From Planctellipticum variicoloris (GTDB lineage Bacteria > Planctomycetota > Planctomycetia > Planctomycetales > Planctomycetaceae), in the NCBI RefSeq assembly GCF_030622045.1, contig NZ_CP130886.1, forward strand, positions 1,313,557 through 1,377,556: a DNA stretch of 64,000 nt, written 5' to 3'. This document shows, piece after piece, positions 1 through 64,000 of the stretch. The notes under the pieces are model-generated. The model did no database searches and was not told where the DNA came from. It worked only from the letters and a program-made list of their open reading frames with translations. Every line of letters starts with the position of its first letter. Within the stretch, counting starts at the first letter, position 1. A program made the translations under genes and the position numbers.

Positions 1-787
1 ACTCCATCGGCGGCGGCGAGTTCGGCGAGCGATACCACTGCAGCCGCTTGGCCAGGATGGTGGGCGCCACGTGGAGCCCCCCCGGCGACTCATAGCCTTC
101 ACGTTTGAAAAAATAGCCGACGACCCGGACGGGAGTCCGCAGATTCTGGCCCGGCTCCATCCCCTTCGGCAGGCTCGTGCAGACGACCCGATAGGGGTGA
201 GTGCTGGAATCGTCGGTGAAGATCCAGGCCTCGTAGAGCTTGCGGAGGCCGTACGAATTCTCCGCGGCGGCGAATTCCCGCAGTCGCCACATCTCTCCGG
301 TGACCGTGACGACGTCGCCGCGGAACCGCTCGGACTCCGCCATCAGGTTGATGTAGAGGACGTCTTTGCGGGCGGCCCGTTCCAGATCGCTGGCCGGAAC
401 GTCGCGAGCATGGGCCAGGACCCGAAAAAAGCTGTCGCCTTCATCCCGGCGAATCCCGATCGTATTGTCGCGAACGCCGTCCAGCCATCCGGCAGGCAGA
501 GCCACCCCCATGTCGGCTGCCGCGACGCGCAGTTCCTCCTCGGGCAGCACAGGCGTCGCACTCACCCGGAACTCGTCGTCCCGCAACGGCGAATCTTCCT
601 TGATGGAATAGTCCGCTTCCAGGTTGCGCGCGGGATTGGCGGGCGGAGATTTGACGTTCAGACTGGAAAATCGCCAGGTTTCGACCAGCCACAGGAACAG
701 GCCGAACATCACCACTGCAACGATCATCCGGGCCTGAAACCGACGGTTCAGGAATCTCGGATTCTTGTTGGAGAGCTGGAAGCGCAT
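1..787 (-). CDS. Hypothetical membrane-anchored protein. Start codon is at 787..785; the gene continues past the left edge of the window, so it is 3'-truncated here.
   Basis: Manual reverse-strand translation gives an uninterrupted frame: MRFQLSNKNPRFLNRRFQARMIVAVVMFGLFLWLVETW...YRSPNSPPPME. It has an N-terminal TM helix and protein-like composition. No stop falls inside the window, so the ORF track missed it. The plus-strand ORF 71..1450 is its antisense shadow. Confidence 0.45.
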   Translation of the reverse strand, partial: MRFQLSNKNPRFLNRRFQARMIVAVVMFGLFLWLVETWRFSSLNVKSPPANPARNLEADYSIKEDSPLRDDEFRVSATPVLPEEELRVAAADMGVALPAGWLDGVRDNTIGIRRDEGDSFFRVLAHARDVPASDLERAARKDVLYINLMAESERFRGDVVTVTGEMWRLREFAAAENSYGLRKLYEAWIFTDDSSTHPYRVVCTSLPKGMEPGQNLRTPVRVVGYFFKREGYESPGGLHVAPTILAKRLQWYRSPNSPPPME

Positions 788-1446
788 GAGAGAACGGTCT
801 TTGCGATCAGGCTCGCAGCGGAGGCAGCCCCCCCAGATTGCGTGGTCGGAAAAATCGCGAGAGTTTGCATTGTAGCGACTGTCGAGTTCGCCACAACCTC
901 TGCTGCGTCAGGAGGTTTGACCGATCAGTCCCGGGGGTTCCGTCGTGACGGGCTGCTCCGGAAGTTCGAAGTGATTACGGTTTGGCCCGTTGATCGGCTG
1001 GCCCCGTTTGCGTTTCTCCTGGAATGGAACCTCCCGATCGGCAACGGAAGGCCGTTCCAGCGCGGCAGGCTGAGAACGGGTCTGGTTCGCCGGGTGGGCG
1101 CGGGGTACCATGCAAAAGTCGGTGCAGTGATGTCCGCGGAGCTGTACGGTGTTATGGTGGGAATGTTCCTGTGCTGTCCGTGGCAGACTGATCTGCGATC
1201 CTGTCGATTGACGATTTCATTCCATGCCAGCGTTCGTCCAGTCACGTGCCGAAGTCCGACGCCGTCGCGGCGCGACGCTGGACTATGTGCTCGTGCTGGC
1301 GGCGACGTTTCCGGTGGTGCTGATTGTGACTGTCTATGGAAAACGGACGATGGCGCTCGTCTGGGAAATGTTGTGCGTGCAGGTCTCGTGGCCGTTTCTC
1401 TAGGAACGGATTTCCAGGAAACACAGGCGATGCAGGAGTCGGGGAC

Positions 1447-1671
1447 GTGAGCAGCAATTCGATTCGCCGGTTCTGGGGACGTCTGCACCGGGACGAGCGG
1501 GGCGCGGTCAGTCTGGAGACGATTCTGATCGTCGCCGCGATCGTCATTCCAATCCTGATCTTCCTCCTCAAGTATGGCTGGCCGACGATCAAGAACTACT
1601 TCAACACCGGCCTCCAGAACCTGGAGAACGAATCCAATAACGTCATCAACGGCGGTTCGACGTCCAACTGA
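1447..1671 (+). CDS. flp: Flp/Fap-family type IVb pilin (Tad pilus major subunit)
   Basis: Short hydrophobic protein with the Flp prepilin motif ERG/AVSLETILIVAAIVIPILIFLL (Gly, then Glu at +5). GTG at 1447 is preceded by AGGAG about 10 nt upstream. A prepilin peptidase gene follows immediately. An ATG at 1336 would give an implausibly long leader. Confidence 0.7.
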   Translation: MSSNSIRRFWGRLHRDERGAVSLETILIVAAIVIPILIFLLKYGWPTIKNYFNTGLQNLENESNNVINGGSTSN

Positions 1672-1687
1672 CGCGGAGAATGCGGGC

Positions 1688-2239
1688 ATGCTGCTGTGGG
1701 CCGTGCTGCTGGCGCTGCTGGCGGTCGCCGCCGGCACTGACCTCAAGTGGCAGAGAATTCCGAACTGGATAACCTACCCCGGCAGCCTGCTGGGTCTCGC
1801 GCTGCGGGGACTTCTGGGAGGCTGGCCGGCCGCCGAAGACGGCATTCGCGGTCTGGTCCTCTGCGGCGGCATCATGCTGCTCTGTTTCGTCATGTTTCAA
1901 CTCGGGGGGGGCGACCTCAAGCTGGTGGCGATGATGGGCGCGTTTCTGGGTTGGGAGCGAGGCATTGAGGCCTTGCTCTGGACCTTCGTTCTGGGAGGAG
2001 TTCTCGGCGTGGCCTGGCTCATCTGGCAGATCGGCGTCTTCCGGATTCTGACCGCGACTTTTCGCCAGATGTCCCGCATCTGGAACGCCCGCGGCTGGGT
2101 TCCGCTGACCGCGGAGGAGCGGCGTCCGCTGCAACAGCAGTTGTTTCTGGCGCCCGCCGGTCTGCTGGCCGCCGTGATTGTGACCTGGCCCGACTGGCAG
2201 ATGTGGTTGACTGCTGACGGCGTTGGCGGGAATCGCTGA
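1688..2239 (+). CDS. cpaA: Prepilin peptidase CpaA/TadV (A24 aspartic peptidase)
   Basis: Polytopic membrane protein with TDLKWQRIPNWITYPG and GGGDLKLVAMMGAFLGW motifs typical of A24 prepilin peptidases. Start chosen at the first ATG after flp. Confidence 0.75.
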   Translation: MLLWAVLLALLAVAAGTDLKWQRIPNWITYPGSLLGLALRGLLGGWPAAEDGIRGLVLCGGIMLLCFVMFQLGGGDLKLVAMMGAFLGWERGIEALLWTFVLGGVLGVAWLIWQIGVFRILTATFRQMSRIWNARGWVPLTAEERRPLQQQLFLAPAGLLAAVIVTWPDWQMWLTADGVGGNR

Positions 2240-2262
2240 CGCTCGCGATCGAAGGGAAAACG

Positions 2263-3243
2263 ATGGACCGCAGCGTGCTCGAATCGTGCTGGCCGGGGCT
2301 GGTCGCCCTGACGGTGTGTTTCGTGCTGCTGCGGATTCTGGCCCGGGCGAGCGGCGCCCGTTGGGACTGGTCCCGGCTGGAGCGAGTCCATCGCTGCGAG
2401 CAGGGGGGCGTCCAGAGCCTGGCCTTCGTGCTGACGTTTCCGCTGTTCCTGGCGATTCTGATGCTGATCGTGCAGATCAGCCAGCTCATGGCGGCGCAGA
2501 TGGTGGTGCACTACGCGGCGTTTGCCGCGGCGCGGGCCGCCTGCGTCTGGATCCCCGCCGAGGTCTGCGGATCGGTCGACGAACCGGCGAACGTGCAAGC
2601 GGTTTATCCGCAGTCCAGCAGCACCATCGACAGCATGAGCCTGGTCAACATTGATTCCACCCTCGTCAGTCCCAAGCTCCAGCAGATCCGGTCAGCGGCC
2701 GTGCAGGCCATTGCGCCGATCTGCCCGTCGGCCGACCTGGGCTCGACGACTTTTCCATCAATGGCGAATCTCGAACGGATTTCCGCGCAGCAGCAGGCCT
2801 ATGCAGCTCTGGTCCCCGCGTCGCAGGCGAACTCCCGGATTCCGGGCCGGCTGCGCAACAAGCTGATGTATGCCGACCAGAACACGACAGTCACGCTGCG
2901 CTGGCTGGACGCGATGAGCCAGCAGGGGCGGGATTCGCTGTCGCATCGAACCTACAACCCCCGCAACCACGACAACCCGTCCATCATCTTCGATCCATAT
3001 GAAGTCGGATGGCAGGACCCGTTGACGGTTCGTGTCGAACATCAGTTCGCGCTGCTGCCCGGCCCCGGCCGACTGCTGGCGAAGTACATTGTCCGGGCCG
3101 ACGGTCAGCCCGATGCCGTCGCCCCGAAGATCCAATCCGCCACTGGATACCGCCAGCGGGTGAATACGACCCGGATCTTTGCGGAAGCGACGCTGAGCAA
3201 CGAAGGCATCAAGTCCGTCAGGCCGTATCTCCATGAACGGTAA
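2263..3243 (+). CDS. TadE-like pseudopilin / Flp pilus assembly protein
   Basis: N-terminal TadE-like hydrophobic segment QSLAFVLTFPLFLAILMLIVQISQLMAAQMVVHYAAFAAARAA, then a periplasmic domain. Lies inside the tad operon. Confidence 0.65.
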   Translation: MDRSVLESCWPGLVALTVCFVLLRILARASGARWDWSRLERVHRCEQGGVQSLAFVLTFPLFLAILMLIVQISQLMAAQMVVHYAAFAAARAACVWIPAEVCGSVDEPANVQAVYPQSSSTIDSMSLVNIDSTLVSPKLQQIRSAAVQAIAPICPSADLGSTTFPSMANLERISAQQQAYAALVPASQANSRIPGRLRNKLMYADQNTTVTLRWLDAMSQQGRDSLSHRTYNPRNHDNPSIIFDPYEVGWQDPLTVRVEHQFALLPGPGRLLAKYIVRADGQPDAVAPKIQSATGYRQRVNTTRIFAEATLSNEGIKSVRPYLHER

Positions 3244-4792
3244 CCTGCCCGCTCCGAATCTGCTGACCGCCGCCTGCAGGCAGGGCCGGGGCCTGGTGCT
3301 GCGCGTGCATCGCGACGAACGGGGCGTCATCAGCGTTCTGACGGTCTTCGCGACGTTTCTGTTTACGATTCTGCTGGTGATGCTGATCAACGTCGGCCGG
3401 CAGATCGACGACAAAATTCGCATGCAGAACGCCGCCGATGCGTCGGCCTATTCGGGGAGCGTGGCGATCGCCCGCGGCATGAACGCCCTGGCCTTCAGCA
3501 ACCATCTGCTCTGCGAAGTCTTCGCGCTGACGGCCTACATGCGTGAAGGCCGGGACCAGAATGCGGAGAAACTGGTCCCGGAGATTCTGCAGGCCTGGCG
3601 GGTGGTCGGGACGCAGTTCTGGCTTGGAACTGGAAGCAGGGTCCATTCGCAGAAGTTCAAGTTGATGGGCCGGGCGATCGTGGACAAAGCCGATGTCGAG
3701 CAGAAGATGGTCGACGCGTTCGGCGCGCTGGCCCACGAACAGTCCCGCATTTCGCTGCCGCTGTTTGAGTACATTCTCGCCGGGCCGAACGGTCAGGGAG
3801 ATCCGCTGGGGGGATTCATTCCGCGTTTCCAGCGAGCCGTCGTCCGGGCCACTCCGATTCTCGCCGAGACGGCGGTTGACGACATCGTCCAGCGCTACGG
3901 GACGTCTTCGCAGGGGATCCACGAGAACCAGCCGTTGCGAGCGCTCCTCTGGCGCAGCAATGTCCTCGCGGTCGGATACACCGACGAGGACGACCCCAGG
4001 GCCCGCACCGTGCCGGCCCTGGACCCGTCGCCGATGGGCGTCGACACGATGATGCCGAACCTGGATGAGTACTTCCGGCGGGCGTCCGATCGTCGGCGGT
4101 CTCTGGCGTTCTTCTACCTGGAAGACTGGATCCGCCACTGGCAAACGAAGTACTTCGAATACCCCACACCGTCGTATTCGTCCCGGGAGGGGGACACGAC
4201 CGCCAAGATGTCGCAATATATCAATCTGTGGCGAATCTTTACGTGTTATCAACTGAATAAGCTGCTCGACGAATATCCCAACACAAACCTGCCGCATATG
4301 CTTCGCGAGCTCGATGCCTCGACGGGGGGCGGGTGCGCCGGTTTCGATTCGCAGCAGCAGGCGACGCTCGAACGGGACTACCAGTTCGTCGGGACCGCCT
4401 ACTGGCCGCCGCTGTCGACGATGTTTCCGGGATTGTTTCGCAATCCGCTGGAGCGCGACTCTCGGAACTACGCGGTCACGTTTGCTCAGGCCGAGATCTA
4501 TATTCCGTTTCGAAGATATGCCTGCTGCCCGTGGGCCTATCCGGTGGCCTGCACCGATGAGAACGGTCAGCCGGCGACCTGCTGGATCAATCAGTACGAC
4601 AACTGGCCGCACGAGTGGGATTTGTTCAATCAGAACTGGACCGCCCGCCTGACGCCGGCGACGGCGCCAAGCCTGATTCCCGTTCTGCAGACGCACCCGA
4701 GCCGCTATCTGACCGGCTCCCTGACGAGCTATGTTCCACCCCGCGTGGGCGCCTTGAGCCAGACGCAGTTGCAGATCGTCAGCCCGCACTGA
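3233..4792 (+). CDS. TadG-like (TadE/G-like) Flp pilus-assembly protein
   Basis: N-terminus RGVISVLTVFATFLFTILLVMLINVGRQIDDKIRMQNAADASAYSGS matches the TadE/G-like domain. Large periplasmic remainder. Overlaps the upstream gene by 11 nt. Confidence 0.65.
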   Translation: MNGNLPAPNLLTAACRQGRGLVLRVHRDERGVISVLTVFATFLFTILLVMLINVGRQIDDKIRMQNAADASAYSGSVAIARGMNALAFSNHLLCEVFALTAYMREGRDQNAEKLVPEILQAWRVVGTQFWLGTGSRVHSQKFKLMGRAIVDKADVEQKMVDAFGALAHEQSRISLPLFEYILAGPNGQGDPLGGFIPRFQRAVVRATPILAETAVDDIVQRYGTSSQGIHENQPLRALLWRSNVLAVGYTDEDDPRARTVPALDPSPMGVDTMMPNLDEYFRRASDRRRSLAFFYLEDWIRHWQTKYFEYPTPSYSSREGDTTAKMSQYINLWRIFTCYQLNKLLDEYPNTNLPHMLRELDASTGGGCAGFDSQQQATLERDYQFVGTAYWPPLSTMFPGLFRNPLERDSRNYAVTFAQAEIYIPFRRYACCPWAYPVACTDENGQPATCWINQYDNWPHEWDLFNQNWTARLTPATAPSLIPVLQTHPSRYLTGSLTSYVPPRVGALSQTQLQIVSPH

Positions 4793-4821
4793 CCTCGCAA
4801 GACCGCACACTGTCCGCAGGA

Positions 4822-5916
4822 ATGTCCGCCGTGATCGCCCGCCATCATCGCCGCGACCGTGAATGCCGCCCCGCGGCCAGCCGGGCCGGACTGGCGCCCC
4901 TGGAACTGACGCTCAGCATCCCGTTTCTGATGCTGATGACGGCGCTGATGATCAACATCGGCTTCGTCGGGGCCTGGAAGGTGCGCGCTCAGGGCTCAGC
5001 GCGCTATGCCACGTGGCGCTCGCTGGCGGTCCGGACCGGGCAATGGAATCCTCCCCCCGACAACTGGCCGGCGGGATCGCCGCTGAGCTCCGAATCCGGA
5101 GCTGACCTGCCTCAGGTCGACGCAATCTGGAATCAACCGCCAGATCTGACGGTTCAGTGCATCCGTGGTCCGCTCCTGACCGCTCCCAGCACTCAGGAAG
5201 TGATGATCGTCCAGGGGCGGCTGGAAATGGACGGCAGCGTCCATCGCGGTCGCGCTCAAGTCAGCAAACCCGTGCCCCTGTTTCGAGGCTCTATGCCGGG
5301 CGGGCTGGGACGGTTGTCGTTCAATTTGTCGCAGGATCTGCTCGACCATCGCTGGCAGTTCTTCTCGCTGGGAATTCCCGACAACATGTATCCGCGGGCG
5401 CGGGTCTGGTACGACATGGAGCACCTCGATTTCGCCAACCTCAGCGGACAGGCCTCCGGCAAGTACGACCAGCTCGAACAGCTCTGGCAGCAACTGGTCA
5501 ACAGCTCCGACCGCCGACATCTCAAGACTCTGGATCAGGACGAGGAGTTCATCCGCTATTACGGCAGGGCGCCGGACTTCTATCCCAGGCTGCCGCGGGA
5601 ATGCGCCGGCGATGTGGTTACCGTTCGTATTACGACGGTGGAACCGTTGATTCAGCAGATTGAAGCTCTGCCGTGTACAATGTCGACGTCATTCATGCGG
5701 CTCTACGACAAGTGGCGCTGTGAGTTGGAACTCTGTATGTTTCCCGACATATTTGTCGAGCCGCTCCGCGAGCGTTACGACGACTTGAATGACCTTCGAG
5801 GATTACTTCCGACTTCGATGCGTTGTCCTTCCCTCAAAGATCTGGAGCATTGCTACTGCGAGGGGCGTGGTTGTCCGCCGCCTTGCCCCCCATCTCCGGT
5901 GGGAGTCGGGTACTGA
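4822..5916 (+). CDS. TadE-like pseudopilin (third copy)
   Basis: Internal ATG at 4822 gives MSAVIARHHRRDRE..LELTLSIPFLMLMTALMINIGFVGAWKVRAQGSARYATW, a TadE-like N-terminal helix. The ORF track begins further upstream at 4615. Confidence 0.55.
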   Translation: MSAVIARHHRRDRECRPAASRAGLAPLELTLSIPFLMLMTALMINIGFVGAWKVRAQGSARYATWRSLAVRTGQWNPPPDNWPAGSPLSSESGADLPQVDAIWNQPPDLTVQCIRGPLLTAPSTQEVMIVQGRLEMDGSVHRGRAQVSKPVPLFRGSMPGGLGRLSFNLSQDLLDHRWQFFSLGIPDNMYPRARVWYDMEHLDFANLSGQASGKYDQLEQLWQQLVNSSDRRHLKTLDQDEEFIRYYGRAPDFYPRLPRECAGDVVTVRITTVEPLIQQIEALPCTMSTSFMRLYDKWRCELELCMFPDIFVEPLRERYDDLNDLRGLLPTSMRCPSLKDLEHCYCEGRGCPPPCPPSPVGVGY

Positions 5917-5919
5917 ACC

Positions 5920-6876
5920 GTGGCAACAACTTCTGCAGCATCTGAAGTCTCCCCTTCGACCACTCCGCGGCGTTCGCCACGGGCGCTGGCGCGGATCATC
6001 GCCGGCCGGGCGACGGACCTCTTCGCCGTCGGGCTGGTGCTGATGGTGGGGTTGTCGGCCGGCCATCAGATCGTCGCCTGGTGGCGGGTGGAACCTGCGT
6101 CAATGTCCCATCCCGTCGCCGTCGGCGCCGATGAACTGGCCGACTGGGATGCGCGGGCCGTCGATGTGACCATTGGAGACTCCGGGGCGACCCTGTCGCG
6201 TCGAATCATTTCCGGCGATCGATCTTCGGCCGAGCAGGCACTGGCGAAGTTCTGCAGCGACGTGTCTGCCCGCGTGACAGCGTCCGCGGAGCAGGTCAGC
6301 GAGGACGAGGCCGCGTGGTTGCGGCGGATCGAAACACTGCCGACGGCCCTCGAAACAGGCGACAGCGTGGACGCCGTCTATCTGCCGCCCGCTCCGCTTC
6401 CGCAGGCGGTCGCCGTCCGACAGGTCAGCGGCCGAGCCGCCGATGGCGCGGGCCACCGCATCACGGCGACTGCGTGGGCGCTCCCCTATGGAGAGCAACG
6501 CTGGCTGCTCTATGCCACGCCGTTTGTCGCTCAATCCGGGGAACCCGTGACCGGCGAACTCGCGCTTCCGCCGGGAGCCCGGCGCATCCTGGGATGGAGC
6601 GATGAGAACGGCGCTGCGGTGGTGGCCTTTGAAGGAGGCGGTTCGCTGCAGGACTGGAGCGGTTACTATCGCAAACTGGCTCAGCTCGAAACTCAGAACC
6701 TGACCGATGATTCCGCCGTCCTGAGGGGACGTCATTCCAACGCTCAATGGGACGTGCAGTTGCAGTCGAACGGGGATCGCGTCACTGGAATCTGCTGGTG
6801 CACTCCCGCACCTGGCCGCCCGCAGACGTCTCAAACCGCCGAAACGCCGGCGACGGAGTCTGTCTCTCGTCCGTGA
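5920..6876 (+). CDS. Hypothetical membrane-anchored protein inside the tad locus
   Basis: ORF with an N-terminal TM (LFAVGLVLMVGLSAGHQIVAWW). Sits between the pseudopilin genes and cpaB. No recognisable motif. Confidence 0.4.
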   Translation: MATTSAASEVSPSTTPRRSPRALARIIAGRATDLFAVGLVLMVGLSAGHQIVAWWRVEPASMSHPVAVGADELADWDARAVDVTIGDSGATLSRRIISGDRSSAEQALAKFCSDVSARVTASAEQVSEDEAAWLRRIETLPTALETGDSVDAVYLPPAPLPQAVAVRQVSGRAADGAGHRITATAWALPYGEQRWLLYATPFVAQSGEPVTGELALPPGARRILGWSDENGAAVVAFEGGGSLQDWSGYYRKLAQLETQNLTDDSAVLRGRHSNAQWDVQLQSNGDRVTGICWCTPAPGRPQTSQTAETPATESVSRP

Positions 6877-6921
6877 TCTGTCACTTCAGCCTCAGAACGA
6901 CTCTCCAACGAAAGCTGCGAT

Positions 6922-7665
6922 ATGAAGGGTGTGCCGGGAATCGTGCTGGCGCTGGGGCTGGGTCTGGGGGGCGCTCTGCTGAGCTGGTTCTACCTGGAAG
7001 GTCTCGCTGGACGCGACTCGCGCGTCGGCTTCATCGGCATCCGGGCGAACGTCCAGCTCAACGCCGGCGAGGCCATCAGCGCCGAACATCTCGTTCGAGT
7101 CGATATTCCTCGCAGCAGCGTCGGGAATCTCGAACAGGTCGCCCCCCTGTGGGACTATCAGAGCACCGTCGTCGGCCAGACGTCGAACCGCAGCTACCGC
7201 GGCGGCGAGCTTGTTCTCTATCAGGACATTCGCACGCCGGGCCAGCGCGACCTCAATGAGAAGCTCGGCCCCGACGAGGTGGCGCTCTGGCTGCCCGTCG
7301 ATCCTCGCACGTTCAACGCCTCCCGCGTCAATCCCGAGGACGACGTTTCGTTTCTGATTCCCCGGCTGCCCGGCGGCAGCGTGGGGGCCCTGGCCCCGAT
7401 TCCCGAGACCGATCCGGCCCAGCCTCCTACCGGGATGGGGTCCGACATCATCGGCCCGTTCCGGATTCTGGAAATCGGCAACCGGACTGGCCGGACCGAC
7501 GTCTTCCGGGCGGCCGGGGGCCGCGGCGGCAATGAAACCTCGATCACCGTCGTCGCCAAAATGGTGGGAGGCAGGCTGGAAGCCAAGGCCGAACGGATTA
7601 CCGAGTATCTGCGGACCACCCGTTCGCAGGGGCTGCAGGTGCTGCTCCATCCGAAGAAACGCTGA
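6922..7665 (+). CDS. cpaB: Flp pilus assembly protein CpaB/RcpC (SAF domain)
   Basis: N-terminal TM, then a SAF-like region (VGFIGIRANVQLNAGEAISAEHLVRVDIPRSS...) in the position expected for CpaB in tad operons. Confidence 0.6.
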   Translation: MKGVPGIVLALGLGLGGALLSWFYLEGLAGRDSRVGFIGIRANVQLNAGEAISAEHLVRVDIPRSSVGNLEQVAPLWDYQSTVVGQTSNRSYRGGELVLYQDIRTPGQRDLNEKLGPDEVALWLPVDPRTFNASRVNPEDDVSFLIPRLPGGSVGALAPIPETDPAQPPTGMGSDIIGPFRILEIGNRTGRTDVFRAAGGRGGNETSITVVAKMVGGRLEAKAERITEYLRTTRSQGLQVLLHPKKR

Positions 7666-7723
7666 AGTCCCTGACTGCAACCCGTCGCCAGCTCGTCAGC
7701 TCATCGGTCCGATTGCAACATCC

Positions 7724-9607
7724 ATGAAGATCTGGTTCAACAAGATTCACGACAGCCGGCGGACCCTCATCGAGACCGAGGAGTCGACGATCCGTATTGG
7801 CCGCGATCCGTCCAACACGATCGTGCTGCAGAGTCCGCTGGTCTCCAAGCGCCAGGCGGTCGTTTCGCGGGAAAGCGGCCAGCTCAAACTTGAAAACATC
7901 GGCATCAACGGCTGCATGGTCGGCGAAGCCGAAGTTCTCGGCGGCCACTCCGCGCTGTTCAAGGCCGGCGATTCCGTCCGGATCTGGCCGTTCACGCTGA
8001 CGTTCGAATCGGAGGAGGTCTCTCCGATCAGCCGGGCGGAGCTCGAAGCCCACCTGCGGTCGTTGATGGCCGACGTCAATCAGCGGGTGCACCGCAAGCT
8101 GCTGGAGCGGCTGGACCTCTATGAGATCGAAAACAGCCGGGTCGGGAATCCGGACACGATTGTGCTCCTCGAACGGAACATCGAAGACGTCTGCCGCGAA
8201 CTCAACCTGTTCGGGACTGACAACGAGCAGCTCCTGGAGGAAATCGTCGGGCTGACGCTGCGCGATCTGCTGATCAATCAGTTGATTCTGGAGAGCGGCA
8301 AGGAGAACCTCGATTCCCTGGCCCGGCTGACTTACAACGAGTTCGACATTCCCGCCACGCTGGTCCCGGAGCGCGAAGCGGAACTTCACAACCTGCTTGT
8401 CTTTTCTCGCGAACGGCTCGACCTGCAGCACCAGGCGGACCTCAGTTCGAAGATCCGGCGGGTCGAGTCGCAGTTTGCCGAAGTCTTCCCGCTGGTCCGT
8501 CCGCATCTGCATCGCGAACTGCGAAAGTATCTGATCCTGCGGACGCTGAAGAAAGAGCTGAAGGACACCGTCTTCGGCTACGGTCCCCTGCAGGATCTGC
8601 TCCGGGCGCCGACCATCAGCGAAATCATGGTCGTCAAGAGCGACCAGGTCTATGTCGAGCGCGACGGCCTTGTCGAACTTTCCGGCCGCCGCTTCATTTC
8701 CGATAAGGTCACCGAGTCGATCATCGAACGAATCGTGGCTCAGGTCGGTCGTCGGATCGACAAGAGCCAGCCCCTCGTCGACGCCCGCCTGCCCGACGGC
8801 AGCCGCGTCAATGCGATCATCCCGCCGCTGGCGACTCGCGGCCCCTGTCTGACCATCCGCAAGTTTCCGGTCCATCGTTTCACCGTCGACGATCTGATCG
8901 AACTCGGTTCGCTGACGTCGTCCGCGGCAATGTTTCTCCGAGCTTGTGTGGTCGACCACCGGAACATACTCGTCAGCGGAGGGACCGGCACCGGCAAGAC
9001 GACGATGCTCAACATTCTGTCGAGCTTCATTCCGCACAAGGAGCGGATTGTCACGGTGGAAGATACCACCGAACTGCAGCTCCATCAGGACCACGTCGTC
9101 ACGCTGGAGTCTAAGCATGCCAACGTCGAAGGGGCCGGCGAATACACCATCCGCGATCTCGTGCGCAACTCGTTGCGAATGCGGCCCGACCGGATCATCG
9201 TCGGCGAATGCCGGGGGCCGGAAGCCCTCGATATGCTCCAGGCGATGAACACCGGCCACGACGGTTCGATGACCACGGTGCACGCCAACAACACGGAAGA
9301 CGTCATCAAACGCCTCGAAGTGCTGGTGCTGATGGCCGTGGAGCTGCCGGTGGTCTCGATTCACCGCCAGATCGCGTCAGCGCTCGACGTGGTGGTCCAG
9401 ATTACCCGGATGCCCGGCGGCCAGCGCCGGGTCTCCCAGATTTCCGAGGTCGCCGGATACGACGTCGACCGCAGTTCGCTCATCATCCGCGACATCTACG
9501 CATTCCGCGACGGGCAGGTGCTGCATCCCACCGGATACCTTCCCACGTTCATCGATTCGCTGATTGCGAAAGACCTGCTGCAACTGGAATTCCTGTACGG
9601 CGAATAA
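7724..9607 (+). CDS. cpaF: FHA domain fused to CpaF/TadA secretion ATPase
   Basis: N-terminal FHA fold (TIRIGRDPSNTIVLQSPLVSKRQAVVSRESGQLKLENIGINGCMVGEAEV). C-terminal T2SS/T4SS ATPase with Walker A GGTGTGKTTMLN plus ...IIVGECRGPEALDMLQAMNTGHDGSMTTVHAN. Start is the ATG at 7724; the ORF track start at 7532 overlaps cpaB. Confidence 0.85.
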   Translation: MKIWFNKIHDSRRTLIETEESTIRIGRDPSNTIVLQSPLVSKRQAVVSRESGQLKLENIGINGCMVGEAEVLGGHSALFKAGDSVRIWPFTLTFESEEVSPISRAELEAHLRSLMADVNQRVHRKLLERLDLYEIENSRVGNPDTIVLLERNIEDVCRELNLFGTDNEQLLEEIVGLTLRDLLINQLILESGKENLDSLARLTYNEFDIPATLVPEREAELHNLLVFSRERLDLQHQADLSSKIRRVESQFAEVFPLVRPHLHRELRKYLILRTLKKELKDTVFGYGPLQDLLRAPTISEIMVVKSDQVYVERDGLVELSGRRFISDKVTESIIERIVAQVGRRIDKSQPLVDARLPDGSRVNAIIPPLATRGPCLTIRKFPVHRFTVDDLIELGSLTSSAAMFLRACVVDHRNILVSGGTGTGKTTMLNILSSFIPHKERIVTVEDTTELQLHQDHVVTLESKHANVEGAGEYTIRDLVRNSLRMRPDRIIVGECRGPEALDMLQAMNTGHDGSMTTVHANNTEDVIKRLEVLVLMAVELPVVSIHRQIASALDVVVQITRMPGGQRRVSQISEVAGYDVDRSSLIIRDIYAFRDGQVLHPTGYLPTFIDSLIAKDLLQLEFLYGE

Positions 9608-9661
9608 GCAAAATCACTTCCTGATTCGCAAGTTTTCAGCACACGGCAGACTCGAGATCCG

Positions 9662-10501
9662 ATGCCCCTGATTCTGTCACTGATGTTTGGCGCTGCGATC
9701 GTCCTCCTCGTGTGGGCCGGAGAAGGCGCGTTCGGCCGTTTTCTCGACTTTGTCGAGGCCGACTTTCGCGCTCAGCTCCGGCGGCTGCGGGCGAGCCCGC
9801 GGCATGTCCGTCCGGGCCTGCTGTCGTGGTGGATTTTCGTGCTGGCGCTGTTTCTGGTGCTGTGGTTCGTGTTCAACATCCCGATCCTGGGCCTGGCGAT
9901 CTGCGGCGTCCTGTTTCTTGCGCCGTGGTATTTCGTCCGTCGCTGGGCGCACCTGCGCCGCCAGCTCATCGACGATCAGATGGCCGATGCGATGGTTTCG
10001 CTGGCCAGCGCCATCCGGGCCGGGCTGTCGCTGCCGCAGTCGCTCGAAATTCTCGCCAATCAGAGCCCGCGGCCCATCAGCCAGGAGTTCCAGCAGATCG
10101 TCGGCGAATACCAGATGGGCAAGACGATGGAGAAGTGTCTCGACGAGGCCCGCGAGCGGCTTCGCAGCGAGAACTTCGCACTCTTCGCCGCCGCCATGCA
10201 GGCCAGCCGGTCGAGCGGCGGCAGGCTGAACGAAACGGTGGAACGAATCGCGGTCTCCGTCCGGGAAATGCAGCGGCTGGAGCGAAAGATTCAGGCCGAC
10301 ACCTCACAGGCCCGGACGAGCGCGTTCTACATGGCCCTGGTGCCGATCGCGATCCTGGCCATTTACTACTTCGTCGTCGATCCCGAGAGCACCGCACGGT
10401 TATTCACATCGGTTCTCGGCCAGATCTTTCTCTGTACTTCGCTCGTGCTGAATCTGGTCGCCTATCTCTGGGCCCGACAGATTCTCAATCCCGATATCTG
10501 A
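9662..10501 (+). CDS. tadB: TadB (GspF-like inner-membrane platform protein)
   Basis: T2SSF-like topology and motifs (MVSLASAIRAGLSLPQSLEIL; RLNETVERIAVSVREMQRLERKIQADTSQARTSAFYMALVPI). Immediately downstream of cpaF. Confidence 0.75.
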   Translation: MPLILSLMFGAAIVLLVWAGEGAFGRFLDFVEADFRAQLRRLRASPRHVRPGLLSWWIFVLALFLVLWFVFNIPILGLAICGVLFLAPWYFVRRWAHLRRQLIDDQMADAMVSLASAIRAGLSLPQSLEILANQSPRPISQEFQQIVGEYQMGKTMEKCLDEARERLRSENFALFAAAMQASRSSGGRLNETVERIAVSVREMQRLERKIQADTSQARTSAFYMALVPIAILAIYYFVVDPESTARLFTSVLGQIFLCTSLVLNLVAYLWARQILNPDI

Positions 10502-10564
10502 GTCGGTTTCCAACGGCCTTCACGCTCGTTCTTCGAATACGATTCCTTCAGGTCTGCCGGTCAA

Positions 10565-11503
10565 ATGCTGCTTCTGGCCCAATCTCCGCTGCTGAACTTC
10601 ATCCTGCCACTGCTGGGGAGCGGGCTGGTTGGCGTGGCGGTCTTCGTTTTTATCCGCTCGATCGCCAATACGCTCGCCGCGGATGATTTCGAACAGGACC
10701 GCGAATGGCGGTACGACGTCAATCGGATTCAGGAGCTGAGTCGAATCAGCCCCGTCTATCGAATCTTCCAGCCCGTCCTCCAGGCGCTCGCCCGCTTCAA
10801 CCGCAACGCCTTCCGCGAGCAGCTCCCCGAAATCGGCCGCGAACTGCAGGCGGCCGGCTTTCCACGCTTCTGGACGCCCGAAGAATACCTGGGGCTGCTC
10901 GAAATCTGGTCGCTGTGTCTGATGCCGGCCTATGTCTATCTGGCCGTTCTGTTCCTGGGCCCCGCCGGAATTGTTCTGGCCATCGTGCTGACGATGCTCA
11001 CGGGCTGGCTCCTGAGGCGGCGACTCCGGGGGCAGGCGCTGCATCGCGTCGTCCTGATCAAGCGCCGGCTGCCGTTCATGCTGGACCTGGTGACGCTGCT
11101 GATGGAAGCCGGTTCCACGTTCTATCAGGCTCTCGAACGTGCGGTCGAAGAATTCCGCACGCATCCCGTGGGCGCCGAGTTCGGTCGCGTCCTGAGCGAA
11201 ATGAACATGGGCAAGGGACGTATCGCGGCCCTCGAAGCCATGCGAGACCGGCTGCACGACGACGATATTACCGGAATCATCGGTTCCATCATTCAGGGAG
11301 AGCAGCTCGGCACGCCAATCGTCCGGATCTTCCGCACGCAGGCCGACGTGCTTCGGCTCAAACGGAGCCAGCGGGCGGAAATGGTCGCCGGCGAAGCGGC
11401 CGTCAAGATGCTACTGCCCGGAATCCTGATCATGGCCTCCACCGTATTGATCATTCTCGGCCCGTTTCTGATCAACTTCATCTATATGGACTTTGGCACT
11501 TGA
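10565..11503 (+). CDS. tadC: TadC (GspF-like inner-membrane platform protein)
   Basis: Second T2SSF-like protein (MLDLVTLLMEAGSTFYQALERAVEEF...IQGEQLGTPIVRIFRTQADVLRLKRSQRAEMVAGEAAVKMLLPGILIMAS). Confidence 0.75.
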   Translation: MLLLAQSPLLNFILPLLGSGLVGVAVFVFIRSIANTLAADDFEQDREWRYDVNRIQELSRISPVYRIFQPVLQALARFNRNAFREQLPEIGRELQAAGFPRFWTPEEYLGLLEIWSLCLMPAYVYLAVLFLGPAGIVLAIVLTMLTGWLLRRRLRGQALHRVVLIKRRLPFMLDLVTLLMEAGSTFYQALERAVEEFRTHPVGAEFGRVLSEMNMGKGRIAALEAMRDRLHDDDITGIIGSIIQGEQLGTPIVRIFRTQADVLRLKRSQRAEMVAGEAAVKMLLPGILIMASTVLIILGPFLINFIYMDFGT

Positions 11504-11567
11504 ACGGTTTCGGCGAACCGACGCGGAATTCGTTCCAGCACGCGTTCGCCGCCGATAGAATGAAGTT

Positions 11568-12536
11568 GTGCCGTCGTCAGCGTCGCCATTGCGAATTGAA
11601 AACGCTTCCATGACTCAGGTTTCCTCCAGTGCTCCCGGGCGACTGACAGTTCTTGCGGGGGCGGAGCAGGGGACCGTCTATATGCTGGGCGACGAAATCG
11701 TCCAGATGGGGTCCGGTCTCGACAATCAGCTCGTGTTCCATGATTCCCATATCGCGGAACAGCACTGCAGCATCGTGCGTCGGGGCGGCCGTTTCGCCAT
11801 CTATGCACAGCCGGAAACGGGGATTCTGATCGACGGTCGACCGCTGCCGGTCGACCAGTGGGTCTGGCTTCCCGCCGAGGCGGTCCTGCAGCTTTCGCCG
11901 CAGACGGTGGTCTACTTTTCCGCCACGGGCCGCGACCTCGCTCACCCGACGCCGTCGCTGACGCCGACCAGTGCTCCCGCCGAACCCGCTCCCGCTCGAA
12001 ACGGCGCCCGGAAGAAAGTCAAGAAGGGCGAGAAGTCGGACTCCCGCCGGCAGACGGCCCGTTTCATTACCGACCGCACCGGAGAGACGCTCGTCCGCCT
12101 CGGCGAAGACGGCCAGCTTCCCGAACTGCACCTGGCGGATGTCGGCGGCGCCCGTCGGATCGATCCGCGCAAGAGCGGTCAGGGGAATCCGGTACTGGTC
12201 TATGCGGCTCTGGCGTTCAGCGTCCTCGCCTCGGCAGTGCTGCTCGTCCTGGAACCGGAAATCAGCAGCCCCGCCAATTCCCGCGCCGGAGCCCGGAAGG
12301 AAATCGTTCGCGAGTTCATCGGGCAGCCGGGCCAGCCCCTCAAACCCCATCAGCAGCTCCTCCGCGAAGCGACCCTGGCTCACTCGCGCGGCGATTCCAA
12401 ATCCGAACGCGAAGCCCTCCGCAATGTTCTGAAAATGCTCAACTCGGAGGACCGGAATCCGTTTGTCGGGCTGACGGGCCGACTCGAAGACGACGAACGG
12501 CTGCGGCAGCTCATCGCAGTGCTGCTTGCGTCCTGA
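11568..12536 (+). CDS. FHA-domain membrane protein
   Basis: FHA fold near the N-terminus (LTVLAGAEQGTVYMLGDEIVQMGSGLDNQLVFHDSHIAEQHCSIVRRGGRFAIYAQPETGILIDGRPL) and one TM (VLVYAALAFSVLASAVLLVL). An alternative in-frame ATG lies at 11610. Confidence 0.65.
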   Translation: MPSSASPLRIENASMTQVSSSAPGRLTVLAGAEQGTVYMLGDEIVQMGSGLDNQLVFHDSHIAEQHCSIVRRGGRFAIYAQPETGILIDGRPLPVDQWVWLPAEAVLQLSPQTVVYFSATGRDLAHPTPSLTPTSAPAEPAPARNGARKKVKKGEKSDSRRQTARFITDRTGETLVRLGEDGQLPELHLADVGGARRIDPRKSGQGNPVLVYAALAFSVLASAVLLVLEPEISSPANSRAGARKEIVREFIGQPGQPLKPHQQLLREATLAHSRGDSKSEREALRNVLKMLNSEDRNPFVGLTGRLEDDERLRQLIAVLLAS

Positions 12537-12624
12537 GTCTTCCGGTACCCGCCGGACGTGTAGATTTCTCGACAGACAACTCGTTTCAGATCTCTGAGCA
12601 GAACGGTTCTCGAAAGGTCGTGCG

Positions 12625-15264
12625 GTGTCGAGCGAACAGCAGCGATATCAGATCCTCGAAAAGATCGGCGCCGGCAGCTTCGCCACCGTCTATCGCGCCC
12701 GCGATGTCGAACTGGGACGCGAAGTCGCCATCAAGCAGCTCCATCAGCAGTTTCTGGAGGATCCGCGACAGCTCGCCCGGTACTGGCTCGAAGCCCAGCT
12801 CCTGGCGTCGCTCCACCATCCGAACATCGTCACCATCTTCGACGTCGACCGCGAACGCGGATGGCTGATCATGGAGCTCATGCAGGGGAATCTCGCCGAG
12901 CGACTCGGCGGCAAACCGATGGACCTCCGAGCGCTGCGGGCCACCCTGGCCCACTGCCTGCGGGCTCTCAAATATCTCCACGAGCAGGGCGTGATCCATG
13001 GCGATATCAAGCCCGGCAACATGATGATCGACTCGCGCAAACGAGTCAAAATCGGCGATTTCGGTCTCGCCCGACGGGCCAGCGACGACGAAGGGAGCCT
13101 GCTCAAAGGAACGACCAGGTACATGGCCCCCGAAATGGTTTCCGATGACTTCGGCGACGTCGGCCCCGCCAGCGATCTCTATTCGCTCGGCTTTTCCGCC
13201 TACAGCCTGCTTTGCGGCGAGAACTTCGACCAGCTCTTCCCCGGCCTGAACGCTTTCGGCCGCGATCGCCAGATCGCCTGGATGATGTGGCACGCCGCCC
13301 CCGACCGCCGACTCCCGGAAATCCGCCGCGTGCTCGAAGGAGTCCCCGAAGACATCGCGCGCGTCGTTCAGAAGCTGACCGAGAAAGACCAGTCCCTGCG
13401 TTACAAGTCCGCAGACGAAGCCCTCTCGGATCTGCAGGTCGATCTCAAGGTCGTCGGCGGCGGCGACGAGCCTCCGCCCTCCGATGACTCCGGTGCGCGC
13501 CGCAGAGTCTGGGTGGCCGCGGGGGCGCTTGGCTTCTCGCTGGTCATGAGCGCGGCCATGCTCTTCTGGCCGTCGGGCAAGCCCCCGTCGGTTCGCTCAG
13601 AACACACCGTCAACGGCATCCTGCACAAAATCCTGCCGAACGATAGCCGGATCATCGTCCAGGATGCTCACAGCGGCGCCCTCGAAGAATTTGAACTTCC
13701 GCGCAAACAGAAGATCTTCCTGCAGAATGACAAGCGGAATATTCTGCTCCGCGAACTGCAGCCCGGCGATCTGCTCACCATCGAACTGGACGCCAATCGA
13801 ACCAGCCTGGCGCTCGGCATCAACGTTGATCGGCCGGTCCGGAGCCACGGCGTCGTCAAGCAGCTCAATCTGCCCGAACAACGGCTCGTGATCACGCTCT
13901 CCGAGGGCTCCCTGCGCGACGACCTGCCCGTTCACGTTCCCGCGGCCGCCATCCTCGAACTCAACGGCGCCCGGGCAAAGTTGGCTGATCTCCAGGTCGG
14001 CGACCACGTCGCCTTCGCGCACGTCACCGAGTCTGGGGGGCGCGCCAGCCGGTTGCTGCAATCCCTCCGTGCCTCCCGGCTGGTTGGCACGGTGGGCAGC
14101 CTGCGCGAAGTTCTGGACGACGGCCGTCGACTCCGGATCCAGGTCGGACCATCAGGCGGCGCAACGCTCGATCTGCCGCTGGCGGACAACTGCCGGATCA
14201 GCGTTAATGGCGAAGTCACCCGTGCAGGCGTTTCATTGACTTCGGCGGACCTCGCTCCGGGAGACCGGTTGTCGCTCAAGCACGACACGCTGATTCGTGA
14301 ACTGCAGGTGACACGCAGCGAGACCCTCGACGGCGTCATCGAAAAACTCGACCCGGCAGGCCGCGAGCTGCTGGTGATCGCTCCTGATGGCCAGCGTCAG
14401 ACTGTCCTGCTCGATCCGCAGACCGAAGTTACGCTGGGGCTGGAAAAAGTGACGCAATCGTCGTTACGCCGATTCGATGCCGTGCGAGTGAGCGGTTTCA
14501 CTTCGAGCGGAACTCTGCGGGCCTCCGCCATCGACGCCCGCCGACCGACGCAGGCGGACCGCTGGGCGGTGGTCATCGGGACGCAGTCGTATACAGACAC
14601 CTCGCTCAGCCCGGTCAAGACCGCTCTCGACGATGCACGGCTCGTACATTCCGCGCTGCTGAAACGCTATGCCCTCTCCGACCACCGCGGGTCGCTTCTT
14701 CTCGATGCGACGCTGGAGGAATGGAAGCAGACGTTCGAGAACGTGCTGACGGCGGCCAAGCCGGCTACGCAGGTCATCATCTATATCACCGGTCACGCTT
14801 ACCGAACTGACGACGGCAAGGTCTACCTCGCACCGCGCGACTTCGATTCCGCCCGGATGACGGAAACCGGCCTGCCGCTGGCGTGGCTGATCGAACGGCT
14901 GGAAGCCTGCCCGTCGACCGACAAGCTCCTCCTCTGGGACTGTACTCCGGAAGGGAGCGGGCGCGATCTGCAGCGTCAGCCGGCCGGAAAGGAAATCCTT
15001 GATGAGCTGAATTCGCCCCTCCAGTCCACGACGATCGTCATGAGTTGCGACGCCGATCAGCGAAGCCACGTCTGGAACGAACGCAGACGAGGATTGTTCG
15101 CCGCCAGCCTTGCGGAGGCCTTTGACGGCGCCGCCGACGCCGACCGCGACCTCCACTTGACGGCCCCCGAATTGATGAACGCGCTGACTCCAGCTATGAG
15201 GGACGCCGAGGCACGGACGGGCCACCCCCAGACCCCGGTCCTGATCCGACCTCAGGCCCGATAG
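12625..15264 (+). CDS. Hanks-type Ser/Thr protein kinase with one TM and a C-terminal caspase-like (peptidase C14/CHAT-type) domain
   Basis: Kinase subdomains: GAGSFATVYRA, AIKQL, HPNIV, HGDIKPGNMMI, DFGLAR, TTRYMAPE. TM helix VWVAAGALGFSLVMSAAMLFW. C-terminal WAVVIGTQSY...DDARLVHSALL...QVIIYITGHAY...VYLAPRDFD...KLLLWDCTPEGSG has a caspase-like His/Cys dyad context. Confidence 0.85.
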   Translation: MSSEQQRYQILEKIGAGSFATVYRARDVELGREVAIKQLHQQFLEDPRQLARYWLEAQLLASLHHPNIVTIFDVDRERGWLIMELMQGNLAERLGGKPMDLRALRATLAHCLRALKYLHEQGVIHGDIKPGNMMIDSRKRVKIGDFGLARRASDDEGSLLKGTTRYMAPEMVSDDFGDVGPASDLYSLGFSAYSLLCGENFDQLFPGLNAFGRDRQIAWMMWHAAPDRRLPEIRRVLEGVPEDIARVVQKLTEKDQSLRYKSADEALSDLQVDLKVVGGGDEPPPSDDSGARRRVWVAAGALGFSLVMSAAMLFWPSGKPPSVRSEHTVNGILHKILPNDSRIIVQDAHSGALEEFELPRKQKIFLQNDKRNILLRELQPGDLLTIELDANRTSLALGINVDRPVRSHGVVKQLNLPEQRLVITLSEGSLRDDLPVHVPAAAILELNGARAKLADLQVGDHVAFAHVTESGGRASRLLQSLRASRLVGTVGSLREVLDDGRRLRIQVGPSGGATLDLPLADNCRISVNGEVTRAGVSLTSADLAPGDRLSLKHDTLIRELQVTRSETLDGVIEKLDPAGRELLVIAPDGQRQTVLLDPQTEVTLGLEKVTQSSLRRFDAVRVSGFTSSGTLRASAIDARRPTQADRWAVVIGTQSYTDTSLSPVKTALDDARLVHSALLKRYALSDHRGSLLLDATLEEWKQTFENVLTAAKPATQVIIYITGHAYRTDDGKVYLAPRDFDSARMTETGLPLAWLIERLEACPSTDKLLLWDCTPEGSGRDLQRQPAGKEILDELNSPLQSTTIVMSCDADQRSHVWNERRRGLFAASLAEAFDGAADADRDLHLTAPELMNALTPAMRDAEARTGHPQTPVLIRPQAR

Positions 15265-15444
15265 TCGGCCGTTGACGCAACTCGCATTTGCCAGAGACGT
15301 TGCGACATCGGCCCCGCCCGCGAGGAAAACGTCAGCAGGCCGGACTTGCATTTCCCGCCCGTCAACGCGATAACTGGCAGTCTGCATTGACCCTGCGGCG
15401 GAAATCGGCGTCCGAACCGGTTCCGCGGCAGCAATTTGCAACAA

Positions 15445-15519
15445 CGGGATGTAGCGCAGCCTGGCTAGCGCACTTGCTTGGGGTGCAAGAGGTCGTGGGT
15501 TCAAATCCCGCCATCCCGA
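15445..15519 (+). tRNA. tRNA-Pro (anticodon GGG)
   Basis: A 75-nt cloverleaf folded by hand. Acceptor CGGGATG/CATCCCG, D stem GCGC/GCGC, anticodon stem CTTGC/GCAAG with loop TTGGGGT (anticodon GGG), T arm GTGGG-TTCAAAT-CCCGC, discriminator A. CCA is not encoded. Confidence 0.75.
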
Positions 15520-15566
15520 CTTGAATCACGAACGGCTCGTCGCAACTGAACTGCGACGAGCCGTTA
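15515..15566 (+). repeat. 52-bp direct repeat, copy 1. It overlaps the last 5 nt of tRNA-Pro and contains a 14-bp perfect hairpin (AACGGCTCGTCGCA/TGCGACGAGCCGTT).
   Basis: CCCGACTTGAATCACGAACGGCTCGTCGCAACTGAACTGCGACGAGCCGTTA recurs at 18036..18087 with one mismatch. Confidence 0.8.
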
Positions 15567-15790
15567 TCCTTTGGTGCCAATGACGTGCGGATAGTGAATG
15601 GGGCTGAAATCGGTTCGACTGGCCAGGCAGATTTGATTTATTTGCCCGATTGAGTGCCGCTAACCCGTTATCCAATCCGCGGTTGCGGAGTTCAATCCTA
15701 TCGCCCCGTTCGCGGAAATCGACTGGCATCCTAAGCTCGCGGAACCCCGACCAGCACTTCTCGGAAACTCTCTATGCGGGGTTGGCGCCA

Positions 15791-16801
15791 CTACTTCGCT
15801 CGCTCGTACATGATGCTCATGATCGCGCTCTCTTTGCCGTCGGGGCCGGGGGCGTAGATGGTGAAGTCGATGTTGTTCTTGTCTTTCATCTCGGTGACGA
15901 ATTTCATCCTCTGAATTTCTCCGTCAGCTCCGCGGGACTCGCCGACCATGACCATCTGGTTGCCTTCGTAGTTGCCGCTCATTTGCAAAGGCGTCGTTGA
16001 CATCGAATCGATCCAAACGGCGTAATATTTCTTCGATTGCGGATCGTATGTGTCCAGACGTCGACCGGAGAAGTCCCCTTTCTCGCTCTTGAAATCCCAC
16101 ACCAGCCACAGGTCGCCAAGGTCCATCTTCATCGACATGGTGCCCTTCGATTTGGGTCCGCTGGTCGGCTTGACCGTGGCCTTCCACGTGCCTTCCATCT
16201 CTTTCAGTTTGGCGTGCTCCGGTGACCGCTTGACTGCCTCGAATTTGTCGTGTGCCCTTTCCTTGTCCGGATCGTCCGCACCCGTTCTGGGCTGAAATAA
16301 TTCGACGGGATTGCCTGACGGGTCGTCGAGGAGGATTTGGGAACCGCCCGGGCCGGTGATGATGTCATTACGGAACTTGAGGCCCGCTTCGCGAAGCCGC
16401 TTAACCTCTGCTTCGAGGTCGTCTACCTGGATGTGAATCCGGTTCCAGCCGCCGGGAACGGGTTGGCGGCCGTCCGGCATTTCCCTGCGACCGGAGCTGG
16501 TCTTGCCGCTGAGCAAGAGCCGCACCCCATTACGGGTGACGGATGCGAAAGCCGGGCTGGCGTCATGGTCAAGCGCGAAGCCGAGCTGTGTCGTGTAAAA
16601 CTTGATGGCGGTGGGAACGTCGTCGATCATGTAGCGGATGCTAACCGTGGACATGGGCCTGCCCTCCTTCTGTATCGTGTCCTTCGATGCCTTCGTGTCG
16701 TCGCTCTCCACCTCGTTGTAACCACCTGCAGAAATCCCGAGGCAAAGCAACATTACCGGAGGAATGAGCTTGTTCATGAGACTGCCTTTCTTCTTCTCCA
16801 A
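15791..16801 (-). CDS. Secreted VOC (glyoxalase/bleomycin-resistance fold) domain protein with a C-terminal DUF1579-like domain
   Basis: Signal peptide MNKLIPPVMLLCLGISAGG. VOC-like VSIRYMIDDVPTAIKFYTTQLGFALDHD...IHIQVDDLEAEVKRLREAGLKF...ILLDDPSGNPVELFQ. C-terminal EGTWKATVK...DLGDLWLVWDFK resembles DUF1579. GC is lower than the flanks. Confidence 0.6.
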   Translation of the reverse strand: MEKKKGSLMNKLIPPVMLLCLGISAGGYNEVESDDTKASKDTIQKEGRPMSTVSIRYMIDDVPTAIKFYTTQLGFALDHDASPAFASVTRNGVRLLLSGKTSSGRREMPDGRQPVPGGWNRIHIQVDDLEAEVKRLREAGLKFRNDIITGPGGSQILLDDPSGNPVELFQPRTGADDPDKERAHDKFEAVKRSPEHAKLKEMEGTWKATVKPTSGPKSKGTMSMKMDLGDLWLVWDFKSEKGDFSGRRLDTYDPQSKKYYAVWIDSMSTTPLQMSGNYEGNQMVMVGESRGADGEIQRMKFVTEMKDKNNIDFTIYAPGPDGKESAIMSIMYERAK

Positions 16802-16997
16802 TACTCTCGTGCCCGATTCAAGGTCTGGACCATCCTGACTTGGATCGTAACGTTGGGGCGAATGTCGCCGGATCCAACTGTCACAATCGGCTTGCCGAAC
16901 TACCGTCCGTTGGGCACGTGTGCTGTGGGATGAACCTGCGCCCCCGACGCCGGTGATGCTACAGCGGGAGACGATGGTCGTATTGGAGAAAAATGAC

Positions 16998-17825
16998 CTA
17001 GCCGATCAGAGGGACATGATTTCGCAGGAGGCGATTGCTGCGTAGCCCGATATAGTCAGTTGGGCTTAGATCGGAGAACTCCAGAAAATCGTGGATCAGG
17101 TGAGACTGGTCGTAATAGCCGCAGACCAGCGCCACCTGGGCCCAGTTCGGCGTCGCGGTTTGATCCACGACCTCCCGGGCACGCTGGAACCGCAGGACGC
17201 GACAGAAGAGCTTCGGCGTCAAGCCAACTTGAGCCGTAAATACTTGAATAAACCGTCGCTGGCTGAGTCCGACGCGCTTCGCGGCCGCACGAACCGAGTC
17301 GCCGATGCCCGCCGGTCCAAAGATATCGAGGGCGAGAGAAACCGCCGGGTGTTCCGATGGCCATCGCAACCGAGTTTCAAGCATTTCTTCCAGGATTCGA
17401 AATCGTTTCAGAGGCGTCGCGGCGGAACACATTCTCTCTTGAAGCTCGACAGCAGACCTGCCCCATAGGTCCTCCAGACCAAGGTGACTGTTCGCCAGTT
17501 CGCCGGTGGCGCCGCCAAAAAAGGGAAACGCACCACCGGGCCTAAAATGAACGCCCGTCATTGAAGCATGTTGCGTCGGATCGATAACAAACGCACCAGC
17601 ATACGTTCCCGAGACGACAATACCCGGAAATCGCCGGCAACGCTCTGGCTCTGCTGAGCCATAAATTCGAACTTCATCCTCACGAAGGTTAACGACGAGT
17701 TCAATTGTTCCGCTCGGCAGAATTCGCTCTCTCGGGTGAGAGGGCGCGTCGGTGCAGTCCCAGAAATGGTGGATGAAGTTCCCAAGCGGCGCTGCCGGCT
17801 CGTGAGTAACAAGACGCATCCTCAT
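16998..17825 (-). CDS. AraC-family transcriptional regulator
   Basis: C-terminal AraC-type HTH (VGLSQRRFIQVFTAQVGLTPKLFCRVLRFQRARE...VALVCGYYDQSHLIHDFLEFSDLSPTDY). The N-terminal half is a cupin-like sensing region. Confidence 0.75.
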   Translation of the reverse strand: MRMRLVTHEPAAPLGNFIHHFWDCTDAPSHPRERILPSGTIELVVNLREDEVRIYGSAEPERCRRFPGIVVSGTYAGAFVIDPTQHASMTGVHFRPGGAFPFFGGATGELANSHLGLEDLWGRSAVELQERMCSAATPLKRFRILEEMLETRLRWPSEHPAVSLALDIFGPAGIGDSVRAAAKRVGLSQRRFIQVFTAQVGLTPKLFCRVLRFQRAREVVDQTATPNWAQVALVCGYYDQSHLIHDFLEFSDLSPTDYIGLRSNRLLRNHVPLIG

Positions 17826-18035
17826 GGCCTTTCAGTTATGTTGGGCGTCAAGCGACTGGATGGCCGACGACAACCATCATTTGCCCTTTGTGATCGGATT
17901 GATTTTACGGTGGAATAGGTCACCCGTCAGACTTATCAGGATCACTCTGGCCCGTAAAGTCTTTTGCTGCCGGGAGAAGCGCAGTCGGCCACGTCCGGAA
18001 ACATCCCGGAAGAAGTTCAATAGCCGTCCTGTCGC

Positions 18036-18087
18036 CCCGACTTGAATCACGAACGGCTCGTCGCAACTGATCTGCGACGAGCCGTTA
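18036..18087 (+). repeat. 52-bp direct repeat, copy 2 (att-like right boundary of the 2.5-kb islet)
   Basis: Same 52 bp as 15515..15566 with one substitution (A to T in the hairpin loop). Confidence 0.8.
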
Positions 18088-18629
18088 CTCATTTGCCACC
18101 CTCATCTTATCAGTGGATGGCGCTGTCCAATTGATTTGGTTCAAAGGTCCGGCCCAAACTGGACCGGCGGAGACGGGACGACCGTAACGTGCAGGCGAGC
18201 AATGAGTCGCCGAGGTCGTATTCTGTCACCAGCATCGGAACCCTTGACGATCTGACGATGGCGACATCGTCGCTCCAGCCATCCGAGCGGCGGACAGTGT
18301 GTCGGAGCGACTCGGCGATTCACCAAAGCAGTTCTCCCCCAAGTTCCGTTACTTGGAGCCGCAACGGCGCCGAATCGCTCCCTGTCGGGCCTCAGAATTC
18401 GCCGGCGTAAGCACGCATTCGTCCGATGAGCCACAATTTCCCGCCAAACAAGAGCAAGCTGGCAAGAACCGGACGGAGCGCCAGGCATGGCAGTGCAGAA
18501 GGCTTGATCCCTTCCGGCGTCGAGCCCGACGCTCCATAATGCGGCTGCGTGGTGCAATGATCGACTTGGCAGCTTGGACTGCCACAAGCTGGGCTCGTTT
18601 GACGACGTCCTGAGAAGTGGACGCGAGAA

Positions 18630-21002
18630 ATGGGGAGCAAATCGCAACGCCAGAAGGAACGGCACACGCGAAAGCGGCAGGAAAAACGGAAAGCCCAGAA
18701 ACAGTCGCAGTCGCAGTCGCCGGCGCGACGTCCGGAGATCCAGCGACACGACGATGTGCCGTTGGGCAGCAACGCACGTCATCGCCAGCGGCTGTCGCAA
18801 CAAACTCCGCGCGCCTGGCCGGATGAAACCCTCGAAGACGTTGCCGTCTTTGACGATTCGGCGCTCTCTGCCTTGCCGTCGGAATTGGCTGAGCAGGTCT
18901 CCGCGATTCGCGCCGCACTGCAGGACGCGTGCGAATCTCGCGGAGAAGTCGCCGTCGGACGCCTCTCCGTGATTTCCCGCGGCAGTCCGCTCAGTGAATG
19001 GCGGCTGTTCACTCGCGGACTGGTGGACTGGCTGGCGGAGGACGCCGAAGCTGCGAACGAAGCCTGGAAGCGTTTGAACCCCGAGCGGCGTCCCGGGCGA
19101 ATCGCGACGGCCATGATGGTCGCGCTGCGTTCCGATCTCGAGGACGTTTCTCACTCTCAGGGGACCGGCGAACCGTGCGACGAGTCGCAGTCGCCGTCGT
19201 GGAACCGCTGGGACGATCAACTGCTTTATCACGCCAAGCTCCTGCGGCGCGTCCGTTTTGATCGGGCCGCCATTCGCATCGCGGAAGCTGGCCTGAGCGT
19301 CCCGGAGGAATCGCGGGAGCTCCTTCTGGGGCCGAAGAAGCTGCAGTGGTTGCGGCGGTTTGTGGCGGAATATGGGGAGACCGAACCGGATCTGGCCGCC
19401 GCACTCTCGCAGGTCGCTCTCGGTCGAGCGTTCGCTCAGGAGTTCGGCAATCTCTTTGAAGAAGCGGCCAAATTGTTCCAGGGGCCGCGGCACGATCCCC
19501 GGAACCGGTTGCTCTCCTTTTTCTATTTCAGCCGATTCGCAGATGATTCTGTCGCGGAGAAAAAAGCAGAATGCCTGCTGGACAAGTATCTGAAAGAAGA
19601 TCTGCCCCGGAACGAGGCCCTGTCGGCGCCGCTCCGCGGCGCGATCGCCAGCCAGATCCACCTCAACGAAGCACTCTCGCTGATGCAGTCCGACCGCGGC
19701 GGCGGAATGATATCGCTAATGTTCGGGCCGCCCGAAAATCCCAAGGCGATTCGAGAAAATCTGCGGGCTGCGGTGAAGGCGGATTCCTCCAATCGCCCGG
19801 CGCACGAGGCTTACGTCGAGTGGATCGAATCCAAACTGGACGACGACCGGCTGGCGAAACCGAAGCGGAAGCCCCTCGAGGATGAGCTGGCCGCGGCCAT
19901 GAGCAGTTGGTCGAAGGCGCTGCCCGAGGACGTCGAGCCGCGATTGTGGCTGGTCGACCATCTGCTCGAAAACGAGTGTCTGGAGGACGCGAAGCCGCAC
20001 GTCGATTTTCTCGCCGCCTCCCGGCTGGACGATCCGCGCGTGCGCGCGACCCCCTGGAAGTGGCAGCTCCTGGAGGCGATGCGGCTGTGCCGCCGGAAGG
20101 CGTGGCTCGCAGACGTCCCGGCGCGATTGGACGAAGCCGAAAAGCTGTGGCCCGCATGGCTGCCGAAACAATGGCTGCCTTACCTGAGAGCCGCCGCCAC
20201 ATTGCGCAGCGGCCGAACCGAAGCGTTTGAGGACCAGCGCCGACAGATCTGTGAGGAATCGGGCCGGGGCCGGGATTCGCTGGCTGATGCCTGCATGATG
20301 CTGGGAGCGGCTCAACAGATGCGAGTTCCCGCGACCGATCTCGCACCATTGCGTGCGGCATTGGATGGCGTCTTAAAGCGGCTCGGCGGATTGCCGTTGG
20401 ATGAGTTGCTCGATGCCGGGGGCTTTTTCTGGGATTTGCAGCGCATTCAACTGCTCTACCCGGCCTACCGCATGCACGGAAAAAATATCGGAAAGGCGTT
20501 GTTGGCCCAATTGGCGAAGGCTTCCCGGCTGGTCCTGGAAGGCATGAATGACGAACGGATTCACAAGGCCTTCCTCTGGTGTTCGGAACATCGATTCTGG
20601 CCCGACAACTACGAAATCAAGTGGCCACCCTGCTACAAGGAAACCGCGATCCAGCGCCACCCGATTTTCGCTGCGGCCAAACTCAACGCTTATCTTCGGG
20701 GACGTTATCATTGGAGGTCTGAAGAATATCGGGAACTGGGGCCGATGTTGCGCGAGGCCGCCCAACTGCAGCGGGACGCTTACTATCGGTATTGGTTTGT
20801 CGCGCTGGCCGACGAGTTCGACGACGTGCTGGCAACGGATTCGATGCGGTTCTTCGGTTTTCCCTTCGGCAATGCATTCGGGACCGGCCACGAGGGCGAT
20901 TCCGAGGACGATGAAGGCGACGACCTGGATTTCGAGCCGAACTGCAATTGTGCCACGTGTCAGGCGGCCAGGCGGGCCGCTCAGAAATCGCAGCCGTTTT
21001 GA
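18630..21002 (+). CDS. Large hypothetical protein. Highly basic N-terminus, predicted helical body, C-terminal CNCATC motif. First gene of the Hsp70 operon.
   Basis: 790-aa ORF with protein-like composition. N-terminus MGSKSQRQKERHTRKRQEKRKAQKQ. Separated by 18 nt from the downstream J-like gene. No motif I recognise. Confidence 0.6.
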   Translation: MGSKSQRQKERHTRKRQEKRKAQKQSQSQSPARRPEIQRHDDVPLGSNARHRQRLSQQTPRAWPDETLEDVAVFDDSALSALPSELAEQVSAIRAALQDACESRGEVAVGRLSVISRGSPLSEWRLFTRGLVDWLAEDAEAANEAWKRLNPERRPGRIATAMMVALRSDLEDVSHSQGTGEPCDESQSPSWNRWDDQLLYHAKLLRRVRFDRAAIRIAEAGLSVPEESRELLLGPKKLQWLRRFVAEYGETEPDLAAALSQVALGRAFAQEFGNLFEEAAKLFQGPRHDPRNRLLSFFYFSRFADDSVAEKKAECLLDKYLKEDLPRNEALSAPLRGAIASQIHLNEALSLMQSDRGGGMISLMFGPPENPKAIRENLRAAVKADSSNRPAHEAYVEWIESKLDDDRLAKPKRKPLEDELAAAMSSWSKALPEDVEPRLWLVDHLLENECLEDAKPHVDFLAASRLDDPRVRATPWKWQLLEAMRLCRRKAWLADVPARLDEAEKLWPAWLPKQWLPYLRAAATLRSGRTEAFEDQRRQICEESGRGRDSLADACMMLGAAQQMRVPATDLAPLRAALDGVLKRLGGLPLDELLDAGGFFWDLQRIQLLYPAYRMHGKNIGKALLAQLAKASRLVLEGMNDERIHKAFLWCSEHRFWPDNYEIKWPPCYKETAIQRHPIFAAAKLNAYLRGRYHWRSEEYRELGPMLREAAQLQRDAYYRYWFVALADEFDDVLATDSMRFFGFPFGNAFGTGHEGDSEDDEGDDLDFEPNCNCATCQAARRAAQKSQPF

Positions 21003-21020
21003 CGACGAGGAGCTTCACCG

Positions 21021-21371
21021 ATGAATCCGTCGACGTCCGCTGAAACGACCTCCGATCCCTTCGCAATCCTGGGCGTGTCGCGAGACGCCGGCGAGGCGGA
21101 GGTCCGCGCCCGGTATCTGGAGCTGGTGAAGCAGTTTCCTCCGGACCGGGAACCCGAACGGTTCCGCGAAATCCGCTCGGCCTTCGAGGCGGTCAAGGAT
21201 CCGCTGTCGATCGCCCGACGCCTGGTCCAGCCCCCTCCCGAGGAAGTTCCTCGGTGGTCCGATGCGATCGAAGCGCAACGGCGGAACCCACCCCGGTTGT
21301 CCCCTGCGTTCCTGTTGAGCCTGGGCAATCGGGCTTCGGACAATTCCGCAACTCCGCCGGCGCCGGCCTGA
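21021..21371 (+). CDS. J-domain-like co-chaperone with a degenerate HPD motif (reads PPD), no DnaJ C-terminal domains
   Basis: DPFAILGVSRDAGEAEVRARYLELVKQFPPDREPERFREIRSAFEAV matches J-domain helices II-III, with PPD where HPD is expected. Only 116 aa. Confidence 0.6.
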   Translation: MNPSTSAETTSDPFAILGVSRDAGEAEVRARYLELVKQFPPDREPERFREIRSAFEAVKDPLSIARRLVQPPPEEVPRWSDAIEAQRRNPPRLSPAFLLSLGNRASDNSATPPAPA

Positions 21372-21440
21372 ACCAGCGCGCCCGGAATTCCAATTGCGGC
21401 GACGATCGGCCCCTTTGCGACATCGTGAGACAGACGCTCC

Positions 21441-22160
21441 ATGAATGACTCGATGTTCCAGCGGGAATCGTCCGGTGAACCACCCTGTGGGGAAACCCCG
21501 TCGCGCGACGAGGCGCCGCCGCAGTTTGGAGCGGTGGACATCGTCGAAGCGTTCACCGCGATGCGGCACGAGTGGCGCGGACAAACCAAAGAAAGCCGCG
21601 CGCTGGCCGAGCAGATTCAGGCCGCGGTGACGAACCTTCAATCGCTGGAATCGAAACTGCTCGTCCGCGCCGCCGACAGCCGTCCCGACGATTCAGCCGC
21701 TGCCAGACAACTCGCGCTGCTCATCGTTGAGACGGATCATCAGCTCTCCCGGGCGGTCGCCGCGATCGCGCAATGGGAAAGGAATCGAAGACTCCGCGAG
21801 GAGGCGGACGCGAATGCGGTCGACCTCTACTTCGCGGGGATGAACGGAGTGGCCCGCTGGTTTGCCCGTCCGTTGCTGACGTTCGTCGTCGAACAACGCC
21901 GGGTTCAAAGTCCGGCCGCCGAGAATCCCGCGATCGAAGGGCTGAACCTGGTCCTGACGCGACTTCGCCGCGCGATGAATGACCGCGACATCGATCGACT
22001 CGATACCGAGGGAAGCGAATTTGACGCGAACACCATGCGCGCCATCGGCGCCGTCGAATCGGTGGATTGTCCCTCCGGACACGTCGTGGAGCAGCTTGCG
22101 CCGGCCTACCGCTGGCAGGGTCGGCTGTTGCGATTCGCGGATGTGAGAGTGGCGAAGTAA
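21441..22160 (+). CDS. grpE: GrpE-like nucleotide-exchange factor
   Basis: C-terminal GrpE signature TEGSEFDANTMRAIGAVESVD...GHVVEQLAPAYRWQGRLLRFADVRVAK. Coiled-coil N-terminal half. Confidence 0.75.
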   Translation: MNDSMFQRESSGEPPCGETPSRDEAPPQFGAVDIVEAFTAMRHEWRGQTKESRALAEQIQAAVTNLQSLESKLLVRAADSRPDDSAAARQLALLIVETDHQLSRAVAAIAQWERNRRLREEADANAVDLYFAGMNGVARWFARPLLTFVVEQRRVQSPAAENPAIEGLNLVLTRLRRAMNDRDIDRLDTEGSEFDANTMRAIGAVESVDCPSGHVVEQLAPAYRWQGRLLRFADVRVAK

Positions 22161-22201
22161 TTTCGACCGGGGACATGGACGTATCACAGGAGGAGAAACG
22201 T

Positions 22202-24022
22202 ATGGCCGATCTTCGAGATCCCGTCGTCGGCATCGACCTGGGGACCACCAACAGCGTGGTGGCGATCGTCATCGACGGGCAGCCGCGCGTCCTGGAGGAA
22301 GCGGGAGAGAAGCTTCTGCCGTCGGTGGTGGGGATCAATCCGCAGGGGCAACTGGTCACAGGCGTGATCGCGCAGAACCAACTGGCCGCGTTCCCCGACC
22401 GCACCGTGGCGTCGATCAAACGCCGGATGGGGCGCATGGATCCCGTTCCGCTCGGCGACCAGACGTTCACGCCGCCGGAAATCAGCGCCATGATTCTCCG
22501 TCGCCTGCGGGACCGGGCCAGCCGCGCAATCGGACAGCCCGTGAATCGGGCGGTGATCACGGTTCCGGCATTCTTCGACGAGAACCAGCGCCAGGCGACC
22601 CGCGAAGCGGCGGCGCTCGCGGGTCTGTCGGTCGAACGCATCATCAACGAACCGACCGCCGCAACTCTGGTCTATCACGTCGGCTCGCAGGATCGGAAGC
22701 AGATCGCGGTCTACGATTTCGGCGGCGGAACCTTCGACGTCTCGATTGTCCGCATGGAGGGGGGCGTTATCGAAGTTCTCAGCAGCCGCGGCGACGTTCG
22801 CCTGGGAGGTGACGATCTCGACGAGGTGCTGGCCAATTACGTCGCCGATCAGTTCCAGGCCGAGCAGGGGTTGGACTTGCGCGAGAGCCCGCAGGCGCGG
22901 TATCGCTTATGGCAGGCGTGCGAACGGGCCAAGCGGCGGCTTTCGACCGAGGAGACCGCGCAGATTGCGGAAGAGTTCATCGCCGAAAAAAACGGCGAAC
23001 CCGTGCACCTGACGGCGACGGTCACGCGAGAAGAGTTCGAAGAGCTGATCGAGCCGTTCGTCGCGCGTACAATCCAGAGCCTCGACGAAGCGCTGCGCGA
23101 GGCAGGGCTGACGATTCACCAAATTGACGATCTGGTGCTGGTGGGAGGCTCCACGCGCATTCCGCTGGTCGAAGAACGTCTGCGCGAGGAGTTTTTGCGG
23201 GAACCCAGTCGCGCGGTCGACCCCGATCTGGCGGTCGCCCTGGGAGCCGCCGTGCAGGCCGCCATGATCGACGGTCGATCCGTGGGACCCGTACTGGTGG
23301 ACGTGACCGGACATACCCTCGGGATCGAGGCCTGCGTCGGGATGACGTTCGCCGGGCCGCAAATGGAATTCTCCCCGATCATCCATCGGAACACCCCCCT
23401 TCCCGCGCGCTACGAACAAGCCTACTCGACCATGCACGACGACCAGGATTCGGCGGAAATCCACGTGCTTCAGGGGGAACGGCCCGAGGTGCACCGCAAT
23501 CGGTCGATCGGACGGTTCCGGCTCGATCTCAAAGCGGGCGGCGGGGACCGCAGCAAGATCGTCGTCCGATTCGATCTGACGCTGGACGGCACGCTCAAAG
23601 TGACCGCGACGCAACCCGCGACGGGCCTCAGCCGAGTTCTGGCCGTCGACAATGCGCTCAGCCAGTTCCAGGCCGACGAGCGAGACCGCGCGGAATCGCG
23701 TCTGGATGCGATGTTCGGCTCCTCCGAGGAATTCGCCGATGAAGGGGAGTTTCCTCCTTCTTCCAACCAATGGGACGACCGGGACTCCGATCGCCCGAGC
23801 ACGCCGACTGCCGCCGATTCCCAGACCGCGGAATCGAGATTTCCGGAAGCCGTCTCGCTTCTCAAAAAGGCGGAGATGTTGAAAACGTCCGTCGAAGGCC
23901 AGGACGCACGGGACATCGAGTCGCTTTGCGAGAATCTGAAGAACGCCATGGCGGTCGATGATCGCGCGGCCGTGGCCGGTCTCGGCGAGGAACTGGAGGA
24001 TATTCTATTCTATGTCCGATGA
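22202..24022 (+). CDS. Hsp70-family ATPase (DnaK paralog, 606 aa)
   Basis: VVGIDLGTTNSVVAIV, VITVPAFFDENQRQATREAAALAGLSVERIINEPTAATLVY, IAVYDFGGGTFDVSIV, LVLVGGSTRIP. Start is the ATG at 22202; the ORF track start at 22067 lies inside grpE. Confidence 0.9.
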   Translation: MADLRDPVVGIDLGTTNSVVAIVIDGQPRVLEEAGEKLLPSVVGINPQGQLVTGVIAQNQLAAFPDRTVASIKRRMGRMDPVPLGDQTFTPPEISAMILRRLRDRASRAIGQPVNRAVITVPAFFDENQRQATREAAALAGLSVERIINEPTAATLVYHVGSQDRKQIAVYDFGGGTFDVSIVRMEGGVIEVLSSRGDVRLGGDDLDEVLANYVADQFQAEQGLDLRESPQARYRLWQACERAKRRLSTEETAQIAEEFIAEKNGEPVHLTATVTREEFEELIEPFVARTIQSLDEALREAGLTIHQIDDLVLVGGSTRIPLVEERLREEFLREPSRAVDPDLAVALGAAVQAAMIDGRSVGPVLVDVTGHTLGIEACVGMTFAGPQMEFSPIIHRNTPLPARYEQAYSTMHDDQDSAEIHVLQGERPEVHRNRSIGRFRLDLKAGGGDRSKIVVRFDLTLDGTLKVTATQPATGLSRVLAVDNALSQFQADERDRAESRLDAMFGSSEEFADEGEFPPSSNQWDDRDSDRPSTPTAADSQTAESRFPEAVSLLKKAEMLKTSVEGQDARDIESLCENLKNAMAVDDRAAVAGLGEELEDILFYVR

Positions 24023-24230
24023 GTCCGCTTTCCGTTGCCCCGTCTGCCGCGCGGCGCAGACATTGCGCGAGACCTGTCGCCGTTGCCAGGCGGATCTTCG
24101 GCTGGTGATGCGCGCTCATCGCCGGCTGGCGTACTTGAAACACCAGCGAACGCAAGCGCAGACGACCGGCGAAGACGACCGCGAACGGAGTCTCGCCGCC
24201 GAACTGCACTGGCTGGCGCCGGCCCGCTGA
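24012..24230 (+). CDS. Small zinc-ribbon protein, overlapping the Hsp70 stop by 11 nt
   Basis: MSDESAFRCPVCRAAQTLRETCRRCQADL (CxxC...CxxC). ATG at 24012 overlaps the Hsp70 stop (TGA 24020-24022). Confidence 0.5.
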   Translation: MSDESAFRCPVCRAAQTLRETCRRCQADLRLVMRAHRRLAYLKHQRTQAQTTGEDDRERSLAAELHWLAPAR

Positions 24231-24240
24231 CGTCGCGGCG

Positions 24241-24981
24241 TCAGTTGCCTTCCGCGATGTCTCGTGCACTCACGAGCTTCAAACGCCCGAAAGGATTGTG
24301 CATCGGGCTCCGGGCATCGAAGTCGTCGCTCGTTCGAGCCACGACCTGGAATCGCGGTCCCCGTTCGTCCGCCAGGATGTGGCCGACGTCAACTGGTCGA
24401 CCGCTGCTGCAGATGTAGCGGATCATTTCGATAATCGTCCGGCCTTGCTCGTCGACGTCGGAAGGACTCATCAGGAGATCGGGGAATCCTATCGCCTGCA
24501 TGCCCATCGTATACACCTGCCGCCGACCGCGGACGATCGAAGCGAATGCGAAGCTGATGGCGTCCGGCCCTCCGTCATCCGTCATCTTGATCCAATCCTC
24601 GCCCCCATGAGCCAGGGCGCTGCTGTCGACGAACACGCCCGCCCCGCCGGCTTGCACGATGGCTGCGCCGGCTTGCATCATTGTCCTGGCCGACTCCAAA
24701 GAACCTCCGGGGCCGCTCAACCCCACGTTTACGGTGTATCGGGCGACGACTGCCAGTTCGTCGTCCTTGGGAGGCCGGCGGCACGACGATTCAAAGATCT
24801 GGGGAAACTCGCCGTCCGGCGGCATCGGGATGAAATCGATCGACGTATCGTCCGGCAGAAACAAGGTGTCGGGAGCCAGGCGAAAACCATCCGGCAGACG
24901 CTCCAGAAGCTCGCCAGGATGCGACCAGCTCCCGGGAATGCGCAGCGTAATTCTGAGAGAGTTGTGCTTTATCCCGTTCAT
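24241..24981 (-). CDS. Hypothetical protein
   Basis: 246-aa ORF with coding-like codon usage, convergent with the zinc-ribbon gene. No recognisable motif. Confidence 0.45.
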   Translation of the reverse strand: MNGIKHNSLRITLRIPGSWSHPGELLERLPDGFRLAPDTLFLPDDTSIDFIPMPPDGEFPQIFESSCRRPPKDDELAVVARYTVNVGLSGPGGSLESARTMMQAGAAIVQAGGAGVFVDSSALAHGGEDWIKMTDDGGPDAISFAFASIVRGRRQVYTMGMQAIGFPDLLMSPSDVDEQGRTIIEMIRYICSSGRPVDVGHILADERGPRFQVVARTSDDFDARSPMHNPFGRLKLVSARDIAEGN

Positions 24982-25370
24982 CGCTCATGAGCCTCTGCCA
25001 CGACGTCGACGACCTGAAACATTCCGCAATTCTCTGACATGCGCCTCAAATTGGCGCCGGCCAACCACTCCCGGAATTGAGACCTCCAGCTTACCAATCC
25101 GGCCAGGAAAAGCTCTGACGGTGTCCCGCCATCCCGACTTTCTTCAACTCATCCGGCGAATGCGTGCTGCCGGGGAATGCGTGCTGAGGGTGGCGAAAGC
25201 ACGGACATGCGGCCGTCATTGGGGGTTACGACAACAGCCTCAAACGACAGGAGTCCGCATGTCCGCCGATCCGTTGGACCGCGCCTTCGGGATAGCCGGC
25301 GACCGCGTCACACAAACCTTGTGGGAGCAGAACGCGATCGTGCTGCTGTCCGGAGCAGCCCCGGCAGAAG

Positions 25371-25881
25371 TTGCGCTGCTCGGCCTGTGGATCTCGTGAC
25401 GTCCATCCCCAGGGATCAGTCTCGCGTGAGTTCAAAACGCTCCCGATCGGTTCCCAAACCGTCCGGCTGCAACTCGCCGTGCCGCGGGTGCTCTGCCGGA
25501 CGTGTCGCCTCGAACGCCAGCGGCTGGAGGAAACGCTGCGGCTGAACGGCTCGCTGGCGAAGGCGTACTCCTTGACAGGGGATCTGCTGCAGGTCTGGGA
25601 ACACCCGGACAAGCGGACGGGCGAGCTGGTGCTGGAGCGCCGGATCCGCATGGCGGAAGCGTCGGGCATCCGGCCGCTCATCCAGCTTGCCAAGACGCTG
25701 CGCAAACACCGGCAGGACCTCCTGGCCTGGTACGACCACCCAATCTCAACGGGGTTCGCTGGAGGGGGCGAACACCAAGATCAAACTCCTGCAGCGGCAG
25801 GCGTTCGACTTTCGCGACAAGGAATTCTTCAAGCTCAGGCTGCCCGGCCTGCACTGCAGTCAGCACGCATTCGTCGGTTGA
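25371..25881 (+). pseudogene. ISL3-family transposase remnant. N-terminal zinc-finger region joined to the C-terminal tail by an internal deletion plus frameshift.
   Basis: N-terminal part: CSACGSRDVHPQGSVSREFKTLPIGSQTVRLQLAVPRVLCRTC (zf-ISL3-like). C-terminal part, in another frame: GSLEGANTKIKLLQRQAFDFRDKEFFKLRL (ISL3 tail). The roughly 300-aa catalytic core is missing. No clear terminal IRs seen. Confidence 0.65.
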
Positions 25882-26056
25882 GCCGAAATGTTTGAGTCTC
25901 CACCCGAAGAAGTCTTGAATGAACTGCGAACCTGCGGCTGGAGACGGAATTCGAGCCCGACGGATTACTACGGTTGACCGCGACATGGCCTTCGCGCCGC
26001 TCAGGTCACAACAGGTGATCGTCCCGCTCTTCCAGTGCGTGGCCGAACGGTGATGA

Positions 26057-26581
26057 TCATTTACTGTTCGCAGGCGGCGGTGATTGCTTTTCTTGGATCG
26101 TCGCTTCGAGCAACCGAACGACTTCTTCATAGCGAGGGCTCGGGACGTTGAAGCTTCCGACCGCATTTCGGCTCATCGGAGAGTTTCGGTCAGCGGCAGA
26201 CCGGGCCGCCTGGAGGGTTGGAAGCAGGCCAAACCACCGCGCTGCCTCGGCCGCGAACATTGGAGAGAGTGCCTCAAGTGCCAAGACCTGGTCTTCGGTT
26301 GTGTCCTTGAACTGTAGCAGTCGTTCCGGCCAGACATCTGTCGGTTGAACGTAAAAGGAGCAGTTCCAAGGCTTTGGGTTAGTCCTGACGTTCCGAAGCA
26401 GCTCGCACCCAAACGTCACCTGAAAGCAGTCGTTCCACTTTCCGCAGCGAAAGTCTATGACGTCCACGAAGTCCGGCCGCCACCGTCGCATCGTTCGCCC
26501 TGGCTGCATGAATCCAAGCGAACACACGGCCGGGGCCACATGCCGGACAATCAGGCGGCGAACGTCATTCCATCGCAGCAA
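26057..26581 (-). CDS. Hypothetical cassette protein (lower GC)
   Basis: 174-aa ORF with a TTG start, reduced GC. Ends inside a palindromic element at about 26045-26095. Confidence 0.4.
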   Translation of the reverse strand: MLRWNDVRRLIVRHVAPAVCSLGFMQPGRTMRRWRPDFVDVIDFRCGKWNDCFQVTFGCELLRNVRTNPKPWNCSFYVQPTDVWPERLLQFKDTTEDQVLALEALSPMFAAEAARWFGLLPTLQAARSAADRNSPMSRNAVGSFNVPSPRYEEVVRLLEATIQEKQSPPPANSK

Positions 26582-26707
26582 CTCTCCGGTCCTCTATTCG
26601 ACCAAATGCCGAATCCGCGAGCACGACAAAAGTCTGCGACGCAGCGTCTCAGAGTGCAACCAACCGGCAACCGGCGCCTCGACACCAGAGCGGGCAGTGC
26701 AGCCGCC

Positions 26708-26734
26708 GACGGTGATCAGCAGTTACCGTTGCGA
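26708..26734. repeat. Palindromic element (a): GACGGTGATCAGCAGTTACCGTTGCGA
   Basis: Imperfect hairpin ACGGT/ACCGT. Related copies at about 26045-26095 and at 27039, 27609, 28201, 28744, 29613. Confidence 0.6.
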
Positions 26735-26846
26735 GGCGTCTCCGAGACCAATCCGCGTGACACGGCGTCAGGGCAAAGCCTCGTGACACTCGCCGCCAAG
26801 CCCTGTAGACTCCTGGCTGTTCTGCGTCGATGAGAGGTTAACGCCA

Positions 26847-27047
26847 ATGGCTGGTTCCGCAGTTCGTTCATTCTTCAGGTTCCTGGCTGCCTGCGCGGCA
26901 ACCGTCTGCGGCTTGTTGGCGTTGAGCAGCTTCATGATGGGTGCCTGGCAGTTGGATCGGGGGCTGGTCTCCGTCGCTGCCGTCAACGCGATCATGTGCT
27001 GGGTCTGGTTCCGGGTTAGCGTCGGCCAGCCCATCGCTCAACGGTGA
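26847..27047 (+). CDS. Small hydrophobic hypothetical protein (doubtful)
   Basis: 66-aa ORF with two hydrophobic segments. Ends exactly at palindromic element (b). Confidence 0.25.
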   Translation: MAGSAVRSFFRFLAACAATVCGLLALSSFMMGAWQLDRGLVSVAAVNAIMCWVWFRVSVGQPIAQR

Positions 27048-27066
27048 TTGCTTGTTACCGTTGCGA
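27039..27066. repeat. Palindromic element (b): CAACGGTGATTGCTTGTTACCGTTGCGA
   Basis: Stem CAACGGT/ACCGTTG with an 11-nt loop. Confidence 0.6.
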
Positions 27067-27154
27067 AAGGCTTGAAACAGCGGCGTACGGCTGCGTGGAA
27101 TTCAGCAGCGGGCGGTGACGTTTTCGAAGCGTGTCGGGCGGCAGCCGACAACTT

Positions 27155-27184
27155 TTGACCGACGTCGAACCGATGGTGTAGGAT
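27155..27184 (+). promoter_or_regulatory. Putative sigma70-like promoter (TTGACC-N18-TAGGAT) upstream of the 27230 gene
   Basis: Hexamers at 27155-27160 and 27179-27184. Shares a GATCnAGGTCG core with the two minus-strand promoter modules. The 18-nt spacer is long. Confidence 0.3.
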
Positions 27185-27229
27185 CGAGGTCGGGATGTTT
27201 CGAATGTCCCGGCGAGGTAGGACGCTTCG

Positions 27230-27526
27230 ATGATCACAATCGTACTGGAGCAAGGTGAGTCCGTTGTTTCAACGTGTGGCCGAGAGGAAAACGAACGCTA
27301 TTTGCTGGGTCGTCAGGATTCGCTCAAATTGCTGTCGCAGCTATCTGACTGCGGCTACGACACATTTGGGAAGGACGATATGCCGGAGTTGATCGGAGAA
27401 CTTCAGGCTGTACGCGAATGCGTAGGAGATCGCGACAGATGCCACGTCGATCAAATCATCGCCCTTGCCGTCCGCTGCCAAGCCGGGAATGGAATGACGT
27501 TGACGTTCACGCCATTCGGCGAATGA
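27230..27526 (+). CDS. Small hypothetical cassette protein (about 52% GC)
   Basis: 98-aa ORF: MITIVLEQGESVVSTCGREENERYLLGRQDSLKLLSQLSDCGYDTFGKDDMPELIGELQAVRECVGDRDRCHVDQIIALAVRCQ. Reads like a soluble immunity/orphan-type protein. Confidence 0.45.
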   Translation: MITIVLEQGESVVSTCGREENERYLLGRQDSLKLLSQLSDCGYDTFGKDDMPELIGELQAVRECVGDRDRCHVDQIIALAVRCQAGNGMTLTFTPFGE

Positions 27527-27608
27527 TGGATAGGAAAGGCTAATTGCCAAGCGCCACCTCAAGGCGGAAGCTGTTTGCAGTGCCGACCGGCCGAAAGTGA
27601 CTTCCGCT

Positions 27609-27678
27609 GACGGTGATTAGTAATCAGCTCGCGGCGGCTGGCCGTCGGCCGCTCGGTAACCAGTCGTTACCGTTGAGA
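27609..27678. repeat. Palindromic element (c), long form: GACGGTGATTAG...GTTACCGTTGAGA
   Basis: Same left and right cores as (a) and (b), separated by a roughly 50-nt GC-rich spacer. Confidence 0.5.
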
Positions 27679-27843
27679 CGCGTGGCATGTCGTGCCGGGG
27701 GCCTTCAGGCGAGTCCGCCAGCGGGTGATTCGTCGTAACTCGCTGCGCCGGACCGCGTTGACAAGTAGCGAAGTCCGCACACCCTCAACGGCGTGTGTCG
27801 AGGGGTTTAGAGGGCAAGCCGTAGTCGCTCCGGAGACAAGCTG

Positions 27844-28215
27844 GTGGAAACACACAAGCCAAGACTTTATCGAGAGATCATTGACGCATTGGTCGAGGTC
27901 TGCCGAGATGGACAAGGTCAGATTGGTCCGCAACGGGTTCGCGCGGGCATCTGGAACCGGAATGCGACTCCAGATTTCATCCCGGAACAGCACGCAATCA
28001 ACGAACTCCTGTCGCGAATGACGCCCGTGGACCGCGAAGTCGTCGCCGAAATGCTCAGCCACCAAGTTGAGGTCGGCATATTTGAATCGCTCAAGGTCCT
28101 TGAGCGATTCGGCGTTGCCCCGTTTCAAGATGGATACGAAGGAAGCCCGTTTCACGACTTCGTAGGTCGTATGGGAGATTGGAAGTGGCCAGAGTCTGCG
28201 AACGGTAACGAATAG
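27844..28215 (+). CDS. Small hypothetical cassette protein (about 54% GC)
   Basis: 123-aa ORF (METHKPRLYREIIDALVEVCRDGQGQIGPQRVRAGIWNRNATPDFIPEQHAINELLSRMTPVDREVVAEML...). Its stop abuts hairpin (d). Confidence 0.45.
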   Translation: METHKPRLYREIIDALVEVCRDGQGQIGPQRVRAGIWNRNATPDFIPEQHAINELLSRMTPVDREVVAEMLSHQVEVGIFESLKVLERFGVAPFQDGYEGSPFHDFVGRMGDWKWPESANGNE

Positions 28216-28222
28216 TTACCGT
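28201..28222. terminator. Perfect hairpin (d), ACGGTAAC-GAATA-GTTACCGT, between two convergent genes. Candidate bidirectional terminator.
   Basis: 8-bp perfect stem with a 5-nt loop, between the stop codons at 28215 (+) and 28231 (-). No U-tract. Confidence 0.45.
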
Positions 28223-28230
28223 CGGGCCCC

Positions 28231-28617
28231 TCAGTCTTCTACGGAGTCTGGAGCAGCTCCGCCGGCAGGTGGCCCGAGGTGCAGTGCCAGCCGCTGGGTG
28301 AGAACCTCCACCAACTCAGGCTGACCGCACTGGAAGTCGTCGGGCACGTCCAGGCACACCGGATGCTTGCCGATTAGCTCCGCCGAAAACCGGCGGCAGA
28401 GCTGTCGCTGAAGTCGCTGCTCCATGACGAACACGACATCGGCCCACGCCAACAGCTCCTCTGTGACCTGCACACGGGCGGAGTCAGAGAGTCCCGCGGA
28501 CTTGGTCCGGATGCCAGGGGTAGCCGAGTACAGCCGCTCGGCGGTCGGGCTGCGATGCAAGTTGCCTTCGCAGACAAACAAGATCTTTTTCGCCTTAGCC
28601 ACGCCGGAAGCCTCCAT
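28231..28617 (-). CDS. Low-molecular-weight protein-tyrosine-phosphatase / ArsC-like family protein
   Basis: KKILFVCEGNLHRSPTAERL matches the LMW-PTP P-loop C-x5-R(S) (compare VLFVCLGNICRSPMAE). A downstream DVPDDF resembles the DP(Y) acid loop. The second conserved Cys is replaced by His. Confidence 0.6.
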   Translation of the reverse strand: MEASGVAKAKKILFVCEGNLHRSPTAERLYSATPGIRTKSAGLSDSARVQVTEELLAWADVVFVMEQRLQRQLCRRFSAELIGKHPVCLDVPDDFQCGQPELVEVLTQRLALHLGPPAGGAAPDSVED

Positions 28618-28652
28618 AGCCGAAGCGATGTTTTACTGAACGATCTAGGTCG

Positions 28653-28680
28653 AAAATACTCGCTACGGACCGGCAGTCAA
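28653..28680 (-). promoter_or_regulatory. Putative sigma70-like promoter TTGACT-N16-TATTTT, 36 nt upstream of the PTP-like start
   Basis: Minus-strand -35 at 28680..28675 and -10 at 28658..28653. The whole roughly 60-bp module is about 70% identical to the one upstream of the GNAT gene. Confidence 0.45.
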
Positions 28681-28743
28681 TCTCAATGATGGGATCGAGA
28701 TGGGTCGAATACACGGCGCACGCTGATGTCTCGATTCGGATTC

Positions 28744-28773
28744 GCTCGCGCGGTAACTACCTATCAGCGAGCG
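28744..28773. repeat. Hairpin (e): CGCTCGC-gcggtaactacctatca-GCGAGCG
   Basis: 7-bp stem. Its loop carries the family core GGTAAC. Lies between the GNAT stop and the PTP promoter. Confidence 0.45.
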
Positions 28774-28865
28774 GATGCCGGAGAGTCCAGATCAGCCAGG
28801 CCGGACACCGGATGTGGCATCCTCCGCCTAACGACAAAGCTCAGCAGCGGCGGGGGCCGAGTGAG

Positions 28866-29384
28866 CTATGACCTCCAGAAAGCCGACCTGCCCCCGCCGT
28901 CTGCTGCAGCGCCTGGTTCGGCGAGTACCCGCTCCATCCGGTAGTTGACGAACTCGACTCCTCGGAGAGTTACCACCTGCGGGGCCAGAACGACGAATCC
29001 CTGGCCCTCGAAGAACGGCCGGGCGGTGATGCTGGCTTCGGTGAACAGCCGGGCGAGTCCGACACGCCGGGCCTCGGCCACCACGGCGGCCAGCAGTTGC
29101 CGCCCGACTCCACGCCCGTGATGGTCGGCCGAGACGTACACCCGGTCGATGTGCCCGTCGGGCTCCAATTCCGCGAAGCCGACCGGGCGGCCGTCCTCTT
29201 CGGCCACCGGGACGAACCGCCCGGCGAACCGCCCGAACCACTGAACCGTGTCGATGTCGTCGGACGCCCAGGCGGCCACCTGCGGCGGGGAGTAGTCCCG
29301 GCTGTTGACGCGGCGGATGGTGTCTCGGAACAACGCCAGCAGCGCGGGCCCGTCATTCGGTTGGTACGACCGCAGCGTGACCAC
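28866..29384 (-). CDS. GNAT-family N-acetyltransferase
   Basis: Motif A HGRGVGRQLLAAVVAEARRVG, preceded by VGFAELE, is typical of GNAT acetyl-CoA binding. GTG start. Confidence 0.7.
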   Translation of the reverse strand: MVTLRSYQPNDGPALLALFRDTIRRVNSRDYSPPQVAAWASDDIDTVQWFGRFAGRFVPVAEEDGRPVGFAELEPDGHIDRVYVSADHHGRGVGRQLLAAVVAEARRVGLARLFTEASITARPFFEGQGFVVLAPQVVTLRGVEFVNYRMERVLAEPGAAADGGGRSAFWRS

Positions 29385-29434
29385 TCTTCCGCCCTCCGCC
29401 GCCGAACTTGTGATTCTCTAAACGATCCGAGTTG

Positions 29435-29462
29435 AGAATACTCTCAGCAGGACGGCTGTCAA
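29435..29462 (-). promoter_or_regulatory. Putative sigma70-like promoter TTGACA-N16-TATTCT upstream of the GNAT gene
   Basis: Minus-strand -35 at 29462..29457 and -10 at 29440..29435, inside a module paralogous to the one at 28640-28700. Confidence 0.45.
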
Positions 29463-29612
29463 TCTCACGGCAGACAACGAGATGCGTCGAGTCCGCGGCT
29501 TGAATTGGCCGAGCAACTCTTGCGCAGCACTCGACGCGGTCTCCGTTCGAATTCGTTCGCACGGCGACCACCGGTCAACGTGCGGCCGGCCGCAGCTTCG
29601 GCCAGTCCGCAG

Positions 29613-29643
29613 CTCTCAACGCGAACTTCTCGTTACCGTTGAG
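29613..29643. repeat. Hairpin (f): CTCAACG-cgaacttctcgttac-CGTTGAG
   Basis: 7-bp stem. Its right arm contains GTTACCGTTGAG, the family core. Confidence 0.5.
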
Positions 29644-29929
29644 GGAAGAGGCCGGGACGCGAACGGCGGCCGGTCATTCCCAGGACAAAAAAAGCGGAAA
29701 GCCGCGGGCGATGGCTCGGCTTGAGGTTAGCCGAATCGGCACGTTTCCGGCTGAAAAACGGCATTTCCCGACCTTGAGGCGGTCCGGGACGGGGATCGAG
29801 CTGTCCGCGTGCTGAAGACGGCCCAGGCGCCCCCTCCCGCCTGCGCACCAAGGAGCCGGAAGCGTCAGCGCCCGGAGCCCCCCCCGCACACCAGCACACT
29901 CCCCCCCCCGCCGCGGCATGCGACATCCA

Positions 29930-30145
29930 CGCCCAACCTGACTTCGCCTCCGCACCGCTCATCGCGGTTTCGATCCGGGCGCCGGCAGTCTCCAGGCATC
30001 GGCGGATGAGCCAGCGCGCATCCCGATCATCATCGGTCACCAGAATCCGCGTGTCGGCGAGTAGCAGTTGCGGGGGCACGTCGTCGGCCACCGGACGCGG
30101 GCGGTCGCTGGTTCCGGCAACCCTGCGCAGCTCAGCCACTTCCAT
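29930..30145 (-). pseudogene. Response-regulator receiver-domain fragment (N-terminal roughly 35 aa only)
   Basis: RILVTDDDRDARWLIRRCLETAGARIETAMSGAEA is a CheY-like N-terminus. The frame then degenerates into low-complexity sequence. Confidence 0.4.
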
Positions 30146-30537
30146 TATCGTAGGCGGCGTGCTGCATCAACGCCCGAGCCCCGGCGGAAACCAACGACCG
30201 TCGACAGGGGCACCCATTACGTGACCCCGGCGAGGGACAGCCAGGCCGACGCGTCTCGGCCGCCGGCGCTCAACCGCGGTCACCGGCGGCTCGAGAACAC
30301 GTCTTCTTCGAAATCCGCCACGAAGCCTTCGGCGAGGACCGCAGCCGCGTCCGCCGGGAACGGACGCGGTGCCATCCCCCGCGATTCCACCGTCGATAGT
30401 AAAAACACCTACGCCCCCCAATTCTCATCCGCCCCCGTCGATTCCCGTGATCTGTCGCGACGCCCCTGCGTTCACTCCGTCATAATTCCCGTCCTCCGCG
30501 TCCGGATCTCGCATCGGAACTGTTGAGGAACTCCACC

Positions 30538-31164
30538 ATGGCCCAAGTCTTTCTCGTCTGCGCCGTCATCGGCGGCACCTGGATGCTCTGCCAGTTCGCC
30601 ATGACCCTCATGGGCTTCGGCGGCGACCACGATGGCGCCTCCGAAGTCGCCCACGCCGGCGCCTCCTCCGGTGATCACGGTTCTGCCGGCGGCGACGATG
30701 CTGCCGACGGTCACGATCACAGCAGCGCCCTCTGGTTCTTCAAAATCGTCACCATCCGCACCCTCACCGCCGCCATCGCCTTCTTCGGCCTTGCCGGGCT
30801 TGGTGTTCAGTCCTCCGGCGGCACCCCGCTCCAAGCTCTCTCTGGAGGCGTCGTCGCCGGCGTCGCCGCCATGTGGGTCGTCCACTGGCTCATGCAGCAA
30901 ATGACCCGCTTCGACGAAGACGGAACCATCCATCTCAACCGCCTCGTCGGACTCACCGGCACCGTCTACCTCAAAATCCCCGGCGGCCAGTCCGCCGCCG
31001 GTAAAGTCCACGTCACCGCCCCCCAGGGGACCGTCGAACTCACCGCCTGGACCGCCGGCCCGGAAATCCCCACCGGCGCCACTGTCCGTGTCACCGCCAT
31101 GATTGGCCATGAAGCCGTCGAAGTCGCGCCGTTCAACGTCGCCGAGGAGCTCCAGCATGCTTAA
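30538..31164 (+). CDS. NfeD-like membrane protein (flotillin-associated, C-terminal OB-fold)
   Basis: Two TM regions. C-terminal GTVYLKIPGGQSAAGKVHVTAPQGTVELTAWTAGPEIPTGATVRVTAMIGHEAVEV is an NfeD-type OB-fold. Overlaps the flotillin start by 8 nt. RBS GAGGAA. Confidence 0.65.
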   Translation: MAQVFLVCAVIGGTWMLCQFAMTLMGFGGDHDGASEVAHAGASSGDHGSAGGDDAADGHDHSSALWFFKIVTIRTLTAAIAFFGLAGLGVQSSGGTPLQALSGGVVAGVAAMWVVHWLMQQMTRFDEDGTIHLNRLVGLTGTVYLKIPGGQSAAGKVHVTAPQGTVELTAWTAGPEIPTGATVRVTAMIGHEAVEVAPFNVAEELQHA

Positions 31165-32845
31165 CCCGCTCGTTTTCGCCCAGTCGGACCTGCCACTCTC
31201 CTCGGGCGGCTTCTTCGTCCTCGTGATGATCGTCCTCGCGGTCATCTCGCTCTTCGGCTTCCTGATGCTCTTCGCCAGCCGCTACAAGCGGTGTCCGTCC
31301 AACCGCATCCTCGTCATCTACGGCAGCAAGACCGGCGGAGACGGCACCGTCAAATGTCTGCACGGCGGCGCCAAGTTCGTCTGGCCCCTCATCCAGGACT
31401 ACAACTACCTCAACCTCGAACCCGTCCAGATCGAAATCCCCCTCCGCGGCGCCCTCTCCGCGGAGAACATCCGCGTCAGCGTTCCCAGCGTCTTCACCGT
31501 CGCCATCGGGGTGACCCCCGAAGTCATGCACAACGCCGCTGTCCGCCTGCTCGGCCTCAAGCGGGTCGACATCGAAAAACAGGCCCAGGAGATCATCTTC
31601 GGCCAGCTCCGCCAGGTCATCGCCTCCATGCGGATCGAGGACATCAACCGCGACCGCGACACCTTCCTGACCCACATTCAGAACTCCCTGGAGCCCGAGC
31701 TCAAAAAAATCGGCCTCGTCCTCATCAACGTCAACATCACCGACATCACCGACGAATCGGGCTACATCGACGCCATCGGCCAGAAGGCCGCCTCCCAGGC
31801 CATCCAGCAGGCCCGCGGCGACGTCGCCGAGCAGCTCCGCCTCGGCGAAACCCGCGTCGCCGAAGCCGAACGCGACAAGGTCGTGCAGATCAGCTCGGCT
31901 ACCAAAGAACGGGAAATCGGCATCCGCACCGCCGAACGCGATCAGGCGATTCGCGTCGCGGAGCTGGAAAAAGAGCGCCAGATCGGGATGCAGTCCGCCG
32001 CTCGCGAGCTCGCCGTCCGCGTCGCCGAGCTGGACAAAGAAAAGCAGATCGCCGAACAGACAGCCGCCTTCCAGCGCGAAGCCCAGGTCAAAACCGCCGA
32101 ACAGGACATGCGGATCCGAACCGCCGAGGCCAACGCCCGCGCGGTCGAAGGCGAAAACATCTCCCAGGCGGCCATCGCCAAGTCCAAAGCCGAACTGGCC
32201 GTCAGAAACGCGGAAGCCTACCAGATCGGCGAAACTCGCCGGCGCGAAGCCGAAGCGTCGGTGCTCGAAGCCCAGCACCGCGCCATGGCCAAGGCCGCTC
32301 TGGCCGACGCCGAACGGATCGAAGCCGAAAAACGGGCCTCGCTCGAAGCGGTCGCCAAGGCCGAAAAAGCCAAGATGATCGTCGACGCCCAGGCGAGCGC
32401 CGAAAAGCGGAAGATCGAAGCCGAAGGCGAAGCCTCCGCCATCTACGCCAAATTCGAAGCCGAGGCCCGCGGACAGTATGAAGTCCTCGCCAAAAAGGGC
32501 GAAGGTCTCAAACAGATCATCGATGCGTGCGGCGGGGCGCAGCAGGCCTTCCAGCTCCTGATGCTCGAACATATCGATAAAATGGCCGAGGCCTCGGCCA
32601 CCGCGATTTCGAACATCAAGTTCGACAAAATCGTGGTCTGGGACGGCGGGAACTCCAACGGTCACGGCGGGGCCACCGCGAATTTCCTGCAGAGCATGAG
32701 CCGCAGCCTCCCCCCGATGATGCAGGTCATGAAAGACATCGCCGGGATCGAACTGCCGGAAACGCTGCTGAAGGTCGCGGGCGACGAGCCCTCCCCCAAC
32801 GGCCACGTCGACCTCGCCCCCGCCGGCAGCACCGGGCCGGAATAA
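31157..32845 (+). CDS. Flotillin-family SPFH/band-7 protein (FloT/YuaG-like)
   Basis: N-terminal TM, an SPFH domain, then a long Ala/Glu-rich coiled coil (EAERDKVVQISSATKEREIGIRTAERDQAIRVAELEKERQIG...) and the flotillin C-terminal region. Confidence 0.85.
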   Translation: MLNPLVFAQSDLPLSSGGFFVLVMIVLAVISLFGFLMLFASRYKRCPSNRILVIYGSKTGGDGTVKCLHGGAKFVWPLIQDYNYLNLEPVQIEIPLRGALSAENIRVSVPSVFTVAIGVTPEVMHNAAVRLLGLKRVDIEKQAQEIIFGQLRQVIASMRIEDINRDRDTFLTHIQNSLEPELKKIGLVLINVNITDITDESGYIDAIGQKAASQAIQQARGDVAEQLRLGETRVAEAERDKVVQISSATKEREIGIRTAERDQAIRVAELEKERQIGMQSAARELAVRVAELDKEKQIAEQTAAFQREAQVKTAEQDMRIRTAEANARAVEGENISQAAIAKSKAELAVRNAEAYQIGETRRREAEASVLEAQHRAMAKAALADAERIEAEKRASLEAVAKAEKAKMIVDAQASAEKRKIEAEGEASAIYAKFEAEARGQYEVLAKKGEGLKQIIDACGGAQQAFQLLMLEHIDKMAEASATAISNIKFDKIVVWDGGNSNGHGGATANFLQSMSRSLPPMMQVMKDIAGIELPETLLKVAGDEPSPNGHVDLAPAGSTGPE

Positions 32846-32892
32846 CTCGACCGCGCTCAAACTCCCGCCGAAACCCACACCCTCCAGTCCCC

Positions 32893-32914
32893 ACTCCCGC
32901 TGTCTTCAGCGGGA
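32893..32914 (+). terminator. Hairpin CTCCCGCT-GTCTTC-AGCGGGAG downstream of the flotillin gene
   Basis: 8-bp GC-rich stem about 50 nt after the stop. Confidence 0.35.
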
Positions 32915-33021
32915 GAGGGCCAGGGCGAGGGACTTCATCGCACCACCAGCCAGGGCCTCCCTCTCAGTGGCACAGACATTCCTGTCTGTGATCTTCCCCC
33001 GCCGCCGCACGCTACCGCGAC

Positions 33022-33543
33022 GTGTTCAACGTGTTGCTGCAGCTCCTGGACGACGGCCGGCTGACCGACAGCCACGGCCGGACGGTCGACTTCACCAACA
33101 CGATCGTGGTGATGACGTCGAACATCGGGAGCCAGTTGATCCTGGATCTGAACGGGCAGGAGGACGACAAGGAGATCGAACGCCGGGTGCTGGGGGCCCT
33201 GCGGAAGGAGTTCCTGCCGGAGTTTTTGAACCGGGTGGACGAGACGATCGTGTTCCACCCGCTGGGCCGGACGGAAGTGCGACAGATCGTGGAACTGCAA
33301 CTGGCGAAGCTGCAGCAGCGTCTGGCGGACAACGATTTCACGCTGGAAGTGTCGGACGAAGCGAAGCAGGCGCTGGCGGAAGAGGGCTACGACCCGGTCT
33401 ACGGGGCCCGGCCGCTGAAGCGCGTGATCCAGCAGCGTCTGCAGAACGAGCTGGCGAACGCGATCCTGGGAGGCGAGTTCCCCGAGGGGAGCACGATCCG
33501 GGTGGAGAGCCAGAACGGGGAGTTCGCGTTCCGGGCGGTGTGA
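33022..33543 (+). pseudogene. clpB: ClpB C-terminal fragment (AAA+ D2 small domain onward). The 5' roughly 2 kb of the gene is missing.
   Basis: [37 protein letters not shown]...[26 protein letters not shown]...[32 protein letters not shown] is collinear with the last roughly 175 aa of ClpB. Similarity stops abruptly about 20 nt upstream. Confidence 0.75.
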
Positions 33544-33564
33544 TTCGCTCGGACGACGGAATCA

Positions 33565-33623
33565 GGTGACGGATGGCCCTCCGGACCGCGTCAGCGGTCC
33601 GGGAGGACGCACTTGGCGTCACC
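33565..33623. terminator. Long nested hairpin between the convergent clpB fragment and the HD-GHKL gene
   Basis: GGTGACG...CCGGACCGC-gtca-GCGGTCCGG...CGTCACC has a perfect 9-bp inner stem plus a 7-bp outer stem. Confidence 0.4.
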
Positions 33624-33629
33624 TTGAAG

Positions 33630-36600
33630 CTACTCCTCCGCCCTGCGAACGCTTTGGACTTGCGTCACTATCCACTGCGAGCCCGGAACTGGAATCACGA
33701 AAGGCTCTTCTTTAATTCCTCCGTCCCTTCGAAACATAAACAACGTATTTGAAACGCCTCCATTTTCATCGATGTTCTGTTGAACAAAGCGGATTTCAGG
33801 CATTGCACCAACGGCCTGCCACATTGATTCAGCAAGACGCACCTCTCCTTCGACAATTCCATTCCAACGACCAATATCTCGGTGAGCCACTATGTCAAAC
33901 ATCAACAGATGCGCAAACTCCGGATCCCGGCACTTGTCTATAGTCTCCACTACATCTGCCTTCTTAACGGCTGACACATGCGCCGACTCCGCTAATGCCG
34001 AGGCTTCCCAATTACACTTCCCTACGAATGAATGCCTCTCGTTCCAAACGAACTGGGAATCCGTACTCAAAAGGCCTACCCAATCTGACCACGCATCTGG
34101 GAAGCTCAATCGCGACCATCTGCTACACTTGCAGTCGAAACGCGCCACTCCCGAATCCCAAACCGGTACGATTACCGCACCCGACTCACCAGCATCATAC
34201 GCGAGGATTCGTGTAGGCCTAATTGGCACGAATAGATTCCAACCAGTGTTTCCGTCGACAACCACTACATGAAGCGCACAATATGACCGTAACAAGCCTG
34301 CCTCTGTCTGGAGGCAGACGTCGGCACTGTCGCCTGACCACACTCGGTTGTTCTTTGTGAACGGAAACTGTGTTTTTTCCCAAGAAAATACCCGATTTCC
34401 ATCACCTGACGTCCCGACCGATCGGATCCAGTACAACTCTGCGTCTGGAAAATCGACGCGGTGAGCGATCGAATACGAAATACTTGCAAATTGTGACCCT
34501 GCGCATAACTCGACAACTCTACTCCGCACGGCGTTTACGTGCTTCGCAACCAACCTTAATAGCGCCCACCTATCCACCTCTGGCGACAACTGGATCCACT
34601 CTCGACTCAAAGCAAGCCGCCCAATCGACTCTTCTTCAAGATCGATCTCTATCGTACATCCGCGGTCAAAACCGTACACAAGTACCGCGACGCGGGACTC
34701 GCTTTCTACGACACGAGCGACGACACTCATTCCCCGCCACGAGAGAAGAAGATCACCTCCAACTGCCAGGCCAATCGTTGGGCTTTTGCCAAGGCGAAAC
34801 GCTTCAATTTGCCGCACCTGCGGTTGTACCGCGTCGCCTGACGTCTCCATGTACACGGGAGACGTGCCCCCAGGCAGCTGAAAGTAGGGGACGTGGATAC
34901 GCGCCGTTCCAATCCGGTCGAGACGGACCTCCTCCCCAATTTGCCAACGTATCGCGTCGCGCACGGAGGCAATGGTTGCCTCTTGTCGCATTTGGGACTC
35001 AGCCATTCGCCTCGCGGCAACTGGGTCGATAAACGCTTCTCGCTCCCTTTGCTCTCTGCCGAAACTCTCTAATCGGTCGTTCCCAGCAATTGGTGTCAAC
35101 GACTCCGACGTTCGTGCCCAACCGGGCGCGATTTCGAGCGTGTCCGAAGACTCTGGAAGCGAGCATTTGAGAACAAAGCGGCAGGGAACGCGCGTGAGCG
35201 TCCCAGTCACGTAAGTCCTAAGTGATCGCCAGAACGCAACGGGATCAGCACACACATTGCTACGTAACGCAAGAACGACTTTTGTACCCGAATCAGACCG
35301 ATTCAGGCGTACGAGTTCTCCGAAATCGCCGACTCCGCCCGTCGTAAAGCGCCAACCCGTACCGTCGTCGTCTCCTGCGCCGGAGTGTCTTCGCGTTTCA
35401 ATCGTCACGCTATTCGCTAACAGGAAATAGCTCAGCACTCCAATCCCAAACTTTCCGGTCCGCCCCAGCCTTCGCCCATGCCGATTGCACGCTCTTTCCA
35501 GTTCCGTCACGTCCGGACGTTCTGACGCACCACTAACCAGCAAGTGCTTGCTAATTATGCGTTTAGACATGCCGGCACCGCTGTCCGCACACACAAGGCA
35601 GACGTCACCGCCAACGACAGTTAGTTCGAGCGTAACGCTAGCGAGCGACTGAATGAGCGAAAACGCCTCATCGGTTTGCTGTGGAAGTGCTAGCCAGTCG
35701 TATGCGACACGCTCTCGAACTGCGTCGATGGCGTTCTGCAATAACTCACGGACGGCACAGAGCGGCTCCGAGTAGAGTTCCTGGCTTCCAAGCAGTTGAA
35801 GCACTTTGTCTGTATTAGGCCGGAAGGCTCCGTCAATGTACTCGTAGTGACCTGGCGCCGGCGTGATTGATCGCTGAAGAAACGGCGACAGTTTCCACGC
35901 ATACGCCTCTCCTCGTCCCTCTCGGTACGGGATGCTCTCGAATGGAATCTCAGTCGAGAGACGTTGGCAGAGCCGCAATTCTTCTTCGATCTGATCTGCC
36001 GTGTCGACTATGGCTCGGTGAATATACGCTCGACGTGGGTGAGCGATGAGACGTACGTTGTAGTCGTCAAGCTCTACACTGAAATCGTGATCTTTGTACC
36101 AGTATGGGATGCTGGATGGATCGATGTCCCGGTGCGTCAAAATGACTTCGGGAGTCCGTTCCGGATCAACCTCCAAGACATCAGCAATTCTGAGAATGCA
36201 TGCGAGGAACCTAAGATGAACGATGCGTTCGCGTATTACCTTTGGAGAGAAGCATCTCTCGACTAGACGCTCATACCCATAATGGTGAGAACGGCACAGT
36301 TCAATGAGATCTTCAGAAAATCCGGCGTAGAGAGGACTTGGTTCGGGCGGTAGTTCTAACGACGACGCGATCCATTCTTGACTCCAGTCATTGTGCTTCG
36401 AACGGCAATAATGCGCAATAGCGCGGCGTACCCTCGCTAGGCTAGCAGGATCTGGGATAGTCGGAGACAGTCCTGTCGCATTTGCAAACTCTGGAGAAGC
36501 CCGCATCCAACGTTGAAAGTCTTCGACGTCCGGCGCATGATCAGGCTGTGCAGGCCCTCCAAGTGCCGATACCGTGAGTGCGTGGACTCTACCTTGGTGT

Positions 36601-36908
36601 GGCGTCATGCCTATATCGTGCAAGTAAGATGACAGAAGTAGGAGAGCAATCTCAAACGTCGACAGCGCGTGTAGGCTTTCTTCCGGAACAAGTTGAGCCA
36701 TTTTTTCTGCGACGCGGAACGCATGCTCGTCGTTGTGAAGGGTGAAATCCGATGGCGAAGTCCCAGCCGACCGTAACACCGTCTCAATGCCAGGCAACGT
36801 CAGCGTTAGCCAAGCGGTGATCCCAGCGGTTTCGGGTTCTCGTCTGAGTCGATCATCGCGGCTTAGCTCGTTGAACAAACGAGTTGCATTCCAGAGATTC
36901 TGAGGCAT
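33630..36908 (-). CDS. Large (1092 aa) low-GC protein: N-terminal HD-like phosphohydrolase module plus a central MORC/Hsp90-type GHKL ATPase (HATPase_c_3-like), with an uncharacterised C-terminal roughly 500 aa
   Basis: HD-like: DEHAFRVAEKM...SYLHDIGMTP...CRSHHYGY...RIADVLEVD. Bergerat fold: N-box ELLQNAIDA, G1 CADSGAGMS, G2 GKFGIGVLS, G3 TIETRR..GTGW. GC is about 53% against about 66% in the flanks. Confidence 0.8.
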   Translation of the reverse strand: MPQNLWNATRLFNELSRDDRLRREPETAGITAWLTLTLPGIETVLRSAGTSPSDFTLHNDEHAFRVAEKMAQLVPEESLHALSTFEIALLLLSSYLHDIGMTPHQGRVHALTVSALGGPAQPDHAPDVEDFQRWMRASPEFANATGLSPTIPDPASLARVRRAIAHYCRSKHNDWSQEWIASSLELPPEPSPLYAGFSEDLIELCRSHHYGYERLVERCFSPKVIRERIVHLRFLACILRIADVLEVDPERTPEVILTHRDIDPSSIPYWYKDHDFSVELDDYNVRLIAHPRRAYIHRAIVDTADQIEEELRLCQRLSTEIPFESIPYREGRGEAYAWKLSPFLQRSITPAPGHYEYIDGAFRPNTDKVLQLLGSQELYSEPLCAVRELLQNAIDAVRERVAYDWLALPQQTDEAFSLIQSLASVTLELTVVGGDVCLVCADSGAGMSKRIISKHLLVSGASERPDVTELERACNRHGRRLGRTGKFGIGVLSYFLLANSVTIETRRHSGAGDDDGTGWRFTTGGVGDFGELVRLNRSDSGTKVVLALRSNVCADPVAFWRSLRTYVTGTLTRVPCRFVLKCSLPESSDTLEIAPGWARTSESLTPIAGNDRLESFGREQREREAFIDPVAARRMAESQMRQEATIASVRDAIRWQIGEEVRLDRIGTARIHVPYFQLPGGTSPVYMETSGDAVQPQVRQIEAFRLGKSPTIGLAVGGDLLLSWRGMSVVARVVESESRVAVLVYGFDRGCTIEIDLEEESIGRLALSREWIQLSPEVDRWALLRLVAKHVNAVRSRVVELCAGSQFASISYSIAHRVDFPDAELYWIRSVGTSGDGNRVFSWEKTQFPFTKNNRVWSGDSADVCLQTEAGLLRSYCALHVVVVDGNTGWNLFVPIRPTRILAYDAGESGAVIVPVWDSGVARFDCKCSRWSRLSFPDAWSDWVGLLSTDSQFVWNERHSFVGKCNWEASALAESAHVSAVKKADVVETIDKCRDPEFAHLLMFDIVAHRDIGRWNGIVEGEVRLAESMWQAVGAMPEIRFVQQNIDENGGVSNTLFMFRRDGGIKEEPFVIPVPGSQWIVTQVQSVRRAEE

Positions 36909-37507
36909 GTATCGAGTCCGATTTCAGACGTCGCGGTATAGGTCGGTGAACATCTAATTGAGGGCGACCCCAAGTTAAGCGATAGGCTGATCGAGTACCA
37001 CACGCCGGCGGGCAGCCCCGGTTGGACGTCTGCGTCCTACCGGGGTGGCAACGCCACAGGAGGTTGGTTCTGCCGTTGTGCCGCGAGGAAACAAGAGAGG
37101 CCGACCGACGGTGCTGCGGTGGTCGGCGAAGTGGACCGGGACATCTGCCGTCAACCTCCTGTCGCTGTGCGACACAGGTCGATCGCGGACGACCAGCCTG
37201 TGTCCCCCGGACGACACCGACCGACCGCAGTCGGCCCGCCTGGGACCCCCGGAGAGCGTGACGGAATGCATGCGATCGGGACTCCGACGGTGTGTCGCCA
37301 CTCGGACCAGCGGGCGGACCGGCCCCACCCGGCGGGCCGGGGCGTTCAGCCCCCACGTGTGTTCCTGAGAAGTACCACACGGTTGTGCAGAGTGCAATGG
37401 CTCGGATCGGGCTTCGGGATTCGGGCTTCGGGCTTCGCAGAGAAGAGTTACGACGTGCGGGGCTGGGGTGGTGGGGGATGCAGTTCGCCCAACTCCCTCT
37501 TCACCCT

Positions 37508-37534
37508 CTTAGCCCCCCTCCAATGGAGGGGGGC
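37508..37534. repeat. REP-like GC palindrome, copy 1: CTTAGCCCCCCTCCAATGGAGGGGGGC
   Basis: 10-bp arms CCCCCCTCCA/TGGAGGGGGG. Copies at 37943..37969 (inverted) and 38587..38613 (direct). Confidence 0.7.
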
Positions 37535-37535
37535 C

Positions 37536-37715
37536 GATTGCGCACCGGGGGGCCGATCCACCAACCGGGGTCCGATCGTGCAGCGGGTCCGTTCGCGCAA
37601 GGGGGCTGATCGCACGCTGTGACCGGTGAATCATGCACGGATCGGTGCACCAGGAGAGTGACCGATCCACCCCCACGGGGGACCGATCGCGCCGGGCGGA
37701 CCGAATGCGCGAAGG
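37536..37715. repeat. About ten tandem degenerate 17-18-bp repeats, roughly GGnCCGATCnCnCAC
   Basis: Consecutive units ggggccgattgcgcaccg / gggggccgatccaccaac / cggggtccgatcgtgcag / ... / gggcggaccgaatgcgcg. No spacers and no coding frame. Confidence 0.6.
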
Positions 37716-37789
37716 CGTTCCGAGGGCTGGCGTCCGTCAGCGGGCTTCCTTGGTGATGAGGCGTGCGTTTGACGTGCGAGACGCCCTCC

Positions 37790-37960
37790 GTGTTGTGGCC
37801 TCGCGTGCGTTGTCAGGCCCCCCTCCGTAATCGGGCCTCTTTCAATGATCGGGCCCCTTTCCCACGCGTTGCACCCCTCCGTAAATCGGCCCCCCTTCGT
37901 GATGCCGCCTCGCGTGCGTCATTAGGCCTCCCTCCGTAATCGGCCCCCCTCCACTGGAGG
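37790..37960. repeat. Tandem duplication, roughly 2 x 55-105 bp, containing the motif CCTCCGTAATCGG three times
   Basis: cctcgcgtgcgtTGTCAGGCCcccctccgtaatcgg... is repeated as cctcgcgtgcgtCATTAGGCCtccctccgtaatcgg... Confidence 0.5.
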
Positions 37961-37969
37961 GGGGCTAAG
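37943..37969. repeat. REP-like GC palindrome, copy 2, inverted orientation (...GGGGGGCTAAG)
   Basis: GCCCCCCTCCACTGGAGGGGGGCTAAG. Together with copy 3 it flanks the RAYT-like gene as an inverted pair. Confidence 0.7.
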
Positions 37970-38077
37970 ACAAGACAAAAAGAAAAAAATCTGGGATTCC
38001 TGGTGACAGAGACGTGGACGGACGATACGTTATGCATCGCAATACACAAGCGTCCATGTTTCGCGCGGAGTTCTGCC

Positions 38078-38566
38078 ATGCGGGAGGTTCATGGGGTCAT
38101 GGTGACCATGACGACGTATGGGACCTGGCTGCGGGGGGATCCGCGCGGGTGGGTCGATGACGGGATCACCTACCCCGCCGATCCCGAGCTGGAGAGGGCG
38201 GACCGGGAGCGGTTGAAGTATCCCGTCTATCGCTTCGATCTGAGCCGGTGGCACGAGATCGGCGGGATGCTCGGGCGGTCGCTCATCGACCGGCTGCAGC
38301 AGCGCGTGCTGGCGCTGACCGTGCAGACGTGGCACGTCCACTTCGTCGTCGGGCCGTCGCGGTGGGAGGTGCCGTGGGTCGTGAAGTGCGCCAAGGAAGC
38401 GGTCCGCTACGGACTCCGTCCGGGTCGCCCGATCTGGACGATCAAATACGACAAGCGGTTCTGCTTCTCGGCGGCGTCGCTGGCGACGCGGATTGCGTAT
38501 GTCGAGCGGCATAACACGGAACGGGGGTGGCCCGCGAAACCGTGGGATTTTATTGAGTTGCCGTGA
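38078..38566 (+). CDS. IS200-like / REP-associated tyrosine transposase (RAYT-like, Y1 HUH)
   Basis: VMVTMTTYGTWLRGDPRGW N-terminal motif. HuH motif TWHVHFVVG. C-terminal Tyr region IAYVERHNTERGW is spaced like E. coli RayT DYIYINPVKHGW. Flanked by inverted REP-like palindromes. Confidence 0.6.
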   Translation: MREVHGVMVTMTTYGTWLRGDPRGWVDDGITYPADPELERADRERLKYPVYRFDLSRWHEIGGMLGRSLIDRLQQRVLALTVQTWHVHFVVGPSRWEVPWVVKCAKEAVRYGLRPGRPIWTIKYDKRFCFSAASLATRIAYVERHNTERGWPAKPWDFIELP

Positions 38567-38586
38567 GGCGCAACCGCGCCTCCTCT

Positions 38587-38613
38587 CTTAGCCCCCCTCC
38601 AGTGGAGGGGGGC
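38587..38613. repeat. REP-like GC palindrome, copy 3: CTTAGCCCCCCTCCAGTGGAGGGGGGC
   Basis: Immediately downstream of the RAYT-like stop. Confidence 0.7.
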
Positions 38614-38800
38614 CGACTGGCGGAGGGAGGCTGATCCTGTTTGTCGACGTCATTGCGGGCGGAAAAAAACGGCCCCCGGCGTGTTTGCGAAACGAAGAAA
38701 AAACGGCCCCCGGCGGATCGACGGGGGCTAAGAGGGGGGGATTTCGAGGGGGGCCTGGCGGGCGGGTTATTTCTTGCCGTGACCGTGACCGTGACCGCCC
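38602..38800. repeat. About 170-200-bp direct repeat, copy 1. Includes the 3' end of the secreted-protein gene and an internal 16-bp duplication AAAACGGCCCCCGGCG.
   Basis: GTGGAGGGGGGC...GGCTGATC..TTGTCGACG..GCGGGCGG.AAA.AAACGGCCCCCGG..GGATCGACGGGGGCTAAGA.GGG...TTTCTTGCCGTGACCG aligns to 39996..40166 at about 80% with indels. Confidence 0.65.
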
Positions 38801-39789
38801 GAGATCGACACGGCATCGCTGCCGAAGATCAGGCCGCCGTTCTGCAGCAGGGCCTGGAGCTCCAGCGAGGTGGAGGACGGGTCGATGGCGCCCAGGTCCT
38901 GGAGATCGAGGAGGCTGAAGGTCAGCAGCAGATCCCGGTGGCCGTCGCGGTTCACGTCCCGGTAGCGGAAGGCCGTCGGCGGGGCCTTCAGGCCGGTCCC
39001 GGTGTCGGGATCGGTGAGGAGCGGGTCACCCAGGGCGATCGTGTCGGTGTCGACGTCGTGAACGTTGAACTCGGCGGAGCCGAACAGAGCGACTTGCAGC
39101 GGTTTGGGTTTTCGGGAGCTGAGGCTGACCCGATTGTCGGCGCTCGACGGGTCGACATCGATGGCGACTTCCTGCGGCGGCGGTACGACGGTCAGCGAGG
39201 AGAGACTGCCCTGGACGAAGACTCGACCGCCGTAGGGGACGCCGTCCACGGTGACCGACTGCTGGAAGTCGAGGACGAAGACCATGTTGTCGGTGGGGAA
39301 GTCGGCGGCCGAGGACGGGAGGTCGAGCGACCGGGTCTGGGGCGTGGCGTCTTCGAAGCGGATGGTGAAGTAGGGATTGCTGGCGTTCGCCACGCTCCAG
39401 CCGGCCGGCAGCGAGATCGGCTGGGTGGAGATGGCGACCCCGGTGTAACTGAAGTTGGCTTCCTGCGACACGACGATGGCGGCCCCCGGGCCGGCGGAGT
39501 CGAACTGGTGGCCGTTGACGGCGATCGATGCGTCCGTGGAGAGGAGGTTGGTGTAGCGTTTGAAACCGGTTCCGCCGTTGGTCAGCGGGGTGTCGGTGTC
39601 ATACGTGTATGTGCCGACCAGCGGGCTGCCGGCGGGGATGGGAGTGAAGTCGATGGTCGGCAACCCCACGGCGTTGGCGTCGACGACGGACTCGATGACG
39701 CCCTCGAACTGGAGTGTGATGACTTCGGCCCGGGCAGGGCCGGCGGAAAGGGCAAGGCACAAGGCGAACGGGCCCGCGAAACGGATCAT
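38767..39789 (-). CDS. Secreted hypothetical protein with a C-terminal GHGHGHGKK tail
   Basis: Signal peptide MIRFAGPFALCLALSAGPARA. Thr/Ser/Asp-rich mature protein with a DVNRDGHRD calcium-binding-like loop. Its 3' end lies inside direct-repeat copy 1. Confidence 0.6.
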   Translation of the reverse strand: MIRFAGPFALCLALSAGPARAEVITLQFEGVIESVVDANAVGLPTIDFTPIPAGSPLVGTYTYDTDTPLTNGGTGFKRYTNLLSTDASIAVNGHQFDSAGPGAAIVVSQEANFSYTGVAISTQPISLPAGWSVANASNPYFTIRFEDATPQTRSLDLPSSAADFPTDNMVFVLDFQQSVTVDGVPYGGRVFVQGSLSSLTVVPPPQEVAIDVDPSSADNRVSLSSRKPKPLQVALFGSAEFNVHDVDTDTIALGDPLLTDPDTGTGLKAPPTAFRYRDVNRDGHRDLLLTFSLLDLQDLGAIDPSSTSLELQALLQNGGLIFGSDAVSISGGHGHGHGKK

Positions 39790-39995
39790 GGGGACGTCTC
39801 CGACCAGAGATGTGACTCACGAGAGGTGTGACAAGGACGCCCGAGAATACCAGTGGCCGGAGCCGAGTCAAGAACTCTCCGAGGCGGGGGGGCAGACGTG
39901 GTTGAATTCCCGGCCGGGGAAGCCACCGCCTGGCGCGGTGGATGTGGAGGCCGCAAATCGGCCAGCCGGAGCGTGCCCGACTCCTGCCCTCTGCG

Positions 39996-40166
39996 GTGGA
40001 GGGGGGCTGGATGATGGAAGGGGGCTGATCGTGGTTGTCGACGGTATAGCGGGCGGGAAAGAAAACGGCCCCCGGTGGATCGACGGGGGCTAAGAAGGGC
40101 GGGTTTCGGGGGGGGGGGGGCGTGGAAGACGGGTTCTTTCTTGCCGTGACCGCCCGGTCGAATCGT
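39996..40166. repeat. About 170-bp direct repeat, copy 2, abutting tRNA-Leu. Carries an out-of-context partial copy of the gene 3' end.
   Basis: See copy 1. Contains ttctttcttgccgtgaccgcccgg, a diverged copy of the last codons of the 38767..39789 gene with no ORF attached. Confidence 0.65.
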
Positions 40167-40190
40167 CGTAAGTCCTTTATTGCGAGAGGG

Positions 40191-40272
40191 GGGAGTCGAA
40201 CCCCCACGCCTTGCGGCACAAGATCCTAAATCTAGCGCGTCTGCCAGTTTCGCCACTCTCGCGTTGCGGAAA
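40191..40272 (-). tRNA. tRNA-Leu (anticodon TAG)
   Basis: An 82-nt cloverleaf on the minus strand. Acceptor GCGAGAG/CTCTCGC, anticodon stem CTAGA/TCTTG with one T-T mismatch, loop TTTAGGA (anticodon TAG), 13-nt variable arm TGCCGCAAGGCGT, T arm GGGGG-TTCGACT-CCCCC, discriminator A. Confidence 0.7.
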
Positions 40273-40368
40273 TTGTAGTCGGCCGGGCGGGGGAATGCTG
40301 CGCCGGCCGATGGCAGACACATTTCGTCGGCGGAGGTGCGGCGGAAAGTGGCGATTTCGCCGGATGTT

Positions 40369-41013
40369 TCAGGTCCAGCCGGCCTGGGACGGGGTGTCGC
40401 CGAGGATGGCGCGGAGCTTGCGCAAGGCTCGCAGATGCCGCATGCCGGCCGCCGCCGGGGACAGGTCGAGGGCCTGGGCGACTTCGGTATTGCCGAGCTG
40501 TTCGACGTGCCGCATGAGGATGATTTCGCGATCGTCTTCTTCGAGCTGCTCCAGGGCCAGCAGGAAGCGTTCTTCCAGTTCCCGGCGAAGTGCGGCGGCG
40601 GCGGGGGTGAGCTCGGCGTCGGGCAGGAGGCCCGCCAGATTGATCGACGACTGGCCGCCGGCGCCCGGGACCGACATTCCCTGTTCCCGATCGACGCTGC
40701 GGCGCTGGGCGCCGCGGTGCCGACGGTGCATGTCGATAATCCGGTCCTTGGCGAGCTGCCGGAGCCACAGGTGAAACGGCAGGCGGGGATCGCGGAGGTA
40801 GTCGGCCAGGCGGGTGTTGGCTTCGACCAGCACGTCCTGCACGATATCGCTGGCGTCGACCCGGCGGGCCAGCGCGCGATCGAGTCGGAGATGGACCGCC
40901 CGGCGCAGCGAGTTCCGATGACGTTCCAGCAACTGATTGACCGCGCCGGCGTCACCGCCGCCGGCGTTGTTCAGGAGCTGCAGCGTTTCGTCGGAGTTGG
41001 GCCAGAGGGGCAT
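40369..41013 (-). CDS. ECF (sigma-24 type) RNA polymerase sigma factor
   Basis: Region 2 DASDIVQDVLVEANTRLADY and region 4 DREIILMRHVEQLGNTEVAQALDLSPAAAGMRHLRALRKLR. Confidence 0.8.
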   Translation of the reverse strand: MPLWPNSDETLQLLNNAGGGDAGAVNQLLERHRNSLRRAVHLRLDRALARRVDASDIVQDVLVEANTRLADYLRDPRLPFHLWLRQLAKDRIIDMHRRHRGAQRRSVDREQGMSVPGAGGQSSINLAGLLPDAELTPAAAALRRELEERFLLALEQLEEDDREIILMRHVEQLGNTEVAQALDLSPAAAGMRHLRALRKLRAILGDTPSQAGWT

Positions 41014-41059
41014 CGCGCGACGTTTCGAAACCTAGTTGACTGCGGAGGGGGAAGGACGA

Positions 41060-41467
41060 CTAGGTGACGCTCGATTCCCGTTCACCGGCGGCCTGGATTT
41101 CGGGAAGGGGATAGTCGCTGACGGGCAGGCTCTGGCCGTGCAGCTCCTGGAGTCGTCGCCAGCCACGGGTGATCAGATCTTCCAGGCGAGACACCTCGGC
41201 GGGGTCGAGGTTCTGCTTGGCGAAGGGACCCTCCATCGGAACGGGGGGAAATCCCGGGTCGACGATGAACTGGGCGTGAAAGGGATTGCAGGCGAGGTGT
41301 CGTTCTGGGGCGGCGAGCAGGTCGCGGACGGGGACTTCGCCGATGACATACCGCAGGTAGAGATCACTCTGGGTAATGTTGTCGACTTCTTCGCCGCAGA
41401 CTTCGCACAGATATCCCTGGTCGCATTTGGCCATCGCGGTGTTCCCTTCGTGAACTGTGAACATCAT
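41060..41467 (-). CDS. Hypothetical protein with a Cys cluster (possible zinc-binding regulator of the ECF module)
   Basis: Start chosen at the internal MM (41467). MMFTVHEGNTAMAKCDQGYLCEVCGEEVDNI. Lies directly upstream of the ECF sigma gene in the same orientation. Confidence 0.4.
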   Translation of the reverse strand: MMFTVHEGNTAMAKCDQGYLCEVCGEEVDNITQSDLYLRYVIGEVPVRDLLAAPERHLACNPFHAQFIVDPGFPPVPMEGPFAKQNLDPAEVSRLEDLITRGWRRLQELHGQSLPVSDYPLPEIQAAGERESSVT

Positions 41468-41734
41468 ACGCAACTCGGGGAGCGGTCGCGAAGGGGACGG
41501 CGAAGATCTCGTGGGGGATGTGGCGTATCGGACGGGGGGCGGCTTCGCGTGGGACGCTGCCGCGATGAAGTGCCCGAGCGCTCCCGCGGCCGAGACGTTT
41601 TGGGATCGAACGCATCGAGACGGATGGATGCTGTAAGACTGCTGGCCGCCGGGCGATCGGCAGCGAGCCTCAGCGAACAAGGGCTTCCGGAATCCGGAAG
41701 CCCTTGTCGATTGATGTTTGAAGGTCGCGATTGT

Positions 41735-42580
41735 TCAGCGCGCGGATGAAGTGCGGAGTGCGACGGGCTGCGACTCTTCGGCCGGGCGGTCCTTGGCGAT
41801 GTCTTTCGCCGTTTCCACCAGCGACTGCGCGTTGCGGACGTCGGCGGGCGAGAACATGCGAGTGACGACTCCTGGCAGCCGCTGTTCGGAGAGTTGAGCG
41901 ATCTGGGACCATGAGAGTCCGTTCGCCAGGTGCCAGGCGGCGGCCTGAACCGCGTCGCGGTCGGCTCGGTCGTTGATTCCCGCCAGGAGTTCCTGGAGCG
42001 CGGGGTCGCTGACCTGGTCTTCGAGGCGTACCAGCTTGTATTTCATGGCGGGGGTTGGATCGGGGCGACCGTAGCTGAGGCAGACGCTGTTCAACTGGAG
42101 CTGCACGGTCTTGCCGGGTGGAATCGAAAAGAAACCGTTGCCGGCGGGATTGAGGCCGTTTGCGCCGTTCTGGAGCCCCGGAAACCCCTGATTGCCGCCC
42201 ATGGGGGACAGGGTTCCACCGGTGTTCTGTCCCAGTCCGCCTCCGCCGGCCTGATTGTTTCCGAGTCCGTTCGCCTGTCCGAAGCCATTCTGGTTTCCCA
42301 GCCCCTGCAATTGTCCGAATTGCGGGAGAATGTGGACGCCGATGACGGCTTTCGGAACAGCGACTGTGAGCGATTCCGGGGAGCGATTGGTGACGAAGAC
42401 GAGCCCGGATTTCGGGTTCTGAGCCACCATTCTCAGGCCGAGCTTTCCGTCGTGTTCGCCCTGGAACAGGTCGACGACGGGCGCTTCGGGATCGAGCGAA
42501 AGCTGGCGAATGGCTCCCGTGTTGCCCGCGGTGAGCGAGACGGCGAGCAGGGCGATCAAAGCGGACCAGCGGCGTGACAT
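41735..42580 (-). CDS. Secreted Gly/Asn/Gln-rich hypothetical protein
   Basis: Start at the internal ATG at 42580 (MSRRWSALIALLAVSLTAGNTGA, a signal peptide). Low-complexity GLGNQNGFGQANGLGNNQAGGGG segment. Confidence 0.55.
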   Translation of the reverse strand: MSRRWSALIALLAVSLTAGNTGAIRQLSLDPEAPVVDLFQGEHDGKLGLRMVAQNPKSGLVFVTNRSPESLTVAVPKAVIGVHILPQFGQLQGLGNQNGFGQANGLGNNQAGGGGLGQNTGGTLSPMGGNQGFPGLQNGANGLNPAGNGFFSIPPGKTVQLQLNSVCLSYGRPDPTPAMKYKLVRLEDQVSDPALQELLAGINDRADRDAVQAAAWHLANGLSWSQIAQLSEQRLPGVVTRMFSPADVRNAQSLVETAKDIAKDRPAEESQPVALRTSSAR

Positions 42581-42894
42581 GGCCTGGCTCCCTGGAACGT
42601 GCGACGATGCCGGTGCAGAGTGTGCCGTCGGAAAATGAAAGCAGCACCGGCGCGGAGAGGCACCGGTGCTGCCAGACGAGGATCCTTCGATGGCCCGCAC
42701 CGGAGGGAGGTCCACTGACCCGGTGTCAAAGGCCCCGTCTCCCGGTATCGTAAACGTGAGACCTGAAGAGTCTCAACTCGGTTTTTTGCGACGGAGTTCG
42801 TTTTTTCGGACAATGCTGCCGCAGGGGCGCCGAGGGGATCCGCGATACGGAGCGGAGACATAGTAAATCTACTTACGGAAAGTCGGCGTCGACT

Positions 42895-43200
42895 ATGGCA
42901 GTGCGCGTAATCTCGATTGACCAGCCCGCGGCGCCGTCGTGCGCCATGCCCGATCGGTTCCGGCATGACGTCACTTATTTTGCAACGCCGGCCGGGGTGC
43001 AGGATGCGCCTGCCGAGCTGGGCGAACGGGAATACTGGATTCGGGCGGAGGAGGCTCGTCAGGCGTTTGACGACGGCGTGATCACGATTGTTTCCCCGCT
43101 CGACAGTTCGTATCGGACTGAAATCGAGATCTCCGAAGATCAGGAACGGTGGCTCGAATGGCTGCTGCAGCACAACGTCCAGCACGTGCGTCTCGTCTGA
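42895..43200 (+). CDS. Small hypothetical protein
   Basis: 101-aa ORF with balanced composition. No motif. Confidence 0.35.
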   Translation: MAVRVISIDQPAAPSCAMPDRFRHDVTYFATPAGVQDAPAELGEREYWIRAEEARQAFDDGVITIVSPLDSSYRTEIEISEDQERWLEWLLQHNVQHVRLV

Positions 43201-43412
43201 TCGCCTGAGCGAGGCGCTGCGGTCCCTGTTTGCCGATGTTCTGCCGTCAGATCGGCGGCGTCTCCGGTCCGGAGATTGGCGTTTTTTTTCCCTGCGAGAT
43301 TCCGTTAGTATCGAACGACAACTCTCGTCCGAATCATCACTTGCGCGCCCCGGTTCCGGGGGCTCTGCGCGGCCAGTTCCCAACATCCTGATTCACAACA
43401 TGATGGTGCGTC

Positions 43413-46400
43413 ATGCCAATCCTGACGGAATGCGACGTCTGCGGGAAAAAGTATCGTTTTCCCGATGAGCGGGCCGGGAGCACGGTCGTCTGCAAGGAGT
43501 GCGGAGCCGATCTCGAATTACCCGGCGGACGCAGCCGGTCAAGCGGCCGTTCCCGCGGTCGGAGCGGCAAGAGCTCCGGGGCTCCTCCCGTCGTGAAGTA
43601 CGCCGCGGGGGGAGTCGCCTTCGTCGTCTCGGCGGTGATTGCTTATCAGGTGGTGAGTTCGATGTTCGCCCCAGCGCAACCGGTGCCGCACTTCGGGATG
43701 CCGAACGGCGTCGGGGCGATGCCGGTCGGAAGCGGTTTGCCGGGCGGCGATCAGGCCTTTCCCGGCAGCGGAACGAAGTCGCGATTCGATGCTCCAGTGA
43801 CGGGGACGACCGTCGGCGGGAGCGGGGTTGGGAATGCGGCCTCCGGGCTGCCGCGGTCGGAGGGGCCGAGGAATCCTGAGGCGGGCTCGGGATTCGGGGC
43901 CGTGGTCGGCGTGACGAAGACTTTTCGCGAGAAGCGATCGGTGCGCGCGGGGGGGGCGGAGGGCGAGTTCGACATTTTGCGAGAGCCGCCGGATGTCCTG
44001 CCGCCTGAGTTCTGGTCGGCGGAACCCGAAGAGACGGTCGCAGCGCTGGAGTACACGGCGAAGAAGGCCCCGAAGATCAAGATTCCCATGACGCGGGGGG
44101 CATCGCTGGGGGACATCGTGTTTCCAGTGGTTCCGAGCCGGTTTGTGCTGGTCGGGCAAGGAGGGAAGCCGAAGGACGTCCGCGAGCTGTGGGATGTGAC
44201 GGCCAATTCGAAGGTTGCGAAGATCGACGGGTTGAAGGCCGAGACGTTCATGGCGGCGCTCAGCCCCGATGGAAAATACTTCGCGGGGACGACTGACAAA
44301 CATCGCTCCCAGGGAGTCGGCGTGTGGGACACCGAGCATGATGAACATGTGATCGACATTGAGGGAGTGTCGCTCGACGCCAACTGGGACGGGCTGGCGA
44401 TTCCGCGCCCCGATCGGCTGGTGGCTGCCAACTTTTTCGGGCGCGGCGAGATACATCTGTTCGAGCTGCCGACCGGCTCGAAGGTGGCCGACATCGATCT
44501 GGGGCATCACGGCCGCGCGAACGCGGCGGCGTTCAGCCCCGGCGGCAAGCATATTGCGGTGGTCCACAACAAGGACTGGAAGGAAGTCGTCACGCTGTTC
44601 GACCTGGAGGACGGGAGCCCTGTGGGCGATCTGGCGCTGCCGGGCTACGACATCGGCTGGTGGATTAAAGTCGTCGGTCTGGCGTTCTCGCACGACGGCA
44701 AAGAACTGGCGGCGGTTCTCGACGGCTGGCACTGTTCCAAGATCGTGATCTGGAATGTGGAAGACGGCGAGATCGTGGATCATATGACCTTCAAGGAGAA
44801 GCTGAAGGATCTGGTCCTCGGGGATCGGCGGATCGGGGCGATGCCGATTCAGTTCTTTCCCGGCGGGCAGCGGCTGCTGGCCTACGAGCACGGGCTGATC
44901 GATCGCCAGGCTGGAGCGATGGTCTGGCAGGTTCCGGCGAGCTCGGTGAACTTTCCCGGCAAGCGGTTCGCTCTCGACGACAGCCATCTGACGGTGATCG
45001 ACGCCAGCGGCAATTCCGGGTTTGTGACCGTTTACGAATTGCCCGAAGAGAAGATCGCCAAGTCGACCGAGCGAATCGCCAGGAACCTGGCCCGGCGAAA
45101 CGACTACGAGGTCATCCTCGTCAACGACGACGAAGTCCCCGATCAGCCGACGTTCGTTTCGATGAAAACGGTGAAACCGGGTGAGACGACATGGACGGTG
45201 AAGCCCGACCCCGGACCGCAGTCTGAACTCAACTCCAAGCCGGTCGCGCTGCGGAACGGGCCGGGATCGCTGCGGGAGATCGCGCTGGCGGGTGACGACG
45301 CCCCGGTGGCGGTGGCGCTTCGTTCCAACAAGTGGGATCCGTTCGGGCGGGTGATGGAGGGGGATCGGTCGGCCCAGCAGTTGTCGCAGTTTCGCTTTCA
45401 TGCGACCGCGGGGAATGAGTCCTCGGCGTTCTCCAGCGACACCGGCTCGGGCAAGGACCGGGCCTGGGTGGATGTTTACGATCTCAAGACCGGTCAGCAG
45501 CTCCGCGAGTTCAAGTTCCGTCGAGACGGCGATCTGGTCGACGTCAGTCCGGATGGTTCGCGGTTTCTCTTCTGGACCGCCGATAAGGCCGGGCGGTACG
45601 ACATCTATGCGACGCAGGACGGCAAGCAGCTTGCGAGCTGGCAGCCGTATCGTTCGGAAACCACCGAACTGGGACGACTTCCCGTGGGGGCTCAGTTCGT
45701 CGCCGGGAATCGGGTTGTGACGCTCAGCGGCGAGGGTCGACTGGTCTGCTGGGATCTCGATGCCGGCGCCGCGGCGATGTGGGGAGCGGACAACGCTTCG
45801 CGCCCGGTCGTGACGCCGGGGGGGAAGTATATCGGTTATTCCGACGGGCAGGCGTACTATTTCGTCGATGCGGCGACCGGCGAGCGGTGCGGACGCATCA
45901 CCGACGTCGGCGACGTTCATGCGGCGGCGATCGATTCCGCCGGGATGCGGCTGGCGCTCCTCTCCGAGCACAACGGCGGCTACTACCTGTTTACGGTCAA
46001 TCTCACCGACGGTCAGGCTGCGGCTCCGTTCCCCGTGCCGGTCCTGTCGGGTTATCTGCAGTGGTGCGACGAGCGTTATCTGCTGCTCGACAACGCCCGC
46101 CTGATTGATACCGACCAGAAAGTGACCGTCTGGGCGTACGATCTGGCGGAAGGAGATCACCTGCCGCGGGGTCGCTGGGGGAGACACTGGTACGTCACGA
46201 CGGCCGGGGACCGGCCGGTCCTGGCGGCGGCCCGCCTGCCGGCGCCGCAGGTCGTCGGCGAGCTTTCCGGGAAGACGGCGCCGCTGGAGTTCGTGCTGCA
46301 ACCCGGAGGCGTCTGCTCGCTGGTGCTGCAGGCAAATCATCCGGCGATCGACCCGTCGGCGCTGACCGAGGCCCGGAACAAACTGGTCGAGCAGCTCAAG

Positions 46401-46784
46401 AACCATAAGATCACGGTCCAGGAGGGGGCGGCGGTGCAGCTCGTCGTCACCGCGGTCGAAGAAGTTGGTACGACGGAACAGCGGAGCTACCGGCAGTTCG
46501 GGCGACTCGATTCGGTGGACGTCAGCTTTACGGCCAAAGTGACAACCGTGAAGGCCGCGTTCGTGGTGCAGGGGGAAACGGCGTGGGAGGAATCTCACAC
46601 GGTGAGCAACTCTTCCGGGTTCGTGACGACCCAGGGGAATCAGTCGGTCGATCAGGCGTTGCAGGATCAGTACACGGGGGGCGTGCGCTCGGCGATCCAG
46701 AACTTCACGCTGCCGCCGTTCGTCTTTACGCCCCGGTCGGCGAACGGTCTCGGCCGGACCGAACTGACGGCGCGCGGGGAGTGA
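43413..46784 (+). CDS. Large membrane-anchored beta-propeller (WD40-like repeat) protein with an N-terminal zinc ribbon
   Basis: CDVCGKKYRF...CKECGADL zinc ribbon, TM helix GGVAFVVSAVIAYQVV, then repeated propeller-like blades (AFSPGGKHIAVVHNKDWKEVVTLFDLEDG; AFSHDGKELAAVLDGWHCSKIVIWNVEDG; ...). Confidence 0.7.
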   Translation: MPILTECDVCGKKYRFPDERAGSTVVCKECGADLELPGGRSRSSGRSRGRSGKSSGAPPVVKYAAGGVAFVVSAVIAYQVVSSMFAPAQPVPHFGMPNGVGAMPVGSGLPGGDQAFPGSGTKSRFDAPVTGTTVGGSGVGNAASGLPRSEGPRNPEAGSGFGAVVGVTKTFREKRSVRAGGAEGEFDILREPPDVLPPEFWSAEPEETVAALEYTAKKAPKIKIPMTRGASLGDIVFPVVPSRFVLVGQGGKPKDVRELWDVTANSKVAKIDGLKAETFMAALSPDGKYFAGTTDKHRSQGVGVWDTEHDEHVIDIEGVSLDANWDGLAIPRPDRLVAANFFGRGEIHLFELPTGSKVADIDLGHHGRANAAAFSPGGKHIAVVHNKDWKEVVTLFDLEDGSPVGDLALPGYDIGWWIKVVGLAFSHDGKELAAVLDGWHCSKIVIWNVEDGEIVDHMTFKEKLKDLVLGDRRIGAMPIQFFPGGQRLLAYEHGLIDRQAGAMVWQVPASSVNFPGKRFALDDSHLTVIDASGNSGFVTVYELPEEKIAKSTERIARNLARRNDYEVILVNDDEVPDQPTFVSMKTVKPGETTWTVKPDPGPQSELNSKPVALRNGPGSLREIALAGDDAPVAVALRSNKWDPFGRVMEGDRSAQQLSQFRFHATAGNESSAFSSDTGSGKDRAWVDVYDLKTGQQLREFKFRRDGDLVDVSPDGSRFLFWTADKAGRYDIYATQDGKQLASWQPYRSETTELGRLPVGAQFVAGNRVVTLSGEGRLVCWDLDAGAAAMWGADNASRPVVTPGGKYIGYSDGQAYYFVDAATGERCGRITDVGDVHAAAIDSAGMRLALLSEHNGGYYLFTVNLTDGQAAAPFPVPVLSGYLQWCDERYLLLDNARLIDTDQKVTVWAYDLAEGDHLPRGRWGRHWYVTTAGDRPVLAAARLPAPQVVGELSGKTAPLEFVLQPGGVCSLVLQANHPAIDPSALTEARNKLVEQLKNHKITVQEGAAVQLVVTAVEEVGTTEQRSYRQFGRLDSVDVSFTAKVTTVKAAFVVQGETAWEESHTVSNSSGFVTTQGNQSVDQALQDQYTGGVRSAIQNFTLPPFVFTPRSANGLGRTELTARGE

Positions 46785-47095
46785 GCGATTTCGCAGGCAG
46801 AGAAGAAGAAGTTTTACCGCGGAGACTCGGAGGACGCGGAGAGCAGAGGGGGAGAGACGCTTGCCAGTTTCCTTGTAAAATTGCTCCGATGGAACTTGAT
46901 AAAGAGCTGTGACGAGAGAGGCGGGGCAGCGAAGTCCTTGCAAGACGAAATGTGCGAAATGCAGAAATGCAAGTCTTCCCGGAAACCGTTGTGGTTAAGC
47001 TGTCTGGGGAGCATGTGATGACAAACATGGCGGCGTGCTTCGAACGACGATCGGCGTTGAACGGAATTTGCTCGCGAAGGAAGTTTACGGTGAGA

Positions 47096-48394
47096 ATGTT
47101 TTTGCTTCTGTGCCTGGGGACGCTGCTCGTCGGCAATTCCCCGGTCGGCGTCATGGCGGACAACTGGCCGCAACGGCGCGGTCCGCGTGGCGACAGCACC
47201 ACTCAGGAGACGGGTTTGCCGGTGACCTGGAGCGAAACGGCGAACGTCGTCTGGAAGGCCGCGCTCCCGGAGTGGGGCGACAGTACGCCGGCGATCTGGG
47301 GAGACGCGATTTTCCTGACGTCCGAGTCCGACGGGAAGCTGCTGCTCGTGCGTCTTTCGACGAAAGATGGCCAGATCGTCTGGACGAAGGAAGTGGGGGC
47401 TGCAGTCGCGGTACGGAAGGAAGCCGCTACTGGCAAACGTTCGTCGAAGTTCCACGACCTGCAGAATCTGGCCACGCCGTCGCCAGTCACCGACGGCGAA
47501 CGGGTGATCGTGCATTTCGGGAACGGACTGCTCGCGAGCTACCGCTTCGACGGGACGCTGGAATGGCGGCGGAATCTCGTCGAAGACTACGGTCCCTACA
47601 CGATCTGGTGGGGTCACGCCAACAGTCCGGTACTCGTTGACAACCTGGTGATTTCGGCCTGCATGCAGGACTCGCTGGATGGAGAGACGACGGAGCTTGC
47701 GCCGAGCTACGTTGTGGCGCACGACAAAACGACCGGCAAGGTGGTCTGGCACACGCCGCGCATGACCGGTTCGCACGCCGAGGAAGGGGATTCCTACACG
47801 ACTCCGCAGTTGCGGACGGCTCAGGGCCGTCGCGAACTGGTCGTGATGGGGGGGAACGTCCTCGACGCCTATGAGCCGCTCTCAGGCGAACGGATCTGGT
47901 CGGTGCCGGGACTCACCGGCGGACGGACGGTGACCGGTCCGACGCTCGTCGGCGACTGGGTCTTTACCACGGTCGGCATGCGCGGGGCGCTGCAGGGGCT
48001 GAAGCCGGTCGGCAGGGGCCAACTGCCCGGTGAGATCATCGCCTGGAAAGAAACGCAGAACACGCCCGACTCCTGCAGCCCTGTGGCCTGGAACTCGCTG
48101 CTGTGGGTCGTCACCGACAACGGCATCGGTGCGTGCTACCGGCAGGCGACGGGCGAGAAGATGTGGCGGGACCGAATCGGCGGTCGCGACTACAAGGCTT
48201 CGCCGGTTGCGGGGGACGGCAAGGTCTACTTCCTGAGCCGGGAGGGACTGTGCACGGTGATTGCGGCGGAGGCCGAGCGGGACGTTCTGGCCAGCAACAC
48301 GCTCGACGACGAGTTCGTCGCCTCGCCGGCCGTCAGCAATGGCCGGATCTATCTGCGTGGCAAGAAGGCCCTCTACGCGATTGGCGCGAAGTGA
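47096..48394 (+). CDS. Secreted PQQ-like beta-propeller repeat protein (BamB-like fold)
   Basis: Signal peptide [21 protein letters not shown]. Repeated ...G..vW... blades ([48 protein letters not shown]; ...[11 protein letters not shown]...). ATG at 47096. Confidence 0.7.
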
Positions 48395-48876
48395 CTGACG
48401 AGCTTGCGCTGACGTATCCGCCGACGATCATCGTCGTGCATCCGAAAGAACGCCGGGCCAAGTGCACGGTCCGCCCTCTGCGTCCGCGGGCGGACTTCCG
48501 GTTCTGCAACTATCCCCGCGTCCCGGCGATTCCGGCGGGGTATGTCCGACTCGGGCTGGGAGGGCCGGTGTTGAGTGCGGCGGACGCCGAGGCGGGTCTG
48601 CTGTTCCTGGACGGGACCTGGCGGTGGGCGGAACGGATGGAGGGACTCGTCGCCGAGGTGCCCGTGCGGACGCTGCCGCCGCTGGTGACGGCGTATCCGC
48701 GGGTCTCCAAAGTGTCGGAAGACCCGGTGTCGGGACTGGCGACGATCGAAGCGGTTTACGCCGCGTTCCGATTGCTCGGTCGGTCGACGGAAGGGCTGCT
48801 CGACCACTATCACTGGGCGGAGGAGTTTTTGGCGCGGAACGCGGGAGTGTGGGGAGAGGGAAGACGTGGTGAGTGA
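48391..48876 (+). CDS. DTW-domain protein, short form (TapT/YfiP-like tRNA acp3U transferase family)
   Basis: [19 protein letters not shown] and [11 protein letters not shown] (the D-x-T-W motif). GTG start overlaps the upstream stop by 4 nt. Confidence 0.55.
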
Positions 48877-49048
48877 GGAGTGGTCAGTGGCGAGTGAGAA
48901 GAAAATGCCAGACATGGGATCACGCTCAATTCTGGCTCTCGACTCTAGGCACTCGACTCTCGACTTGTTTTTCGACATTTCCCCGCGACTGGTGGCTGCG
49001 GCGGGCGTTGCCTAGAATGATGGTTCCCGACCTCCAGCTCCGGATATC

Positions 49049-49531
49049 ATGGCCAAGAAACCTGCTGCTTCTGCTGAGACTCCGAACGACCGCGTGGTCT
49101 GTCGCAACCGTCGCGCGCGGCACGAGTACGATCTGCTCGAAGAGCTGGAATGCGGCGTCGTGCTGCTGGGGAGCGAAGTCAAGAGCATCCGGAACAGCAA
49201 GATCTCCATCGAAGAGGCCTACGTCCGCGTGCAGAATCGCGAGGTCTGGCTGCTCGGCTGCGATATCTCGGAGTACCCGCAGGCGACGTATATGAATCAT
49301 GAGCCGCGTCGGCCGCGAAAGCTGCTGCTCCGTCGGCGGGAGATCCGCAAGTTTGCCGAGTGGGCGTCGCAGAAGGGGCTGACGATCATTCCACTGGACG
49401 TCCACCTGAAGCGGGGGCTGGTGAAGCTGACGGTGGCGCTGGCCAAGGGCCGGAAGCTGCACGACAAGCGGGAGAAGCTCAAGGAGAAGGCGGACTCGCG
49501 GGAGATGCGGCAGGCGATTCAGAAGGGGTAG
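49049..49531 (+). CDS. smpB: SsrA-binding protein SmpB
   Basis: VVCRNRRARHEYDLLEELECGVVLLGSEVKSIRNSKISIEEAYVRVQNREVWLLGCDISEYPQATY...RPRKLLLRRREIRKF is collinear with SmpB. Confidence 0.9.
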   Translation: MAKKPAASAETPNDRVVCRNRRARHEYDLLEELECGVVLLGSEVKSIRNSKISIEEAYVRVQNREVWLLGCDISEYPQATYMNHEPRRPRKLLLRRREIRKFAEWASQKGLTIIPLDVHLKRGLVKLTVALAKGRKLHDKREKLKEKADSREMRQAIQKG

Positions 49532-49597
49532 TCGAGATCCCCGGCGTCACGCGCCGCAGCGCCCCCGACAGACGTCTGATTCGCATGCGAAGCAACA

Positions 49598-50491
49598 TCA
49601 AGCGGTCGCGAGATCCCACACGGCAATCGTCCGGTCGAAACTCGCGGTTGCCAGTCGGCTCCCGTCCGGGCTGAAGGCGACGCAGAAGACCGTGTTGCGA
49701 TGGGCCGGTTCTGCGAGGAGTTGCTGACCGTTGGCCGGATCGCACAACCGGACGACGCCATCCAGGCCTCCAGTCGCCAGCCAGCGGCCGTCGGGCGAGC
49801 AGGCGACCGATTTGAGGCCATGTGAATTGGCCTGCATGCTCCCGGCGGGCTCCCCGTCGGCGGTCCAGAGCCGCAGACTGCCGTCGGCGCCGACTGAGGC
49901 GAGTCGTCGATCGTCGGGGGAAAACGCCAGCCCTTCGACGGTCCGCGAATGGCCTGCGAGCGTCTTCAGCAACTTCTGCGAGTCGACGTCCCACAGAAGG
50001 ATGTTGTGATCGTCGCCGCCCGAGGCGAGATGTTTGCCGTCGCTCGAAAGCGCCACGGCCTGCACTGTCCCGGTGTGGCCGGTCAGCACGGCCAGGGCCG
50101 CCGTGCTCTGCAGGTCCCAGACGCGGGCGGTCTTGTCGAAGCCCCCCGAAGCGGCCCGCGTCCCCTGCCGGTTGATCGCCGCACAGCTCAGGTAGTCCTG
50201 ATGCCCCGAGAAGGTTGCTTCGGCGGTGGCTGTTTCCAGCTTCCACAGCTTGAGCGACCGGTCGAGGCTCGCGGTCAGCAACCGTTGATCGGACAGCCAG
50301 GCGACGAACGCGACGCCGTCGCCGTGGCCTTTGAGCGTGCCGGTGTGCGCTCCGTCGGCGACGTTCCAGAGCTTGACGGTGTTGTCGAGGCTGGCGGTGG
50401 CCAGTTGGCTGCCATCGGGGGAGAACGCCGCCCAGTAGACGGAGTTGCCGTGCGTGAACGTGCGGGTGCGCGTGAGTCGCAGGGCCGCCAT
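49598..50491 (-). CDS. WD40-repeat protein
   Basis: Seven repeats of the pattern GH...V..VAFSPDG..LATAS.D.T.KLW (for example AAFSPDGSQLATASLDNTVKLWNV). Confidence 0.85.
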   Translation of the reverse strand: MAALRLTRTRTFTHGNSVYWAAFSPDGSQLATASLDNTVKLWNVADGAHTGTLKGHGDGVAFVAWLSDQRLLTASLDRSLKLWKLETATAEATFSGHQDYLSCAAINRQGTRAASGGFDKTARVWDLQSTAALAVLTGHTGTVQAVALSSDGKHLASGGDDHNILLWDVDSQKLLKTLAGHSRTVEGLAFSPDDRRLASVGADGSLRLWTADGEPAGSMQANSHGLKSVACSPDGRWLATGGLDGVVRLCDPANGQQLLAEPAHRNTVFCVAFSPDGSRLATASFDRTIAVWDLATA

Positions 50492-51840
50492 CAGACCAGT
50501 TCCGGCAGGGGGCGATGAATCGGATCGACGAGGTACTGCGGGCGTCCCGAACGGTCGGGGAGCGTGGTGTGTTCCACGTCGATCCCCAAGTTGTGGTACA
50601 GCGTGGCGAAGACTTCCTGGAAGTGGACCGGGCGTTCCTGCGGATGTTCGCCGAGCCGGTTCGTACTGCCGATTACCTGGCCGGTGCGCATGCCGCCGCC
50701 GGCGAGGAGGGCGCAGCCCACCTGCGGCCAGTGGTCGCGCCCGCCGTTTTTGTTGATGACCGGGGTCCGGCCAAATTCGCCCCAGACGACGACGCTGACG
50801 TCTTTGTCGAGTCCGCGTTCTTCGAGATCATCCAGCAGGGCGGTCAGCCCCTGGTCGAATTGCGGCAGATGGTCGCGAGCGTTTTCGAAATTTGTGCCGT
50901 GCGGCCGGCCGTGCCAGTCCCAGCGGCCGTAGGCCACGGTCACGACGCGGGCGCCCGCTTCGACGAGGCGTCGCGCGGCGAGGAGGTACTCGTTGCGAAG
51001 CGGGCCGGCGTCGCCGTAGCCGGCGTTCTCGACGGCACCGCGGCCATAGCGATCAAGGACTTCGGGGCCTTCCTGTGCGACATCCAGAGCGTTGACCAGG
51101 TGACTCGACGTCAGGATGCCGAACGCATTTTCGTAGTGTTTGGCGAGTCCTTCGAGGGCCCCGCTCTGCCCGGCCTGGCGCTGCAGGCGATCGAGGCCGT
51201 CGAGGAGGATTTTGCGATTTCGGAGTCCGTCGACGTTCAGGCCGTTGAGAGTGAGCTGGGCCGACTCGGCGTTCGGAGCGAAGGGGGCGTGGGCCTCACC
51301 GACGAAGCCGGGCTGGCCCGGGTCGCCCCAGGGAGCATTTCGCATCCGCGGCGCGAGGCTGACGAAGGGGAGCGTGCCCTCGGTCACCGGCCCCTGCAGC
51401 TTCGAGACGACCGAGCCCAACGACGGCCAGCCGCCGGCGGGCTGATTGAGGACTTTCTGTCCGGTGAGACACTGAAAGGCGGCGTGGCGACCTTCGGACC
51501 CGACGAGCGATCGGATGACGGCCAGCCGATCCATCCGACTGGCGAGCCGGGGGAGGAGCTCGCAGACTTCGATCCCGGGGACATTGGTGGAGATGGGCTG
51601 GAACTCGCCGCGAATTTCGGCGGGTGCGTCCATTTTCAGGTCGACCATGTCCTGATGGGGCGGGCCGCCGGACAGGAAGACCATGATGACGGCTTTGTGC
51701 GACCGCCGGCCGGCAGCCGCTTCGGCGCGGAGCAGGTCGGGGAGGCTCAGTCCGCCCATGGCCAGGGCGCCGACCTGCAGCATGCTCCGTCGCGACAGCC
51801 CGTCACAAAATGGGGCTCGCGTTCCCGATCGGCCGGCCAT
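50491..51840 (-). CDS. DUF1501 (sulfatase-like) family protein, Tat-exported
   Basis: [14 protein letters not shown] Tat-like signal. [30 protein letters not shown] and downstream motifs match the DUF1501 paralog at 58610. Confidence 0.85.
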
Positions 51841-52045
51841 CTGTGACGCTCCCGAGTTGACGGACGAGGTTTCTCATTCGAATAACATATAAAGAATCGT
51901 TGCTGGGAGTCTACTGGAAACCGAGTTTGACAGCGGAAAAAACGACCGAAGCGCCGGGGGCAATCACTGCCGCCGGCGCTTCGGAGGATTTGCAGACGCG
52001 GATGCGCCCGTGCGAATGCGTTGCGAAACTGTCGCGGCGAACCGC

Positions 52046-53386
52046 TCAGATCCAGGTCGGCTGCCAGCCGGTGCGGTAGGGCTTGGTCAGCAGGTCCTGC
52101 ACGTGAGGAGCGCCGGTCAGTTGCAGCTTCTCTGAATCCCAGGCGAGCTTGCTCCCGGCGTGGCGGATGGCGATGGTTCCGAGCAGGACGGTTTCGCTGA
52201 GGGGGCCGGAGTAGTCGAACGCCGAAGTCGCCTTGTCTTCGCCCCGGCAGGCGTCAGCCCACGAGGTGTAGTGATTGCGGGCCGGGACCACGGGGATGGT
52301 GAAGTCAGCGAACTTTTCCTCGGGGAAGAGCTTGGGCATCGCGACGTGCGGAATGACGAGCGAGCCTTTTTCGCCGACCAGGACGGAGCCGCTGCCCGGG
52401 AGCTTGTAGGACTCGGGCAGTCCCAAGGCGTCGCGCGGAGGAAACTTGCCGGCGCCGTCGTACCAGGTGACGGGGATTGTCGTTCCGGCGGTGAATTCGG
52501 TTCCGGGGAAGACGTAGGACACCGTGGACCATTTCGCCCAGACTTCGCGATTGAGGGCCGGGGCTTCGGCTTGAATCGAGAGTGGCGCGGTCAGCTTCAG
52601 GGCCATGAAGACGGGGTCGAGAATGTGGCAGCCGAAGTCGCCGAGCTGGCCGTTGGAGAAGTCCTGCCAGGCGCGCCAATTGAACGGGTGGTAGATTTTG
52701 GGGAGGTAGGGGCGCTCGGGCGCTGCGCCCAGCCAGTCGTCCCAGTGGACGGTTTCCGGCACCGGCTCGCTGCCGGCGGGCCGGTCGTCGACGAGTATCC
52801 AGCTCATGACGCCGCTTTGCCAGGAGTGGACTTCGCGGACCTTGCCGATGGCGCCGTCGTGAACGAGCTTGACGGCGGTCCGGTAGGCCTCGTGTGACTG
52901 GATCTGATTGCCCATCTGCGTCACGACGTTATACTTCTTCGCCGCGAGCTGCATCTGCCGGGCTTCGAAGACGGTGTGCGTCAGCGGCTTCTGGCACTGC
53001 ACGTGCTTGCCGAGCTGCATGGCGGCGAGGGAAATCGGCGCGTGCATGTGATCGGGAGTGGAGACGATGACGGCGTCAATTTCCTTGGACTCGTCGAGCA
53101 GTTTCCGCCAGTCGGTGTAGCGCTTGGCGTCGGGGAATTTTTCCGCGGCCCGGCCGAGGTGTTCGGCGCTTTCGTCGATGTCGCACAGGGCGACGATCTG
53201 CACGTGGGGACTGGCGGCGGTGGCGGTCAGGTCGGACCAGCCTTTGCCGCCCGTGCCGATGGAGGCGACGCGCAGCCGGGCGTTCGCTCCGGGAACGCGT
53301 CCCCAGCTCGCCGAGGGCAAGGCCAGGACACCGCCGGCGACAATCGCCTGCGACAGAAAGTGACGACGTGAAACCGGGTGGGACAT
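52046..53386 (-). CDS. Gfo/Idh/MocA-family NAD(P)-dependent oxidoreductase (Tat signal)
   Basis: RRHFLSQAIVAGGVLALP. Rossmann N-terminus LRVASIGTGGKG...IVALCDID...AVIVSTPDHMH. Confidence 0.85.
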   Translation of the reverse strand: MSHPVSRRHFLSQAIVAGGVLALPSASWGRVPGANARLRVASIGTGGKGWSDLTATAASPHVQIVALCDIDESAEHLGRAAEKFPDAKRYTDWRKLLDESKEIDAVIVSTPDHMHAPISLAAMQLGKHVQCQKPLTHTVFEARQMQLAAKKYNVVTQMGNQIQSHEAYRTAVKLVHDGAIGKVREVHSWQSGVMSWILVDDRPAGSEPVPETVHWDDWLGAAPERPYLPKIYHPFNWRAWQDFSNGQLGDFGCHILDPVFMALKLTAPLSIQAEAPALNREVWAKWSTVSYVFPGTEFTAGTTIPVTWYDGAGKFPPRDALGLPESYKLPGSGSVLVGEKGSLVIPHVAMPKLFPEEKFADFTIPVVPARNHYTSWADACRGEDKATSAFDYSGPLSETVLLGTIAIRHAGSKLAWDSEKLQLTGAPHVQDLLTKPYRTGWQPTWI

Positions 53387-53599
53387 CCTGGAGATCCTGG
53401 GCAGGAGGTTGTTGCGGGAACGCCGACCAAAAACTTACCCGGTGAAAGTCTGCGGGGAAAGGGGGGACCGGCTTTTCTCGCAACGTCGCGAGTCGATGAG
53501 ATTGATTCGCAAGCGGCAGGCGGCTCGATGACTCGAGCGCAGTCGCTTGAACGAAGAGATTTGAGGCATCACGAGTTAATCGACTTTGGGTCGACGCCG

Positions 53600-54049
53600 C
53601 TATCCTCTCTGCGGCACACAGTAGAAATCACAGCAGACTTCAAAGCCGCACCGCGAACACTCTCGGACGACATTGGGGTTCAGGCAGACGGCCGCGTTCC
53701 CTCCGTCTGTGAAGACGCACACCGTCATTGCCGCGCGTCCCTCCGCGGACATTCGACGAAGAAACGATCGTTCTTCCTCGTCGAGAGTCGACAGGAAAGT
53801 CCGGACGATGTCGTCCGGTTCGACTTCGGGGAAGTTCAACCGGGATTCCGAATGTAAGCCAATCCTCCAAGTCGTCACACGTGCCGGGCGCAATCCGTCA
53901 CCGGACGTGCCGCCGTATTTCCGTGCGGGGAGTTCGCCGACTTTGACAGAACGCGACGGACGGCGATGCAATGCATCCGTAATCTCGTCCGGGTCAATCG
54001 ACGGATGCCAGATCGAGACATCAACGCAGAATGAATACTCCATATTCAC
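53600..54049 (-). CDS. DUF4279-like hypothetical protein
   Basis: MNMEYSFCVDVSIWHPSIDPDEITDALHRRPSRSVKVGE resembles the DUF4279 N-terminal signature (EYS..l.i.g..ldpdeit..lg..pt). Confidence 0.5.
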   Translation of the reverse strand: MNMEYSFCVDVSIWHPSIDPDEITDALHRRPSRSVKVGELPARKYGGTSGDGLRPARVTTWRIGLHSESRLNFPEVEPDDIVRTFLSTLDEEERSFLRRMSAEGRAAMTVCVFTDGGNAAVCLNPNVVRECSRCGFEVCCDFYCVPQRG

Positions 54050-54240
54050 TCGCTCCAGAACCAGCAGTGCAGGTGCGTCGCATCAGCCGGCAATGCCATC
54101 TGAACAAGCCCTCGGCCCGTGGTCGATCCGTTCGTTCATTCGCGACTTCCATTGCACAGCGGCGAAAGTCTCGCGATCGTCTTTTCTTTGCGTCTCCGCG
54201 TTCTGCTCCGCGTCTCTGCGAGAGATCTTCAAGAATTAAA

Positions 54241-55167
54241 TCATTCCAGCAGCCCCAGATCGCGCAGGTGCTGGCGGACGAGGAGTTTTTCGGGGCCGGC
54301 CAGAGGAATCAGCGGTTCCGCGCAGACGTCGCGGCAGACTCCCAGGATGTCGAGGGCCGCCTTGATTCCCTTGATCACGGGCGCGGAGCCGGTGCCGACG
54401 GAGTAGAGCCGCCCGGCGAGGTCGAGCACCTGCAGATGCAGTTCGCGCGTGCGCGCCAGGTCCCCGGCCAGAGCGGCGGCGCAGAGATCGACGTAGAGCC
54501 GGGGGTGCACGTTGGCGCCGCCGTTGATTCCCCCGTGGGCCCCCATCAGCACCGCTTCGGCGGTCAGTTCTTCGGGGCCCATCAGGACCGTCCAGTCGGG
54601 TCGCTGCCGGATGAGCTGCAACATCTTGTGGAAATAGAGCATGTCGCCCGAGCTGTCTTTGAAGCCGATGATCCGATCGTGCTGCATGAGCTGGCGGATG
54701 GCGTCGAAATCGAAGAAGCAGCCGGTGAGGCTGGGGATGTTGTAGACCACCATCGGCAGGCCGATCGAGTCGGTAATCCGCTCGACGTAGCGGACCAGTT
54801 CGCGGGAGTCCGGGCTGAAGTAATAGGGCGGCGCGGTGACGACGGCGTCAGCGCCGCATTCCTCGGCGACCTTGGCCAGTTCGATGGCAGCCGTTAAACA
54901 GGTCTCGGTGATGCCGACGAGGACCGGGATGCGTCCCTGGACCAGATTGCAGACGGCGGAGATCGTTTCCTGCCGGAGGCGGTCGCTGAGACTGGGGCCT
55001 TCGCCGGTCGTCCCCAGAATGAAAATTCCCGCCACTCCGCCGTCAAGCAGTCGCCCGACGACCCGCTCCAGTCCCGCGTGATCGAGCGTTTCGGTGTCCC
55101 TCAAGGGCGTGATCATGGGAGGAACAACGCCACGGAGCGGACGGGGCCAGGCGCGGAGCGAAGTCAT
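54241..55167 (-). CDS. DapA/NanA-family aldolase (dihydrodipicolinate synthase / N-acetylneuraminate lyase family)
   Basis: VVPPMITPLRD...GVAGIFILGTTGEGPSLS...KIPVLVGI...VTAPPYYF...MVVYNIP...IIGFKDSSGD. Start chosen at the internal ATG at 55167. Confidence 0.8.
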   Translation of the reverse strand: MTSLRAWPRPLRGVVPPMITPLRDTETLDHAGLERVVGRLLDGGVAGIFILGTTGEGPSLSDRLRQETISAVCNLVQGRIPVLVGITETCLTAAIELAKVAEECGADAVVTAPPYYFSPDSRELVRYVERITDSIGLPMVVYNIPSLTGCFFDFDAIRQLMQHDRIIGFKDSSGDMLYFHKMLQLIRQRPDWTVLMGPEELTAEAVLMGAHGGINGGANVHPRLYVDLCAAALAGDLARTRELHLQVLDLAGRLYSVGTGSAPVIKGIKAALDILGVCRDVCAEPLIPLAGPEKLLVRQHLRDLGLLE

Positions 55168-55348
55168 CGACGGTCTCGCAAGGTGAGAAGAGGGAATAGC
55201 GAATAGGGAGTAGCGAGTAGCCAGAGGAGAGGGCTTATCGCTGATCGCTGATCGCGAATCGCCAGAACAGAGATACACGGGCGACGCATTCTCCGGCGAT
55301 CTGCGATCAGCGATCAGCCGTCTTCAAATCGCCTTCTGGCCTGGCGCA

Positions 55349-56398
55349 CTACGGCAGGTCGGTGAGCTGCAGTTTGGAGGGGTCGACCGTCAGGTGCGTG
55401 ATTTTTTTCCGCTTCCAGGTGTAGGTGATGTGCACGAGGCCATCCGCGGTCTGGATGATGGCGGGATAGGAGAATTCGGCCCCCGGTTCGACTTCGAGCA
55501 CGGCGGCGGACTTCCAGGTCTTGCCGTCGTTCGAAACGGCCAAGTTGATCGGGCTGCGGCCCTTGGGGGTGTGGTTGTAGACCAGGAGATGCCGGCCGTC
55601 TTTGAGCGTCACGGCGTCGATTCCCGAGTTGGGGTGGGGGAGTGAAGTCTTCGCAAGCGGTGTCCAAGTCTGGCCGCCGTCGGAAGAAAACGTCTCGACG
55701 ATCGCCTTGGCGGTGCGGCTACGGGCCAGGGCCTGCAGTCGGCCGTCCGGATGCATCAGCAGTGTCGGCTGAATGGCGCCGGCGTTGATGGGATCTTCGA
55801 CGGCAGGGGTCCGCGTCCAGGTCTTGCCGAGATCGGAGGTCATTTCGAAATGGGTTTTCCAACCGTCGTGCTCGCTGCTGGTCGGGCAGAGGAGGGCGCC
55901 GGACTTCAGCAGGATCGCCTTGTTCTTGACGGGGCCCATGATCGTTTCCGGCAGGCGGCGCGGCGTCGACCAGGTGACGCCGTGGTCTTCGCTCTGCATC
56001 ACTTCGCCCCACCAGGTGTCCGGGCTGGGACCGACTTTGAAGAAGAGAACGAGGGGCCCGCCCGGCTGCTGGTGCAGGACGGGGTTCCAGCAGGGATGCC
56101 GGTGGACTGTGCCGTCAACGCTCGTGTACTGGATGCCATTGGCGACTTCGACGGGCGCGGTCCACTTGCCGTTCTGCAGCCGGGAGACCCAGATGCCGAC
56201 GTCTTTGGCCTTTTCGTACTGTCCGCCGAACCACGAGGCGACCAGGCCTTGCGGAGTTTCGGCGATCGTCGACGCATGGCATTCGGGGAAGGGGGCTGTT
56301 TCGTAGATGAATTCGCGTTCCACGACCCCGGCCGGCTCGGCGGCGAGGGCCGGCATCGCGACGACGGCCAGCAGCAGACTCCAGCAGGCTTTCAGCAT
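55349..56398 (-). CDS. Secreted exo-alpha-sialidase-like BNR-repeat glycosidase (GH33-like)
   Basis: Signal peptide MLKACWSLLLAVVAMPALA. Four BNR/Asp-box motifs SEDHGVTWS, SDLGKTWT, SDGGQTWT, SNDGKTWK. Confidence 0.8.
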   Translation of the reverse strand: MLKACWSLLLAVVAMPALAAEPAGVVEREFIYETAPFPECHASTIAETPQGLVASWFGGQYEKAKDVGIWVSRLQNGKWTAPVEVANGIQYTSVDGTVHRHPCWNPVLHQQPGGPLVLFFKVGPSPDTWWGEVMQSEDHGVTWSTPRRLPETIMGPVKNKAILLKSGALLCPTSSEHDGWKTHFEMTSDLGKTWTRTPAVEDPINAGAIQPTLLMHPDGRLQALARSRTAKAIVETFSSDGGQTWTPLAKTSLPHPNSGIDAVTLKDGRHLLVYNHTPKGRSPINLAVSNDGKTWKSAAVLEVEPGAEFSYPAIIQTADGLVHITYTWKRKKITHLTVDPSKLQLTDLP

Positions 56399-56435
56399 GT
56401 CAAACCCTTTGTTGTTCCAGGTGCGGCGTGGCGGA

Positions 56436-58376
56436 CTATTTCGCGGTTCGCGAGTTCTTCAGGTAGTAGAACCGGCCGTCTTCGGCTCCGACCAGCAGAT
56501 CGGGGACGCCGTCGGCGTTCCAGTCGACGGTGGTCGGGCTGGTGTCATGGCCCTCGATCTTGCGGGTGTCGAGCAGGCCGCGGTCTTCGAACAGGACCTT
56601 CCCGTCTTGCGTGCCGGTCTGGCGGTACCAGACGGCGTTCTGACCGTTGAGCAGCAGGTCGAGTTTGCCGTCGCCGTCCCAGTCGACGATGCACCACTTC
56701 CGGCGACCGCTCTTGCCCGCCCAGCCGGCGTTGAACCGCAGGACTTCGCCTTTGGCGTCGCAGAAGATCCGTCGGCCGGGCAGGAGTTTGAGTGCTCCGT
56801 CCTGACGGACCCGCTCAAACAACGCGGGGTAGCCTTCGTGGTCGAGCATCACCAGATCGGTCAGGCCGTCCTGGGTCCAGTCGATTGCGATCGGCGTGGT
56901 GCGCCATTGAGTGGCCAGTTCGCGCCCTTGCGGTTCCCACCAGGTCCAGCCGGGTTTTGGGGGAGCACCGGGCCACTCGACTTCGATCGGCCGGGAGGCT
57001 TCCAGGTTCAACGTTCCGCGAGTCCCTGGATTGCGGTACCAGACGACCTTGCCCCAGATGGAGTTGACCACGAGATCCAGGAAACCATCCTGATCCCAAT
57101 CGGCGACGGTCTGGGTTGTGTAGCCCCATTTGGCTTCGCAGGGGCCCTGGATTGAGCCGTTCGGTCCGGCCATGATCCGCAGAACGGCGTCGCCGGCGTG
57201 GAAGGGCTTCGGTGCGGCCCAGCGGGGCTGCTCGACGCCTGCGCCGCTCAGGTTTTCGTAAAACAGAATGTGTCCCGACGTGTTGCCGCAAACGACGTCG
57301 AAATCGCCATCGCCGTCCCAGTCAACTCCCACCGGGGTGGCAAGTGCGCCGCACTTCACATCCTCGGCTTCCTGCTGGAAATAGACCGGCGGCAGGAACT
57401 GCGGCACGCCGTCGACCACTTTCCCGGTGTGTTCGACGAGGGCTACGCGGCCGTCTTCATCGCCGACGACGAGGTCCTGATCGCCATCGCCATCCCAGTC
57501 GATGGCGACCGGAACGATCATTTCGAGATCCATGGCGATGGGCCGACCGTTGTACATGAGCCGACGCGAGGGGGCATACTGCGGTTCCGTCCGCGTGCCG
57601 ACGTTTTCGAAGTAGTTGAACTGATCCAGGAACTCGCCACACAGGAGGTCGAGGTCGCCGTCGCCGTCGAAGTCCGCGAGATTCGGGCAGGGCCAGCCGA
57701 ACGTTTGCGCCGGGGCGTCGCCGGCCTGCAGCTTGACCGGATCGGCGTACTTCGGCACCTGCGTCGAGCCGGTATTGCGGATCACGTAGATGTAGCCGCG
57801 CAGCGGGCCGCGGGTCCAGCGTCCTGTCTTGTCAAAGGCGTCGTCCCAGCCGTATTCCGTCCAGTCGCCGACGCCGACGATCAGGTCGAGCTGGCCGTCG
57901 CCATCGAAGTCCGCGTATTTCCACTGATTGGCGCGGACCTTGTTGGGGTGAATGTTGGCCTTCAACGGGAGCTTCACCCCATGTTCGAGGCCCGACTTCC
58001 GGAAGTCCGGGTACTCGATCCCCGGAGAAAGGACGCGGGGAACTCCTGCGACATAGGAAACCTGAACGTTCTGGAGTCCCTGGCTGATCCGTCGGCCGGG
58101 TTTGAAGATCGGGAGCTTGCCGCCGCCGGGGTTTTCGAAGACGTACGTGCCGTTGTAGGGCTTGTCGGGGCAGTTGACGACGAGATCGAGGTCGCCGTCG
58201 CCGTCGAAATCCATCGGGAGGGGCCAGGCCCAGAGACCGACGCCAAGGTCGACGACCAGCCCGGGGTTTCTGTAGGGCAGCCGCTGAAGTCCAGGAGCCT
58301 GCTCCTGAGCCAGCGTGGTGTCGACGCAGGCCCCCAGCAGGGTCAGAATCGCCAGGGCGGTCCGGCGGCTGCACAT
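56436..58376 (-). CDS. Secreted FG-GAP/VCBS-repeat beta-propeller protein
   Basis: Signal peptide. Seven or more DxDGDGxxDL repeats (DFDGDGDLDLVVN, DWDGDGDQDLVVG, DWDGDGDFDVVCG, DWDQDGFLDLVVN, DWTQDGLTDLVM, DWDGDGKLDLLLN, DWNADGVPDLLVG). Confidence 0.8.
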   Translation of the reverse strand: MCSRRTALAILTLLGACVDTTLAQEQAPGLQRLPYRNPGLVVDLGVGLWAWPLPMDFDGDGDLDLVVNCPDKPYNGTYVFENPGGGKLPIFKPGRRISQGLQNVQVSYVAGVPRVLSPGIEYPDFRKSGLEHGVKLPLKANIHPNKVRANQWKYADFDGDGQLDLIVGVGDWTEYGWDDAFDKTGRWTRGPLRGYIYVIRNTGSTQVPKYADPVKLQAGDAPAQTFGWPCPNLADFDGDGDLDLLCGEFLDQFNYFENVGTRTEPQYAPSRRLMYNGRPIAMDLEMIVPVAIDWDGDGDQDLVVGDEDGRVALVEHTGKVVDGVPQFLPPVYFQQEAEDVKCGALATPVGVDWDGDGDFDVVCGNTSGHILFYENLSGAGVEQPRWAAPKPFHAGDAVLRIMAGPNGSIQGPCEAKWGYTTQTVADWDQDGFLDLVVNSIWGKVVWYRNPGTRGTLNLEASRPIEVEWPGAPPKPGWTWWEPQGRELATQWRTTPIAIDWTQDGLTDLVMLDHEGYPALFERVRQDGALKLLPGRRIFCDAKGEVLRFNAGWAGKSGRRKWCIVDWDGDGKLDLLLNGQNAVWYRQTGTQDGKVLFEDRGLLDTRKIEGHDTSPTTVDWNADGVPDLLVGAEDGRFYYLKNSRTAK

Positions 58377-58609
58377 GATGTCTGCCTCCTGAGGTTGAGC
58401 GCGGAGTCGAGCAGAAGAGGACGGCCACTTTAACTACGAGCGCCGTGGAATGCACGTAGAACGACGTTCTGACACAGTCATTCTCCGCGTGCCATCGAGT
58501 GATCGGGCTGCTGTACGCAATGTTGCAAGCCAGCTTGACGCCTCTGACGAGATCGGCGACAATTCAACGCATAAGCCCGCCTTGATTTATCCCGCCCGAA
58601 AGCCTGTGT

Positions 58610-59989
58610 ATGCTCCCACCGGTCCCTCGAAGTGCGTCTCCGTTTCTGCCGCGTCGGCGCGTGCTGTTGCAGGCGGGGGCATTGGGGATCGCCGGACTGG
58701 GCTGGGGCGGGATGTCCGCCGTGCAGCAGGCCCAGGCCGCGCTGGACTCGGGGCGTGCGAAGCAGTGCATTCTATTGTTTATGTGGGGCGGTCCGAGCCA
58801 GATCGACACGTTTGATCCGAAGCCGCAGGCCCCTGCCGAAGTGCGCGGGTCGTTTCAGACCATTGCGACCAACGTGCCGGGGATTGAATTCAGCGAACAC
58901 GTGCAGCATCTGTCGCGGCACGCCGACAAACTGTGCGTCATTCGTTCGCTCACTCACGACGACCCGGCCCACCTTTCGAGCGGTCACACGGCCCTCACGG
59001 GGCAGCTCCCGCCCGTGAACAAGAGCGACGCGGAGCCGCCGAGCGAACGCGATACGCCGCACATCGGTTGCGTCATGTCCAAGCTCCGACCCTGCGAGAC
59101 CGGATTGCCTTCGTTCGTCACTCTCCCCTGGCTGGCGCTGCATCCGGCCGCGCCGGGCGGGCGCGCGCCCGGGCAACATGGCGGCTGGCTGGGCCGGCAA
59201 TACGATCCATTTCTCGTCGAGGGGGATCCCAACGCTACGGGCTGGAAAGTCCCCGCCCTGACGCTGATCGACGGGCAGTCGCCCGACCGGCTGGCTCATC
59301 GCCGAGAACTGCTGAAAGGGATCAACCGCCAGCGCGCCGCCCTCGAACAGATCGGAGCGGTCGCCAGTCTGAATCGTCAACAGCTCCGGGCCTTCGATCT
59401 GCTGACGTCGCCGACAGTGACCGAGTCCTTCGATCTCGAACGGGAAGCTCCCGAGACTCGCGAGCGGTACGGGCGCAATCTGCACGGGCAATGCGTGCTG
59501 CTGGCGCGACGTCTGCTGGATCGGGGCGTACCGATGGTCTCCGTCAACTGGCACAACGACGGTCAGAACTTCTGGGATACCCACGGCAACAACTTCAACC
59601 GGTTGAAGAACGATCTGATTCCGCCGTCCGACCGGGCGCTGTCCGCGCTGCTGGAGGACCTGACCGCTTCCGGGAAGCTCGACGACACGCTGATTGCCTG
59701 GGTCGGCGAATTCGGCAGGGCGCCGACGATTAACGGCTCCACCGGCCGGGACCACCATCCGTGGTGTTACAGCGGACTGCTGGCGGGAGCGGGCGTCCGC
59801 GGCGGGCAGGTCTACGGCGCCAGCGACCGGATCGCCAGCCGGCCGATCGAAAAGCCGGTCTCGCCGCAGGATTTCGTCGCGACGATGTATCATGCACTGG
59901 GAGTTTCGGACGAGACCGTGCTCTACGATACGCTGAACCGCCCGCATGCGCTGACCGGCGGACGGCCGATTCGAGAGATCTTTGCGTAG
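58610..59989 (+). CDS. DUF1501 (sulfatase-like) family protein, second paralog
   Basis: RRRVLLQAGALGIAGLG Tat-like signal. CILLFMWGGPSQIDTFDPKPQAPAEVRGSF is the classic DUF1501 N-terminal motif. Confidence 0.85.
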   Translation: MLPPVPRSASPFLPRRRVLLQAGALGIAGLGWGGMSAVQQAQAALDSGRAKQCILLFMWGGPSQIDTFDPKPQAPAEVRGSFQTIATNVPGIEFSEHVQHLSRHADKLCVIRSLTHDDPAHLSSGHTALTGQLPPVNKSDAEPPSERDTPHIGCVMSKLRPCETGLPSFVTLPWLALHPAAPGGRAPGQHGGWLGRQYDPFLVEGDPNATGWKVPALTLIDGQSPDRLAHRRELLKGINRQRAALEQIGAVASLNRQQLRAFDLLTSPTVTESFDLEREAPETRERYGRNLHGQCVLLARRLLDRGVPMVSVNWHNDGQNFWDTHGNNFNRLKNDLIPPSDRALSALLEDLTASGKLDDTLIAWVGEFGRAPTINGSTGRDHHPWCYSGLLAGAGVRGGQVYGASDRIASRPIEKPVSPQDFVATMYHALGVSDETVLYDTLNRPHALTGGRPIREIFA

Positions 59990-60088
59990 AAGACGAGAGA
60001 CGAGAGTCCAGAGTCGAGAGCCAGTGAAGAGCTGTGCGGCCTTCAAATCTGGCGATCAGCGATCAGCGATCAGCGATTCGCGACGCGA

Positions 60089-61663
60089 TCACTTCGAGCC
60101 GATTTCCTGGAGTCGGGCGCCGATCATCACCTGCAGCACGAAGCTGATGACGCCGGTCAGAATCCAGAGCGTCACGATCGCAGCCAGGGCCGCCCCCTCG
60201 CCGTTGCTGGATGACGAGAGGAGCAGAAAGGGAATCGCGAGGACGGGGCAGCAGTTGACCGAGACCATCATCAGCAGGATCGCCAGCGGCAGGGCGCCCC
60301 ATTTGACGAACAGCGACAGCAGCGCCACCACGTGGCAGAAGACCAGGATGCTCATCACGAACGCCCAGGTTCCCGGTTCGTCGATGGCGTCGATAAAGAA
60401 CTCCGCCGCGTTCGGAACCGCGACGAGCGCCACGATCAGGGCCACAATCGCCGGCCAGAGTCCGAGCAGGCAGCCGATCAGCTTGGTGTAGCCGACGTAC
60501 GCCACCGAGCGGGGGAGCATCAGCAGGGCGGACATGGTCTGCCCCTTGAGCTCGTCGTGAAACAGGCGGGAGGACATGAGGCTCAGGTCGAGTCCGGTGA
60601 GCAGGCACCAGAGCATCAGCGAGGCCGCCCCGATGTCGCGCCAGTTCGTGCTTAACGAGAGGGGAGGGGAATTGAACAGAACGATCAGGCCGAAGACCAC
60701 GAAGTATCCCAGGAGCTTGATGGCACCCATCGCCGTCCCGCCGGCGATGAAGTTGTAGTCCTTCCAGATCAGCGATCGATTCCACGCGCGGCCTGGCGAA
60801 AAGACCTGGATCCGCTGCCGGGACTTGCTGCGTCCCAGGAGGCCGCGGGTCTGGGCCGTCGGCGTGGCGTTTTTCGCGAACGCGTTGAACAACGCCCACG
60901 CGAGCAGGAACGCGGCCAATCCGCCGAGCGAGTTGCCGACGACTTGCGTCGACAGCACCGGTTCGTCGAAGCCGGTCGACAGAATGACGCCGATCCGCTC
61001 GAAGACGCAGGAGCTGCGAATGATCTCCACGGAGTGAATCAGCGTCGTCTTCCAGAAGCCCGCTTTCGTGATTCCGACGGTCGGAAACCAGGCCAGCGCG
61101 CCTTCCGCCATCGGCCAGGCGGCGATGTAGAGCAACAGCCAGAGGGATGTCAGCCCGGCAGCGTTCCCCCCCTTCTGGCACATGACGGAGAAGACCAGCG
61201 CGACGTTGGCGAGCAGAATGATGAAGGCCACCAGCGCCACGTACATGGCGACGACCTGCACCGTCAGCACGCCGCCCAGCGTGACGGCGAGGAGCGTGAA
61301 GGGGAACTGGATGATCAGCAGCAGCACGGCCTGGAGCAGCCGGCTGGTCGATTTTCCCAGGAGGATGCCGAGCGGGTTGAGTCCCGCCATGCGCAGGAGA
61401 CCGAGCGTGTCCTCTTCTTTTTCCTCGGTGATCGCCGTGGCAAAGAAGCTGACGCCTGCCAGGCAGATGAAGCAGGCGTTGAGCCAGACGAGGTTCGTAA
61501 AGAACCGGAGCCCCGGCGCGCCGAAGCTGAGAGCCTGGAGCTGGGCGATCAACAACGAGAAGTAGACCATCACCACGAAGGCCAGGCGGAACAGGTGGCC
61601 GCGCAGGAGGCGGGCGTCGAGCCGGAGGGCGCGGGTCATCAGGGCGGCGAGGCCGTGGTACAT
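60089..61663 (-). CDS. ABC transporter permease (multi-TM, ABC-2-like)
   Basis: 524 aa with at least 10 hydrophobic helices. Start overlaps the ATPase stop by 1 nt (ATGA). Confidence 0.7.
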   Translation of the reverse strand: MYHGLAALMTRALRLDARLLRGHLFRLAFVVMVYFSLLIAQLQALSFGAPGLRFFTNLVWLNACFICLAGVSFFATAITEEKEEDTLGLLRMAGLNPLGILLGKSTSRLLQAVLLLIIQFPFTLLAVTLGGVLTVQVVAMYVALVAFIILLANVALVFSVMCQKGGNAAGLTSLWLLLYIAAWPMAEGALAWFPTVGITKAGFWKTTLIHSVEIIRSSCVFERIGVILSTGFDEPVLSTQVVGNSLGGLAAFLLAWALFNAFAKNATPTAQTRGLLGRSKSRQRIQVFSPGRAWNRSLIWKDYNFIAGGTAMGAIKLLGYFVVFGLIVLFNSPPLSLSTNWRDIGAASLMLWCLLTGLDLSLMSSRLFHDELKGQTMSALLMLPRSVAYVGYTKLIGCLLGLWPAIVALIVALVAVPNAAEFFIDAIDEPGTWAFVMSILVFCHVVALLSLFVKWGALPLAILLMMVSVNCCPVLAIPFLLLSSSSNGEGAALAAIVTLWILTGVISFVLQVMIGARLQEIGSK

Positions 61664-62661
61664 CAGCGCACCCCGCGTTCGGTCAGGTCGAGGAAGGCCT
61701 CATTGAGGTGCCGCTTGTCTTCCGCAAAGCCGGTGACCACGATGCCGAGATCGATCACGCTTCGCAGGAGGTCGTTGGTCGAAGTCTGGGTCCAGTCGAA
61801 CTCGATGCGATACTCGGGGCGGTCGTCGACCTGTTCGACAGAGACGACCCCGGTCAGTGCGCGAAGCTGGTCCCCCCATTCGGGACGGTCGTCGCCGACC
61901 GTCAGGCGGAACATCGGATGTTCGCCGGTCCGGGCGAGCAGTTGCGAGACTTTGCCGGAGAATTTGACGCGTCCGCGATCGATGATCGTGACGCTGTCGC
62001 AGAGTTCGGCGAGCTCGCTGAGGATGTGGGAGCTGATGAAAATGGTCTTGCCCATCGACTTGAGGGCCTTGAGGATTTCCATCAATTCGATCCGGGCGCG
62101 CGGGTCGAGTCCCGACGCCGGTTCGTCGAGGAGCAGCAGATCGGGGTCGTTCACCAGCACGCGGGCCAGGCCGACGCGCTGCTGCATGCCGCGGGAGAGT
62201 CCGCTGATGAGATCGTCGCGCCGGCCTTCCATATCGGTCAGCGCGAGAACTTCCTCGATCGTCGTCGTGCGCTGTTTGAAGGGCTGGCCGTAGGCGGCGG
62301 CGAAGAAGTCGAGATATTCGAAGACGGTCATCTGGCGGTAGCTGCTGAAGTGATCGGGCATGAACCCGATCCGCCTGCGGACGGAGTGCTGATGTTCGAC
62401 GACGTCCTGGCCGAAGACCTTGACGACGCCGTATTGCGGTCGGAGCAGCGTGCAGATGATTTTCAGCGACGTCGTTTTGCCCGCGCCGTTGGGGCCGACG
62501 AAGCCGTGCAGCGAACCGGCGGGGACCTCGAACGAGACGTGATCGAGCGCCCGGCGGCCTTTGTAGGAATGGACGACGTCGTCCACCACCACGACGGGTT
62601 CTGCTCCGGAGGTTGCCCGTCCGGGAGCGGGACGGACGGGAGTCGCCTGCAATTCACTCAT
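61663..62661 (-). CDS. ABC transporter ATP-binding protein
   Basis: Walker A GPNGAGKTT, signature LSRGMQQRV, Walker B LLLLDEP, H-loop SSHIL. Confidence 0.9.
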   Translation of the reverse strand: MSELQATPVRPAPGRATSGAEPVVVVDDVVHSYKGRRALDHVSFEVPAGSLHGFVGPNGAGKTTSLKIICTLLRPQYGVVKVFGQDVVEHQHSVRRRIGFMPDHFSSYRQMTVFEYLDFFAAAYGQPFKQRTTTIEEVLALTDMEGRRDDLISGLSRGMQQRVGLARVLVNDPDLLLLDEPASGLDPRARIELMEILKALKSMGKTIFISSHILSELAELCDSVTIIDRGRVKFSGKVSQLLARTGEHPMFRLTVGDDRPEWGDQLRALTGVVSVEQVDDRPEYRIEFDWTQTSTNDLLRSVIDLGIVVTGFAEDKRHLNEAFLDLTERGVR

Positions 62662-64000
62662 GGCTGTTCCGAAGCGTTCAGGGGCAGATCGAGCACATAC
62701 ATGGCGCGGCCGAGATTCCGGCCGAGAGAAGGGGGAGGGGCCAGCTCTTCCGGGAGGCTGGCGTAGACGCAGAGTCGGAGCATGTCCGGCGGGAGCGACG
62801 ACCGTCGGGCTTCGCGGCGCGTGCCGACGTGGGCGGCCTGGGCCAGCATCCGCTGGCCGAGATTGTTGAAGCGCTCGTCCTGACTGCTTTCGTCGTCGCC
62901 GTAGCCGAGCATCATCGCAGGAACCATGGAGGTGTCGTCCCGCAGTCCAAGCGCATTGGCGACGGTTCCCAGGTCCGACTGCAGCTTGAGGGAATTGCCG
63001 TCGCGGCTCACGAGGTAGATGTGATTGCCGGCGATGGCGTGGCAGGTGCGGATGTCGGCCGGGAAATCTTTGCCGACGGTCAGCTCGAAGGCCGCCAGAC
63101 CTTCGGCGGCCGGAGAATAGGATTTCACGCGGACGTCGAAACGCTTGCCCGGGATGCGTACGCGGTGCGCGAACTCGCGTGAGCTGTAGGGAGGTATGTC
63201 GACGGTGAACGAGGCGTCGGCTCCGTTCTGAATCAGTCCCCGGACCGGTTCAAGGTCCTGACAGGTGGAATAGAGCAATCCTTGGCCGGGGTGGTCGATG
63301 GTGTAGGTGTTGCCGAGCGTGACGAAGGCGTCGGACCAGCCGCTGACATCCCAGCCGGTCTCGGGGAGGGGGCGAATCAGGGCGGTCGTGTAGACTGCGG
63401 CGCGCTCGCCGTAGCCCCGATGTCCGACTACGGCGAAGGCGATGCTGAAGAACGTCACGGCGGCGCCGAGTCCGACGTAGACCCAGCGGTAGTCGGCGAG
63501 ACGCAGCCCCAGGAAGTATGCTCCCGGGAAGACGGCGGCAATGTAGATCCAGAAGAGGAAATGAAGGAGCAGCCAGGAGTGCTCGGGGCGGGTCATCTGC
63601 TTCAATTCGGTCAGCAGCCGGTCGGCCGACAGCAGGTCGTCGCGCATGAACATGCCGTACTGCTGCTCCTGGGCTTCCTCGGCCTCCTCCTTGGCTTCGT
63701 CGACGCCGCGTTGAATCTCGATCGGGTCGTTTCCGGTGGTCTCGGCGACCGCGCCGGCGGGGAGCGGAATTCGATCCCCGGGAAGGTCCTTGAACAGACT
63801 CCTCAGGACGGTCCGGTTGAGGCCGCCGCGGCGCATCTCGAGCCGGCGAATCCGTCCCGTGCCGTGCGAGAACTCCTCGATCGGCGCATTCAGAAACGCC
63901 ATTTCCCCCGAGAAATGCGGAAAACGTCCCGCCCCGTCGTGGATCAGATACAGCCGCCCGCCGAGCCAGAGCCACTCCAGGAACGCAGTCCGGCGACCTT
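62658..64000 (-). CDS. Hypothetical membrane protein, first gene of the ABC operon. The frame stays open upstream of the ATG at 63902 to the window edge, so the true start may lie beyond 64000.
   Basis: The 414-aa ORF from 63902 has central TM helices. Translation upstream in the same frame shows no stop through 64000 (...RRTAFLEWLWLGGRLYLIHDGAGRFPHFSGEMAFLNAP...). Confidence 0.5.
   Translation of the reverse strand, partial: GRRTAFLEWLWLGGRLYLIHDGAGRFPHFSGEMAFLNAPIEEFSHGTGRIRRLEMRRGGLNRTVLRSLFKDLPGDRIPLPAGAVAETTGNDPIEIQRGVDEAKEEAEEAQEQQYGMFMRDDLLSADRLLTELKQMTRPEHSWLLLHFLFWIYIAAVFPGAYFLGLRLADYRWVYVGLGAAVTFFSIAFAVVGHRGYGERAAVYTTALIRPLPETGWDVSGWSDAFVTLGNTYTIDHPGQGLLYSTCQDLEPVRGLIQNGADASFTVDIPPYSSREFAHRVRIPGKRFDVRVKSYSPAAEGLAAFELTVGKDFPADIRTCHAIAGNHIYLVSRDGNSLKLQSDLGTVANALGLRDDTSMVPAMMLGYGDDESSQDERFNNLGQRMLAQAAHVGTRREARRSSLPPDMLRLCVYASLPEELAPPPSLGRNLGRAMYVLDLPLNASEQP

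What the first reader, a model, noticed from the sequence alone, without database searches (positions are those of the whole stretch)
18630..24230. Dedicated non-canonical Hsp70 operon: 790-aa basic protein, J-like (PPD), GrpE, Hsp70, and an overlapping zinc-ribbon protein
Five co-directional genes sit with gaps of 18-70 nt, and the last two overlap by 11 nt. The J-like partner is only 116 aa, with no DnaJ Gly/Phe, zinc-finger or C-terminal domains. The order J-GrpE-Hsp70 differs from housekeeping grpE-dnaK-dnaJ. The operon opens with a large uncharacterised protein that has a highly basic N-terminus and a C-terminal Cys motif, a plausible dedicated client, adaptor or effector. Specialised Hsp70-J-NEF triads coupled to one partner protein are barely characterised in bacteria.
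Basis: partly seen in the sequence, partly recalled or inferred. Interest (0 to 1): 0.6.

Follow-up and report, generated by a model that had tools for sequence, protein, structure and literature searches.

The report
Planctomycete five-gene dedicated Hsp70 operon
Planctomycete bacteria carry a strictly conserved five-gene operon encoding a second, specialised Hsp70 chaperone with its own exchange factor, a J-like partner lacking the catalytic histidine, a small zinc-ribbon protein and a large uncharacterised repeat scaffold; nothing in the searched literature describes it and its cellular job is unknown.

Summary
Five co-directional ORFs lie at 18630-24230, with gaps of 18, 69 and 41 nt and an 11-nt overlap. 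They encode a 790-aa protein, a 116-aa J-like protein, a 239-aa GrpE, a 606-aa Hsp70 and a 72-aa zinc-ribbon protein.

All 54 loci baited with the 790-aa protein keep the order big-J-GrpE-Hsp70-Zn wherever the contig allows. So do 4 very divergent family members and 4 of 4 loci baited with the J-like protein. Flanking genes are not conserved. All named members are Planctomycetota, from at least three orders.

The Hsp70 keeps its ATPase motifs and substrate-binding domain. It scores below NCBIfam's DnaK and HscA cut-offs and is about 38% identical to E. coli DnaK. The J domain has [P/S]P[D/E] in place of HPD in every orthologue. The 790-aa protein is a confident all-alpha TPR/HAT-like solenoid with no specific homologue.

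Best reading: a dedicated, non-housekeeping Hsp70 machine with the solenoid as adaptor or obligate partner. I could not show a canonical dnaK in the same genome; that evidence is indirect. No description was found in the literature searched. Verdict: new variant of a known kind, moderate to good interest.

The parts
18509..18540 (+). Promoter-like element (CCCTTCC ... CATAAT), about 95 nt upstream of the first gene. It is conserved among the closest (Schlesneria-like) relatives.
   Evidence: MAFFT alignment of 350-nt upstream regions. The sigma-70 consensus scan did not detect it. Its role as a promoter is inferred only.
18630..21002 (+). 790-aa all-alpha TPR/HAT-like solenoid. It has a basic N-terminal helix (aa 4-28), an F/G-containing acidic disordered tail (aa 742-764) and a C-terminal CxCxxC motif followed by a helix. 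No Pfam or NCBIfam family matches.
21021..21371 (+). 116-aa J-like protein. It has a J-domain fold (aa 13-69) with PPD in place of HPD, plus a conserved C-terminal motif, PPxL(S/T)xxFLLSLGNR.
   Evidence: Pfam DnaJ 34.3 bits. PPD aligns on HPD. [P/S]P[D/E] in all orthologues, and S100-L-G-N-R104 invariant. AF2 gives a J fold and Foldseek finds J domains.
21441..22160 (+). 239-aa divergent GrpE paralogue (nucleotide exchange factor) with an extended N-terminus.
   Evidence: Pfam GrpE 61.2 bits over aa 157-239; all NCBIfam GrpE equivalogs fall far below their cut-offs; the best PDB match is Geobacillus GrpE, E = 5e-4.
22202..24022 (+). 606-aa DnaK-like Hsp70 paralogue. ATPase motifs, interdomain linker and substrate-binding domain are intact. 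Relative to E. coli DnaK it has a roughly 24-aa deletion in NBD subdomain IB, a 9-aa insertion in SBD-beta and a short lid. The C-terminal motif ELDDxLFYV is conserved.
   Evidence: HSP70 479 bits; DnaK 507 < 648; HscA 425 < 620; alignment of 38 orthologues with E. coli DnaK; 38% identity; the best PDB match is Geobacillus DnaK.
24012..24230 (+). 72-aa basic (pI 9.7) zinc-ribbon protein, (F/L)(R/Q)CPxCRAxQ-x5-CRRCxADLxL, followed by a long helix. Its start overlaps the Hsp70 stop by 11 nt.
   Evidence: four invariant Cys; present in 37 of 38 loci that have enough downstream sequence; only generic zinc-ribbon Pfam hits below cut-off, and no zf-DNL hit; no PDB relative.

Best explanation
This is a vertically inherited five-gene operon, so far found only in Planctomycetota. 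It encodes a dedicated Hsp70 machine that is paralogous to, and separate from, the housekeeping DnaK/DnaJ/GrpE system.

The likely mechanism has four parts.
1. The Hsp70 is a working ATPase with a normal peptide-binding domain, and its ADP/ATP exchange is driven by its own GrpE paralogue. The motifs are shown; activity is inferred.
2. The 790-aa TPR/HAT-like solenoid is the specificity element. It is a scaffold or adaptor that tethers the chaperone to one target. Its basic N-terminal helix may bind a nucleic-acid- or ribosome-like surface. Its Arg/Trp-rich concave surfaces may dock the conserved Hsp70 tail ELDDxLFYV, as eukaryotic TPR co-chaperones dock EEVD. This part is inferred.
3. The J-like protein binds the Hsp70 through helix II/III. 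It lacks the HPD histidine, so it most likely acts as a regulatory or structural J-like subunit, or as a weak co-evolved activator. Its invariant hydrophobic-basic C-terminal motif FLLSLGNR is a plausible ligand of the Hsp70 substrate-binding domain. This part is inferred.
4. The zinc-ribbon protein overlaps the Hsp70 stop and is probably translationally coupled to it. It is a stoichiometric partner or escort of the Hsp70. This part is inferred.

The cellular process served is unknown.
For: Synteny:
- 54 of 54 genome loci are colinear on one strand. J is found in 53, GrpE in 51, Hsp70 in 47 and Zn in 41. All misses but one fall at contig ends; in L023 the Zn ORF is truncated.
- Divergent members keep the same order.
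- The reverse test with the J-like protein as bait gives 4 of 4.
- No flanking gene family occurs in more than 5 loci.

Inheritance:
- Identities of the five proteins to the window co-vary across loci (r = 0.74-0.98), which points to joint vertical descent.
- Named members come from Planctomycetales, Pirellulales and Kolteriales.

Hsp70:
- GIDLGTTNS, the K70 and E171 equivalents, DFGGGTFD, the linker VLVDVT and the SBD-beta core are at least 90% conserved.
- It falls below the DnaK and HscA equivalog cut-offs.

J-like protein:
- J-domain fold.
- No His at the HPD position in 53 + 43 sequences.
- HPD is the primary element for ATPase stimulation (PMC10410713).

Solenoid:
- High-confidence model that resembles TPR/HAT scaffolds, including Hsp70-tail-binding TPRs such as Tom71, STI1, Sec72 and PP5.

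Other:
- All five proteins are soluble, with no transmembrane segment.
- There are no PADLOC hits.
- A conserved promoter-like element sits just upstream of gene 1.
Against: - No genome carrying the operon could be searched whole, so the co-existing canonical dnaK/dnaJ/grpE is inferred, not shown.
- R. baltica SH1, whose canonical heat-shock set is documented, did not appear among homologues of the 790-aa protein. No single organism is therefore shown to have both systems.
- There are no interaction, expression or phenotype data.
- The ELDDxLFYV motif is followed by 1-3 further residues, unlike a strict C-terminal EEVD.
- The CxCxxC motif of the solenoid is missing in the most divergent branch (L057).
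- Co-transcription is inferred from spacing and synteny only.
Confidence: 0.68

Rival explanations
1. The 790-aa solenoid is the dedicated client rather than an adaptor. It would be a large repeat protein, or the complex it builds, whose folding, assembly or disassembly needs its own Hsp70/GrpE/J-like/Zn set. The chaperone genes would then be co-encoded assembly factors.
For: - It is the first gene of the operon and is always present.
- Its conserved F/G-containing and acidic disordered tail (aa 730-765) could be an Hsp70-binding segment.
- Large solenoids are typical chaperone-dependent folders (general knowledge).
Against: - A single soluble client rarely justifies a full Hsp70 cycle with its own NEF.
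- The solenoid's many invariant surface-type Arg and Trp residues suggest that it binds something itself.
- The computations run here do not distinguish client from adaptor.
Confidence: 0.2
2. This is simply the organism's housekeeping DnaK/GrpE/DnaJ system in an unusual gene order. The 790-aa and zinc-ribbon genes would be neighbours linked only by lineage-specific operon history.
For: - No other Hsp70 is present in the 64-kb window or in about 1 Mb of related loci. This is uninformative at genome scale.
- The Hsp70 has all features of an active, full-length DnaK-type chaperone.
Against: - It scores below NCBIfam's DnaK equivalog cut-offs (507 against 648, and 496 against 822) and below the GrpE cut-offs.
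- It is 38% identical to E. coli DnaK.
- The J partner has no HPD, G/F region, zinc-finger or C-terminal domains in any orthologue.
- There is no CIRCE element.
- The canonical planctomycete heat-shock proteins have different sizes and loci (R. baltica).
- A dnaK multigene family is reported for Planctomycetales.
- No R. baltica SH1 homologue of the 790-aa protein was retrieved in a word-index-limited search. If the operon really is missing there, that distribution would be unlike near-universal dnaK (98.9% of genomes, PMC11019930).
Confidence: 0.06
3. It is a conflict or anti-phage system of the kind in which Hsp70, GrpE and DnaJ- or TPR-fused proteins act as NTP-dependent regulators of an effector (Kaur et al. 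2020).
For: Hsp70 + GrpE + DnaJ/TPR neighbourhoods have been described in GTPase-centred conflict systems of actinobacteria and firmicutes (PMC7159879). The genomic context of the operon is variable.
Against: - There is no GTPase, vWA, tubulin or effector domain in the operon or in the window's flanks, and no flanking gene family is shared by more than 5 loci.
- No PADLOC model matches any of the five proteins.
- The operon was found once in each locus examined, and its divergence tracks taxonomy (r up to 0.98). This is the opposite of the patchy, horizontally transferred pattern of defence islands.
- The 790-aa protein is highly conserved rather than diversifying (47% mean column identity across orders).
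Confidence: 0.04

Closest known systems
Myxococcus xanthus grpS (MXAN_6672) - sglK/MxDnaK2 (MXAN_6671) operon
   Same: A second, non-heat-induced DnaK-type Hsp70 is co-transcribed with its own GrpE paralogue placed upstream of it. It has a specialised, non-essential role (PMC11019930).
   Different: - The Myxococcus unit is bicistronic, and none of its JDP genes neighbours either dnaK. No TPR or zinc-ribbon partner is mentioned there.
- MxDnaK2 is a PRK00290-type DnaK that can replace E. coli DnaK. The window Hsp70 falls below that model's cut-off.
HscA-HscB-IscU (Fe-S cluster Hsp70 system) and HscC-DjlB/DjlC
   Same: These are bacterial Hsp70 paralogues dedicated to one partner or client, each encoded next to its own small J protein. 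DjlB and DjlC carry a variant HPE triad (PMC10410713).
   Different: - HscA and HscC do not use GrpE (own knowledge).
- HscB and DjlB/C keep the histidine.
- The window Hsp70 scores below the HscA cut-offs.
- No isc genes are nearby.
- This system adds a GrpE, a TPR solenoid and a zinc ribbon.
Mitochondrial presequence translocase motor (mtHsp70, Mge1/GrpE, Pam18, J-like Pam16, zinc-finger Tim15/Zim17/Hep1)
   Same: The parts list is similar: Hsp70 + GrpE-type NEF + HPD-less J-like subunit + small tetracysteine zinc protein that accompanies the Hsp70, all tethered by a scaffold (composition from PMC9695410).
   Different: - No HPD-bearing Pam18 equivalent is encoded here.
- None of 31 Zn-family members matches zf-DNL.
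- The scaffold is a TPR solenoid, not Tim44.
- There is no membrane component.
- The resemblance is functional analogy only.
Eukaryotic TPR co-chaperones and receptors that bind the Hsp70 C-terminal tail (Hop/STI1, Tom70/71, Sec72, PP5, DNAJC3/P58IPK)
   Same: The fold class is shared, and these proteins appear among the structural matches. The operon's Hsp70 has a conserved acidic-hydrophobic C-terminal motif.
   Different: - The motif is ELDDxLFYV plus 1-3 further residues, not EEVD-COOH.
- No carboxylate-clamp residues were mapped.
Cyanobacterial DnaK3-DnaJ3 pair (own knowledge, not tested here)
   Same: A lineage-specific extra DnaK paralogue encoded with its own J protein and assigned a specialised role.
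   Different: DnaJ3 has an HPD motif. No dedicated GrpE, TPR solenoid or zinc ribbon is in that operon, to my knowledge. The window Hsp70 is below the NCBIfam cut-offs of PRK13410 and PRK13411; that these two models represent the cyanobacterial DnaK paralogues is my own attribution, not stated by the tool.

Membership tests
Hsp70 superfamily (PF00012) | Full-length match above Pfam's gathering score, with the actin-like ATPase motifs and a substrate-binding domain. | tested here: met
   479.4 bits against 20.6, profile positions 1-590 of 599. Phosphate-1/2 and adenosine motifs, the K70 and E171 equivalents, the linker and SBD-beta are conserved in 38 orthologues.
Housekeeping DnaK (NCBIfam equivalogs NF001413 / TIGR02350) | Score at or above the curated equivalog cut-off. 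| tested here: not met
   507.1 against 648, and 496.2 against 822.55. Identity to E. coli DnaK is 38%.
Housekeeping DnaK system | Partnered with a full-length DnaJ (HPD, G/F region, zinc finger, C-terminal domains) and under heat-shock control (CIRCE/HrcA or sigma-32). | tested here: not met
   The only J gene encodes 116 aa with PPD. The window has no CIRCE element, and no sigma-32-like promoter lies upstream. Expression under heat shock was not tested.
Housekeeping DnaK system | It is the only Hsp70/GrpE pair in the genome. | not testable with these tools
Indirect evidence only.
HscA (Fe-S assembly Hsp70; NF003520 / TIGR01991) | Score above the cut-off, and an hscB/iscU/fdx neighbourhood. 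| tested here: not met
   425 against 620, and 421.5 against 708.55. No isc genes occur in the flanks.
J-domain proteins (PF00226) | Four-helix J-domain fold. | tested here: met
   Pfam 34.3 against 27.8. AF2 gives helices I-IV with pLDDT 88-93. Foldseek hits are all J domains, with target-normalised TM up to 0.72.
J-domain proteins (functional JDPs) | Invariant His-Pro-Asp between helices II and III. | tested here: not met
   PPD aligns on HPD. The position is P or S, never H, in 53 locus-derived and 43 database orthologues.
GrpE (PF01025) | Match above the gathering score; C-terminal beta-domain and helical dimer stalk. | tested here: met
   61.2 against 25.8, covering profile positions 83-165 only. 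All NCBIfam GrpE equivalogs are far below their cut-offs (<= 42.7 against >= 137), so this is a divergent paralogue.
Hep1/Zim17 Hsp70 escort proteins (zf-DNL, PF05180) | DNL-type zinc finger sequence family. | tested here: not met
   None of the 31 Zn-family members matches zf-DNL at E <= 1; only generic zinc-ribbon models match, below cut-off. There is no PDB relative. The function could still be analogous.
TPR / HAT repeat solenoids | Helical-hairpin repeat superhelix; Pfam TPR/HAT repeat matches. | tested here: inconclusive
   [not shown]
Known anti-phage defence systems (PADLOC-DB 2.0) | Any component matching a defence-system model. | tested here: not met
   No hits for any of the five proteins at E <= 0.01.
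GTPase-centric Hsp70-GrpE conflict systems (Kaur et al. 2020) | A linked GAP1-N2-type GTPase, together with FNIII, vWA or effector components. | tested here: not met
   No such domains occur in the operon or in the window's flanks, and no flanking gene family recurs in more than 5 related loci. The system description comes from PMC7159879.

The most novel reading that the evidence does not exclude
The operon encodes a bacterial tethered Hsp70 motor, a stable five-subunit machine analogous to eukaryotic organellar or ribosome-associated Hsp70 complexes (PAM: mtHsp70-Mge1-Pam16-Zim17; RAC: Zuotin-Ssz1). The HAT/TPR solenoid would anchor the Hsp70 to a ribosome, an RNP or another large cellular structure through its polybasic N-terminal helix. 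The HPD-less J-like subunit would gate the cycle rather than stimulate it. The zinc-ribbon protein would act as an Hsp70 escort. This would be an independently evolved, or anciently shared, eukaryote-like Hsp70 architecture in Planctomycetes.
Probability: 0.12. Interest if true: 0.85.

Novelty: new variant of a known kind. Interest (0 to 1): 0.55.

Why it matters
Specialised bacterial Hsp70 systems are few (HscA/HscB, HscC/DjlB-C, MxDnaK2/GrpS). Each has shown how J proteins and partners redirect a generic ATPase.

This module differs in three ways:
- It has its own GrpE.
- Its J domain has lost the catalytic histidine in every member. Large JDP surveys filter such sequences out (PMC10410713).
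- It has two obligate partners of unknown function, a 790-aa TPR/HAT-like solenoid and a zinc-ribbon protein.

The five genes stay locked together across at least three orders of Planctomycetia while everything around them changes, so they almost certainly act as one machine.

Working the system out would test whether an HPD-less J domain can regulate a bacterial Hsp70. It would assign a function to a family of several hundred 'hypothetical proteins'. It might also reveal a process specific to planctomycete cell biology. The system is experimentally tractable: all five proteins are predicted soluble, and several cultured strains carry the operon.

Tried and rejected
- PADLOC scan of all five proteins: nothing. 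Defence system set aside.
- CIRCE/HrcA operator search in the window: 0 matches. A sigma-32-like pattern upstream: none. The sigma-70 and terminator scan gave nothing useful on the + strand.
- Rfam scan of 15-26 kb: only tRNA-Pro. No leader RNA.
- Hep1/zf-DNL identity of the zinc ribbon: no match in 31 members. Kept only as an analogy.
- Sequence-profile search of the PDB with the 790-aa family and the Zn family: nothing significant. The uS3 hits at E 0.06-0.9 are treated as noise.
- Search for conserved flanking genes as functional hints: none occurs in more than 5 loci.
- Attempt to place both systems in one organism through R. baltica. Its canonical set is documented, but no R. baltica homologue of the 790-aa protein was retrieved. 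The argument therefore stays indirect.
- Ward-Rainey 1997 (PMC179551) and Weimer 1998 (PMC107584) are not held, so they are cited only second-hand.
- Foldseek against afdb50 was unavailable.
- Literature searches for a description of this operon found none.
- No multimer prediction was possible with the tools.
Full report
**1. Observation**

The + strand between 18630 and 24230 carries five ORFs:
- 18630-21002, 790 aa.
- 21021-21371, 116 aa.
- 21441-22160, 239 aa.
- An Hsp70 ORF. The mechanical start is TTG 22067. Orthologue alignment and an AGGAGGAG ribosome-binding site put the real start at ATG 22202, giving 606 aa ending at 24022.
- A small ORF whose conserved start is ATG 24012, giving 72 aa ending at 24230.

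The gaps are 18, 69 and 41 nt, followed by an 11-nt overlap.

Pfam and NCBIfam give:
- no family for the 790-aa protein;
- DnaJ (34.3 bits, cut-off 27.8) for the 116-aa protein;
- GrpE (61.2 bits, C-terminal half) for the 239-aa protein;
- HSP70 (479 bits) for the 606-aa protein;
- only sub-threshold generic zinc-ribbon hits for the last one.

BLASTP and phmmer place 'FPPD' of the small protein on 'YHPD' of DnaJ. The basic N-terminus of the 790-aa protein (first 60 aa, pI 11.9) and its C-terminal C-x-C-x2-C motif are real. None of the five proteins has a hydrophobic segment compatible with a transmembrane helix.

**2. Co-conservation**

The 790-aa protein has more than 150 homologues at 40-99% identity. 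Every source name seen for them is 'hypothetical protein' or equivalent. A profile search of 1.84 billion representatives found 878 clusters at E <= 1e-3 and 156 at E <= 1e-30. Every member that carries an organism name is Planctomycetota.

A profile-guided scan of GTDB species genomes returned 54 loci. They come from Planctomycetales (Schlesneria, Fuerstiella and others), Pirellulales (Rhodopirellula-like, Stieleria, Roseimaritima, Rubripirellula, Neorhodopirellula, Allorhodopirellula) and Kolteriales (Kolteria novifilia).

tblastn with the five window proteins shows the same order and strand in 54 of 54 loci. J was found in 53 loci, GrpE in 51, Hsp70 in 47 and Zn in 41. All misses but one lie at contig ends; in L023 the Zn ORF is truncated. 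Among loci with at least 300 nt after the Hsp70 gene, 37 of 38 encode the CxxC-x9-CxxC-xADL protein.

Four very distant family members (230-540 bits to the profile) keep the arrangement. Where the DNA was read, they also keep the sequence hallmarks: PPE/PPD, SLLSLGN or LLALGN, ELDDxLFY, and the zinc ribbon.

I also tested the reverse direction. Four loci baited with J-like proteins from other contigs all have a 777-811-aa Pfam-less gene upstream. All four have GrpE, Hsp70 and a 79-89-aa gene downstream.

The flanks are unrelated. No window ORF outside 18.6-24.2 kb recurs next to the operon, and no flanking protein cluster occurs in more than 5 loci. Identities of the five proteins to the window co-vary across loci (r = 0.74-0.98), which indicates joint vertical inheritance.

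One caveat applies. Only the 790-aa protein and the J-like protein were used as bait, so a triad occurring without either gene would have been missed.

**3. The parts**

*Hsp70.* I aligned 38 orthologues with E. coli DnaK.
- At least 90% conserved: GIDLGTTNS, the K70 and E171 equivalents, DFGGGTFD, VGGSTRxP, the hydrophobic linker (VLVDVT) and the SBD-beta core.
- Different from E. coli DnaK: a deletion of about 24 aa in NBD subdomain IB, a 4-aa deletion in the acidic IIA loop, a 9-aa insertion in SBD-beta, and a short lid with an acidic disordered insert.
- The C-terminus carries a family-specific motif, ELDDxLFYV.
- R167, N170 and T173, which face the J-domain HPD loop in DnaK (own knowledge of PDB 5NRO), are retained.
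- The protein scores 507 bits on the DnaK equivalog (cut-off 648) and 425 on HscA (cut-off 620). It is about 38% identical to E. coli DnaK.
- Its best solved relative is Geobacillus DnaK, which also lacks the IB insert.

*GrpE.* This is a divergent paralogue. All NCBIfam equivalogs score 43 bits or less against cut-offs of 137 or more. The best PDB match is Geobacillus GrpE at E = 5e-4.

*J-like protein.*
- AF2 gives a J-domain fold for aa 13-69 (pLDDT 88-93), followed by two less confident helices. Foldseek returns only J domains.
- Helix II keeps its basic residues (R29, R31, K37).
- The HPD position is [P/S]-P-[D/E] in all 53 locus-derived and 43 database sequences. A His sometimes occurs one residue earlier, at the Tyr32 position.
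- The C-terminal motif PPxL(S/T)xxFLLSLGNR is invariant in its last five residues. It has the hydrophobic-core-plus-basic-flank character of DnaK-binding peptides (own knowledge).
- Public annotation calls the protein 'J domain-containing protein' or, wrongly, 'CbpA'.

*790-aa protein.*
- AF2 model: pLDDT 86.6, pTM 0.71, entirely helical. There is an N-terminal basic helix (aa 4-28), and three disordered stretches (aa 30-41, 177-188, 742-764).
- There is no sequence relative in the PDB.
- The invariant positions are dominated by Arg and Trp.

*Zinc-ribbon protein.* It has four invariant Cys, an invariant RRC-x-A-D-L stretch and a following amphipathic helix, and it is basic. It belongs to no Pfam family and none of its members matches zf-DNL. 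Public gene calls often miss it.

**4. Housekeeping or dedicated?**

Five points argue against a housekeeping role:
- The sub-threshold equivalog scores.
- The HPD-less, domain-less J partner. HPD is the primary element for stimulating the Hsp70 ATPase (PMC10410713).
- No CIRCE element in the window and no sigma-32-like promoter upstream.
- The canonical heat-induced set of the planctomycete R. baltica has different sizes and lies at other loci. It comprises DnaK RB9105 (704 aa, next to clpB), DnaJ RB8972 (391 aa) and GrpE RB8974 (200 aa, next to groEL).
- A dnaK multigene family is reported in Planctomycetales (Ward-Rainey 1997, seen only as cited in PMC3035269 and PMC3343278).

The weak point is that I could not search a whole genome that carries the operon. 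R. baltica SH1 did not appear among homologues of the 790-aa protein. No single organism is therefore shown to hold both systems. If R. baltica really lacks the operon, that itself argues against a housekeeping role, because dnaK is present in 98.9% of bacterial genomes (PMC11019930). However, absence was not proven.

**5. Mechanism (inferred)**

The operon most likely encodes one machine.
- An ATPase-competent Hsp70 is cycled by its own GrpE.
- The TPR/HAT solenoid acts as adaptor or scaffold. Less likely, it is the dedicated client.
- The J-like subunit docks on the Hsp70 but probably regulates it rather than stimulating it in the canonical way. It may present its FLLSLGNR motif to the substrate-binding domain.
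- The zinc-ribbon protein overlaps the Hsp70 stop and is probably translationally coupled to it, and it accompanies the Hsp70.
- The polybasic N-terminal helix and the HAT-like fold of the solenoid hint at a nucleic-acid, RNP or ribosome target.
- The conserved Hsp70 tail hints at TPR docking.

These are analogies, not tests. A conserved promoter-like element (CCCTTCC ... CATAAT, 18509-18540) about 95 nt upstream of gene 1 in the closest relatives fits a transcription unit that starts with the 790-aa gene.

**6. Comparison with known systems, and novelty**

- The closest bacterial precedent is M. xanthus grpS-MxDnaK2, which lacks the other three genes.
- HscA/HscB and HscC/DjlB-C are dedicated Hsp70 pairs, but they have no GrpE and their J proteins keep the histidine.
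- The parts list most resembles the mitochondrial PAM motor: Hsp70, Mge1, J-like Pam16 and zinc-finger Tim15/Zim17 (PMC9695410). The membership tests fail, however: there is no zf-DNL match and no Pam18 equivalent.
- The conflict systems with Hsp70-GrpE-DnaJ/TPR (PMC7159879) require a GTPase and effectors that are absent here. PADLOC finds nothing.
- Six literature searches found no description of this operon.

I rate it a new variant of a known kind, with interest 0.55. It is a robust, phylum-restricted and probably unstudied Hsp70 machine with an unusual J-like component. Its function is unknown, and its independence from the housekeeping system still needs a one-step genome check.

Noticed in passing
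window 15445-15566 and 18027-18087: A 61-nt direct repeat (92% identity) starts inside the 3' end of tRNA-Pro(GGG) and includes a GC-rich hairpin. It recurs 2521 nt downstream. The two copies bracket a DUF1579/glyoxalase gene (15791-16801, -) and an AraC-type regulator (16998-17825, -), in a stretch of lower GC (57% against about 62%). This looks like a small insertion at the tRNA that duplicated the att site or terminator.
   Followed up: partly
window 12625-15264 (+): An 879-aa Ser/Thr protein kinase (Pfam Pkinase 162 bits) with a long C-terminal extension that matches no Pfam family at E <= 0.001. It is not conserved next to the operon; weak hits occur in only 3 loci.
   Followed up: no
window 25371-25895 (+): A truncated ISL3-family transposase fragment (Zn_ribbon_ISL3 plus part of DDE_Tnp_ISL3) about 1.1 kb downstream of the operon. 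The convergent 246-aa ORF at 24241-24981 (-) has no Pfam family.
   Followed up: no
L019 (CBDIHJ010000050.1, 'Henriciella sp.' MAG) and L048 (MDLA01000163.1, 'Chromatiales bacterium ex Bugula neritina'): Two contigs labelled as Proteobacteria carry the complete planctomycete-type five-gene operon (61% and 38% identity for the 790-aa protein). They are probably mis-binned or mislabelled MAG contigs rather than cases of horizontal transfer.
   Followed up: no
L055 13266-13500; L059 about 13840-14060: Public gene calls miss the zinc-ribbon gene. In L055 a 53-aa minus-strand ORF was called instead, and in L059 nothing was called. JGI annotation names the J-like protein 'curved DNA-binding protein CbpA'.
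   Followed up: yes
window 22202-24022 (Hsp70) and 21441-22160 (GrpE): Both proteins find their best solved relatives in Geobacillus kaustophilus (DnaK 2v7y/4ani, GrpE 4ani). The Hsp70 lacks the roughly 24-aa NBD-IB segment that E. coli DnaK has. This is a possible clue to the origin of the paralogous pair.
   Followed up: no
L023 13548-13739: This is the only locus with enough downstream sequence in which the zinc-ribbon ORF is truncated: 'EKCPVCRAR' is followed by a stop. It could be a frameshift, an assembly error or a pseudogene in a Fuerstiella MAG.
   Followed up: no
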